A stretch of DNA of 36,387 nucleotides, taken from NCBI GenBank assembly GCA_002686855.1, contig NYYQ01000012.1, forward strand, positions 1 through 36,387, given 5' to 3'. Positions 1 through 36,387 of this stretch are shown one piece after another (position 1 is the stretch's first letter; each line of letters opens with the position of its first letter). The notes beneath the pieces were generated by a model. The model was not told the DNA's origin, ran no database searches, and saw only the letters and a program-made list of their open reading frames with translations. The stretch comes from Candidatus Woesearchaeota archaeon. Its GTDB lineage: Archaea > Nanobdellota > Nanobdellia > Woesearchaeales > GW2011-AR4. Made by a program: the position numbers and the translations under genes.

Positions 1-78
1 AAAAATAAAAAAGACCTTACAAAAGTAACTGAATTGTTAAAAAAGCTAAAAATTGAGTTTGAGTTGGTCAGGAAGTAA
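1..78 (+). CDS. 3' end of a CDS entering from the left edge (…KDLTKVTELLKKLKIEFELVRK*)
   Basis: Open frame from base 1 to TAA at 76-78 with genome-typical codon usage; converges on serA. Confidence 0.5.
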   Translation, partial: KNKKDLTKVTELLKKLKIEFELVRK

Positions 79-163
79 GATATTTATTCAACACCGCATA
101 AATCCTCGTATTTAAACTTTGTTATTATTCTATAATAGTTACAAATAACAAAATAAATTAAGG

Positions 164-1357
164 TTAAATTAATTTCCTTACTCTTAAAATACCTTCAATA
201 CTTTTAATTTTCTCTAAAGCTTTCTCTGTTATATCTCCATTAACGTCTACTATATTATAAGCTATACCTCCTTTGCTCTTGTTAAGCATCTCTTCAATGT
301 TAAGCTTTTCCTCTGCAAGCACAGCTGTAATTTTCTCAATCATTGCAGGGATATTTTTATTAATAATAGACAACCTTGCAGATCCATTCCTCCCCAGATT
401 ACATTCTGGAAAATTTACAGAACTGGTTATATTTCCATTCTCCAAATAATCTATTATCTGCTCAGAAACCATAATTGCGCAGTTTTCTTCAGCTTCTTTA
501 GTTGATGCTCCCAGGTGAGGAACTAAAATAACATTCTCAACTCCATGAAGTTTTTCACTGGGGAAATCAGTTATATACTTCCCAACAATACCTTTATCCA
601 GTGCTTCTTTTAAATCATCTTCATTAACAATTGGTCCTCTGGAAAAGTTCATTATTTTCACTCCTTGCTTTACTTTACTAAGAGTTTTCTTATTAAAAAG
701 ACCTTTTGTAGCATCGACCAATGGAACATTAACAGAAATATAATCTGATTTTTCAAGTAATTTGTTAAGGTCTGTTGCTTTCTTAACAGCAACTGATAAC
801 TTCCAGGCATTATCTACTGAAATATGAGGGTCATAACCAATAACTTCCATTCCTAATGCTGAAGCATCGTTAGCTATTAACATCCCAATAGCTCCTAATC
901 CTATAACTCCAAGTGTTTTTCCTTTAATCTCATTGCCCTTAAATCTTGATTTGTTTTTCTCAACTAAGTTTGCTAGTTCTTCATTAACCTCTTGTTTATC
1001 AGTCCAGTTAATTCCATCGACAATTCCTCTTGAAGATAGTAATAAGCTGCATAAAACTAATTCCTTCACAGCATTGGCATTTGCCCCGGGAGTATTAAAC
1101 ACAACAACACCCTTCCCTGTGCATTTATCAATGGGTATGTTATTTACACCGGCGCCTGCCCTGCCTATAGCCTTAACTGAGTCACTAAATTCCAGCTCAT
1201 GCAGATTATAGCTCCTAACGACTATTGCATCTGCATCCTTGCTAATCTCATTGCACTCCGCAATATCTATCCCTGGCTTTTGCTCCAAGCTGAATTTTGC
1301 TTCTTTGAATATTTTAGCCGCAACTTCACTGACTTTATCAGGTATTGTAATTTTCAT
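164..1357 (-). CDS. serA: D-3-phosphoglycerate dehydrogenase with C-terminal ACT domain
   Basis: GRAGAGVNNI, FNTPGANANAVKEL, Rossmann GVIGLGAIG, catalytic NFSRG and PHLGAST motifs, ACT-like tail (NKNIPAMIEKIT…NIEEMLNKSKG). ATG at 1357 preferred over the TTG at 1369. Confidence 0.92.
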   Translation of the reverse strand: MKITIPDKVSEVAAKIFKEAKFSLEQKPGIDIAECNEISKDADAIVVRSYNLHELEFSDSVKAIGRAGAGVNNIPIDKCTGKGVVVFNTPGANANAVKELVLCSLLLSSRGIVDGINWTDKQEVNEELANLVEKNKSRFKGNEIKGKTLGVIGLGAIGMLIANDASALGMEVIGYDPHISVDNAWKLSVAVKKATDLNKLLEKSDYISVNVPLVDATKGLFNKKTLSKVKQGVKIMNFSRGPIVNEDDLKEALDKGIVGKYITDFPSEKLHGVENVILVPHLGASTKEAEENCAIMVSEQIIDYLENGNITSSVNFPECNLGRNGSARLSIINKNIPAMIEKITAVLAEEKLNIEEMLNKSKGGIAYNIVDVNGDITEKALEKIKSIEGILRVRKLI

Positions 1358-1359
1358 TT

Positions 1360-2451
1360 TTAGCTCCAATATTTTTCCAATTCTGCTGTATATTCTTTTA
1401 TCTCATCTAATGTTAAGTCTCCCATATGGGCAATCCTAAAAGTGGGGTTTTTCCCTTCTTCTTCTAACTTTGAATTCATCTCCCTATAGCCTGAATCTAT
1501 ACTATATCCTTTTTTGGCCATATCTCTCTTTATTTCCTTAAAATCAACGTCTTTTTTGTTGTTTATTATGCAGGAGACTGTATCTGAATGATACCCTTCC
1601 TCGGAAAACATCTCAAAGCCGTTCTTTTTGGCCCATTCTCTGGCAAAGGATGCCATTTCCTTATGTCTTTTGAATCTATTATCCAAGCCTTCTTTTTCAA
1701 TTCTTTCAATTTGCTTTTTCAAAGCATACAAATGAGGTATTGAAGGTGTATAAGGAGTCATATCCTTATCATAGTATTTTTTTAACTCCAATACATCAAA
1801 ATAATAACCTCTTCCCTCAACATTCTTTGCCTTTTCATAAGACCTAGAACTTATTGAAGCGGCTGCAATGCCTGCAGGAAGTGCAATTGCTTTTTGCACT
1901 GATGCCAAGCAAATATCTATACCTAATTTATCTGTTTCAATCTTAATCCCTCCTATAGATGAAACTGCATCGACAAACCATAAGACATTTGGATGTTTTT
2001 CCATTACCTTGGATATCACATCTAAATCAGACATAACCCCTGTAGGAGTCTCATTATGTACCATGCAAAAAACCTCAAAATTTCCTTTAGACAAAGCATC
2101 ATCAATTACTTCAGGTTTTACTGCTTTCCCATAATCAAAAATTATTCTCTCGACCTTTTTTCCGCATCTTTCGGAAACACTGGCCCATTTCTTAGAAAAA
2201 GCGCCATTTACGGCATGCAAAACCTTTTCATTGACGCAGCTTCTTATGCTTGCTTCCCAGAATCCTGATCCGGATGAAGTAGAAATTAAAACGTCATTCT
2301 CTGTGCAAAAAATCTTTTTGAGGCCTGGCTTAAGGCTCCCAAATAACTCTGTAAACTCCTTAGTCCTATGTCCTATCTGAGGGTGTGTTAACTCATCCAA
2401 TACTTCTTTTCTTACCTCTGTTGGACCTGGAATAAATAATTTATTTGTCAT
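1360..2451 (-). CDS. Class V PLP-dependent aminotransferase (alanine-glyoxylate/serine-pyruvate/archaeal phosphoserine aminotransferase type)
   Basis: LFIPGPT, HNETPTGV, VDAVSS, PLP lysine in SVQKAIALPAG, C-terminal FRIAHMG. ATG at 2451; operonic with serA. Confidence 0.9.
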   Translation of the reverse strand: MTNKLFIPGPTEVRKEVLDELTHPQIGHRTKEFTELFGSLKPGLKKIFCTENDVLISTSSGSGFWEASIRSCVNEKVLHAVNGAFSKKWASVSERCGKKVERIIFDYGKAVKPEVIDDALSKGNFEVFCMVHNETPTGVMSDLDVISKVMEKHPNVLWFVDAVSSIGGIKIETDKLGIDICLASVQKAIALPAGIAAASISSRSYEKAKNVEGRGYYFDVLELKKYYDKDMTPYTPSIPHLYALKKQIERIEKEGLDNRFKRHKEMASFAREWAKKNGFEMFSEEGYHSDTVSCIINNKKDVDFKEIKRDMAKKGYSIDSGYREMNSKLEEEGKNPTFRIAHMGDLTLDEIKEYTAELEKYWS

Positions 2452-2453
2452 TT

Positions 2454-3620
2454 TCAACTACCAATTCTATAAATAACAAGCCCGGAAAACATCTTAGGAT
2501 AAAAATACGTCGATTTTTGGGGCATTACCTTGCCTGTATTTGCAATATTAAAAGTCTGTTCCAATGACGGACACCTGACGAAAAATGCAGTATTTGAGTC
2601 ATTTATCGAGTCAATAGTTAATTTGTTGCCCTTCACAAACTTTATTTTCGGAGGTTTTTGCTCTTCCATGGGGATTTTAAGGATTTTCTCAAAAATGAGA
2701 TTATGGAGTATAGCCACATCAAGATTTTTAAATATCTCATTATCTTTAAAAACCTCATTAAGTATTTCTTCCTCTTTTAATTTTATTAAGTATTTTTTTT
2801 CTTTTGTAGAAACAATAAAGCTTTTTTCTTCTAAATTTGTAATTTCATCTGCTTCTTTAACATCAAAGTAATCACTAAAATCTTCAATATTCACTTTTTC
2901 ATTAACTAACCTGTTTGTTGGAAGAATTACCACTCCTTCATTAAAAGAATTTACCAAAGTTGCCATTACATATTCATTACCGTGCTCTTTTCTGTATTTC
3001 AATGCTGTTTTATACCTATGATGGCCATCGGCAATAAGTAATTTTTTATCTGACATTAACGAGACAATTTTTTCTATAACTTCCCCATTATCTATTTTCC
3101 ATATCTTATGAACACAATTATCATCATCTATGAATTTTATGTTTTCTTCTTTTTCTGTGGACAGAATTATCAAACTATCTATCTCCTTATTCCTATCCTG
3201 ATAAATTAAGAATATATTCTCCAGATTTGATCTTGTCTTTACCATCAAATCAAACCTATCATTTATATACTTGTCAAATGTCTTTTCATGGGGCAGTATA
3301 TTTTTACCGAAGTCCTCTATTTTTAACAAGCAGATAAACCCCGTTCTTGTTATTATCTTATTATCCAGCTTAAATTCCTGCTGATAGATATATAATGAAT
3401 CTTCATCCTTGACAAGTATTTTTTTATTGATCCATTCATTAAATAATTCTTTAGCTTTGTTATGGTCATCATTCAATATTAAATTTACAAAATTATATTC
3501 GGATAATTCCTGGAATCTCTTTTTCATATCATCATCAATCACATCATAAGGAGGAGTTATTACTTTTTGGAAATCAACATCTTTATACCTAAGTCCCCCA
3601 AACGCCTTAATTTCGACCAT
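2454..3620 (-). CDS. DUF1015 family protein (ParB-like IADGHHRY core)
   Basis: PPYDVI, ILPHEKT, LIADGHHRY and MPQKSTYFYPK motifs typical of DUF1015; the family is commonly found next to serA/serC. Confidence 0.88.
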   Translation of the reverse strand: MVEIKAFGGLRYKDVDFQKVITPPYDVIDDDMKKRFQELSEYNFVNLILNDDHNKAKELFNEWINKKILVKDEDSLYIYQQEFKLDNKIITRTGFICLLKIEDFGKNILPHEKTFDKYINDRFDLMVKTRSNLENIFLIYQDRNKEIDSLIILSTEKEENIKFIDDDNCVHKIWKIDNGEVIEKIVSLMSDKKLLIADGHHRYKTALKYRKEHGNEYVMATLVNSFNEGVVILPTNRLVNEKVNIEDFSDYFDVKEADEITNLEEKSFIVSTKEKKYLIKLKEEEILNEVFKDNEIFKNLDVAILHNLIFEKILKIPMEEQKPPKIKFVKGNKLTIDSINDSNTAFFVRCPSLEQTFNIANTGKVMPQKSTYFYPKMFSGLVIYRIGS

Positions 3621-3679
3621 TGAAATCCAAAATTTGCCATTAGTATTTATATTTATCCAATCTTTGATTTAAGAAAAAA

Positions 3680-4393
3680 TTAATGGAATTTTTTTTCTAA
3701 TGGAGTTCCTAAAACCCATCCTAATGAATTAACAGATCCAGAATCATATGCTGGAAAGTTTGTAATAGGACGAGCATCATCCCTATTACCTAAAACATAT
3801 CTCTCAACTAGATAAATCCGGGATTGTATTGCAAGCATCTCTTGATCAACATTTCTAGTTTTACCCAGTCTATGTCCTGACCGTAAAAGAGTTTCATATC
3901 TTTCCTCGAGTTCTTTTTTCCCACTACTGCTAAAATGATCTTTAACCCTACGTACTATGTCAATGTCTCTTCCCCTTAACATTCTTCTTAGGGTATCTGG
4001 GTTTTCTGTACTGGCGTGTATATACATAGCTGATACTAGTTCTGATTGTATCCTCTCTCTTAGCTTAGGAGTACTTAGTTCGTCAGAAGCAGTATTACTA
4101 AAATAAATTTGGATTGCTTCCTTGAATACCTCTACTAAAGACCCAGATTTAGCAACATCACTAATCCTATCTGAAAATCCGTATTCTACGCTGATTACAT
4201 CCGGAATTGGAAAATAAGCCTCTAGCCCTACCCAGTGCATTTTTCTGTATCCTCTTGCTGGTTCTATCAAAGCAATTTCAAGACTACCCATTCTTTGACT
4301 TAAGCTTCCAAAGTCGTCTGGTCTGTGCATCAAAGCCATTGCAATGTGCTCTGAAACCAATACACCAGGTGACAGTTCAACCTTTCCATTCAT
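3680..4393 (-). CDS. Hypothetical protein
   Basis: 237-aa ORF with no recognisable motif; codon usage differs from neighbouring housekeeping genes. Confidence 0.6.
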   Translation of the reverse strand: MNGKVELSPGVLVSEHIAMALMHRPDDFGSLSQRMGSLEIALIEPARGYRKMHWVGLEAYFPIPDVISVEYGFSDRISDVAKSGSLVEVFKEAIQIYFSNTASDELSTPKLRERIQSELVSAMYIHASTENPDTLRRMLRGRDIDIVRRVKDHFSSSGKKELEERYETLLRSGHRLGKTRNVDQEMLAIQSRIYLVERYVLGNRDDARPITNFPAYDSGSVNSLGWVLGTPLEKKFH

Positions 4394-4526
4394 TTTTCCA
4401 TCTCACATTCCCAATTTTATATAATTCATATATTCTTGAAACAAATATTTTTCTAAGAACTATCGCCAATTTTTAATATGTAGAATGTGTTTCTTATATT
4501 TAAATCTTTTTATTATTGAGTAATAG

Positions 4527-6941
4527 TTACAAATCAACCACAACTTCATCATCTATATTAGAATCTTCTTTTAGCTTCTCAAAAACTATCTCTTCCGCAT
4601 TTGTTGTTGCGTATAAATCATCTTTCATTAATTCAAAGTCTTTTGCATTGATTTTTCCTTTGGCTAAAACTTTCTTAACTGGTTTGTTCAATGATAAGCT
4701 TTTTGCGGATTTTGCTTTTCTTACTTCCTGCAAAACAAAAACAAAGAAATCACCTGCTTTCTCTGCTTGTTCATCAATCATGTCCAAAGATGGCCATTTT
4801 GAAATATGAATGCTCTTATCTTTTTCATACTTTTTAAAATAATGTTGATATAGCTCTTCTGTTATAAAGGGCGTTATAGGAGCCATTAGTTTCATTATTG
4901 ATAATAAAGTATGATGCAAAGCATATTGAGCAGATAATCTTGCTTCCTTGCCCCTTTTATCTGCATTATATAATCTATCTTTAATTATCTCAAGATAATT
5001 ATCTGCAAAAGTATGCCAAAAAAACTTGTCTGTTTCCAGTTTAGTATGTGAATATTCGTAATTCATGAAATTCTCTGTTGATTCCTTAATTAACCTACTC
5101 AATTTAGATAATATCCATCTATCCATTGCTTCTAATTTTTTAGGTTTTCCTAATTTATAATCAACAAGATGCATAAAAGCAAACTTAGAAGCATTCCATA
5201 TCTTTGTTGTAAATCTCATTCCTGTTACTAAATCTTTTTCCTGGAATGGTAAATCATCTCCTAACCTGGAACCAGCTGCCCAGAACCTCAAAGCATCTGC
5301 AGAATATTTTTTAATCATCTCTCTAGGATCAACAATATTTCCTTTTGATTTTGACATCTTCTTACCATGGGGATCTAAAGCCCAACCAGAAATCATAGCA
5401 TTTTTCCAAGGAATGTTCTTATGATGAAAATAGCTCTTAACTACTGTGTTAAATAACCAAAATGTAATTATATCATGAGCCTGAGGCCTTAAACTCATAG
5501 GAAGTAATTTTTTAAATATTGGTTTACTTTTAAACAGCTCAGCTGCAATGTCCGGTGTTAAAGAAGAGGTTGCCCAAGTATCCAAAACATCTTTTTCCCC
5601 TATAAACTCATTTGAGCCGCATTTGCATTTTTTATTCGGTTTATCAACCAAAGGATCAACTGGCAGTTGTTTTTCATCTGCTACTAGAATTTCAGGGCAT
5701 TTTTTGCAATACCAAACTGGAATTGGAATTCCAAAATGTCTTTGTCTGGAAATATTCCAATCCCATTTTAAACCATCAATCCAATTTTCATACCTGGCCT
5801 TCATATGCTCAGGATACCATTTTATTTTTCTTCCATATTTAATAAAATCTTTTTTTAGGTCTAAATATTTGATAAACCATTGGTCTGTTGTTAATATTTC
5901 AATATCTGTCTCGCATCTTTCATGAACATTTACAACATGGTGTATGGGCTCTATTTTCTCTATTCTTCCTTCTTCTTCTAAAGCCTTAATAACAGCTTCT
6001 CTTGCTTTTTTAACATGCAATCCTTTAAATTTCCCGGCCTTCTCATTCAATGTTCCATCTTTATTCATTATCTCTATAGGTTCTATGTTAAACTCTTCCA
6101 TCCACTTTACATCATCCATATCTCCAAAAGTGCAATGGTAAACAATTCCAGAGCCAAATTCCATATCAACATCCTTATTTGCTTCTATCGTAACTGTTCT
6201 ATCAGAAAAAGGAATTTTTGCTTTTGCTCCGATTAATTTGTTAAATCTCTTATCATCAGGATGAATATGTATTGCAACACATGCAGGAAGCAATTCTGGC
6301 CTTGTTGTTGCAATTGATATTTGCTTATTTTTACTTGTATCAAATTTAATATAAACTAAATTGCTGTCTCTCTCAGAATCTTTCATCTCAACTTGAGCTA
6401 TTGCAGTTTGACATTCAGGACACCATACAAAAGGCGCTCTTTTCCTGTAAATTCTTCCCATTTTATGCAACTCTAAAAAAGACCTTTGGGAGATTATTTG
6501 AGAATGTTCATTAATTGTCGTATAGAAAACATCGTAATCAGCGCTTACCCCTATTCTCTTCCAATCATAAATAAAATCAGGTCTTATTTCTTCTAAAGTT
6601 CTAAGGCACAGCTCTACAAACTCTTTCCTTTTCATTTTCTGGCCTTTGACATTTTTTATCTTTTCTATCATCCTTTCTGTAGCCAAGCCATTATCATCCG
6701 TACCAAAGGGATAAAAAACATTTTTACCCAGCATTCTTTGGAATCTTGCAACAAAATCTTCCTGAGAATAAGAAAAACTATGGCCAAGATGCATTTTGCC
6801 GCTTACTGTAGGTGGAGGAGTATCTACTGAGTAAACTTCTGCTTTGCTGTCTGGATCAAAAGCATATATTTTCTCTTTTTCCCAATACTTTAGCCATTTC
6901 TCTTCTGCTTCATAGGCATTATAACGCTTTGACAATTCCAT
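4527..6941 (-). CDS. valS: Valyl-tRNA synthetase (archaeal type)
   Basis: DTPPPTVSGKMHLGH (HIGH), ATTRPEL editing motif, DWNISRQR, RPQAHDII, KMSKS. Likely start MELSKRY at 6941, not the TTG at 7073. Confidence 0.95.
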   Translation of the reverse strand: MELSKRYNAYEAEEKWLKYWEKEKIYAFDPDSKAEVYSVDTPPPTVSGKMHLGHSFSYSQEDFVARFQRMLGKNVFYPFGTDDNGLATERMIEKIKNVKGQKMKRKEFVELCLRTLEEIRPDFIYDWKRIGVSADYDVFYTTINEHSQIISQRSFLELHKMGRIYRKRAPFVWCPECQTAIAQVEMKDSERDSNLVYIKFDTSKNKQISIATTRPELLPACVAIHIHPDDKRFNKLIGAKAKIPFSDRTVTIEANKDVDMEFGSGIVYHCTFGDMDDVKWMEEFNIEPIEIMNKDGTLNEKAGKFKGLHVKKAREAVIKALEEEGRIEKIEPIHHVVNVHERCETDIEILTTDQWFIKYLDLKKDFIKYGRKIKWYPEHMKARYENWIDGLKWDWNISRQRHFGIPIPVWYCKKCPEILVADEKQLPVDPLVDKPNKKCKCGSNEFIGEKDVLDTWATSSLTPDIAAELFKSKPIFKKLLPMSLRPQAHDIITFWLFNTVVKSYFHHKNIPWKNAMISGWALDPHGKKMSKSKGNIVDPREMIKKYSADALRFWAAGSRLGDDLPFQEKDLVTGMRFTTKIWNASKFAFMHLVDYKLGKPKKLEAMDRWILSKLSRLIKESTENFMNYEYSHTKLETDKFFWHTFADNYLEIIKDRLYNADKRGKEARLSAQYALHHTLLSIMKLMAPITPFITEELYQHYFKKYEKDKSIHISKWPSLDMIDEQAEKAGDFFVFVLQEVRKAKSAKSLSLNKPVKKVLAKGKINAKDFELMKDDLYATTNAEEIVFEKLKEDSNIDDEVVVDL

Positions 6942-7077
6942 AACATCATAGAAAAAAGTTTTGTTTTTAAAGGTTGTGGGATATATCAAGAAAATTTTAT
7001 ATAGAGATTGTAAAAGGGAGTAATAAAAATGACATATCACTTCCGCTTCGTGGATTTTATGAGGGTGTTTCAATAAG

Positions 7078-7407
7078 ATGGCTTATGCTAGTGCATTAGG
7101 AACAGAATCTAAAGTTCCAGATAGACTCCATGACCCTTCGGGTTTAAATGGAAGATTAGAATTGGCTTATTTAAGCATGCGCGGTACAGATCCACATACT
7201 GCTATTGGTAACCTGTTGAACCACGATGAGAAAGTCTTAGTGAGAAATGGTATGCACTCCTTAGGTGAATTATGTTTAGTCAGATTTGATTTAGAGGGTA
7301 TGGTGAACCCTACTTCCTCCAATTCTGATGTGGATACATTATTCGGTGAAAGTGATGCACTATTTTTTGAAGATGGACCTTTGGATGATAGTAATGTTTA
7401 CCCTTAG
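7078..7407 (+). CDS. Hypothetical protein (possibly the 5' fragment of a decayed gene)
   Basis: 109-aa ORF; coding-like sequence continues after the TAG. Confidence 0.45.
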   Translation: MAYASALGTESKVPDRLHDPSGLNGRLELAYLSMRGTDPHTAIGNLLNHDEKVLVRNGMHSLGELCLVRFDLEGMVNPTSSNSDVDTLFGESDALFFEDGPLDDSNVYP

Positions 7408-7539
7408 CAGCTAATTTCATTTCTACTGAAATACCTTGGGGATTTGAAAAAAGGGTTAAAAAAGGTTTAAGTCCGAAAGATTTTATTTTATATGGCCGTT
7501 TGAAAGGTGGCTCAATTCCATCTTTGGACGATGTAAATC

Positions 7540-7788
7540 GTGACTACGATCCTAGAAATGGAGGTATTTCTCTATATCCACGGAGATGGTAAAGACCAAG
7601 AAGTATACATTGTAAGGCCAAATGAATTAACATTAGTCCCATCTTATCTTAAGATATCAGAATTATTGCCAAAAGCAGATAGAAGATCAAGACTAGTCAT
7701 AGTAGAATCCAAAAATAGGATAAAAAGATTAAGAAAAGAAATTATTGCAGAAGGGATGATTCCTGTTCGAATGCAGCCCCTTAGTTAA
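7540..7788 (+). CDS. Hypothetical protein or gene fragment
   Basis: 82-aa GTG-start ORF with no motif. Confidence 0.35.
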   Translation: MTTILEMEVFLYIHGDGKDQEVYIVRPNELTLVPSYLKISELLPKADRRSRLVIVESKNRIKRLRKEIIAEGMIPVRMQPLS

Positions 7789-7839
7789 ATTTATTCTTCA
7801 ACCCAAACAAATAAATACTAAAAAAATAAACTATTTCTT

Positions 7840-9048
7840 ATGCACCCCTTCACAATAAAATACCAGCCAAAAACAACAAATGAAATCATAGGCCAAGACC
7901 TAGCAATAAAAAAACTAAAAGACTTTGTTATTAATTTTAAAAAACAAAAAAAGAATGCGGTCTTATTGTACGGTCCCCCAGGAACTGGAAAAACAATAAG
8001 TGCTTATGTAATTGCAAATGAGCTTGATCTTGAAATTCTTGAAATGAATGCCTCGGATATACGTAATGCAAACCAAATTAATTCTTTATTAGGTTCTGCT
8101 ATTTCTCAAATGAGCTTATTCTCAAAAGGAAAACTGATTTTAGTTGATGAAATAGACGGCCTCTCAGGAACAAAAGATCGGGGAGGATTGCTGGCAATAA
8201 CTAAATTAATAGAAAAAACATCATTTCCAATTATTTTAACCATACAAAATCCATGGGATTACAAGTTCAACAAATTAAAAAGAAAAACAGAGATGATTGA
8301 GTTTTCTCCCTTGGATTACCTGCCTATTTTTGAAATCTTAAAAAAAATATGTGATAAAGAAAAGATAATGTATGAGGAAAATGTGTTAAAAGGACTGGCA
8401 AGAAGGGCTGGAAATGATGCAAGATCAGCGATAAATGATCTACAAACTTTAACGATAGAAGCCAAAGAATTAACAAAGAAAAGCTTGGAAGATTTAGGAG
8501 AAAGAAACAAGCTTGAGAGCATGCCTACTGCATTGACAAAAATCTTTAAGACAACAGATCCAAAAATCGCAATAACTGCTTTTGATACTGTGAATGAGGA
8601 TCTTAATGAGCAGTTGTTATGGATAGATGAAAATCTGCCAAAAGAATATACAAAACCAGAAGATTTGGCAAAAGCATACGACAAGTTAAGCAAAGCAGAT
8701 GTCTTCAACAGAAGAATAAGGAGATGGCAGCATTGGAGATTTTTAATTTATATCAACGCTCTAATCACAGCAGGAATTGCAGTCTCAAAAGAGGAGCGCT
8801 ACAAGCACTTTGTCCAGTACAAGCCAACTGGAAGATTATTAAAATTATGGTGGGCAAAGCAAAAATCAATGAAAAAGAAAGCAATTGCCCAAAAACTTGC
8901 AGAAAAAACACACAGTTCAATAAAAGAAACATTAAAAGATACATTACCTTACTTACAAGCTACATTTAAAAAAAACAAAGATTTTAGGGAAAAACTAACA
9001 GAAGAATTGGATTTAAGCAGGGAAGAGGTTATGTGGTTGAGGAAATAA
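7840..9048 (+). CDS. rfcL: Replication factor C large subunit
   Basis: KYQPKT, Walker A GPPGTGKT, EMNASD, Walker B LVDEIDG, DARSAINDLQ, WIDENLP, LSKADVF. Confidence 0.93.
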   Translation: MHPFTIKYQPKTTNEIIGQDLAIKKLKDFVINFKKQKKNAVLLYGPPGTGKTISAYVIANELDLEILEMNASDIRNANQINSLLGSAISQMSLFSKGKLILVDEIDGLSGTKDRGGLLAITKLIEKTSFPIILTIQNPWDYKFNKLKRKTEMIEFSPLDYLPIFEILKKICDKEKIMYEENVLKGLARRAGNDARSAINDLQTLTIEAKELTKKSLEDLGERNKLESMPTALTKIFKTTDPKIAITAFDTVNEDLNEQLLWIDENLPKEYTKPEDLAKAYDKLSKADVFNRRIRRWQHWRFLIYINALITAGIAVSKEERYKHFVQYKPTGRLLKLWWAKQKSMKKKAIAQKLAEKTHSSIKETLKDTLPYLQATFKKNKDFREKLTEELDLSREEVMWLRK

Positions 9049-9163
9049 ATTCTAAAATTTGTCAAATTTTAGTGATTTATTTAAAAAATACTTATTTTTT
9101 GTCAAAAAGAAAGAATAAAAATATTGGATATCTAATAAATCTTTTTTAATTAAAACAACAAAA

Positions 9164-9171
9164 TTTATAAA
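9164..9171 (+). promoter_or_regulatory. Archaeal TATA box for glyS (probably leaderless transcript)
   Basis: TTTATAAA preceded by an A-rich BRE-like run, ending 23 nt before the ATG at 9194. The same geometry occurs at 10687 (SSB) and 23371 (Ham1). Confidence 0.55.
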
Positions 9172-9193
9172 AAACTAACTAAACAATTCTTAC

Positions 9194-10684
9194 ATGGAAA
9201 AATTAAGCATAGAAGCTATGGCCACATTCTGCAAGAAAAAGGGTTTCGTTTATCCCAGTGCAGAGATTTATGGTGGCCTTGCGGGATTCTGGGACTTTGG
9301 CCATTTAGGCGTAGAACTAAAAAATAACATCAAAAATGAATGGTGGAACTACCATGTTAAACAAAGAGAAGATATTATGGGCATTGATGGTAGCATTATA
9401 ACACACCCAAAAGTATGGGAAGCATCTGGCCATGTTGAAAACTTTGAAGATGTGATGTTAACATGCTCAAAATGCAATGAAAAAACCAGAGCTGATCATT
9501 TAATTGAAGAAAAACTAAAGACAAATGTAGAAGGCCGGAGTGTTGATGAAATCAACAAAATAATAAAAAAAAATAATTTAAAGTGCCCAAAGTGCAACTC
9601 TGATTTTAAGGAATTAAAAAAATTCAGTTTAATGTTAAAAACAAGCATAGGTCCTTTAGAAGATAAAAGCTCTATTTCTTACTTAAGGCCTGAAACTGCC
9701 CAGTTAATTTTTGCTAATTTTAAGCTAGTCTCAGATAACGCCCGTTTAAAGTTGCCATTTGGCATAGCTCAAATAGGAAAAGGTTTCAGAAATGAAATTT
9801 CTCCAAGAGACTTTTTATTTAGATGCAGAGAATTTGAAATGATGGAGATAGAATACTTTGTGCATCCGGATAAAGCAGAAAAATGTCCCTCCATTAAGGA
9901 AGTGGAAAATGAAGAACTAAATTTCCTGACATCAGAGATGCAGCAAAAAAAACAAGAACCAAAAGAAATGAAAGTCAAAGATGCTCTAAAGAAAAAACTA
10001 GTTTCAGAATGGCATGCTTACTGGCTTGCTACAGAACAAAAATGGTTTACAGATTTAGGAGCTAAACCAGAAAACTTTAGAGTAAGACAACACCTAAAAG
10101 AAGAAAAAAGTCATTATGCTACAGACACATGGGACCTTGAATATAATTTTCCTTTTGGCTGGAAAGAATTGCAAGGCATAGCAAACAGGACTGATTTTGA
10201 CCTAAAACAGCATATGAAATTTTCCGGTAATGACCTAAGCATTTTTGATGAGGAAACAAAGAAAAAAATTATTCCATATGTTATAGCAGAGCCTTCACAA
10301 GGTGTAGAACGCGCTTTCCTGGTTTTCATGTTCGATTCTTACACTTATGATAAAAAAAGGGGAAATGCTGTTTTAAAGCTGCATCCTAAGTTAGCTCCAG
10401 TAAAAGTTGGTATTTTTCCATTAGTTAATAAATTAGACAATGAAGCTAAAAAAGTCTATGATTTGCTAAAATCAGATTTTAATAGCATTTTTGATAAAAG
10501 TGGAAGCATAGGGAGAAGATATGCAAGAGCAGATGAAATTGGTATTCCTTACTGCATTACAATAGATTTTGATAGTTTAAAAGATAAGAAAGTTACAGTT
10601 AGAAACCGCAATGACACAAAACAAATAAGAGTAAAAATAAATGATTTAAAGGAAACTATGGGTAAATTAATTGATAATCCATAA
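9194..10684 (+). CDS. glyS: Glycyl-tRNA synthetase (alpha2, archaeal/eukaryotic type)
   Basis: EIYGG, YLRPETAQ, motif 2 FRNEISPR…REFEMMEIE, ELQGIANRTDFDL, motif 3 EPSQGVER, anticodon domain SIGRRYARADEIG. Confidence 0.95.
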   Translation: MEKLSIEAMATFCKKKGFVYPSAEIYGGLAGFWDFGHLGVELKNNIKNEWWNYHVKQREDIMGIDGSIITHPKVWEASGHVENFEDVMLTCSKCNEKTRADHLIEEKLKTNVEGRSVDEINKIIKKNNLKCPKCNSDFKELKKFSLMLKTSIGPLEDKSSISYLRPETAQLIFANFKLVSDNARLKLPFGIAQIGKGFRNEISPRDFLFRCREFEMMEIEYFVHPDKAEKCPSIKEVENEELNFLTSEMQQKKQEPKEMKVKDALKKKLVSEWHAYWLATEQKWFTDLGAKPENFRVRQHLKEEKSHYATDTWDLEYNFPFGWKELQGIANRTDFDLKQHMKFSGNDLSIFDEETKKKIIPYVIAEPSQGVERAFLVFMFDSYTYDKKRGNAVLKLHPKLAPVKVGIFPLVNKLDNEAKKVYDLLKSDFNSIFDKSGSIGRRYARADEIGIPYCITIDFDSLKDKKVTVRNRNDTKQIRVKINDLKETMGKLIDNP

Positions 10685-10719
10685 ATTTTATATATGATAT
10701 GGCTTATTCTCTTTTGATT

Positions 10720-11157
10720 ATGGCAATCAAAGACTTACAAGCAAAGCAGGGCAATGTAGACATTGAACTGGATGTAGTGGATGTTGGAGAAGTAAGAGAA
10801 TTTGAAAAATTCGGCAGAACTGGAAAAGTAGCAACTGCTATTGCAAAAGACGAAACCGGAGACATTAAACTTTCTTTGTGGAATGAAGATATTGAAAGAA
10901 TAAAAGCCGGAGATAAAATAAAAATAACAAATGGTTATGTTTCTGAATGGCAAGGTGAAAAACAGCTTACAACAGGAAGATTTGGAAAACTAGAAGTCGT
11001 TGGAGAAGACAAAGAAGCTAAAGAAGAAGCAACTAAAGGTCCGGACGAAGAGAAAAACAAGGAAGAATATCAGCAGGAAAAGGAAAAAATAGACGAAGTT
11101 GAGGAAAAGCTGAAAGAAGAGCCTGTAGCTGATGAAGAAGAAATTAAAGATAAATAA
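10720..11157 (+). CDS. Single-OB-fold ssDNA-binding protein (SSB/RPA) with acidic tail
   Basis: KDETGDIKLSLWNE…GDKIKITNGYVSEWQGEKQLTTGRFG OB-fold signature; the TATA at 10687-10694 favours the ATG at 10720. Confidence 0.85.
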   Translation: MAIKDLQAKQGNVDIELDVVDVGEVREFEKFGRTGKVATAIAKDETGDIKLSLWNEDIERIKAGDKIKITNGYVSEWQGEKQLTTGRFGKLEVVGEDKEAKEEATKGPDEEKNKEEYQQEKEKIDEVEEKLKEEPVADEEEIKDK

Positions 11158-11205
11158 TATTAATCGAAAGTAATTTAAATAAAATCTATTTCTGAAAAAG
11201 GTTAA

Positions 11206-11352
11206 GGGACTGTAGCTCAGACTGGGAAGGGAAACCCTTCGTCTAAGGAGAGCACATGCATTAAAAGTGCAGCTAATTACGCTGAAGACGTAGGTGATTG
11301 GTACAGTCACGCTGGCCAACCTGAATCCTGGGTTCAAATCCCAGCAGTCCCA
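11206..11352 (+). tRNA. tRNA-Phe(GAA) with three non-canonical introns (11225-11246, 11256-11277, 11297-11325)
   Basis: Removing the three inserts gives a 74-nt cloverleaf with all four stems fully paired: GGGACTG TA GCTC AGACTGGGA GAGC A CTACG CTGAAGA CGTAG GTGTC CTGGG TTCAAAT CCCAG CAGTCCC A. TATA (TTTAAATA, 11174-11181) upstream and a T-run downstream. Confidence 0.88.
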
Positions 11353-11359
11353 CCTTTTT

Positions 11360-13528
11360 TTAACCCAAGGAAGTTGTCAATATAGTTGAAGCAATGATAT
11401 TAAACAACAACATTACAACGAACGAGATAAAGCAATAAAGCAATGTGCTCCTTATCATATTAACTCCTAACTGATATTTCTCATTTAATTTGTCAGAGCC
11501 ATTCTCAATGCCATTTACCAGTATTGTCAATATGTAGGTTATCTGGACAACATACAAGCCAACTATTATTTGGAAAAAGTATGTTGGAATTCCATCTCCA
11601 AACAATCCCATCATTCCAATTCCCTGGGTTGCTGTATCACCGCCAGTAACATTCTGCAATTGTGACCCTAACTTGCCTAAAATTGTAGTAACCATTGATG
11701 TTATTCCAATAACAATTCCTGCTATTGCTGGTGTTAAAAACTTAATTTGGGAGTTCATTGAAGAAATGATGTCAGCCATCAAATCCTTTAGCCTTTCATT
11801 GACACTATGTATTTCCTTTATGTATCTGGAAACATTTGTCAGGGCTTGAGCGGCAATAACAGGACCTTTTTTAACTGATTGAACCAAAACTTTCATAGAG
11901 CTTTCTATCAAATTAGAAGGAAAACTTATTAAAGCTCCATGTGCTGAATCAAAAATTGATTGTTTAACACTCATTCCTAATTTTCTTATATTTGTACTTA
12001 CAAGTTTAAAGAAACTTCCAGAAACAGTACCTTCCATAGTATTTGCAACCTTACCAAAAGCTATCTCTGCCGGTAATCCATCACCCAGCCTATTCCCCAA
12101 TTGAAACAAACCTGATGCAAACTCTAATTCCAGCTTTTTTGCTCTTTCCCTTATCTTCATGACATTCTTTGACCTTAAATGATAAAATATTCCCAAGCTT
12201 AAGCCAAAAGCTAGCGTAATCAATAAGCTTAATATTGCTGCGCCAAGGCCATATGGCCCTATAAGTTCACCAGTTGCTTGACTTTCCCTATATTCCAGCA
12301 AACAGAACTTCTTTCCGCATGAACTTGACAAATCCATTTCGCCAAAGCCAATATCTGGAAAATCAATGCTGTGCAGCAAAACAGGGCTAATTCCAAAAAT
12401 AAATAATACTGCTCCTATAAAAATACTAAAGAAAATAGGGTTCATTAAAATTTCAATATTTCCTAATTTCATTATAACATTCTTGTATTTCTTAAGCTCT
12501 GGATTTTCCTCTGAGATATCTGTCTCGCCATAACCAGTAGGCCTTCTTGACAAAACTGATTTTCCCAGATAATAAACACTAATCGGCAAAGCCACATTAT
12601 ACAAAGCAGCTATATGAAACCATCTGATTCCTTCCATAAAGCTAACCATTAAAGGTAGTATAACCAACCCCAAAATAGGAAGAATTATGCCCAGCATATG
12701 CAGCATTGTTATGGGGCTTTGCAAATTATGTGCATAATGCAGCATCTTCTCATAAGTCTCGCTTAAAATAACATCTAATGATTTATCTAAAGCATTCAAT
12801 CTTCTCTCTTCACTTCCCTCATACAAAGATGATTCTATTAGATGAAAAGCTTCAATAAACTCAAAATTCCATTTCTTCCATGTCTCAAGATACATGTCAA
12901 GACTTTCCTTAACGCTTGCATATTTTTCAGTCTCGATATCCCACAGCACTTTCTTTAGATCTAGGCTTAACGGCGGTGATAAATGGTCGGCAGCAAACTC
13001 AATCGCATTTTCTATGTTACTTGTATGCCTCATATATGTTACCACATAAAATATGCATAGCACCATCTGATTGCTTGCCTTTAAGCGCCAGTTATTAGCA
13101 ATATAATTTGGCAAATTTCCCAAAGGTCTTATCAGAGAGAGTCCTATTATAAAGAAAAATAAAATGAAGAATGTAGATTGAAAAATAAGAAAAGAGAACA
13201 ATGAGCCCAATAAAATAATAAAAATCGGGGCTAAAAATGAAAAGGAGATTGCTCCAGAAGGGGTAATGTTCAAATGCGCTATATTGATATTCTCAATAAT
13301 TCTAGGTTCTTTTTTCTTATCTGGTTTTATATGCAATATTTTTTCGCTCAAGCCGCATAATTTCTCGTACAAAGTCAAATGTCTTGGCATATAAGCTTCC
13401 TTAAATTCTTCATACTCTCTTGATGAAACTTTCGGCTGGTAAACTCTGGCGCCTAGTTCTTTCTCTATCTGCTTCTTATATAACTCTACCAGATCCTTCA
13501 TCCTCTGTTTTTCACTCTGAGTAGGCAT
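11360..13528 (-). CDS. Polytopic membrane platform protein, TadC/GspF/ArlJ-like (two T2SSF-like domains)
   Basis: Multiple TM segments; two soluble T2SSF-like segments (LKASNQMVLCIFYVVTYMRHTSNIENAI; EFASGLFQLGNRLGDGLPAEIAF); immediately downstream of a secretion ATPase; SD GAGGTGAG upstream. Confidence 0.75.
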   Translation of the reverse strand: MPTQSEKQRMKDLVELYKKQIEKELGARVYQPKVSSREYEEFKEAYMPRHLTLYEKLCGLSEKILHIKPDKKKEPRIIENINIAHLNITPSGAISFSFLAPIFIILLGSLFSFLIFQSTFFILFFFIIGLSLIRPLGNLPNYIANNWRLKASNQMVLCIFYVVTYMRHTSNIENAIEFAADHLSPPLSLDLKKVLWDIETEKYASVKESLDMYLETWKKWNFEFIEAFHLIESSLYEGSEERRLNALDKSLDVILSETYEKMLHYAHNLQSPITMLHMLGIILPILGLVILPLMVSFMEGIRWFHIAALYNVALPISVYYLGKSVLSRRPTGYGETDISEENPELKKYKNVIMKLGNIEILMNPIFFSIFIGAVLFIFGISPVLLHSIDFPDIGFGEMDLSSSCGKKFCLLEYRESQATGELIGPYGLGAAILSLLITLAFGLSLGIFYHLRSKNVMKIRERAKKLELEFASGLFQLGNRLGDGLPAEIAFGKVANTMEGTVSGSFFKLVSTNIRKLGMSVKQSIFDSAHGALISFPSNLIESSMKVLVQSVKKGPVIAAQALTNVSRYIKEIHSVNERLKDLMADIISSMNSQIKFLTPAIAGIVIGITSMVTTILGKLGSQLQNVTGGDTATQGIGMMGLFGDGIPTYFFQIIVGLYVVQITYILTILVNGIENGSDKLNEKYQLGVNMIRSTLLYCFISFVVMLLFNIIASTILTTSLG

Positions 13529-13685
13529 TAAGAATAACTCACCTCTTTTTTGTTTATTTTTTGTTTACTGATTTAATTTTTTATTAATTTTAAATTTTAA
13601 TTATTATTGTATTATTTTCCAATTGTTATTTTATTTCATTTTGAATTAAATTATGTTTATTGTTATTTTCAATTATTAATTTTTT

Positions 13686-13820
13686 ATTATTTTAATTTTG
13701 AACTGTTTATTTTTTATTTTAAATTATTTTAATTGAATTTTTATTTATTATTGGATAATTTTTAATATGATTTTTATTGATTTTTTATAAATGGGAGTTT
13801 TTTATTATTTTAATTTTGAA
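13686..13820. repeat. 135-bp AT-rich direct repeat, copy 1
   Basis: Matches 16222-16356 ungapped with 5 substitutions by manual alignment. Confidence 0.85.
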
Positions 13821-13891
13821 ATTTTATTATTGGTTTCTTTTTTTGTAATTTTTATTGAAACTATATCTATTATTGGCTAAATTAAATATTA

Positions 13892-16183
13892 TTATTTCAT
13901 ATTCATTTTTTTAACACTTCTTTTAAGCCATTCATTCCAGTCAAAAAATATCCTCTTGCTGTCTAAGCTGCCAACTTCATCTTTTACCACATCTGAAATT
14001 TTATGGAATTCGTCATTTGCATTAACAACAAATTCAGCTTCTAATAAATTCAGCATTTTAGATTTTTCAGCGTATTTTACTAAAGTTTCTTTTATTTTTG
14101 TTCTCAACAAAATATTGTCCCAAATAGCATCCCAGCTTCCAGCCCATTCCTTTACATTTCCCCCAATACTCTTCAGAATATCGCTTTCTCCATTAATCAA
14201 CTCATCACTCGGCTCTAATTGGTCTGTTCTAGTATCATATTTCATTAAATCCACAAAACCAGTCTCCAGTAAAGGGTCATTTTCCCAATGCTTCCTTACC
14301 TCTGTAATCTGAGTCACTCTTCTCCATCTATGAAGACCATCTGCGCTTCTTACCGGATTAGCAACAATGATAATATCTGTTGCCTTAAAACTTGTTCTTG
14401 GTACCTGTAAATCATTAACAACTCTGTCAAAAACACCATAAGGACTGTCACCATGAATTGTCCCGGCAACAACATTTGCCAATGCGCCTATCCTCATTGC
14501 TTCATACAATGCCAATGCCTCCTTTGAACGTATTTCCCCTACAATTAAAGCTGAATCTCCCATCCTTAATGTTGTTCTTATCCCTTCATCAGCAGGCACC
14601 TCCGCGCTTCCTTTTGTTAAAGCAGCAGCAACTTTCATAGGCTGTATATTATACCCTAACTTTCTCAAAGAAGATGTTGGCAGCTCTAAAGTGTCTTCAA
14701 TAGTAATAACTCTATATCTTCTCATTAATTCCACTAATAATGCTCCCAACAATGATGTTTTTCCAGCTGACCTTGTTCCTGCTACAAGCAAAGTCCTGCT
14801 GCCATCAATAATAAAACTCATTATTCCCGCAGATAAAGGACTCATCATTTTATTATGGATAAATAAAGGCAAAGTCCATGGTTTGTCTCTATGCCTTCTA
14901 AATGCAAATGAGACGCCATGAGGGTTTAATGGCTCTCCAACTGCTGCAACACGCGCATTCGCCCCTTTAATTCTAAGCTCTGTATCCAGGATAGGATTAG
15001 CCTCATCAAGAGGCCTGCCGGATATCAACCTTAATTTTGTTGCCCACGAGTCTGCTTCAGTTGGTGTTGGAACTACATTTGTCCTGCAATCCCCATAAGT
15101 TTGATGTACAATGAACATAGGCACGTCTCCCATCTGGTTATTTATTGATATATCTTGTACCTGCTCGTCCTGCAGCAAAATCTCTATTAACCCAAAACCT
15201 ACTGTGTACCTGACCAAAATATTTGTCAACTGCTCGATTTCTTGAGAAGTCATTTTTATGTTTCTATAGCCTACAAGTTCCTCAATTAAATCCTGGCCTA
15301 CATTAAAAAAAACCTGCCTCATACGGTCCGGCTCAACAAACTCGCTTCTTTTTGGCTTGTGTTCTGCCATGATTTTCCTTGCTGTGTCTAATATTTCATA
15401 TTTTTCCTCGGTTAATTTAAATTCCGGTGGCACCATATGATACAGGTATTGCACAGTGTCTGGCAGCTCAAAAATTGTTACATCTACATCCTTCCCCACA
15501 GTATAAGTCTCCAGTTCTTTAGCATCATGAGGGAAAGCAGCCATTAGTTTTGTAAACATAAAGTCCGGCCTTACAACTGGTATAAAAAAGCGCCTGTATA
15601 TTTCCCGGTCACTAACTTTATGGCCTGCAAGATATTGCTTTGCAGCTAAGATTAATTTTGTTTTTTCCAGGGTATTCATCAAATAATCAAGAATCTTGAG
15701 ATACTTCTGACTGCATTTTATGAAGTTTTCATCAGCCGCTCTTTCCACACTTATTCTTTCATCCCTTGTAATCCTTGTCAATTCCACGTAAGCTCCGATA
15801 GGGTCTGACCTTAACAAATTTGATATTATGTTCTGTACAGTAGAATACCAAGTATTAGCCCACTTTGCGCAGCTGGTGTCAGAAAGCAAAGCAGTATAAC
15901 TAAAAACATCTTTTCTTTTAGCAAGCTGGGAATATAGTTTTGCTATTTCTCTCAACAAAAATGTCTGATTAGAATCATATTCATAATTTCTCTTTTGCAT
16001 AAAGACAATTTTGGTTGCATCCCCCACCTCAATAAGCATATCGCATGTCTTTGACATAATCATTGCATCATCTTCTATAGCAGGTATATGCTGATAGTCC
16101 TCTAAATCAACAGAAAGTATTACATCATCCCCTTCCCTTATCACATCATAAGAAAAGGGCTTTTTATTATCAAACAATGCCAT
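13892..16183 (-). CDS. Type II/IV secretion ATPase (TadA/CpaF/ArlI-like) with long N-terminal extension
   Basis: LLQDEQVQDISIN, SGRPLDEANPILD, Walker A AGTRSAGKT, ITIEDTLEL, Walker B LIVGEIR, His box GTIHG. ATG at 16183. Confidence 0.9.
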   Translation of the reverse strand: MALFDNKKPFSYDVIREGDDVILSVDLEDYQHIPAIEDDAMIMSKTCDMLIEVGDATKIVFMQKRNYEYDSNQTFLLREIAKLYSQLAKRKDVFSYTALLSDTSCAKWANTWYSTVQNIISNLLRSDPIGAYVELTRITRDERISVERAADENFIKCSQKYLKILDYLMNTLEKTKLILAAKQYLAGHKVSDREIYRRFFIPVVRPDFMFTKLMAAFPHDAKELETYTVGKDVDVTIFELPDTVQYLYHMVPPEFKLTEEKYEILDTARKIMAEHKPKRSEFVEPDRMRQVFFNVGQDLIEELVGYRNIKMTSQEIEQLTNILVRYTVGFGLIEILLQDEQVQDISINNQMGDVPMFIVHQTYGDCRTNVVPTPTEADSWATKLRLISGRPLDEANPILDTELRIKGANARVAAVGEPLNPHGVSFAFRRHRDKPWTLPLFIHNKMMSPLSAGIMSFIIDGSRTLLVAGTRSAGKTSLLGALLVELMRRYRVITIEDTLELPTSSLRKLGYNIQPMKVAAALTKGSAEVPADEGIRTTLRMGDSALIVGEIRSKEALALYEAMRIGALANVVAGTIHGDSPYGVFDRVVNDLQVPRTSFKATDIIIVANPVRSADGLHRWRRVTQITEVRKHWENDPLLETGFVDLMKYDTRTDQLEPSDELINGESDILKSIGGNVKEWAGSWDAIWDNILLRTKIKETLVKYAEKSKMLNLLEAEFVVNANDEFHKISDVVKDEVGSLDSKRIFFDWNEWLKRSVKKMNMK

Positions 16184-16221
16184 TTTCAATCAACCATTTT
16201 TTTATCATTTTATTTCCATCA

Positions 16222-16356
16222 ATTATTTTAATTTTGAATTGTTTGTTTTTTATTTTAAATTATTTTTATTGGATTTTTATTTATTATTGGATAATTTTTA
16301 ATATGATTTTTATTGAATTTTTATAAATGGGAGTTTTTTATTATTTTAATTTTGAA
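16222..16356. repeat. 135-bp AT-rich direct repeat, copy 2
   Basis: Matches 13686-13820. Confidence 0.85.
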
Positions 16357-16527
16357 TTGTTTGTTTTTTATTATTGATTGAAATTGTTTGTTTTTTATTA
16401 TTTTAATTTTGAAATTTTATTATTGGATTTTTTATTGTTTTTTCTTAATAATATTTATTTATTGAAATTATTTTTATTGGCTTTTTAATTGGGTTTTAGT
16501 TTTTATTGGAGCTATTTTCATTAAGCC

Positions 16528-16665
16528 TTATTTCTGATTTTTTAACAAATCCAGTGCAATCTCAATCAAATGTGATTTATTCCTGTACTTTTTCCTATCC
16601 TGCAATGCTTTATCTATCCACTTTATTAGTTCCAGATCAATTGTTGCACTTATCGACTTTTTCAT
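16528..16665 (-). CDS. Ribbon-helix-helix (CopG/MetJ-like) DNA-binding protein, 45 aa, not in the ORF track
   Basis: Manual translation MKKSISATIDLELIKWIDKALQDRKKYRNKSHLIEIALDLLKNQK: alternating beta-strand (SISATID), helix, then NKSHLIEIAL, matching the RHH pattern. Confidence 0.8.
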   Translation of the reverse strand: MKKSISATIDLELIKWIDKALQDRKKYRNKSHLIEIALDLLKNQK

Positions 16666-16671
16666 GTTGAC

Positions 16672-16728
16672 TATATTATAAAATATATTTTTGCATATTT
16701 TCAAATATTATATATATTTTATAATATA
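16672..16728. promoter_or_regulatory. Perfect 17-bp inverted repeat, candidate RHH operator
   Basis: TATATTATAAAATATAT (16672-16688) and ATATATTTTATAATATA (16712-16728) with a 23-nt spacer, immediately upstream of the RHH start. It is all A/T, so chance occurrence is not excluded. Confidence 0.45.
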
Positions 16729-16931
16729 AAGTATTTAAATATTGTGTTTTTGCAAGGGAGATATAACCACTCCAATATCCTCACACAAATTTATATGTAT
16801 GGTAGTGGGACTAAACAATTGACCGATAATTCCGCCAGTAATTCGAAAACACAAACCATTTATGATCAATTTTTTGTGTTTTCTACTATAGAAACAAAAC
16901 ATATTTAATAAACAAAATCAAAATACTTAAA

Positions 16932-17369
16932 ATGGCAGATATGGGCATTCCTCCACCACCTAAGCAGCATAAAAGCCTTTTTCATAGTCAAAAGCCTCCA
17001 CAGCAGGACATGAGCTCTTTTAGGGGGGATATAAACAATCTAAGCAGAAGACTAAGGATTCTGGAAGAAAGCTTTACAAATCTAAGAAGAGCTTTACAAG
17101 TAACAGAGCAAAATATGCTCGGTAAAAACAAGTTGTTTACAACAGAAATCAAGACTATAACTTCTGACATAAGCGATATAAAAAAGGAAATTGCAGAAAT
17201 AAAGGAAAAAATACTTGATATTGTAAAAGAATTGCAAACATCAGCAAAAAGAGATGAAGTAAAAGTCCTGGAAAAGTACATAAACATCTGGAATCCTGTT
17301 AAATTTGTAACGCAAAAAGAAGTAGAACAAATTGTAAAAGAGTTTATGGAAAGAGAAAAAAATAAATAG
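16932..17369 (+). CDS. Coiled-coil hypothetical protein with Pro-rich N-terminus
   Basis: Long heptad pattern ending in EVKVLEKYINIWNPVKF; TATA-like element upstream. Confidence 0.75.
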   Translation: MADMGIPPPPKQHKSLFHSQKPPQQDMSSFRGDINNLSRRLRILEESFTNLRRALQVTEQNMLGKNKLFTTEIKTITSDISDIKKEIAEIKEKILDIVKELQTSAKRDEVKVLEKYINIWNPVKFVTQKEVEQIVKEFMEREKNK

Positions 17370-17419
17370 AAACGTTTATATAGATTTTTTCAAATAAAAA
17401 CAAAAAAAGAGGAAAAATA

Positions 17420-18046
17420 ATGGTCTTATTTAGTTTTGGCAAAAAAAAGAAAAAACCCGAGCAAGCAGCTCCTGGCAGCCCCATTGAACAAATCATGGCT
17501 TTAAAACAACAGGGCATGGTTGATGACCAAATTATCAAGGAACTTGAAAGACAGGGCTATAATTCTTCCCAGATTTTTGATGCCCTGAACCAAGTAAATA
17601 TACAAGCACCTACATCAGCAGGACAGCCTCCGGGCTATAACATGCCATCACCTCAACAAGATCTTTCTTATGAGCAGCCTCCACCACAAAAACCACAGCC
17701 AAGAGAGACCCTGGACAGGGAGCAAATAGAAGAAATTGTTGAAGCAATAATAGATGAAAAGTGGAAAGAGTTTGAGGAAGATGTTAAAAAGATAATTGAG
17801 TGGAAAGATAGTACACAGACAAGGATAAATCATCTTGACCAGCAGATAAAAGATTTAGCTACAAGCTTAAATTCATTGCATAAAAACCTTCTAAATAAGA
17901 TTTCTGATTATGATAAGAATATAACAGATGTAGGAACAGAAATAAAGGCCATGGAAAAGGTTTTCCAGAAAATTCTTCCAAATCTGACAGAAAATGTAAA
18001 CAAGCTGGAACGGATGAGCAAAGGCTCTAAATCAACTAAGAAATAA
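17420..18046 (+). CDS. Hypothetical protein: small helical N-domain, Pro/Gln linker, coiled coil
   Basis: LKQQGMVDDQIIKELERQGY helical domain, PQ-rich linker, heptad C-terminus; SD GAGGA upstream. Confidence 0.78.
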   Translation: MVLFSFGKKKKKPEQAAPGSPIEQIMALKQQGMVDDQIIKELERQGYNSSQIFDALNQVNIQAPTSAGQPPGYNMPSPQQDLSYEQPPPQKPQPRETLDREQIEEIVEAIIDEKWKEFEEDVKKIIEWKDSTQTRINHLDQQIKDLATSLNSLHKNLLNKISDYDKNITDVGTEIKAMEKVFQKILPNLTENVNKLERMSKGSKSTKK

Positions 18047-18047
18047 A

Positions 18048-18551
18048 CTACATCTGCTTTGCAGCCAAAAGTCCAACAGTAAACACTGCCACCAGAGTTA
18101 TAAGAACAATTCCAAGAAAATTTGGATGAAATAAAACTGTGGATGATTTGCTGAAATCCTCCCCCGTTTCCGGAACTTCAATATTTTCTCTTACTACTGA
18201 CAAAGTTCCAACGACAAGGGCAATAACCATAACAACAAGCACAAGCCATTTCACGGCAGGAAGCGCATCTGTACCAGCAGTTACACCAATTGATCTCGAA
18301 GCAACAGATATAATAGCAACGAATACCAAAACTACAGCAAAAAGTGGTGATACCTGCTTAACAACCAAAGTGGCTAAATCCGATAGTATTACAAAAAAAC
18401 CGGCAACCACTGCAATAAGTGAGTTAATCAGCTGATTTTGGCCTAAAATCCTTGTATAAAGTAATATTGCATATATAAAAAGGAATACAAAAAGGAATAC
18501 AAAAACAATAGAAAGGCCTTCTACGGATGCTGCATCAAGAAAAGTTGCCAT
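18048..18551 (-). CDS. Multi-pass membrane protein, paralog 3 of a tandem triplet
   Basis: About 5 TM segments; FLFVFLFIYAILLYTRILG…NSLIA aligns with the two upstream genes. Confidence 0.8.
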   Translation of the reverse strand: MATFLDAASVEGLSIVFVFLFVFLFIYAILLYTRILGQNQLINSLIAVVAGFFVILSDLATLVVKQVSPLFAVVLVFVAIISVASRSIGVTAGTDALPAVKWLVLVVMVIALVVGTLSVVRENIEVPETGEDFSKSSTVLFHPNFLGIVLITLVAVFTVGLLAAKQM

Positions 18552-18553
18552 TT

Positions 18554-19147
18554 TTATTTGTTGAACAGTTTTGGAAAGTCCATACCAATCCTTCTCATTA
18601 CCCCTACTTTGTCTCTTTCTCCTTCTCCTCCAGTAATAAATGCTATGATAACACCAAACATGATTAACATTACAACTACACCTAGAGCATCAGAACCAAA
18701 AGTATCATCCATCCAATTGGTAATGGAAGAACCTCCCCATCCTGCAGCACTGCCAAATATCATGGCTAAAAAAATAACAGAAATAAGGGCTACCCATCCA
18801 GGCATTGTCGCACCAAGTAATATTTTTTCATGTCCAAAAACCCCTATCATGATCATCAATGCTACAATTGCAACAACAAATATTCCTACTTGGGGTAAAA
18901 CACTGTTAATTATTTCAACAGGATCAATCCCAGCAGGCAAATCTCCAGTTATATGAGGTATGATGACTGTCAATGCAAAAACAAGGGCTATGGCTGAATT
19001 CATATTTCTTTTTTCCTCTCCAAAAATCTTGCTTTTTTCCAAAACTGCAAATATTACAGTAAATATAAGAAGAAATGGTAGCATAACATCTGTAAAACCA
19101 AAGTCTTCCAATGCCTCAAAAAATTCCTCAAGTCCACTATTTGCCAT
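18554..19147 (-). CDS. Multi-pass membrane protein, paralog 2
   Basis: GFTDVMLPFLLIFTVIFAVLEKSKIFG…NMNSAIALVFAL; about 5 TM segments. Confidence 0.85.
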   Translation of the reverse strand: MANSGLEEFFEALEDFGFTDVMLPFLLIFTVIFAVLEKSKIFGEEKRNMNSAIALVFALTVIIPHITGDLPAGIDPVEIINSVLPQVGIFVVAIVALMIMIGVFGHEKILLGATMPGWVALISVIFLAMIFGSAAGWGGSSITNWMDDTFGSDALGVVVMLIMFGVIIAFITGGEGERDKVGVMRRIGMDFPKLFNK

Positions 19148-19200
19148 TAACCATCACTTTTTTGCTTAGTATGTATTATTAAATTTAAACTTTTTAAACT

Positions 19201-19749
19201 TTACGATGATTTCTTCTCAGGTTTCCTATCTTGGGTTACGTATACAATAAAAAATACCACTAAAACTAGTAATACTACTGATCCCACAAGTTCTCCACCG
19301 CTTGAACCGCTGAAAAAATCAGATGTTTCATCAAGCAATCCAAAAGCATCAAGGAAAATAAATGCTAGGCCAAGAAAAACTATAACCATAAACACGGTCT
19401 TCCAGCCGCCTTCCAAAAAAACACCTTCTGGTTTTTCCTGGAAAAATGACCCCACTAAAAGCAGGAAAAGCACTATTAAGAAAAGCAATACCACGAAGCT
19501 GGCTGATACCTGTGTTATGATCTCAACTAACTCTGAAGAACCAACAACAAAAAATGATATCACAAAAGCAGCTATAGAGTTAAGATTTTTCTTTGTATAA
19601 GTTTTGTCACCTATCTTCTCCACACCAAAAACTTTTGTTCTTTCCAATAACGCAAAAACAATCGTAAAAACAAGAAGGAAAGGCAACACTACATCAAAGA
19701 TACCTATACTATCAAAAAACTCCATTATATCTCTAAATGCACTGGCCAT
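19201..19749 (-). CDS. Multi-pass membrane protein, paralog 1
   Basis: GIFDVVLPFLLVFTIVFALLERTKVFG…NLNSIAAFVISF; about 5 TM segments. Confidence 0.85.
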   Translation of the reverse strand: MASAFRDIMEFFDSIGIFDVVLPFLLVFTIVFALLERTKVFGVEKIGDKTYTKKNLNSIAAFVISFFVVGSSELVEIITQVSASFVVLLFLIVLFLLLVGSFFQEKPEGVFLEGGWKTVFMVIVFLGLAFIFLDAFGLLDETSDFFSGSSGGELVGSVVLLVLVVFFIVYVTQDRKPEKKSS

Positions 19750-19859
19750 CTTTTTTAATTATTTTATTGAGTAAACTATATATAAACTTTTCGAAAATAC
19801 CTTCATAAAAAACATGGTTATAAATTTAAAAAACTTTATAAAACAGGGGAGTTTACAAA

Positions 19860-20142
19860 AGTCAAAAACCACACATCAGAGATGAGTAGTGTGTTTTTAC
19901 TATAGCTAGTATTGTCTGGTGGTTTTTGACTAAGCGAATTCCACCAATCATACACACAAAACTCGTAGATTTTCATGAGAATTGGTGGAATTTTAGTGTG
20001 TCAAAAACCACCCATCACAGATGGGTGGCATGATGAACATAACTATCTACAGCAAGTGGTTTTTGACGCCAGGAATACTACCAATAATGATGGTGGTTTT
20101 CGAGCACTACTCATACCACCAATCTAAGATTGGTGGTATTCC
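19860..20142. repeat. Two tandem units of a palindromic A+B hairpin repeat (REP/BIME- or MITE-like)
   Basis: A1 AGTCAAAAACCAC…GTGGTTTTTGACT (19860-19931); B1 AATTCCACCAAT…ATTGGTGGAATT (19937-19992); A2 (20000-20067); B2 (20072-20142). Third unit at 36144-36265. Confidence 0.85.
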
Positions 20143-20152
20143 GTTGTATTAA

Positions 20153-20719
20153 ATGCTAAATGCAAAAGAATTTGAAAAAATAAGGGAAGACTTAGCTGCT
20201 TTTGAAGCTAAAAGAGAGTCTGTAATACAAAAATCCAGGGAGATCATTAACTTATCTAAAAGAATAATTTATGCCTTGCATAGAAATGATGTAAAGACTG
20301 CTTCTTCTCTTGTAAAGGATATTGAAAAGGGGAAAAAAACCCTTACAAATGTAAGAATGGATACAAACATAAATATTGTTGCCTTGCAGGAATATGCTGA
20401 AGCCCTATGCTATTATCACTTTGTCAAAAACAAAAAAATACCAACTGCAACATCATTAAAAATTGGCAATGAAAGCTATTTGCTTGGTTTATGTGATTTA
20501 ACCGGGGAACTAGTAAGAAAAGCAGTAAATGACGTTATAAATAAAAATTTTAAAGCCGCCTTTGAAATCAAAAATCTTGTTGAGGAGATATATGGTGAAT
20601 TTCTAAAATTTAATCTAAGAAACTCTGAATTAAGAAAGAAATCAGACCAGATAAAATGGAATTTGAAGAAACTAGAAGATGTTGTTTTTGAACTAAAGCT
20701 GAAAGGTAAATTAAAATGA
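20153..20719 (+). CDS. Translin/Trax (archaeal C3PO) family RNA-binding endoribonuclease
   Basis: RESVIQKSREIINLSKRIIYALHR, ALQEYAEA, YLLGLCDLTGELVRKA, LRKKSD signatures. Confidence 0.88.
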   Translation: MLNAKEFEKIREDLAAFEAKRESVIQKSREIINLSKRIIYALHRNDVKTASSLVKDIEKGKKTLTNVRMDTNINIVALQEYAEALCYYHFVKNKKIPTATSLKIGNESYLLGLCDLTGELVRKAVNDVINKNFKAAFEIKNLVEEIYGEFLKFNLRNSELRKKSDQIKWNLKKLEDVVFELKLKGKLK

Positions 20720-22461
20720 GGACGCATACTTGTGGAGAATTAACAAAAAAAGATATAAAAAAAACTGTTTCTTTATCGGGTTGGGTTCAAAGCAGTAGAG
20801 ATCATGGGGGCATTATTTTCATTGACTTAAGGGACAGGTATGGCCTTACCCAGATAGTTTTTGACCCAAAACACAACAAAAAAAATCATGCAGAAGCTGA
20901 AAAACTAAGAAGGGAAGATGTTATTGCAGTAAAAGGCAAAGTAAGGCATAGAGGCAAAGGTCTTGAAAACCCCAATCTTAAAACAGGAGAAATAGAAATC
21001 CTTGTTGATGAATTAGAAGTATTAAGTAAAGCAGATACACCTCCCATTGAGGTAGAAAATAGAATTGATGCAAATGAAGACATAAGGTTAAAATATAGGT
21101 TTTTAGATTTAAGAAGGCCAAAGATGCAGAAACATTTGCTAGTTAGGCATCAGGCTGCTCAGGCTGCTCGTGCTTATTTGGATAAAAATAATTTTCTTGA
21201 GATTGAAACACCGATGCTTGTTAAGGCAACTCCAGAAGGCGCTAGAGATTATATTGTCCCATCACGTACAAATCCCGGCAAATGGTTTGCATTGCCTCAA
21301 AGCCCCCAATTATACAAGCAAATTTTAATGGTTTCTGGTTTTGACCGTTATTACCAGCTAGCCAGATGCTTGAGGGATGAGGATTTAAGGCAAGATAGGC
21401 AGCCAGAACATACTCAGATTGATCTAGAGATGAGTTTTGTTGAGCAGGAAGATGTCTTAAACATGGTTGAAGGGCTTTATAAGCACATGATGAAATCTGT
21501 TCTTGAAATTGATATTAAAGAAAAGTTTCCCAGAATGTCTTATGCAGAAGCAATAGATAGGTTTGGAACAGACAAGCCAGATTTAAGATTTAAGCTTGAA
21601 TTAATTGACGTAACAGATATTGTAAAAGATTCTGATTTTGAAGTCTTTAAGAAAACTGAACAGGTTAAATGCCTTGCTCCTGAAAAAGATTTTTCCAGAA
21701 AAGAACTTGACGAATATATAAATTTCTGCCAGCAGAATGGTGCAAAGGGAATGGCATGGATGCGTGTTACAAAAAAAGGCCTTGAAAGCAATATTGTAAA
21801 ATTCTTTAATCCTTCTATTCAAAAAAAATTATTGCAAAAAACAAAAGCAAAGAAAGGTGTCTTAATGTTTATTGCCGATAAGCCAGAAGCTGTTGCTGAA
21901 ATATTAGGCAAATTAAGATTAAAATTAAGTGAAGATTTGAAATTGACCAATAAAAAAGATTTCGAGTTCTGCTGGGTTTTGGATTTTCCTTTATTTGAAT
22001 GGGATGATGAAAACAGTAAATGGATGCCTTGCCACCACATCTTCACAGCTCCGAATAAAGAACACTTGAAGTTTTTGGAGAAAAACCCGGAAAAAGTTCA
22101 TGCAAACTTATATGATTTAGTCTTAAATGGTGTTGAATTAGGCTCTGGCTCAATAAGGGAAACTAATCCTGAAATTCAAAAGAAACTTTTTAAGATGATT
22201 GGCTTAAGTGATAAGGAAGCCCAAAGAAAATTTGGTTTCTTAATGGATGCTTTCAAATACGGAACTCCGCCGCATGGAGGTATTGGACTTGGCTTTGATA
22301 GAATAGTGGCCTTAATGTGCAACCATCATGACATTAGGGAAGTCATAGCCTTCCCAAAAAACAAAAACGCAGAATGCCCAATGGATGGAAGCCCTTCAGA
22401 TGTACCAGACAACCAACTCAAAGAACTTCATGTTAAAAGTGATTTGGTTAAGAAGCAGTAA
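20716..22461 (+). CDS. aspS: Aspartyl-tRNA synthetase, bacterial type with GAD insertion (probably non-discriminating)
   Basis: 581 aa; MRTHTCGEL, RDHGGIIFIDLRD, TPEGARDY, LPQSPQLYKQILM, RDEDLRQDRQPE, GTDKPDLRF, YGTPPHGGIGLGFDR. Confidence 0.95.
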   Translation: MRTHTCGELTKKDIKKTVSLSGWVQSSRDHGGIIFIDLRDRYGLTQIVFDPKHNKKNHAEAEKLRREDVIAVKGKVRHRGKGLENPNLKTGEIEILVDELEVLSKADTPPIEVENRIDANEDIRLKYRFLDLRRPKMQKHLLVRHQAAQAARAYLDKNNFLEIETPMLVKATPEGARDYIVPSRTNPGKWFALPQSPQLYKQILMVSGFDRYYQLARCLRDEDLRQDRQPEHTQIDLEMSFVEQEDVLNMVEGLYKHMMKSVLEIDIKEKFPRMSYAEAIDRFGTDKPDLRFKLELIDVTDIVKDSDFEVFKKTEQVKCLAPEKDFSRKELDEYINFCQQNGAKGMAWMRVTKKGLESNIVKFFNPSIQKKLLQKTKAKKGVLMFIADKPEAVAEILGKLRLKLSEDLKLTNKKDFEFCWVLDFPLFEWDDENSKWMPCHHIFTAPNKEHLKFLEKNPEKVHANLYDLVLNGVELGSGSIRETNPEIQKKLFKMIGLSDKEAQRKFGFLMDAFKYGTPPHGGIGLGFDRIVALMCNHHDIREVIAFPKNKNAECPMDGSPSDVPDNQLKELHVKSDLVKKQ

Positions 22462-22481
22462 TTTAGTTCTTTCTTTTTGAA

Positions 22482-23354
22482 AAAGTTCGTATAACTCACC
22501 TTTCACTCACAAATAGTTCGCAAAAAGTGTGTTACATGTTCGTGAGTGTCGCTTCTACATTATTATTTTACGTGTGTGCAGAATGTAATAACACAGCCAA
22601 TGAATTAGTTAGGACTATTTTAATAAAAAAAGTAAATAATACACCCCATCTTTATATAGAAAATTTTATTTTTAACAATCTAGAAATAAATAATCATCTG
22701 GTTTTTTAGTAGTTTTTATAAAGTTTCAATACTAAAGGCTCTATAGAATGGATTTCAAATGGAAGATTATATTTATTATATCTGTATTAATTATTTTATT
22801 TACCTTATCGGTCCCTTTTAATAGATGTGAAATCACTACAGAATACTATGGAATAGATTACCAGATAGGTAAACATAATGAGACTTTACCCTTATTTGTT
22901 GTATTGATGGAAAATTCAACACTATTCCCATGTAAAATAAATAGTGTTAGTATAAGCTAATGTAAAATAAAAAAGCACTAGTTTACTTGCTCTTTATTCT
23001 TCACACACGTCGATTTATCTCTCTCGCTTAATGTATGTACATTAAACGTAAACTTCGCGGATCTTTTCATTTCTAAAAAGACAAAACAATTCTAAAATAA
23101 TATAAGAACTAAATCCGAATTTCCATCAAAGAAAATTCGGGCGACACTCACAACTAAATCCTCACGAATTCGGACATCAAAATCCTCATTCGTTGCGGCT
23201 TAGCTCATGTAACACATCTTAAATGATTCACTCACTCAGCCATCAAAGGCTTCGTTCGCTCAACTAACTTTTTTCTCCGAAAAAAGTCTCGTCAGTCGGG
23301 TTGCCATACTGACGAGCCTATCGGTCATTTAAGAAAGTCCGTTACACGAACTTT
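22482..23354. mobile_element. ~870-bp element bounded by nested long-range inverted repeats, enclosing a small ORF
   Basis: Five collinear IR pairs of 8-15 bp between 22482-22584 and 22996-23354, plus a multi-hairpin right arm. Mobility is inferred, not shown. Confidence 0.5.
22748..22960 (+). CDS. Small protein with N-terminal signal/anchor helix (cargo of the fold-back element)
   Basis: 70 aa; MDFKWK followed by a hydrophobic stretch; two Cys; TATA-like TTTATAAA at about 22715. Confidence 0.55.
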   Translation: MDFKWKIIFIISVLIILFTLSVPFNRCEITTEYYGIDYQIGKHNETLPLFVVLMENSTLFPCKINSVSIS

Positions 23355-23401
23355 ACTGTTTGTCCTTAAATTTATATACTAACTAATAATTCCCTATTCC
23401 C

Positions 23402-23950
23402 ATGCAAATAAACCTAATAACATCAAACTTAAGCAAAGTAAAAGAATTCAAAGCAATACTGGGAGATAAAGTTCAAATTAACCACCTCAATATTGAATAT
23501 AAAGAACTAAGAAGCAATAACCCTGAAGAGATAGCAAAAGAATCAGCTAAAAGGCTTGCAGATGAATTAAACAAGACAGTAGTAGTTGAAGACTCTGGTT
23601 TGTTCATAAAAGCATTAAATGATTTTCCAGGAACCTGCTCAGCATATATCCATAAAAGAATAGGATTAAAAGGAATTTTAAAGCTGATGGAAAACATTGA
23701 AGATAGAACTTGCTTTTACAAATCAGCAGTTGCTTACTGCGAACCAAATAAACAACCAATTTCTTTCCTAGGTGAAGAAAAGGGAACTATAGCATTAGAA
23801 GAAAAAGGAGCCCATGGCTTTGGTCATGATACTATTTTTATTCCAGAAAGCAGCAATAAAACCTATGGAGAAATAGAAAAATGCGAAACTATTAAAAGAT
23901 TCAGAAAAATCGCGATTGAGAAACTGAAAGACTGCCTGGAGGAACAATAA
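23402..23950 (+). CDS. Non-canonical purine NTP pyrophosphatase (Ham1/RdgB/ITPase family)
   Basis: ITSNLSKVKE, VVVEDSGLFIKALNDFPG, GFGHDTIFIP. Confidence 0.88.
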   Translation: MQINLITSNLSKVKEFKAILGDKVQINHLNIEYKELRSNNPEEIAKESAKRLADELNKTVVVEDSGLFIKALNDFPGTCSAYIHKRIGLKGILKLMENIEDRTCFYKSAVAYCEPNKQPISFLGEEKGTIALEEKGAHGFGHDTIFIPESSNKTYGEIEKCETIKRFRKIAIEKLKDCLEEQ

Positions 23951-24540
23951 TGATAAAGAAAATAAAAGAGTTGATGGAAACAAAAGAAGAGATAAATGTA
24001 ATAAAAAACAATCTAAGCTATACCTCAACTGCTGTGTCAGAATTAAAAGAAGAAATAAGCTCCTTAAAAGAGCACCTAAACAACAATTTAGAAGAAGTCA
24101 GCCATAAATCCACTGAAATCCTCAAAAACTTCCAGGAAAACATGGATAAAATAAAGGATGTGAATCATAATTTCGAAAAAGAATTCTTTCAATTCAAACT
24201 ATTAAAATCGCAGATGCAAAAGAAAGTGATGGAAAAGTTTGAGGAAGAGCTTGACAAAGAGCTTAAGATACAAAGTGAAAAATTAGAAAGTGATGCAGAA
24301 ATTTACAATGAATTAAGAGAAAATATTGAAGAGATAACAACAAAAGTAAACAACTTAGGAGAAGAAATAAACAAATTCATAGAAATAAGCCAGACTATAA
24401 AGAAAGAAGACTTTGAGATGACAAGGTTTGCAAACAAATTAAGGGAAATGGACAGGGAAAAATTAGACTTAATGAGAAAGCTTGATACTATGGAAAGATT
24501 AGTTTCAAAAATGAGAAGGAATGAACATATCATAAGATGA
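23950..24540 (+). CDS. Coiled-coil hypothetical protein
   Basis: 196-aa E/K-rich heptad ORF, translationally coupled to both neighbours (TAATG and ATGA overlaps). Confidence 0.75.
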   Translation: MIKKIKELMETKEEINVIKNNLSYTSTAVSELKEEISSLKEHLNNNLEEVSHKSTEILKNFQENMDKIKDVNHNFEKEFFQFKLLKSQMQKKVMEKFEEELDKELKIQSEKLESDAEIYNELRENIEEITTKVNNLGEEINKFIEISQTIKKEDFEMTRFANKLREMDREKLDLMRKLDTMERLVSKMRRNEHIIR

Positions 24541-25007
24541 ATCTAAGAAAAGCTACTGTAAACGATGCAAATGGAATTTCTAAAGTTTTAATAGAAAGCT
24601 ATAATATAAAAGATTTAGAAGAAGGACAACAAATTTTCGAAGAAGAAAGAGCCAAATCACACCATTATATTGTTGCTGAAAAAGATGAAAAAATTATTGG
24701 AATTGTAACATGGCTTATGCACGGCTTGCCAAAACACCAATTAGCAGAACTTGACAGGATTGCAGTCCTTCCAGAATACCAAGGCAAAGGGGTTGCAAAA
24801 CAATTATTCAATGTCTTAGTAGAACATGCAAACGAATTCTTCAAAAAACATAACTCAAAATTAAGAAAACTGTACCTATTAACACATGCTGATAATGAAA
24901 GGGCCCATAAATTCTATGAAAAAATGGGATTTAAGCATGAAACAACTTTAAAACAGCATTACTACAAAGACAAGGATGAATTTGTTTTTAGCATGTTTTT
25001 TGATTGA
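24537..25007 (+). CDS. GNAT family N-acetyltransferase
   Basis: RIAVLPEYQGKGVAKQL acetyl-CoA motif; NERAHKFYEKMGF. Confidence 0.88.
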   Translation: MNLRKATVNDANGISKVLIESYNIKDLEEGQQIFEEERAKSHHYIVAEKDEKIIGIVTWLMHGLPKHQLAELDRIAVLPEYQGKGVAKQLFNVLVEHANEFFKKHNSKLRKLYLLTHADNERAHKFYEKMGFKHETTLKQHYYKDKDEFVFSMFFD

Positions 25008-25022
25008 ATTATTTTTTTATTA

Positions 25023-25067
25023 TCGTGAAATGCACTAATTAGTTTAATTATTATCTGCATTTCACGA
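25023..25067. terminator. 12-bp perfect inverted repeat between convergent genes
   Basis: TCGTGAAATGCA (25023-25034) and TGCATTTCACGA (25056-25067). Confidence 0.4.
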
Positions 25068-25259
25068 GATTAGAAATGTGTTCAAATTTCATCTAATCAA
25101 CGCATTTCTCTATATGTTTTGTTAAAAAGTTTATTCATTGAATTGTTATAAAATTCTAGGCAGTTTTGATAAAACCCATTTACTTTTGTTAAAAGAGCTG
25201 ATGCATGTCTTTCTTGTGTCAAATCAGTTTCTAAAACAACTTCCAAAGCCGCATCATAA

Positions 25260-26084
25260 TCATTTTTTTGCCGGAGGGCCTGCGGCGCTTTCATCAAGTA
25301 CACTAAGGAAACACCCGCCATCCTTGAAGTTGCCCCCGCCAACAGCATCAGACCTAAAATAGGAACCGCTGACAAACCAAGGACGCGCCTTGTATCCATC
25401 TTCACCAATTCTGATAACAAAACTCATGCCTGCTCCTCTTGAAAAACATCCTTTTTCTTCAGCCTTTGGAATATATTTTTCTTTTAAAAACTTAGAAGCC
25501 TCTTCATAATCCTTTTCAGATGCCTTATTTTTTCCAACAGCCAGTTCCAGCCATCCATCATGTGTCGGGATTTCATCCTGTGTCAACCAATCATTTATCC
25601 TAAATCCACCTGCTTCTTTTAAGTCAGATAAGTTATATCCTCTCTCGTTTAATTGTTTCCTTATACCTTCATATTTGTCAGCTCGTATTGCATAATCTCC
25701 TTTAGCCCCTTCTATATCTGATTTACCTATAATTATAAATTCTGTTCCTTCTGACTGCTTGTATGTATCTTTATCTATTGGAATATATCTGTCTACATAT
25801 GTTTCATCTATGCCAAATGTGTCTTCATTTATAGACGAATTAACTATTTTGCTTAAATCAAAATCATGATCGATTCTAAAGCAACATCTGTTATCTTGAT
25901 TTACTCCGCCACTTAGATTTATTGTCTTTGAATTAAGCACAGTATCTTTCCATAAGTCTTTTCTATCTTCTAAAACAGGAGTTTTTACTCTGGTAATTAA
26001 GTTCTCCACCATAGAATAAGCTGCATTACCTAGTTCTCTTAACCCTTTTTGAACAGTGGCGTACTCTAATAATTTTAATACCAT
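25260..26084 (-). CDS. Hypothetical protein with a DGR-like variable C-terminus (putative CLec-fold target)
   Basis: C-terminus RPWFVSGSYFRSDAVGGGNFKDGGCFLSV encoded mostly by NNY codons, followed by a GC-rich GCC-GCA-GGC hairpin. Confidence 0.65.
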   Translation of the reverse strand: MVLKLLEYATVQKGLRELGNAAYSMVENLITRVKTPVLEDRKDLWKDTVLNSKTINLSGGVNQDNRCCFRIDHDFDLSKIVNSSINEDTFGIDETYVDRYIPIDKDTYKQSEGTEFIIIGKSDIEGAKGDYAIRADKYEGIRKQLNERGYNLSDLKEAGGFRINDWLTQDEIPTHDGWLELAVGKNKASEKDYEEASKFLKEKYIPKAEEKGCFSRGAGMSFVIRIGEDGYKARPWFVSGSYFRSDAVGGGNFKDGGCFLSVLDESAAGPPAKK

Positions 26085-26199
26085 TTTAAAACTAAGAAAA
26101 CATATTAATTTATAAATTTTTTTGATTTTGCCACTTTAGGATAGTATTGACACATTTGAATTTTTGGAAAATGATATCACTTTGTAAAATCTCCTATTT

Positions 26200-26390
26200 T
26201 TAATTGTCCTTTTTAGTTCTTTAGGGCAGTAAATATCATATTCAAAAACATATTTACCTTCTTGCTCAGGAATGTATCTTTTTGTCTGTTCTTGAGATAC
26301 ATGTCCTGCGGAACTACCCTTATACTTTTAATGTGAATGACCTCTAAAAGAAGGAAAAGTTTAAGTTGATAGTTCTGCGTGAGAAACTCC
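26200..26390 (-). pseudogene. IS200/IS605 Y1 transposase (tnpA) remnant
   Basis: Minus-strand frame reads GSSAGHVSQEQTKRYIPEQEGK, matching the TnpA C-terminal catalytic-Tyr helix (G..S…..RYI..Q); no start codon and no HUH core. Confidence 0.55.
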
Positions 26391-26519
26391 TATTTAGTTA
26401 GATTTATTTTAGGAGTATATCCTTTTTTATCGTTTTTTTATTGAAATTATTATTTTGATTGGCTTTATCTTTTTTATCAATAAAATAGGTTTATATAGTT
26501 CTAATCCATTTCATTTACC

Positions 26520-27437
26520 ATGTCAGAAACAGCCTTATCAATTAAAAACCTGAAAAAAACATACAAAGGAAAAGTAGAAGCATTAAAGGGCATAGACCTA
26601 GAAGTAAAAAAAGGAGATTTCTTTGCATTGCTGGGGCCAAATGGCGCTGGAAAGACTACTGCTATCAATATTATAATCAGCCTAACAAACAAAACATCCG
26701 GCCAGGTGAAAGTCTTTAACTATGACATTGATAAAGAGTTAGGCAAAGCCAAAACATGCATAGGCGTTGTACCACAGGAATTCAACTTCAATATTTTTGA
26801 AAAGGTGTTTGATATTGTTGTGCATCAAGCCGGTTATTATGGAATAGGCAAAAAAACAGCATCTAAAAGAGCAGAAAAATATCTAAAACAGCTTGACTTA
26901 TGGGAAAAAAGAAACGCCACTGCCCAAGCGCTATCCGGAGGCCTAAAAAGAAGGCTGATGATTGTAAGAGCTTTAATTCATGAACCAGAGCTTTTAATTC
27001 TTGATGAGCCTACTGCAGGTGTTGATATTGAAATAAGAAGGAGTATGTGGAAATTTATTTCTGACCTAAACACAAAAGGCAGAACAATAATCTTAACAAC
27101 TCATTACCTGGAAGAAGCAGAAAACCTATGCAGAAACATAGCAATAATAGACAAAGGAAAAATAATAGAAAATACCTCAATGAAAAATCTTTTGAGCAGA
27201 ATGGACAAAGACACCTTTATTTTTGATATTACAACTCCAATAAAAAAAGTTCCTCAACTAAAAGATCATAAAATAAACATTCTAGACCCAACAACTATAG
27301 AAATTGAAATTTTAAAAAAACAGAATCTTAACAGATTATTTGAGCATTTCAAAAAAAATAATATTGAAATATTGAACATGAGAAGAAAAACCGCAAGATT
27401 AGAAGAATTATTCATGGGGCTTGTAAACAAAAAATGA
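26520..27437 (+). CDS. ABC-2 type transporter ATP-binding protein (YadG-like)
   Basis: GPNGAGKTT, VVPQEFNFN, LSGGLKRRLMIVRAL, LILDEPTAGVD, LTTHYLEEAE. Confidence 0.92.
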   Translation: MSETALSIKNLKKTYKGKVEALKGIDLEVKKGDFFALLGPNGAGKTTAINIIISLTNKTSGQVKVFNYDIDKELGKAKTCIGVVPQEFNFNIFEKVFDIVVHQAGYYGIGKKTASKRAEKYLKQLDLWEKRNATAQALSGGLKRRLMIVRALIHEPELLILDEPTAGVDIEIRRSMWKFISDLNTKGRTIILTTHYLEEAENLCRNIAIIDKGKIIENTSMKNLLSRMDKDTFIFDITTPIKKVPQLKDHKINILDPTTIEIEILKKQNLNRLFEHFKKNNIEILNMRRKTARLEELFMGLVNKK

Positions 27438-28207
27438 AAGCTAAAGAACAATACTGCGCATTTAGGACAATTGTGGACAAGGAAGTCATAAGAATCCTAA
27501 GGATATGGATGCAAACTTTGCTGCCATCAGCAATAACAATGACTCTCTACTTCTTAATATTTGGAAAATTCATAGGCTCCCAGGTAAGAGATATTAACGG
27601 ATTTAGCTACATGGAATTCATTGTTCCGGGAATTATCATGCTATCAGTCATTACCAATTCATTTATGAACGTTGTTTCGTCTTTTTTCAGCACGAAATTC
27701 ATGAGAAGTGTGGAGGAAATTTTAGTAAGTCCAACACCAAATTGGATTATCCTAATAGGATATGCTGCTGGAGGTATTTTCAGGGGATTATTAGTTGGCC
27801 TTATCGTATTGCTTGTTTCCCTATTTTTTACCCATATCAATATCTATAATTTTGGCATTATCATTATATTTATTCTGCTAACCTCAATAGTCTTCTCTCT
27901 AGGGGGACTTCTTAACGCCATCTTTGCAAAGAGGTTTGATGACATAAGCATCATTCCTACTTTTGTCTTAATGCCCTTAACATATCTTGGAGGAGTCTTC
28001 TATTCGATATCAGTTCTTCCAGCATTCTGGCAAGGAATCTCTTTATTAAATCCAATCCTATACATGGTAAATGGGTTTAGATACGGCTTTCTTGGAATTT
28101 CTGACATAAACATCTGGATAGGGTTTGGAATGCTGGTTATATTTGCTGCAATCTTGTTTTACATCAACTTGCACTTAATGAAAAAAGGCACTGGTTTAAA
28201 AACATAA
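27434..28207 (+). CDS. ABC-2 type transporter permease (YadH-like)
   Basis: RIWMQTLLP, YMEFIVPG, FDDISIIPTFVLMPLTYLGGVFYSI, NPILYMVNGFRYGFLG. Confidence 0.9.
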   Translation: MKAKEQYCAFRTIVDKEVIRILRIWMQTLLPSAITMTLYFLIFGKFIGSQVRDINGFSYMEFIVPGIIMLSVITNSFMNVVSSFFSTKFMRSVEEILVSPTPNWIILIGYAAGGIFRGLLVGLIVLLVSLFFTHINIYNFGIIIIFILLTSIVFSLGGLLNAIFAKRFDDISIIPTFVLMPLTYLGGVFYSISVLPAFWQGISLLNPILYMVNGFRYGFLGISDINIWIGFGMLVIFAAILFYINLHLMKKGTGLKT

Positions 28208-28238
28208 ATTTTTATAATTCTTAACAAAAATAAGTTAC

Positions 28239-28589
28239 ATGAAACAATTACTTACAAAAGAAAACTTTGAATGTGATAAATATTGCGGTGAATGCTGTAA
28301 AAAGCTTGCTATTAAACTCACCAAATCAGATATTTATAGTATAAAAAATTTAGGTTACAAAGAAGAAGATTTCATTGACAAAACCCTTTCCAAATTAGGA
28401 GTGTTATTCATAAAAAATGAAAATAGTTGTTTTTTTCTAAAAAAGCATTTAAGCGGAAAATTTTCATGCAAGATTTATGAAATAAGGCCAAAAACCTGTA
28501 AAGACTATCCTTTTTTCAACAAAAAAAGAATAAAAAGCTGTTTGCCTCGGGATTTATACCCAACTTTGCTCCAACCTAAAGTCAAATAA
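28239..28589 (+). CDS. YkgJ-family cysteine cluster protein
   Basis: CxxxCGECC…CFFL…CKIYEIRPKTCKDYPF. Confidence 0.85.
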   Translation: MKQLLTKENFECDKYCGECCKKLAIKLTKSDIYSIKNLGYKEEDFIDKTLSKLGVLFIKNENSCFFLKKHLSGKFSCKIYEIRPKTCKDYPFFNKKRIKSCLPRDLYPTLLQPKVK

Positions 28590-28662
28590 GCAATAAACTT
28601 TTAAAATAAGGCTTTATTCCAGATTCTAGCTTAAAATCTACTAAACATGGAGGTAAAGTACT

Positions 28663-29202
28663 ATGGCAAGTTTCAAAATTAATATTGGAAATCCGAAAAC
28701 AAAAAAATGCTACAAAACAGAAGTTAAGGAACAGCAGGCAGCCCCATTAATGGGCTTAAATATAGGGGAAAAAATAGAAGGAAGCAAATTAGGAATGGAT
28801 GGCTATGAATTTCAGATAACAGGTGGAACAGATTACTCTGGTTTTCCGATGAGGCGTGGTATATTGGGAGAAAGAAAAAGAATTGTAATATACAAAAGTT
28901 CAGGATTTAAAGGTGGGTTAAAAGGCATGAAAAAAAGAAAGACTGTATGCGGCCATAAAATAAACGATAAAATATCGGCAATAAACCTTAAAGTTCTTAA
29001 AGAAGGATCAAAAAAACTTTCTGATTTATTTGGTGGAAAAGCAGAAGAGGCAAAGCAAGAAGAGAAAAAAGAAGTAAAGGAAGAGAAACCAAAAGAAGCA
29101 GTAAAGGAAGAAAAGCCAGAAGCAAAAGAACAAAAACCTGAAGAAAAAAAAGAGGCTAAACAAGAGCAAAAACCAGAACAAAGGAAAGAGGAACAAAAAT
29201 AA
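28663..29202 (+). CDS. rps6e: 30S ribosomal protein S6e with E/K-rich C-terminal tail
   Basis: IGEKIEG..LGMDGYEFQITGGTDYSGFPMR, KRKTVCG; SD GGAGGT; conserved rps6e-eif2g synteny. Confidence 0.92.
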   Translation: MASFKINIGNPKTKKCYKTEVKEQQAAPLMGLNIGEKIEGSKLGMDGYEFQITGGTDYSGFPMRRGILGERKRIVIYKSSGFKGGLKGMKKRKTVCGHKINDKISAINLKVLKEGSKKLSDLFGGKAEEAKQEEKKEVKEEKPKEAVKEEKPEAKEQKPEEKKEAKQEQKPEQRKEEQK

Positions 29203-29205
29203 TAT

Positions 29206-30456
29206 ATGCCAAGAACAAAAAAAACTAGTGTAACAAAAGAAAAAATTATTCAGCCAGAGCTTAACATAGGGATGGTGGGGCATGTTGACCATGGAAAAAC
29301 AACTTTATTAGAACGCTTGTCTGGAGTATGGACTGATACTCATTCTGAAGAAATAAAGCGTGGAATAACAATAAGGCTTGGCTACGCAGACACGGTTTTC
29401 TATAAAGAAGGAGATAGCTACACTACACAGCCAAAAAACAAATCAAAAGCTAAAGTACTGAGAAAAATAAGCTTTGTAGATGCTCCAGGGCATGAAAGCT
29501 TAATGGCTACTATGCTGTCAGGAGCCACAATCATGGATGGAGCCTTATTGCTCATAGCTGCAAGTGAAGAATGTCCACAGCCGCAAACAAGAGAACATCT
29601 TATGGCTCTTGAGATAATGGGAATAAAAAATATTATTATTGTGCAAAATAAAATTGACCTTGCTGATGAAAAAGCAGCGATAAAAAACTATGAACAAATA
29701 AAGAAATTTGTAAAAGGAACAAGCTATGAAAATGCTCCAATAATTCCTGTATCTGCACAGCATAATGTTGGTTTAAGTTCTTTGATAAAAGCAATTGAAG
29801 AGACTATTCCAACACCAAAAAGAGATCAAAGCAAAGACCCTTTAATGCTTGTTGCAAGAAGCTTTGACATCAATAAGCCAGGCATATTACCCAAAGACTT
29901 AATAGGCGGAGTTCTTGGAGGAACAATGGAACAAGGTGTATTAAAAAAAGGCCTGGAAATAGAAATAAGGCCCGGAAGAAGTGTAACAGAAAAAAACAAG
30001 GAAGTGTGGAAGCCAATAAAAACAAAAATTGTTGATTTGAAATACGGGGGTATGTCTGTTGATGAAATTTCTCCAGGAGGAACTGCAGGCATATTAACTT
30101 CATTAGACCCTTCAATTGTAAAATCGGATCAGCTTCTAGGTTCTGTAGTTGGTTTGCCTGGAAAATTACCCGATGTACTGCATGAGATTACTTTAACTCC
30201 CAATCTTCTTGAAAGAGTAGTTGGAACAAAACAAGAATTAAGTGTGGAACAAATAAAGATGAATGAGACTTTAATGTTAAATGTAAATTCAGCTGCTACT
30301 GTAGGGACTGTAACTGGTTTTAAGAAAAAAAATATTATCTGCAGGTTAAAAATACCTGTTTGTGCAGAAATAAATTCAAGGGTTACAATATCAAGAAAGA
30401 TCGGTAATAGGTTTAGGCTTATTGGTTATGGTAAAATTGTTGATACTAAAACTTAA
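29206..30456 (+). CDS. eif2g: Translation initiation factor 2 gamma subunit
   Basis: [65 protein letters not shown]. Confidence 0.95.
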
Positions 30457-30527
30457 TCATTTATTATTTTAAATAGAAAAAATAGATACATAAAAACAAC
30501 AACTTCTATTACCATTAATTTTCCCTT

Positions 30528-30647
30528 TTATTTATTCTTAAAATCATCCATAGCATCATCTGCATAAACAAGGCCAAGCTCTTCCTCAAACTCTTCATCC
30601 CATAGCCCATCTACCTTTCTGAATCTTTCAGCATCTTTTTTGTTCAT
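30528..30647 (-). CDS. Small acidic hypothetical protein, 39 aa, not in the ORF track
   Basis: MNKKDAERFRKVDGLWDEEFEEELGLVYADDAMDDFKNK, preceded by SD-like GGGGTGG. Confidence 0.5.
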   Translation of the reverse strand: MNKKDAERFRKVDGLWDEEFEEELGLVYADDAMDDFKNK

Positions 30648-30895
30648 ACTACCACCCCTAATAAATTACTGTACACCCTTTAAAATCACGCATTCCGGGA
30701 ATAGTATATACCATTATTTTTATATATTTTATCCTTAAATTTTATAAAAACCTTAAACTTTATATAAAAAAGAAAACTTTATATTTTAGATTTACCTTCC
30801 TTAAAGATAAACAAAGACTAAGGGGTGTATTTATAATAGTTTATAATTTATATTCTTATTTAAGTTTGTTTTAAGAATACTTAAAGGTGGTTTAA

Positions 30896-31816
30896 ATCAG
30901 AAGAAAAGTTATTCAAATAGCTAACAGCACGCAACTTATTTCCCTACCCATAAAATGGTCTCGGAAGTTTAACATTAAGAAAGGTGATGAGCTGGAAGTT
31001 GAGGAGGATGGAAGTAAGCTTTTAATTAGCGCAGAAACTTCTCCAAGCACAAAAGAAATAAGTGTAGATGTAAGTGGATTAACTCCAAGGCTTGCTGATA
31101 GATTCATGGCAAGAGCTTACCAAAAAGGTTATGATAAAATCACAATAAAATACAACAAACCAGAACTAGCGATCGCGATTCAGGATAAGACTAAAGAGCT
31201 CCTGGGATTTGAGATAATGCAACAGACTAAAGATACGATTATAATTAATAGTATCTCCCAAAAACTTAACATTGATTTTAATTCTAGCTTAAGAAAATGC
31301 TTTTTGATAACATTAGACATGGCAGATACTTGTTTAGAAGCTTTTGCCAAAGGCGATAAAAAAACCTTAGAAAATCTCTACCATAGAGATTTTGATTTAA
31401 ACAAATTCTGTTATTTTTGTCTAAGGTCCATAAACAAAGAATTTCATGGTGAATTTGGAACATATATTCTATATTACTTGATAGAGAATCTTGAAGATGT
31501 TGGTGATGAGTATAAGATATTAGCTCAACACCTAGCAAAGGTTAATGCTAAACAAAAGAAGAATTTGATTAAGATAATTTCCGATGTGAATGAATTAACA
31601 AAAATAGCATATGATTTTTTCTACAAGCCAGAAAAAGAAAAAGCAGTTAGATCCATCACATTACATGGAGAAGTAAGAAAAAATATCAATAGTATGCTTT
31701 CAACAAAAGATATCAATGAAACTGCAGCATTAAACGCCTTGGATGTGATAGCAAGAATTATGTATCATTATCCTACGATGAGATTGGATACATTAAAAGA
31801 GTTAAAAGGAAAATAA
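30896..31816 (+). CDS. AbrB/SpoVT-domain PhoU-like phosphate uptake regulator; apparent ATC start
   Basis: The frame is open 70 codons upstream of the listed ATG (31106): IRRKVIQIANSTQLISLPIKWSRKFNIKKGDELEV is an AbrB domain. Then AYQKGYDKI, LLGFEIMQQ and IENLEDVGDE PhoU-like motifs. Confidence 0.8.
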   Translation: MRRKVIQIANSTQLISLPIKWSRKFNIKKGDELEVEEDGSKLLISAETSPSTKEISVDVSGLTPRLADRFMARAYQKGYDKITIKYNKPELAIAIQDKTKELLGFEIMQQTKDTIIINSISQKLNIDFNSSLRKCFLITLDMADTCLEAFAKGDKKTLENLYHRDFDLNKFCYFCLRSINKEFHGEFGTYILYYLIENLEDVGDEYKILAQHLAKVNAKQKKNLIKIISDVNELTKIAYDFFYKPEKEKAVRSITLHGEVRKNINSMLSTKDINETAALNALDVIARIMYHYPTMRLDTLKELKGK

Positions 31817-31836
31817 TACATAGGATAATACTGAAT

Positions 31837-32772
31837 TTAAGCTTTTAATAAAATCGAGCCAAAGGGAGATCGTCTTCCACTTCCATGCTGTTCTACTGCT
31901 TTTTGTATTTGATCCGGGTCTGTAATATCAACAACACGTATCTGCTCGACAGAAGATTTTGGGTTTAAAAAATATCTCAATGCTAAATCTTCAGCTAAAT
32001 GATCTGTCCTATTATCGCCGCCCAAACGGCAGATTTTTCCTTCCAAAACATCTGTGGCAGTTAGTTCAGCTAAACGTTGATTTTCAGTGTACCCTAAACG
32101 GTGTAATTGGCCTTGAAGTGCTAAATACATATCGCCATCATTTTCTGTAACATTAGGATCAACAACCCATATCCCCCCCCGAGTAACTTTACCAAATATC
32201 ACTCTTTTTTGACCAAAGTAATGTGCAATAACTAATGTATGTGCGTCAGATTTGTCTTGAGGTATTTCACTTACATACTGCCTATCCCCACCATTTGTTA
32301 TTATTTCTGCATGATCAATATATTTTGGTCCAATAGTAGATAATACTGGGATTTTATCCTTTAACATACCACCAGTAATGTAATCTAAAGCACCTGGTTC
32401 AACATAAAGTCCAGTCTCACCTACTAAATCTGCAATTGTGTGTGCTTGGGTTGCTAATGCTCTTCCTGCAGATTCCCTAAAAACCGCATCAGATACTCCT
32501 AATGCCTCGGACATACCCCTAGTTACTTGATGAACTTTGCCCCCACCAGTAGTAAGAATTAAAGGGTAGCCTCCTTTGTGTAATTTCCTAAATTGCTTAA
32601 TTCTAGCTGCAATAATTTCCTCGAAATTCGGTGCACGAAAAGTGCTTCCCCCAAATTTAAAAAAAGCTACTTGAAGATCTAAAGGATTAGTCTCTTTTAA
32701 TCTATAATCTAAAACCCATTTTTCAACTGCGGGGCCATATCCACCTGAATTTCCACCTGATTCTGCTGGCAT
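31837..32772 (-). CDS. Divergent amino-acid-kinase superfamily protein (UMP kinase / Mo-storage protein-like)
   Basis: FFKFGGS, LILTTGGG, KSDAHTLVIA, GGIWVVDPN match AAK-fold motifs; ATG at 32772 with GGGGAG upstream. Confidence 0.6.
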   Translation of the reverse strand: MPAESGGNSGGYGPAVEKWVLDYRLKETNPLDLQVAFFKFGGSTFRAPNFEEIIAARIKQFRKLHKGGYPLILTTGGGKVHQVTRGMSEALGVSDAVFRESAGRALATQAHTIADLVGETGLYVEPGALDYITGGMLKDKIPVLSTIGPKYIDHAEIITNGGDRQYVSEIPQDKSDAHTLVIAHYFGQKRVIFGKVTRGGIWVVDPNVTENDGDMYLALQGQLHRLGYTENQRLAELTATDVLEGKICRLGGDNRTDHLAEDLALRYFLNPKSSVEQIRVVDITDPDQIQKAVEQHGSGRRSPFGSILLKA

Positions 32773-33121
32773 TTTATTATTTCTCCCCAAATATCTCTAA
32801 ATCAATTTAACACACTTACCTTCCATCACCCTTTTTTTAAGAAACGTTAAAACCTTAATAAAAAACATTGAAAACTAACACAAACAAGAAATTCACACAA
32901 TACATTCCAATTTGATTATTTTCTTTTTTCCACATAATGTCCCATTTCCAACGTCAATAATAGTATATAGTAGTTAAAATCCATATTTAAAACTATCGCT
33001 TTTATATAACCCATATAAAAAAACAGGTTTTTGTCTTAGTTTTAGTGTTTAAAAATTAAAATAGTAGTTTAATTTAAAAAACCAAAAAAATTTATAAACT
33101 AACAAAGAAAAGATATATTTC

Positions 33122-33283
33122 ATGAAAAAAATATTCAAAAAAGCATTTATATTCAGAACACTTTATCTTGTGGTTTTTGTTGTAGTTGTAATTTTACTGG
33201 TTTTCATGATAAAAAACCAATGGGATGTGAATGATGCATTTAATGATATGTTAAGTTTATTGCGTTTATCTAAATCGCAATAA
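33122..33283 (+). CDS. Small single-TM protein, possible class III signal peptide, 53 aa, not in the ORF track
   Basis: MKKIFKKAFIFRTLYLVVFVVVVILLVFMIKNQWDVNDAFNDMLSLLRLSKSQ; TATA TTTATAAA at about 33091. Confidence 0.6.
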   Translation: MKKIFKKAFIFRTLYLVVFVVVVILLVFMIKNQWDVNDAFNDMLSLLRLSKSQ

Positions 33284-34166
33284 ACTCATCATGAAACTCA
33301 TACATCTGCTCAGAGTCAAAGTTCCACAACTCTTTCCATTTTGATTCTGCTGACAAAAAATCAATCTCATTGCATTCATGAGCTATTGCGCTCTTTATCT
33401 GCTCTGCTATCAGCAATTTTCCCAAATTCTTTATCTCAACATTTCTGCCAGAGCCCAAAACATAATAGCATTTATTGTAAAATACACCTAAACCGACTGC
33501 CTCTGTTTTATTAGCAATTTTAATGCTGATTATATCCAATATATTCATTTTTTCTGCTGTTTCAACTATCTTTCTCATGCTTAAAACAAAATCTTTGTCA
33601 TTATAATCAGAATCTTTGCCAAATCTTAATTTATTCAAATCAACAAGCCTCTCAAAATCTTTTATATTGTTATTTATAATCTTAAAACCTCTTTCCTTTA
33701 ATTTTCTTAAGTCATACTTTAGATTTTTCCTATGCTTTTTATTAAAGGACATAAGATAGTTATCAAAACTATTTCCATATTTTTTCAAATCCAGGAAATA
33801 CCCTTTTTCCCCCTTAATAAAATCATAATATTCTGCTTCATTAGAATCAATATAATAAATGGAAGTCCCTTCAGGACTGTTCTCAAGAAAATATTTTATA
33901 TTTTTTTTATCTTTCAGAAAAAACTTGTTCTGCTCTGGAAACATATCCCCAAAATAAGCATAAGTATCATTTTCTTTATCATAAACTAAAGGCAGTATCC
34001 CAACTTGTTTTTTACCCTCCAGACCAAGAATAAAGTTAAACCTGAAATGATTATTATGGAAGCAATATCGGAAATCCCACAAGTCCCATAAAACTTCTTT
34101 TGTAGAAAAAATTTCCCAGAGTTTCCTGCACTCTGCCCCATCCTTAATTGTCTTAAATGTTAACAT
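33270..34166 (-). CDS. GNAT-fold acyltransferase (Acetyltransf_6/FemAB-like)
   Basis: FDNYLMSFNKKHRKNLKYDLRKL, NLGKLLIAEQIKSA, IDFLSAESKWKELW. Confidence 0.75.
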   Translation of the reverse strand: MLTFKTIKDGAECRKLWEIFSTKEVLWDLWDFRYCFHNNHFRFNFILGLEGKKQVGILPLVYDKENDTYAYFGDMFPEQNKFFLKDKKNIKYFLENSPEGTSIYYIDSNEAEYYDFIKGEKGYFLDLKKYGNSFDNYLMSFNKKHRKNLKYDLRKLKERGFKIINNNIKDFERLVDLNKLRFGKDSDYNDKDFVLSMRKIVETAEKMNILDIISIKIANKTEAVGLGVFYNKCYYVLGSGRNVEIKNLGKLLIAEQIKSAIAHECNEIDFLSAESKWKELWNFDSEQMYEFHDEFIAI

Positions 34167-35078
34167 CTACCTTCTTACGACCGAAAATGTATATGTCTTA
34201 TAAATTTTTTCTGGCTTAAACTTCCTTTTGAAAGTAAGCAGGACCTTATCAGAGCCTCCAAAATCAACATAGTCAAAGCCTTTCCTTTTCAATCTATTAA
34301 GATCATCTATATTGACAACTTCTCCCAATCCAGGATAAGAATAATCTACAATTCCTATGGCAGAATAATAGTTATTGCTATTAGGTATTCTCCATCCTGC
34401 AGTTATGGTGCTGGGCCTGCCGTCAACATACAAGGTCTTAGCAATATCAATGCCCTTAAAATCGTTATTAATTAAATTCAGATAGTAATCTGTATCCACC
34501 CTGTCATTCAGGCTTCTTTTCTTCAGCCAATTATTAAAAATCTTTTTGAGTTGTTCTTTTGGAATCTCTTTCGTGTCTTTTACTTTTATTCTATATTTCT
34601 TGTAAAATCTATTTCTAATATTCCTTAATTTTTTCATCTTATTGCCCCTAAGCTTGGGGTCCCAACTTTTCATATTGTATAAAGGCCAATGGAGAGTGTA
34701 TAGGTAAGCGCATATTCTCATTCCGTTCTGCCTCTTGAATTTCTGCAAGATCCCTTTTCTTATATCCTCAGAAACTTCCATTGTAAGCTTTTTTGCTTTT
34801 TCTTCCTTTAAAGTATAATGCAAAGCATCCCGCAACAAGTCCAGTCTATCCTTTTCAGGTGCCAAAATACCGTTAGGAAAAAGGCTCCATATATTGACTT
34901 TTTTATCGAACTGCATCAACATGCCTTTATCATTTCCATAATCGAAGAATACATTCTTGTCTTCACTATTCTCGCAGTAAAGATAATGCTTATAGTTATG
35001 CTCTGCAAAGTGGCCATATTTTCTTATTGCACCCTGTATCTTTTTTTTATGTTTAACAACATCATAAACAACTTTCAA
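34167..35078 (-). CDS. DUF2156/MprF C-terminal-like (aminoacyl-transferase GNAT fold) protein
   Basis: LRGNKMKKLRNIRNRF, YPGLGEVV, YVDFGGS…LLTFKRKFKP; TTG start with SD GGGTGA. Confidence 0.65.
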   Translation of the reverse strand: MKVVYDVVKHKKKIQGAIRKYGHFAEHNYKHYLYCENSEDKNVFFDYGNDKGMLMQFDKKVNIWSLFPNGILAPEKDRLDLLRDALHYTLKEEKAKKLTMEVSEDIRKGILQKFKRQNGMRICAYLYTLHWPLYNMKSWDPKLRGNKMKKLRNIRNRFYKKYRIKVKDTKEIPKEQLKKIFNNWLKKRSLNDRVDTDYYLNLINNDFKGIDIAKTLYVDGRPSTITAGWRIPNSNNYYSAIGIVDYSYPGLGEVVNIDDLNRLKRKGFDYVDFGGSDKVLLTFKRKFKPEKIYKTYTFSVVRR

Positions 35079-35244
35079 TTTCTAAATCACCCTTTCTGAA
35101 AATGATTTGTTCATTATAAGTTTAAATAATTTTTTATTATTAATTGTTTTTATTTTTTAATTGTTGTTTTTATTGTTATGGGAAATTTTTAAATTGATTA
35201 TATTGTTTTAATTAATAATGCTTTTATTTTTTATTGGGCTTTCA

Positions 35245-36120
35245 TTATTTTTTATCAAAAACATAACCAATCAGTTTATACATAACCTTTGCAGCAGCCA
35301 AATCAGAACTTACATCATCTTTTTTAGGGCATAATTCAACAACATCAAAACCAACAACATTTCTTTCCTTGCAGACTTTCCTCAAAAATCTAAGTATAGA
35401 ATAATACTGCAGCCCCCCTGGCTCCGGATTTCCAACAGCAGGCATCCATGAAGGATCAAGCCCATCCAGATCTATAGTAATGTAAACATTTTTTGAAAGC
35501 CTAGATATAGCATCATCAAACCATCCATCATTATCAACTACATCTTTCGCCCAAAAAATCTTTATATCTTTCTCTTTTGCAAAATCCGCTTCGTCGTGGT
35601 TAAGGCTTCTTATTCCTACAGGAACTAAATTTTGGCATATATCTAAGCATCTTTTCATTGCGCATCCATGATTAAACTTGCTATCATAGTTTTCTTCTTT
35701 TAAATCACCATGCGCATCCAATTGAAGAACAGAAAGCTCATCATACTTCTCAGCAAAGGCTTTTACACAACCAATAGTTATTGAATGTTCCCCGCCAAGA
35801 ATAATTGGGAATTTATTATCATTAATTAATTTCTTCACATTCTCAGAGACAACATTAACCATAACTTCAGATTCGTCATCTATTTTCAATTCATTTAATG
35901 TGCAAATTCCAACTTCACAACTATCCTGACCCAATTCTTCATCATAAAATTCAAGTTCTAATGAAGCTTTCAAAAGAGCACTAGGGCCATCTTTGGTTCC
36001 ATGAATATAAGTTGTTGTTTTCTCATAAGGAACTGACAATATAACAACTTTAGAATTTTCATAATTAGACAAAGGCTCGGGTAATTCAAAAAAATTATTT
36101 GGATATTTTATATATTCCAT
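35245..36120 (-). CDS. speB: Agmatinase (ureohydrolase family)
   Basis: GGEHSIT, QLDAHGDL, HGCAMKR, ITIDLDGLDPS, GNPEPGG, DVVELCP. Confidence 0.9.
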   Translation of the reverse strand: MEYIKYPNNFFELPEPLSNYENSKVVILSVPYEKTTTYIHGTKDGPSALLKASLELEFYDEELGQDSCEVGICTLNELKIDDESEVMVNVVSENVKKLINDNKFPIILGGEHSITIGCVKAFAEKYDELSVLQLDAHGDLKEENYDSKFNHGCAMKRCLDICQNLVPVGIRSLNHDEADFAKEKDIKIFWAKDVVDNDGWFDDAISRLSKNVYITIDLDGLDPSWMPAVGNPEPGGLQYYSILRFLRKVCKERNVVGFDVVELCPKKDDVSSDLAAAKVMYKLIGYVFDKK

Positions 36121-36143
36121 TTTTATGATTTATCTAGAACTGA

Positions 36144-36265
36144 TAGTCAAAAACCACATATCACAGATGGGTGGCATGTTTTTATTATAGCTATATTGTT
36201 CGGGTGGTTTTTGACTAAGCGAATTCCACCACTAATTTTCCACCAATCATAGGATTGGTAGAATT
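36144..36265. repeat. Third unit of the palindromic A+B hairpin repeat
   Basis: TAGTCAAAAACCAC…GTGGTTTTTGACTA, then AGCGAATTCCACCA…CCACCAATC ATAG GATTGGTAGAATT; homologous to 19860-20142. Confidence 0.85.
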
Positions 36266-36313
36266 TTAGCGTATTAAAATGTTTTTAATTATTTATTGAT
36301 AGAAATTGTAAAA

Positions 36314-36387
36314 TTAAGCCTTAAGATAAATGTGCTCCGGATGGCTTCTTGGAAAGTCTGTTCCCCTCTTCACTATATTTTTAGTAA
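36314..36387 (-). CDS. 3' end of a CDS entering from the right edge
   Basis: Open frame …TKNIVKRGTDFPRSHPEHIYLKA* ending at 36314, co-oriented with speB. Confidence 0.45.
   Translation of the reverse strand, partial: TKNIVKRGTDFPRSHPEHIYLKA

What the first reader, a model, noticed from the sequence alone, without database searches (positions are those of the whole stretch)
11206..11352. tRNA-Phe gene split by three introns, none at the canonical 37/38 site
Seen: half of the 147-nt gene (73 nt) is intron. Intron 1 (11225-11246, D-loop, about 18/19) forms a textbook BHB: AGAC/GTCT central helix, bulges TG^G and AA^G, inner stem GAAGGG/CCCTTC. Intron 2 (11256-11277, 27/28) has a relaxed motif (GAGC/GCTA, bulge AC^A, inner TGCA/TGCA); its removal creates the perfect CTACG/CGTAG anticodon stem. 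Intron 3 (11297-11325, 46/47) has TAGG/CCTG with bulges TG^A and AA^T. Established: triple-intron tRNAs are known mainly from Thermoproteales and need broad-specificity splicing endonucleases. Inference: the splice helices borrow D-stem and anticodon-stem bases, implying ordered refolding, and standard tRNA scans could miss this gene, making such genomes look tRNA-deficient.
Basis: partly seen in the sequence, partly recalled or inferred. Interest (0 to 1): 0.78.

Follow-up and report, generated by a model that had tools for sequence, protein, structure and literature searches.

The report
Three-intron tRNA-Phe gene, Woesearchaeota
This is a real phenylalanine tRNA gene of a tiny marine DPANN archaeon, cut into four pieces by three short protein-spliced introns; standard tRNA finders miss it, but the gene type is already known.

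Summary
Window 11206-11352 holds four exons (19+9+19+27 nt) and three introns (22, 22 and 29 nt, 73 nt in all). Joined in a script, the exons give a 74-nt RNA. ARAGORN calls it tRNA-Phe(GAA), and its minimum-energy fold is a perfect cloverleaf.

Each splice-site pair sits in a bulge-helix-bulge (BHB) geometry that at most 1 of 20000 shuffled introns reaches.

Eight relatives carry the same gene downstream of ProRS with 0, 0, 0, 1, 1, 1, 2 and 5 introns. All 21 stem pairs hold in all nine spliced sequences, and 12 pairs show compensatory changes.

The organism is a Woesearchaeota-type MAG. At least 12 of 23 tRNA genes I could resolve in it have two or three introns. Rfam's tRNA model finds only 13 tRNA genes in the genome.

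No RNA data were found. The EndA gene lies in an assembly gap; RtcB is present.

This is a new member of a known kind (multi-intron BHB tRNA genes). This scan has reported the same phenomenon before on other Woesearchaeota DNA. The five-intron ortholog exceeds the printed maximum of three.

The parts
11174..11181 (+). TATA-like box TTTAAATA, centred about 29 nt upstream of tRNA position 1 (putative archaeal promoter)
   Evidence: Read from the sequence. The 16-nt block CGAAAGTAATTTAAAT is identical upstream of the ortholog in L011. Its function is inferred.
11206..11224 (+). Exon 1: tRNA positions 1-18 (5' acceptor strand, U8, 5' D-stem strand, D-loop up to G18)
11225..11246 (+). Intron 1, 22 nt, in the D-loop at 18/19; strict hBHBh' motif (H1 3 bp, H2 4 bp, H3 6 bp)
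   Evidence: 0 of 20000 shuffles reach it. Introns at the same position occur in L011, L012, L128 and L129, with compensatory changes in H3.
11247..11255 (+). Exon 2, 9 nt: positions 19-27 (G19 G20 A21, 3' D-stem strand, A26, C27)
11256..11277 (+). Intron 2, 22 nt, at 27/28; relaxed motif (H2 3 of 4 pairs, H3 6 bp, no H1)
   Evidence: 1 of 20000 shuffles. A homologous intron sits at 27/28 in L012 (17 of 22 aligned columns identical, shuffle maximum 15) and has a perfect GAGC/GCTC central helix there.
11278..11296 (+). Exon 3, 19 nt: positions 28-46 (rest of the anticodon arm with loop CTGAAGA and anticodon GAA, then G44 T45 G46)
11297..11325 (+). Intron 3, 29 nt, in the variable loop at 46/47; BHB with H2 4 bp (one G.U), H3 5 bp, H1 1 bp
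   Evidence: 1 of 20000 shuffles. A homologous intron sits at the same site in L011 (23 of 29 identical, shuffle maximum 21), and introns occupy the same site in L128 and L129.
11326..11352 (+). Exon 4, 27 nt: positions 47-73 (T47 C48, T arm CTGGG/TTCAAAT/CCCAG, 3' acceptor strand, discriminator A73); CCA is not encoded
11355..11361 (+). Run of seven T, likely archaeal transcription stop
   Evidence: Read from the sequence. Its function is inferred.

Best explanation
Window 11206-11352 is the working tRNA-Phe(GAA) gene of a marine Woesearchaeota-type (DPANN) archaeon, interrupted by three archaeal BHB introns at 18/19, 27/28 and 46/47.

Inferred pathway:
1. Transcription starts near the TATA-like box at 11174-11181 and stops at the T-run at 11355-11361.
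2. The precursor of about 150 nt presents each intron's two splice sites in 3-nt bulges that flank a 4-bp helix.
3. The tRNA-splicing endonuclease EndA cuts both bulges of each motif.
4. RtcB joins the four exons.
5. The ends are trimmed and CCA is added.

Intron 2's central helix uses D-stem bases 22-25, and intron 3's uses anticodon-stem and variable-loop bases 41-44. The mature stems and the splice helices therefore exclude each other. Folding predicts that intron 1 can be cut at any stage, and that intron 3 is cut before intron 2.

Shown here: the gene structure, the motifs, conservation of the exons and the presence or absence of introns in relatives. Inferred: transcription, cleavage, ligation and the order of cleavage.
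For: 1. The in-silico spliced 74-mer is called tRNA-Phe(GAA) by ARAGORN. Its MFE is a perfect cloverleaf, and it carries U8, A14, G18 G19 G20, U33, the TTCAAAT T-loop and A73.

2. A de novo search for the fewest BHB introns that restore a cloverleaf returns exactly these three introns, with the maximum cloverleaf score of 30. With shuffled 5' gene bodies, 20 of 21 anchors gave no solution and 1 gave only a 5-intron solution.

3. The BHB geometry at the three sites was reached by 0, 1 and 1 of 20000 shuffled introns.

4. Of 32 ProRS loci examined, 8 hold a tRNA-Phe(GAA) on the same strand downstream, with 0, 0, 0, 1, 1, 1, 2 and 5 introns. MAFFT aligns the exons and shows the introns as presence/absence blocks.

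5. Across the nine spliced sequences, 21 of 21 stem pairs pair in every sequence and 12 pairs changed on both sides. The window's mature sequence is 72 of 74 identical to L011's and 65 of 74 to L018's. Intron-less orthologs score 65.8-68.5 bits against Rfam tRNA.

6. Introns 2 and 3 have homologs at the same sites in L012 and L011. All six differences in intron 3 lie in the loop or keep the helix paired.

7. No other tRNA-Phe was found in the assembly. ARAGORN calls C43:6024-6114 'Phe', but it has a perfect canonical BHB (5/4/4) that gives anticodon GAC, whereas the Phe reading needs an intron scoring 0/3/0. Two pattern searches and a hairpin scan found no second copy.

8. RtcB is present at G000:C23. 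EndA is present as one copy in 5 of 5 relatives checked.

9. Contigs from two DNA runs of other studies cover 11175-11348 with no differences.
Against: - There is no RNA evidence, so neither splicing nor expression has been observed.
- No EndA gene is in this assembly. The genome is 79% complete. The genes that flank EndA in relatives map to the two ends of contig C55, so an assembly gap is the likely reason, but that is an inference.
- Intron 2's motif is relaxed: one mismatch in the central helix and no outer helix. Its central helix has low predicted probability, 0.07-0.24.
- In the MFE of the full precursor, the 3' site of intron 2 and the 5' site of intron 3 lie inside one continuous 9-bp helix, not in bulges.
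- I could not obtain an Infernal or tRNAscan-SE score for the spliced sequence.
Confidence: 0.93

Rival explanations
1. It is a decaying tRNA pseudogene that picked up three insertions and is no longer processed into a working tRNA. The real tRNA-Phe would lie in the unassembled fifth of the genome.
For: The genome is only 79% complete. EndA is not in the assembly. No RNA data were found.
Against: - All 21 stem pairs and the universal bases are intact.
- Each insertion carries a BHB motif at the exact site.
- The gene sits at the conserved position after ProRS, with a conserved promoter-like box and a T-run.
- The closest relative keeps two of the same introns and changed acceptor pair 6-67 on both sides.
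- At least 11 other tRNA genes in this genome are built the same way.
Confidence: 0.04
2. The locus is a tRNA gene but is spliced differently from the proposed parse. One alternative is ARAGORN's tRNA-Gln(CTG) with a single 54-nt intron. Another is my solver's second-ranked parse, which gives anticodon TAA.
For: ARAGORN with introns allowed reports tRNA-Gln(ctg) i(36,54). The solver lists an alternative with anticodon TAA and an anticodon stem of 4 of 5 pairs.
Against: - The Gln model has mismatched D and anticodon stems, an odd long variable arm and no BHB at its intron.
- The TAA parse scores lower and its middle intron scores only 3/3/3.
- Only the Phe parse matches the eight orthologs, three of which have no intron at all.
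Confidence: 0.02
3. The 147-nt arrangement is an assembly artefact or a chimera of related strains.
For: The source is a metagenome-assembled genome in 78 contigs.
Against: - Contigs built independently from two other runs (X5, X7, other studies) cover 11175-11348 with 0 differences, though the two runs gave identical tables and may be one data set.
- Homologous introns lie at the same sites in other genomes.
Confidence: 0.01

Closest known systems
Multiple-intron tRNA genes of Thermoproteales (e.g. Pyrobaculum calidifontis, 71 introns in 46 tRNA genes), as described in passages of PMC4033280 and the tRNAscan-SE 2.0 preprint 10.1101/614032
   Same: Up to three short BHB introns per gene, at non-canonical positions. 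More than half of the genes have several introns. Standard finders miss them. Similar introns recur in different tRNA genes.
   Different: The lineage differs (DPANN/Woesearchaeota, about 33% GC, marine) and so does the enzyme. Thermoproteales use the heterotetrameric (alpha-beta)2 EndA with the crenarchaeal loop. The relatives here have one alpha4-like unit of 191-221 aa. The relative L011 has five introns in this gene, above the printed maximum of three.
ARMAN-2 (Candidatus Micrarchaeum) pre-tRNAs with introns at 53/54 and 59/60, and its epsilon2 EndA (PMC3239211, passages)
   Same: A DPANN archaeon with non-canonical and double introns. The T-loop sites 59/60 and 53/54 are also used in this genome (8 and 2 of 34 introns).
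   Different: tRNA-Phe here has no T-loop intron. The ARMAN-2 enzyme is a three-unit fusion, whereas the relatives' enzyme here is a single unit.
Tri-intronic nuclear tRNA genes of the red alga Cyanidioschyzon merolae (PMC3728597, passages)
   Same: Three BHB-type introns in one tRNA gene. RT-PCR intermediates there showed an ordered removal, with the more stable motifs first. That is the kind of order predicted here.
   Different: That case is eukaryotic, and the order was shown experimentally. Here the order is only predicted from folding.
DPANN tRNA sets in Kaneta et al. 2018 (PMC5829648, passages)
   Same: The paper reports more disrupted tRNA genes in DPANN lineages with alpha4-type EndAs. 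It also reports incomplete predicted tRNA sets that call for manual curation, and it included one Woesearchaeota genome.
   Different: In the passages I read it gives no gene-level description of a three-intron tRNA-Phe. Its Figure 7 and supplements, which I could not see, may hold counts of multi-intron genes for that Woesearchaeote.

Membership tests
Archaeal BHB (EndA-dependent) tRNA intron | Both splice sites lie in 3-nt bulges separated by a 4-bp helix (hBHBh'), or in a relaxed form with at least one bulge flanked by two helices | tested here: met
   Intron 1 is strict (3/4/6). Intron 3 has both bulges, a 4-bp central helix, a 5-bp inner helix and only 1 outer pair. Intron 2 is relaxed (0/3/6)..
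Archaeal BHB (EndA-dependent) tRNA intron | Removing the intron(s) restores a canonical cloverleaf with the universal bases | tested here: met
   ARAGORN calls tRNA-Phe(GAA) and the MFE is the cloverleaf. All 21 of 21 pairs are kept across nine orthologs.
Archaeal BHB (EndA-dependent) tRNA intron | The genome encodes the splicing endonuclease EndA | tested here: inconclusive
   No match to PF01974 or to relatives' EndA in this 79%-complete assembly. Genes flanking EndA in relatives map to the ends of contig C55. 5 of 5 relatives have one copy.
Archaeal BHB (EndA-dependent) tRNA intron | The genome encodes the RtcB-type tRNA ligase | tested here: met
   PF01139 matches G000:C23 at 488 bits.
Archaeal BHB (EndA-dependent) tRNA intron | Spliced RNA is observed | not testable with these tools
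   No RNA run holds the stretch, and the two RNA runs from a sample that holds the DNA laid nothing.
Multiple-intron tRNA gene (two or more BHB introns in one gene) | Two or more separate introns, each with its own splice motif, in one tRNA gene | tested here: met
   Three introns. The same solver finds three other 3-intron genes and eight 2-intron genes in the genome.
Split or permuted tRNA gene (Nanoarchaeum or Caldivirga type) | Exons encoded at separate loci or in permuted order | tested here: not met
   All four exons are collinear within 147 nt.

The most novel reading that the evidence does not exclude
Woesearchaeales tRNA genes may be at least as intron-riddled as the record Thermoproteales, with about 1.4 introns per resolved gene here. 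They also break the printed ceiling of three introns per gene: the ortholog of this gene in the closest relative has five, at 3/4, 18/19, 25/26, 46/47 and 59/60.

Yet the relatives' only EndA is a single alpha4-like unit. It is collinear with the strict-specificity M. jannaschii enzyme and lacks the lysine-rich insertion of the N. equitans enzyme, but it carries a lysine-rich N-terminal tail. If so, broad intron handling in this lineage rests on something other than the known specificity loops, such as the tail or stepwise RNA refolding. The introns also spread between tRNA genes as sequence families: the T-loop intron of L011's tRNA-Phe matches those of this genome's tRNA-Lys(TTT) and tRNA-Gly(GCC).
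Probability: 0.55. Interest if true: 0.6.

Novelty: new member of a known kind. Interest (0 to 1): 0.42.

Why it matters
For annotation, genomes of this abundant but uncultured group look as if they lack half of their tRNAs. Rfam's tRNA model finds 13 genes here and 11-23 in five relatives. The missing genes are there, hidden behind two to five introns, so estimates of tRNA-set reduction in DPANN archaea are biased unless multi-intron searches are run.

For biology, the tRNA-Phe gene next to ProRS is a natural series with 0, 1, 2, 3 and 5 introns in related genomes. That makes intron gain and loss, intron mobility and the substrate range of a simple one-unit EndA directly testable. The single gene in this window adds one more well-supported example rather than a new principle.

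Tried and rejected
- **RNA evidence.** The look-up of sequencing runs listed no RNA holder. Laying the two metatranscriptome runs (X13, X14) from a sample that holds the DNA gave nothing. This says nothing about expression either way.
- **EndA in the own genome.** PF01974, tblastn with five relatives' EndAs and a protein search all found nothing. I read this as an assembly gap next to contig C55, not as absence.
- **ARAGORN's readings.** The tRNA-Gln reading of this locus, and its 'tRNA-Phe' at C43:6024-6114, were rejected after BHB scoring.
- **First solver version.** It over-fitted, producing spurious 5-intron solutions built onto real intron-less genes. I replaced it with a fewest-introns search. 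Three anchors (C33:7252, C35:8986, C53:2270) are real tRNAs extended by a spurious 71/72 intron, and I dropped them.
- **Dropped as unreliable.** C9 (k=4), C43:5221, C43:6114 (solver parse), C32:17660 (anticodon ACA), C59 (anticodon ACT) and C77 Leu(TAG), which ARAGORN reports as '???'.
- **Unresolved.** C29:647-777, C69, C17 (at a contig end) and C27:1211-1352.
- **First spliced-alignment script.** It was too permissive on long loci, and only its L011 and L012 rows were used as leads.
- **L130 (G037).** It matched the intron 3 junction but gave no solver solution.
- **Intron 1 similarity.** Against L011 and L012 it is not above shuffles (14 of 23 and 17 of 30 aligned columns, shuffle maxima 16 and 18). 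Homology there rests on position and helix covariation only.
- **722-aa ORF abutting the gene (11360-13528, minus strand).** I checked it as a possible homing endonuclease. It looks like a GspF/T2SSF-type membrane protein instead.
- **The 'L3 loop' in PMC5829648.** A text search was not possible because the term is too short. Whether these EndAs carry that loop rests only on the HMMER alignments.

Full report
**1. The observation.**
The exons are 11206-11224, 11247-11255, 11278-11296 and 11326-11352. The introns are 11225-11246, 11256-11277 and 11297-11325 (22, 22 and 29 nt; 73 of 147 nt).

Joined in a script, the exons give 74 nt. ARAGORN calls this tRNA-Phe(GAA). Its minimum-energy fold (-28.8 kcal/mol) is the cloverleaf with 7, 4, 5 and 5 stem pairs. 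It carries U8, A14, G18 G19 G20, U33, the TTCAAAT T-loop and A73.

The unspliced RNA folds at -52.9 kcal/mol, with z = -3.1 and 0 of 200 shuffles folding as well.

**2. The splice motifs.**
I scored the BHB geometry as pairs in the outer helix H1, the 4-bp central helix H2 and the inner helix H3, with the cut after the second base of each 3-nt bulge.

| Intron | H1/H2/H3 | Helices | Type |
|---|---|---|---|
| 1 | 3/4/6 | CTC/GAG, AGAC/GTCT, GAAGGG/CCCTTC | strict |
| 2 | 0/3/6 | GAGC/GCTA with one mismatch, TGCATT/AGTGCA | relaxed, no outer helix |
| 3 | 1/4/5 | TAGG/CCTG, TTGGT/GCCAA | both bulges, weak outer helix |

Shuffling each intron 20000 times with the exons fixed reached the observed H2 and H3 in 0, 1 and 1 cases.

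BHB-like motifs under my loose filter are common: there are 69 in this 147-nt region. The weight therefore lies in the joint requirement. The same search on 21 anchors with shuffled gene bodies gave no solution in 20 and only a five-intron solution in 1.

**3. Standard tools miss it.**
- ARAGORN finds no tRNA in the window. With introns allowed it reports a poor tRNA-Gln with a 54-nt intron.
- Rfam finds nothing at gathering score. Its tRNA model sees only 11300-11352, at 16.6 bits.
- tRNAscan-SE and SPLITS were not available.

**4. The organism.**
The window is contig C12 of a 1.26-Mb assembly with 78 contigs, 79% completeness and 33% GC. It encodes archaeal proteins such as eIF2-gamma and an RFC-type ATPase.

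The closest ProRS loci carry titles of Candidatus Woesearchaeota MAGs; the best is L011 at 83% identity. DNA runs that hold the stretch are labelled marine or seawater metagenomes.

**5. Comparative evidence.**
Of 32 ProRS loci examined, 8 hold a tRNA-Phe(GAA) downstream on the same strand:

| Loci | Introns |
|---|---|
| L018, L022, L026 | none |
| L039 | one, at 37/38 |
| L031 | one, in the D-loop |
| L021 | one, at 30/31 |
| L012 | two, at 18/19 and 27/28 |
| L011 | five, at 3/4, 18/19, 25/26, 46/47 and 59/60 |

- MAFFT aligns the exons and leaves the introns as presence/absence blocks.
- Across the nine spliced sequences, all 21 stem pairs pair in every sequence, and 12 pairs changed on both sides.
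- The window's mature sequence is 72 of 74 identical to L011's. The two differences are one compensatory change in acceptor pair 6-67.
- Intron-less orthologs score 65.8-68.5 bits against Rfam tRNA and single-intron ones about 55 bits. L011, L012 and L031 are missed.
- Intron 3 is 23 of 29 identical to L011's intron at the same site (shuffle maximum 21). All six differences lie in the loop or keep the central helix paired.
- Intron 2 is identical in 17 of 22 aligned columns to L012's intron at 27/28 (shuffle maximum 15), where the central helix is a perfect GAGC/GCTC.
- Intron 1 resembles the L011 and L012 introns in position and in H3 covariation (GAAGGG/CCCTTC against GAAGAC/GTCTTC), but not above shuffles in plain identity.
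- The exon 3/intron 3 junction recurs, with up to 3 mismatches, in 5 of 301 sampled genomes of the order. That count includes this genome and one unpublished genome that I did not analyse.
- Two of those genomes, from another family (L128, L129), carry tRNA-Phe with introns at the same 18/19 and 46/47 sites.

**6. Is it the only tRNA-Phe?**
ARAGORN labels C43:6024-6114 as Phe. That locus has a perfect canonical BHB (5/4/4) at 37/38, which yields anticodon GAC with C at position 33. The Phe reading needs an intron scoring 0/3/0.

Two degenerate patterns for uninterrupted Phe halves found none in this genome, G061 or G062. Of 19 GAA-loop hairpins in the assembly, only the one in this gene has tRNA context. 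The assembly is incomplete, so a second copy cannot be excluded.

**7. The rest of the genome.**
From 38 T-arm anchors, some of which only appear after a T-loop intron is removed, the solver gave 31 solutions. Three of them are real genes extended by a spurious intron.

ARAGORN agreed on the anticodon for 24 of the remaining 28 spliced sequences. I kept 22 and dropped two with implausible anticodons:

| Introns per gene | Genes |
|---|---|
| 0 | 6 |
| 1 | 4 |
| 2 | 8 |
| 3 | 4: Phe here, Arg(GCG) on C29, Thr(GGT) on C32, Lys(TTT) on C51 |

With tRNA-Val(GAC) added by hand, that makes 23 genes and 33 introns, or 1.43 per gene, and 12 of 23 genes have several introns. The D-region parse of Arg(GCG) is uncertain.

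Intron sites among 34 introns (the 32 above plus two from the doubtful Leu(TAG) gene):

| Site | Introns |
|---|---|
| D-loop | 11 |
| 37/38 | 10 |
| 59/60 | 8 |
| 53/54 | 2 |
| 27/28 | 1 |
| 28/29 | 1 |
| 46/47 | 1 |

For comparison, the tRNAscan-SE 2.0 preprint gives 71 introns in 46 genes for the record holder Pyrobaculum calidifontis and states 'up to three' introns per gene (passages). PMC4033280 states a 'maximum of three' (passages). My full-text searches for four or five introns in tRNA genes brought only the red-alga paper PMC3728597, where those phrases count introns per site, not per gene.

**8. Enzymes.**
RtcB is present on C23. EndA is not in the assembly. The genes that flank EndA in relatives map to positions 166-1053 and 19257-19799 of the 19812-nt contig C55, so the gene probably lies in the gap beyond a contig end.

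All 5 relatives checked have one EndA over the Pfam cut-off. A protein search in 4 of them found one copy each. It is 191-221 aa long, with one N-terminal and one catalytic domain.

Its closest solved relatives are the N. equitans alpha subunit (3iey_A, E = 9e-39) and the M. jannaschii alpha4 enzyme (1a79, E = 8e-34). It is collinear with the latter apart from two single-residue gaps. It lacks six residues present in the N. equitans enzyme just before the catalytic histidine. That stretch appears to be the lysine-rich insertion described in PMC3239211 (passage). It has a lysine-rich N-terminal tail.

PMC5829648 (passages) already notes that DPANN alpha4-type EndAs go with more disrupted tRNA genes, and that incomplete DPANN tRNA sets need manual curation.

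**9. Mechanism and order.**
Intron 2's central helix uses D-stem bases 22-25. Intron 1's outer helix uses bases 11-13 and 20-22. Intron 3's central helix uses bases 41-44.

Mean pair probabilities from partition-function folding:

| Central helix of | Full precursor | Other states |
|---|---|---|
| Intron 1 | 0.46 | 0.53-0.72 in the three other states that retain it |
| Intron 3 | 0.41 | 0.35 without intron 1; 0.05 and 0.02 once intron 2 is gone |
| Intron 2 | 0.07 | 0.07-0.24 across the other states |

The prediction is that intron 1 can go at any time and that intron 3 goes before intron 2. This is inference only. [quoted passage not shown]

**10. Assembly check and RNA.**
Contigs from two DNA runs of other studies cover 11175-11348 without a difference. 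Their tables are identical, so they may be one data set. No RNA holder was listed and two RNA runs laid nothing.

**11. Verdict.**
The finding is right in observation and in nearly all of its interpretation. The gene is a new member of a known kind.

This scan has reported multi-intron tRNA genes on other Woesearchaeota DNA before, including tRNA-Phe genes with three introns and relatives with none to five. I reached the five-intron ortholog independently before reading those notes.

What goes beyond print, as far as my searches reach, is the five-intron ortholog, the intron density under a simple one-unit EndA, and the intron families shared between genes. None of these rests on this window alone.

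Noticed in passing
L011:6017-6229 (+), closest relative (ProRS 83% identical): The orthologous tRNA-Phe gene is 213 nt long and has five BHB introns: 3/4 (32 nt, 0/4/8), 18/19 (23 nt, 3/3/6), 25/26 (16 nt, 2/4/3), 46/47 (29 nt, 1/4/5) and 59/60 (39 nt, 5/4/1). The cloverleaf score is the maximum. The acceptor-stem intron's central helix uses three leader bases. The papers I read give three introns as the maximum.
   Followed up: yes
G000 contigs C29, C31, C32, C46, C48, C51, C64, C77 (outside the window): At least 11 other tRNA genes of this genome have two or three introns. Contig C77 holds a cluster of at least four intron-bearing tRNA genes within about 700 nt (9452-10136). Rfam's tRNA model finds 13 genes in the genome and 11-23 in five relatives.
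   Followed up: yes
G000 C51 tRNA-Lys(TTT), C77 tRNA-Gly(GCC), C29 tRNA-Arg(GCG), C32 tRNA-Thr(GGT); L011:6177-6215: T-loop (59/60) introns form sequence families across different tRNA genes and genomes. Arg(GCG) against Thr(GGT) scores 20 and Lys(TTT) against Gly(GCC) scores 14, against a shuffle maximum of 10. By eye, L011's tRNA-Phe 59/60 intron matches the Lys and Gly ones. The D-loop introns of Gln(CTG) and Pro(GGG) score 19. This suggests that introns spread between genes.
   Followed up: partly
G000:C43:6024-6114 (+): tRNA-Val(GAC) with a perfect canonical 18-nt intron at 37/38 but C instead of the near-universal U at position 33. ARAGORN mislabels it tRNA-Phe.
   Followed up: partly
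G000:C55, both ends (166-1053 and 19257-19799 of 19812): The genes that flank EndA in relatives sit at the two ends of this contig, and EndA itself is not assembled. Relatives' EndA is a single 191-221-aa unit with a lysine-rich N-terminal tail and none of the insertions seen in the N. equitans enzyme.
   Followed up: partly
G000:C23:14066-16891 (+): RtcB matches in two pieces (profile positions 1-53 and 49-426) about 1.5 kb apart, inside one 1021-aa open frame. This could be an intein or another large insertion.
   Followed up: no
window 11272-11280 and 11294-11302: In the MFE of the full precursor, the 3' end of intron 2 plus TAC pairs with GTG plus the 5' end of intron 3 (9 bp, three of them G.U). 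This puts one splice site of each intron inside a continuous helix that competes with both BHBs. Its role, if any, is unexplained.
   Followed up: no
window 11360-13528 (-) and 13892-16189 (-): The 722-aa ORF that abuts the tRNA gene has no Pfam match, but it sits next to GspF/T2SSF-type membrane proteins in the ESM Atlas (score 0.98, possibly its own cluster). It lies beside a T2SSE-type ATPase. Together they look like an archaeal type IV pilus-like assembly pair.
   Followed up: partly
window 4527-7073 (-), 9194-10684 (+), 20716-22461 (+): Three aminoacyl-tRNA synthetase genes (a class I Ile/Leu/Val/Met type, a class II ProRS-like type, and an AspRS type with a GAD domain) lie within 18 kb of the tRNA-Phe gene.
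   Followed up: no

Follow-up and report, generated by a model that had tools for sequence, protein, structure and literature searches.

What kind of element separates two housekeeping genes of an archaeon by a nested fold-back with a small gene in its loop? The locus lies in a window of 36,387 nucleotides (the whole stretch of DNA analysed here) from a Woesearchaeota-type genome (G000; 1.26 Mb in 78 contigs, 79% complete). On the plus strand, aspS, encoding aspartate-tRNA ligase (20716-22461; NF001750, 842 bits), forms the left flank and the gene for a Ham1/RdgB NTP pyrophosphatase (23402-23950; TIGR00042, 150.6 bits) the right one, in agreement with the placement given in the original prediction. 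That prediction described the DNA between them as a possible gene-capture or mobile unit mobilised in trans, with ends like the attC sites of integrons. Here, we arrive at a related but different reading, to which we assign a probability of roughly 65%: positions 22481-23355 appear to be an integrated copy of a recombinase-less gene cassette family, found in a Woesearchaeota-type (DPANN) family and bounded by XerA/dif-type sites. Because its ends correspond to the two halves of dif, the cassette was probably moved by the housekeeping XerA and not by an integron, although we infer this dependence on XerA from the sites.

Nested pairing between the two arms

All five collinear inverted matches that had been proposed for this region are present. 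The outermost pair joins 22482-22502 to 23334-23354; further inward, 22528 is matched by 23206 and 22542 by 23141 (11/11 in both cases), and 22570 by 22996 (14/15), while the match at 22539 has its right partner in the segment CTCACGAA, read in the sequence at 23161. The pairing even exceeds this list: there is a further match between TATTATTTTA (22561) and TAAAATAATA (23093), and at least four local hairpins lie within the right arm (RA) itself. When the left arm (LA; 22482-22584) and the RA (22996-23354) were cofolded, the interaction energy on the plus strand was -38.3 kcal/mol, compared with -8.8 +/- 3.3 kcal/mol for 100 dinucleotide shuffles of the LA folded with the RA (best shuffle -19.1, z -8.8); the same comparison for the minus strand yielded -40.2 and -11.6 +/- 3.6. 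Because shuffled left arms pair much more weakly, the nested complementarity is real and lies far beyond chance, and the shuffled control proposed with the original prediction thus speaks in its favour.

Read from left to right on the plus strand, the element opens with the canonical dif-type left arm AAAAGTTCGTATAA (22481-22494), which is also the left member of the outermost inverted match. Next to it lies a spacer or mini-module (22495-22514), which the alignment finds to be common to C1:41-110, contig C35 and the copy in genome G013, and which separates the outer arm from an attL-like hybrid 11-6-11 site (AGTTCGCAAAA/AGTGTG/TTACATGTTCG; 22515-22542). The inner left arm (22532-22584) provides the 3′ strand of the long-range helix and has its partners at 23206-13, 23161-68, 23141-51, 23093-102 and 22996-23010. 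The AT-rich cargo (22585-22995, 411 nt) holds a single orphan ORF, the 70-aa frame that had been noticed between the arms (22748-22960, plus strand). This frame has a hydrophobic N-terminus and no Pfam match, and it is only a putative coding sequence because a search of the protein collection returned the ORF alone (one cluster, the ORF itself).

The right arm, likewise described on the plus strand, begins with a proximal part (22996-23089), which contains the innermost pairing segment (22996-23010) as well as a palindromic dif-like sequence, TCGCTTAA-TGTATGTACA-TTAAACGTAAACTT (23024-23055), and is 89% identical to C26:2241-2078. The RA 5′ domain (23090-23215) comprises hairpin 1 (23115-23140) and hairpin 2 (23160-23198), both with a CATCAAA(G/A) loop, together with the pairing segments 23141-51, 23161-68 and CATGTAAC (23206-13). 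Hairpin 3 (AGCC-ATCAAA-GGCT; 23238-23251) bears the third CATCAAAG loop motif, and the RA 3′ domain (23265-23324) consists of nested stems topped by the nearly invariant apical loop GGGTTGCC (23298-23305). The element ends in an attR-like hybrid 11-6-11 site (TCATTTAAGAA/AGTCCG/TTACACGAACT; 23325-23352).

Copies of the arms around variable cargo

The arms are not unique to this locus. They recur in the same genome on contigs C26, C25, C1, C35, C18 and C14: the RA is ~90% identical to C26:2241-1800, the inner LA matches C26:5457-5407 and C25:7197-7249 at 89-94% identity, and the outer LA matches C1:41-96 and C35:12343-12421. The idea that the same arms might enclose different cargo was borne out by seven complete open copies from six genomes (two in G000, the window and C26, and one each in G013, G003, G048, G058 and G066), in which an LA of ~100 nt and an RA of ~360 nt surround seven unrelated cargoes of 0.4-5.4 kb. 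Besides the window copy, these comprise the C26 copy, with ~3.1 kb encoding an 816-aa Cys-rich secreted protein and, on the opposite strand, a 167-aa lipoprotein-like ORF; the G013 copy, with 1.0 kb and a secreted orphan; the G003 copy, with 2.75 kb encoding a membrane protein, an HNH protein and an NTase-HEPN pair; the G048 copy, with 5.4 kb carrying GmrSD, HEPN, Vsr, HD, C5-methylase and NgoPII genes; the G058 copy, with 4.6 kb encoding a methylase, Vsr and orphans; and the G066 copy, with 3.6 kb encoding an alpha/beta hydrolase, among others. Cargo genes lie on either strand, and their orientation varies between copies. Among the 20 cargo proteins scanned, none matched a recombinase, transposase or Rep/replication family.

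The RA of G013 matched 31 of the 70 genomes of the family at E<=1e-5, several of which have a few RA copies each, whereas the window RA matched 4 of 24 other genomes of the family (5 of 41 genomes including G000) and none of the 16 genomes from other families of the order. A pattern scan of genome contigs gave at least 117 matches, mostly chance matches in bacteria, and six Woesearchaeota/Nanoarchaeota loci among them were followed further; two pattern scans of IMG/VR yielded 13 loci, none truly similar to the arms.

The boundaries of the repeated unit are also visible in assemblies. Similarity between copies and contigs stops at 23354, the branch points of the contig graphs fall at 22531-22534, 22580-22583 and 23354 in four runs, and in the contigs of these runs the arms reach three to five times the depth of their flanks. 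Many of the matches to the G013 RA lie at contig ends. The element breaks assemblies of metagenome-assembled genomes.

Empty sites at the aspS-Ham1 locus

We recovered 29 Ham1 loci from relatives, in 15 of which the end of aspS is also visible. In two of them (L028 and L029), the aspS-Ham1 gap measures 50 and 68 nt and is devoid of arm sequence; elsewhere the gap is variable, and other loci carry other inserts. Since aspS and Ham1 are directly adjacent in two relatives, empty alleles exist, as the original prediction had anticipated. In G003, a member of another genus, the interval between aspS and Ham1 is occupied by a further copy whose cargo differs. The arms are therefore multi-copy, empty alleles occur and shuffled arms score low, in each case the opposite of what had been named in advance as grounds for abandoning the idea of a mobile unit. 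Counting against the involvement of Xer, the short aspS-Ham1 spacers of the two relatives contain no dif-like site. The contigs of the four runs, which drop rare variants, contain no excision or circle joint for the window locus.

XerA and the dif-type ends

The only PF00589 match in G000, which is 79% complete, lies at C18:15039-15848. NCBIfam assigns this tyrosine recombinase to XerA (NF040815, 252 bits, cut-off 220); against the integron integrase model TIGR02249 it reaches 220 bits, in two stretches, and stays below the cut-off of 265. All five element-bearing genomes tested have a PF00589 match. Archaeal dif consists of 11-bp inverted arms around a 6-bp spacer and is recombined by XerA without FtsK, according to PMC2958812. 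In the family studied here, a script located a palindromic 14-6-14 site, AAAAGTTCGYATAA-N6-TTAYRCGAACTTTT, ~30-75 nt upstream of xerA and overlapping its TATA region in 13 of 30 loci; further cases were recognised by regular expression (one) or by eye or regular expression ~360-390 nt upstream (two).

A half-site position weight matrix (PWM) built from these xerA-proximal dif sites reached 9 bits or more at two positions only between 22300 and 23500, namely 22481 on the plus strand and 23342 on the minus strand, and these are the outermost inverted pair of the fold-back. The left arm (22481-22494) scores 21.0 bits, the highest half-site score in the 1.26-Mb genome, and is identical to the left arm of the dif site upstream of xerA in two loci (L217 and L233); the right one (23342-23355, minus strand) scores 13.7 bits. 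Single half-site matches are nevertheless weak evidence, because the AT-rich genome barely exceeds its shuffles at 12 bits (57 matches against 28-55). A degenerate box, TTCNNNTAAC/GTTANNNGAA, was also tried as a marker and proved uninformative (297 occurrences, ~301 expected). By the PWM comparison, the outermost inverted pair appears to represent the two arms, left and right, of a site resembling dif. The TAAC/GTTA words that had been likened to the R″/R′ boxes of attC are then the inner ends of dif-type 11-6-11 arms, and the attC interpretation of the outer pair was not sustained.

Some copies are linked to dif itself. In two loci (L215 and L235), a reverse-complemented RA 3′ domain comes after the xerA-proximal dif arm and its centre, which means that an element sits in dif; at two xerA-linked dif sites, the contig end cuts exactly after the centre plus TTA. 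On C18, a pair of RA 3′ domains with arms neighbours xerA/dif and flanks cargo genes on either side. The window copy is on a contig other than the one with xerA/dif and thus does not occupy a xerA-linked dif, whereas related copies abut it.

Junctions, unoccupied sites and closed copies

The left hybrid site can be read as an attL analogue, composed of a target arm, a 6-nt centre and the element arm TTACATGTTCG, and the right one as an attR analogue, composed of an element arm, a 6-nt centre and the target arm TTACACGAACT. The two sites have the same orientation, left arm before right arm, and between them the order is inner LA, variable cargo and the ~360-nt RA. The layout of the left hybrid (an arm, then 6 nt, or 7 nt on C25, then TTAYATGTTCG) is shared by all seven LA copies that carry the left half-site. 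Where preserved, RA ends mostly show, by eye, TTA followed by 3 nt and a GAACTTT-like tail; the TTA is preceded by an element-side arm and 6 nt, or by 9 nt if a better arm is chosen. Two features of these junctions argue against Xer recombination: the element-side arms TCATTTAAGAA and TTACATGTTCG deviate from the canonical arm, and in the longer RA variant the good left arm lies 9 nt, not 6 nt, from TTA.

Two further configurations complement the integrated form. At C1:41-110, the same left half is joined without any insert to a canonical right arm, and this segment is, judged from its sequence, an unoccupied site. Three closed copies (in G022 and on the metagenome contigs L258 and L262) lead from the RA 3′ domain through the same TTA into the inner LA, a layout that matches the one expected of the attP of a circular form. 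Taken together, the junction forms correspond to the four that attP x attB recombination at an 11-6-11 site would be expected to produce. In copies of the G013 type, additional dif-arm-like sequences delimit the cargo, pointing to nested insertions into a second, canonical site of the module.

These arrangements can be accommodated in a simple scheme. A circular module would present its attP-like core to XerA, the single housekeeping tyrosine recombinase, which would recombine this core with a target resembling dif; integration would split the module and evert it around cargo held in its second, canonical site; recombination between sites in direct repeat would excise or exchange the cargo; and nested or tandem events would build arrays.

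The fold as a conserved structure

In alignments of the RA, the stems of three hairpins covary, and their loops read CATCAAA(G). In the 5′ domain, 11 of 28 predicted pairs occur as at least two Watson-Crick types among 8 copies. For the 3′ domain, nhmmer found 31 distinct copies, and the longer variant of this domain has compensatory changes at 11 of its 29 predicted pairs (16 copies). The long-range LA/RA helix covaries as well, with compensatory changes between copies, reading GTGAGTGTCGC/GCGACACTCAC in the window, C26 and G013 and GTTCGTGCCGC/GCGGCACGAAC in G003 and G066; it has one mismatch in G022. The G058 copy is chimeric, combining the LA of one variant with the RA of another, and 4 of its 11 main-helix pairs are broken. 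The nested fold is thus the conserved secondary structure of a putative non-coding module of ~450 nt, predicted to consist of the long-range helix, three CATCAAAG-loop hairpins and the GGGTTGCC-loop domain. This module is in one piece only in closed copies or in a circular form.

Both strands fold beyond their shuffles (z -2.7 to -9.5), and the indications of strand conflict: the minimum free energy (MFE) of the window copy favours the minus strand by 45 kcal/mol, whereas the counts of G.T against A.C on the plus strand do not (12:11 for the 3′ domain, 20:7 for the 5′ domain). Searches against Rfam 15 gave no matches for the window or for six related loci and no family for the element at E<=10 (best E 7.6) or for a closed copy (best E 0.61); a tRNA scan of the window returned nothing. 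An origin of the arms as rRNA processing stems was dropped after the six related loci had given no Rfam match, and a UTR-panhandle was rejected because cargo orientation varies between copies. The Xer model does not account for the fold, because a duplex Xer site needs no base-pair covariation. As single-stranded DNA, the fold could be an architectural aid to Xer synapsis; alternatively, it could be an RNA.

Alternative explanations

Chance in AT-rich intergenic DNA would be one account of the inverted matches, and the region does contain 66 pairs of short inverted repeats. This account is refuted by the LA/RA interaction (z -8.8), by the intragenomic copies with 89-94% identity and by the conservation of the element across genera, with matches in 31 of 70 family genomes, so that we give it practically no weight. 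A structured RNA deserves more consideration. Here, the RA and inner LA would constitute a mobile or duplicated gene for a non-coding RNA of ~450 nt, be it a regulator, a guide or a scaffold, with the dif-like arms being secondary. Strong covariation in both local and long-range helices would be expected of such a gene, as would the conserved loops (CATCAAAG three times, and GGGTTGCC), the excess of folding energy over shuffles on both strands, the much lower energy of the minus strand of the window copy and the existence of three contiguous closed copies. Yet no Rfam family was found even at E<=10, the strand signal is lacking, with the G.T:A.C counts on the plus strand set against an MFE that favours minus, and in 7 of 10 arrangements cargo of 0.4-5.4 kb, in either orientation, divides the supposed gene and leaves its parts in the wrong order; we therefore hold an RNA gene as such to be unlikely.

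The two remaining alternatives invoke other recombination enzymes and meet with the dif-type ends. A derivative of an IS200/IS605-like single-stranded DNA transposon (a PATE with passenger genes), moved by a Y1 HUH enzyme in trans and inserting 3′ of a TTAC-like word, would fit the GTTAC(A) shared by the junctions, all the more as TTAC is the target of IS608; the ends are hairpin-rich, and Y1_Tnp genes were found in four of the five element-bearing genomes searched, including two on C53 of G000. The search for HUH enzymes suggested by the original prediction was positive to that extent, but nothing links the enzyme to the element: the tnpA contig C53 shows no similarity to the arms, and G003 (83% completeness) has at least four RA matches but no Y1 match. 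Furthermore, dif arms in inverted orientation, set in 11-6-11 sites, form the ends, whereas the IS200/IS605 family is not known to have terminal inverted repeats, and copies cluster at xerA/dif, all of which makes this origin highly improbable. Still less credible is an integron-type cassette, that is, a giant attC that an integron integrase would recombine in its folded, single-stranded form. Its attraction lies in the resemblance of the TAAC/GTTA boxes to R″/R′ boxes, in variable cargo within a cassette that lacks a recombinase, and in the report of DPANN archaeal integrons (PMC9668308). However, the boxes belong to duplex-type 11-6-11 sites identical to dif arms, and the search for an IntI, an integrase marked by an additional domain around patch III, returned, in this 79%-complete genome, XerA as the sole tyrosine recombinase. 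attC sites are imperfect palindromes of the form R″-L″...L′-R′, under ~150 nt in size; instead of such a short palindrome following the cassette, arms of 100 and 360 nt flank the cargo. Nor does the organisation resemble an integron array, in which cassettes share one orientation beside intI/attI, as the window copy stands alone between its housekeeping neighbours, cargo strands are mixed and the array-like locus lies beside xerA, not intI. What stands of the original prediction is its general idea, a mobile or gene-capture unit mobilised in trans, whose arms recur around different cargo; its integron/attC form does not.

Relation to known mobile elements

The reading of the locus as a XerA/dif-exploiting cassette invites comparison with bacterial elements, and the cassette is best interpreted as similar to IMEX elements and dif modules. 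IMEX, the integrative mobile elements exploiting Xer, include CTXphi, VGJphi, TLCphi and the gonococcal genetic island (PMC5357621). As described there, they lack a recombinase of their own and have the host chromosome-dimer recombinase integrate them at dif or dif-like sites; the cassettes likewise lack one, their hosts have a Xer protein, and its use is inferred in their case. Further likenesses to the IMEX of that account are hybrid flanking sites that keep one canonical arm next to a 6-8-bp centre and an element arm (for the cassette, by sequence only), insertions that accumulate beside dif (for the cassettes, those of related copies) and degenerate element-side arms (PMC5357621). Unlike IMEX, the cassettes reside in an archaeal host with a single, FtsK-independent XerA, are small (0.9-6 kb) and free of phage or conjugation genes, occur also at secondary sites far from xerA/dif, and surround their attP-like core with a covarying structured module of ~450 nt. 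The nearest analogy to this module is the attP of CTXphi, which is a folded single strand, although the cassette fold builds no continuous 28-bp duplex site.

The dif (pdif) modules of Acinetobacter are similar in being discrete, Xer-bounded modules of accessory genes without a recombinase and in combining the same sites with many cargoes, including toxin-antitoxin and defence-type genes, as reported in PMC6449649, PMC13141974 and PMC12907356; shuffling, too, has its parallel in the chimeric G058 copy. In contrast to these modules, the sites of the cassettes carry long, conserved, structured arms. Acinetobacter modules are found on plasmids with XerC/D sites in inverted orientation, whereas the cassettes have quasi-palindromic XerA-type sites in direct order and lie on chromosomal contigs with housekeeping genes.

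With integron cassettes and attC, archaeal integrons (PMC9668308) included, the element shares promoter-poor, variable cargo and a tyrosine recombinase acting in trans, here probably XerA. Sites are partly defined by structure in both systems and have a GTTA-type core. The element differs in that no IntI was found, in its dif-type duplex sites, in cargo of either orientation and in arms that are far longer than attC and conserved in sequence. Finally, in the 'suicidal' integration of SSV-type viruses, the attP lies inside the integrase gene, which is split upon integration (PMC8371274). The module resembles that arrangement in being contiguous in the circle and divided into two flanking pieces once integrated; unlike in SSV, the unit that is split is a non-coding structured module and the recombinase is chromosomal.

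We found no published description of such a cassette in archaea, although it may be mentioned in supplementary files, and no literature joining 'DPANN' and 'XerA'; neither 'IMEX' nor 'hijack' appears in the available text of a 2021 review of archaeal tyrosine recombinases (PMC8371274).

Implications

DPANN archaea have tiny genomes with few recognisable mobile elements, and the source of their defence and surface genes is poorly understood. Elsewhere in the family, the cargo of the element includes restriction-modification, GmrSD and HEPN/NTase genes as well as secreted orphans, and if cassettes borrow the chromosome-dimer recombinase, this would account for islands that vary between strains at many loci. 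The covarying module of ~450 nt would constitute a new non-coding element, absent from Rfam. A bolder and rather doubtful extension is that the whole represents a DPANN cassette-capture system run by XerA, in which the everted module, intact only when excised or closed, might act in that state as an RNA or as a folded single-stranded DNA switch or cofactor for re-integration, copying or transfer. If that were so, the system would be an archaeal counterpart of integrons and of the CTX-type folded attP, and the module a new recombination-coupled structured element. Already on the more restrained reading of a XerA/dif-exploiting cassette, if true, the hijacking of Xer, so far reported from bacteria, would extend to archaea with a single, FtsK-independent XerA.

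Arm exchange and the aspS–Ham1 interval

A chimeric copy of the cassette, found on contig C8 of the related genome G058 (locus L253), combines a left arm (LA, 7184-7089) of the GTTCGTGCCGC variant with a right arm (RA, 2483-2218) of the GCGACACTCAC variant and, because its arms derive from different variants, its main helix is mismatched. Judging by this copy, the exchange of arms between elements is evidently possible.

The interval between aspS and Ham1 also differs among relatives. In locus L030 (G004:C38), the final aspS codons are replaced by CGAACTTTTTAC, which is similar to the right arm of dif, the XerA-type recombination site, and the next genes after the aspS end are an NTase-HEPN pair resembling the two genes that close the cargo of the G003 copy, a cassette with different cargo in the same interval. 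The arrangement has the appearance of a scar left by a deletion or recombination event at the aspS–Ham1 hotspot. In genus g11 (L040, L041, L044-L046, L051 and L052), the aspS frame apparently runs on for ~150 codons downstream, which would make the 464-nt 'gap' before Ham1 coding sequence in these genomes. By eye, the extension resembles a YbaK/ProX-like domain.

Other repeats in the genome

In the window, an AT-rich stretch (22582-22707) upstream of the orphan 70-aa ORF shares 77% identity with an intergenic stretch of the same genome, G000 (C23:10919-10797), and the two may represent a shared promoter or leader, or another small repeat. Elsewhere in G000, two near-identical, inverted IS200-type Y1 transposase genes (C53:33-476, plus strand, the copy at the contig start, and 7682-8125, minus strand) enclose ~7 kb, which, from a reading of ORF starts, looks like lysine/diaminopimelate and aspartate-kinase genes.

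The xerA locus

In G000, the RA-like domain adjoining xerA is flanked, one on each side, by two G+C-rich direct repeats (C18:15925-16000 and 16585-16690) of the sequence CTAGGCTCGC.CAAT...CTCGCAATATTGG with a short hairpin after it; these may be another non-coding element. A dif-like site lies nearby (C18:15877-15910, equivalent to L201:3878-3911). Many contigs carrying xerA start only a short way before the gene, suggesting that assemblies break at dif. Inspection of 30 xerA loci (L209-L238) shows that, in many of the family's genomes, the dif-like site coincides with the xerA TATA region, ~30-75 nt upstream of the start codon; given this overlap, XerA may bind its own promoter.
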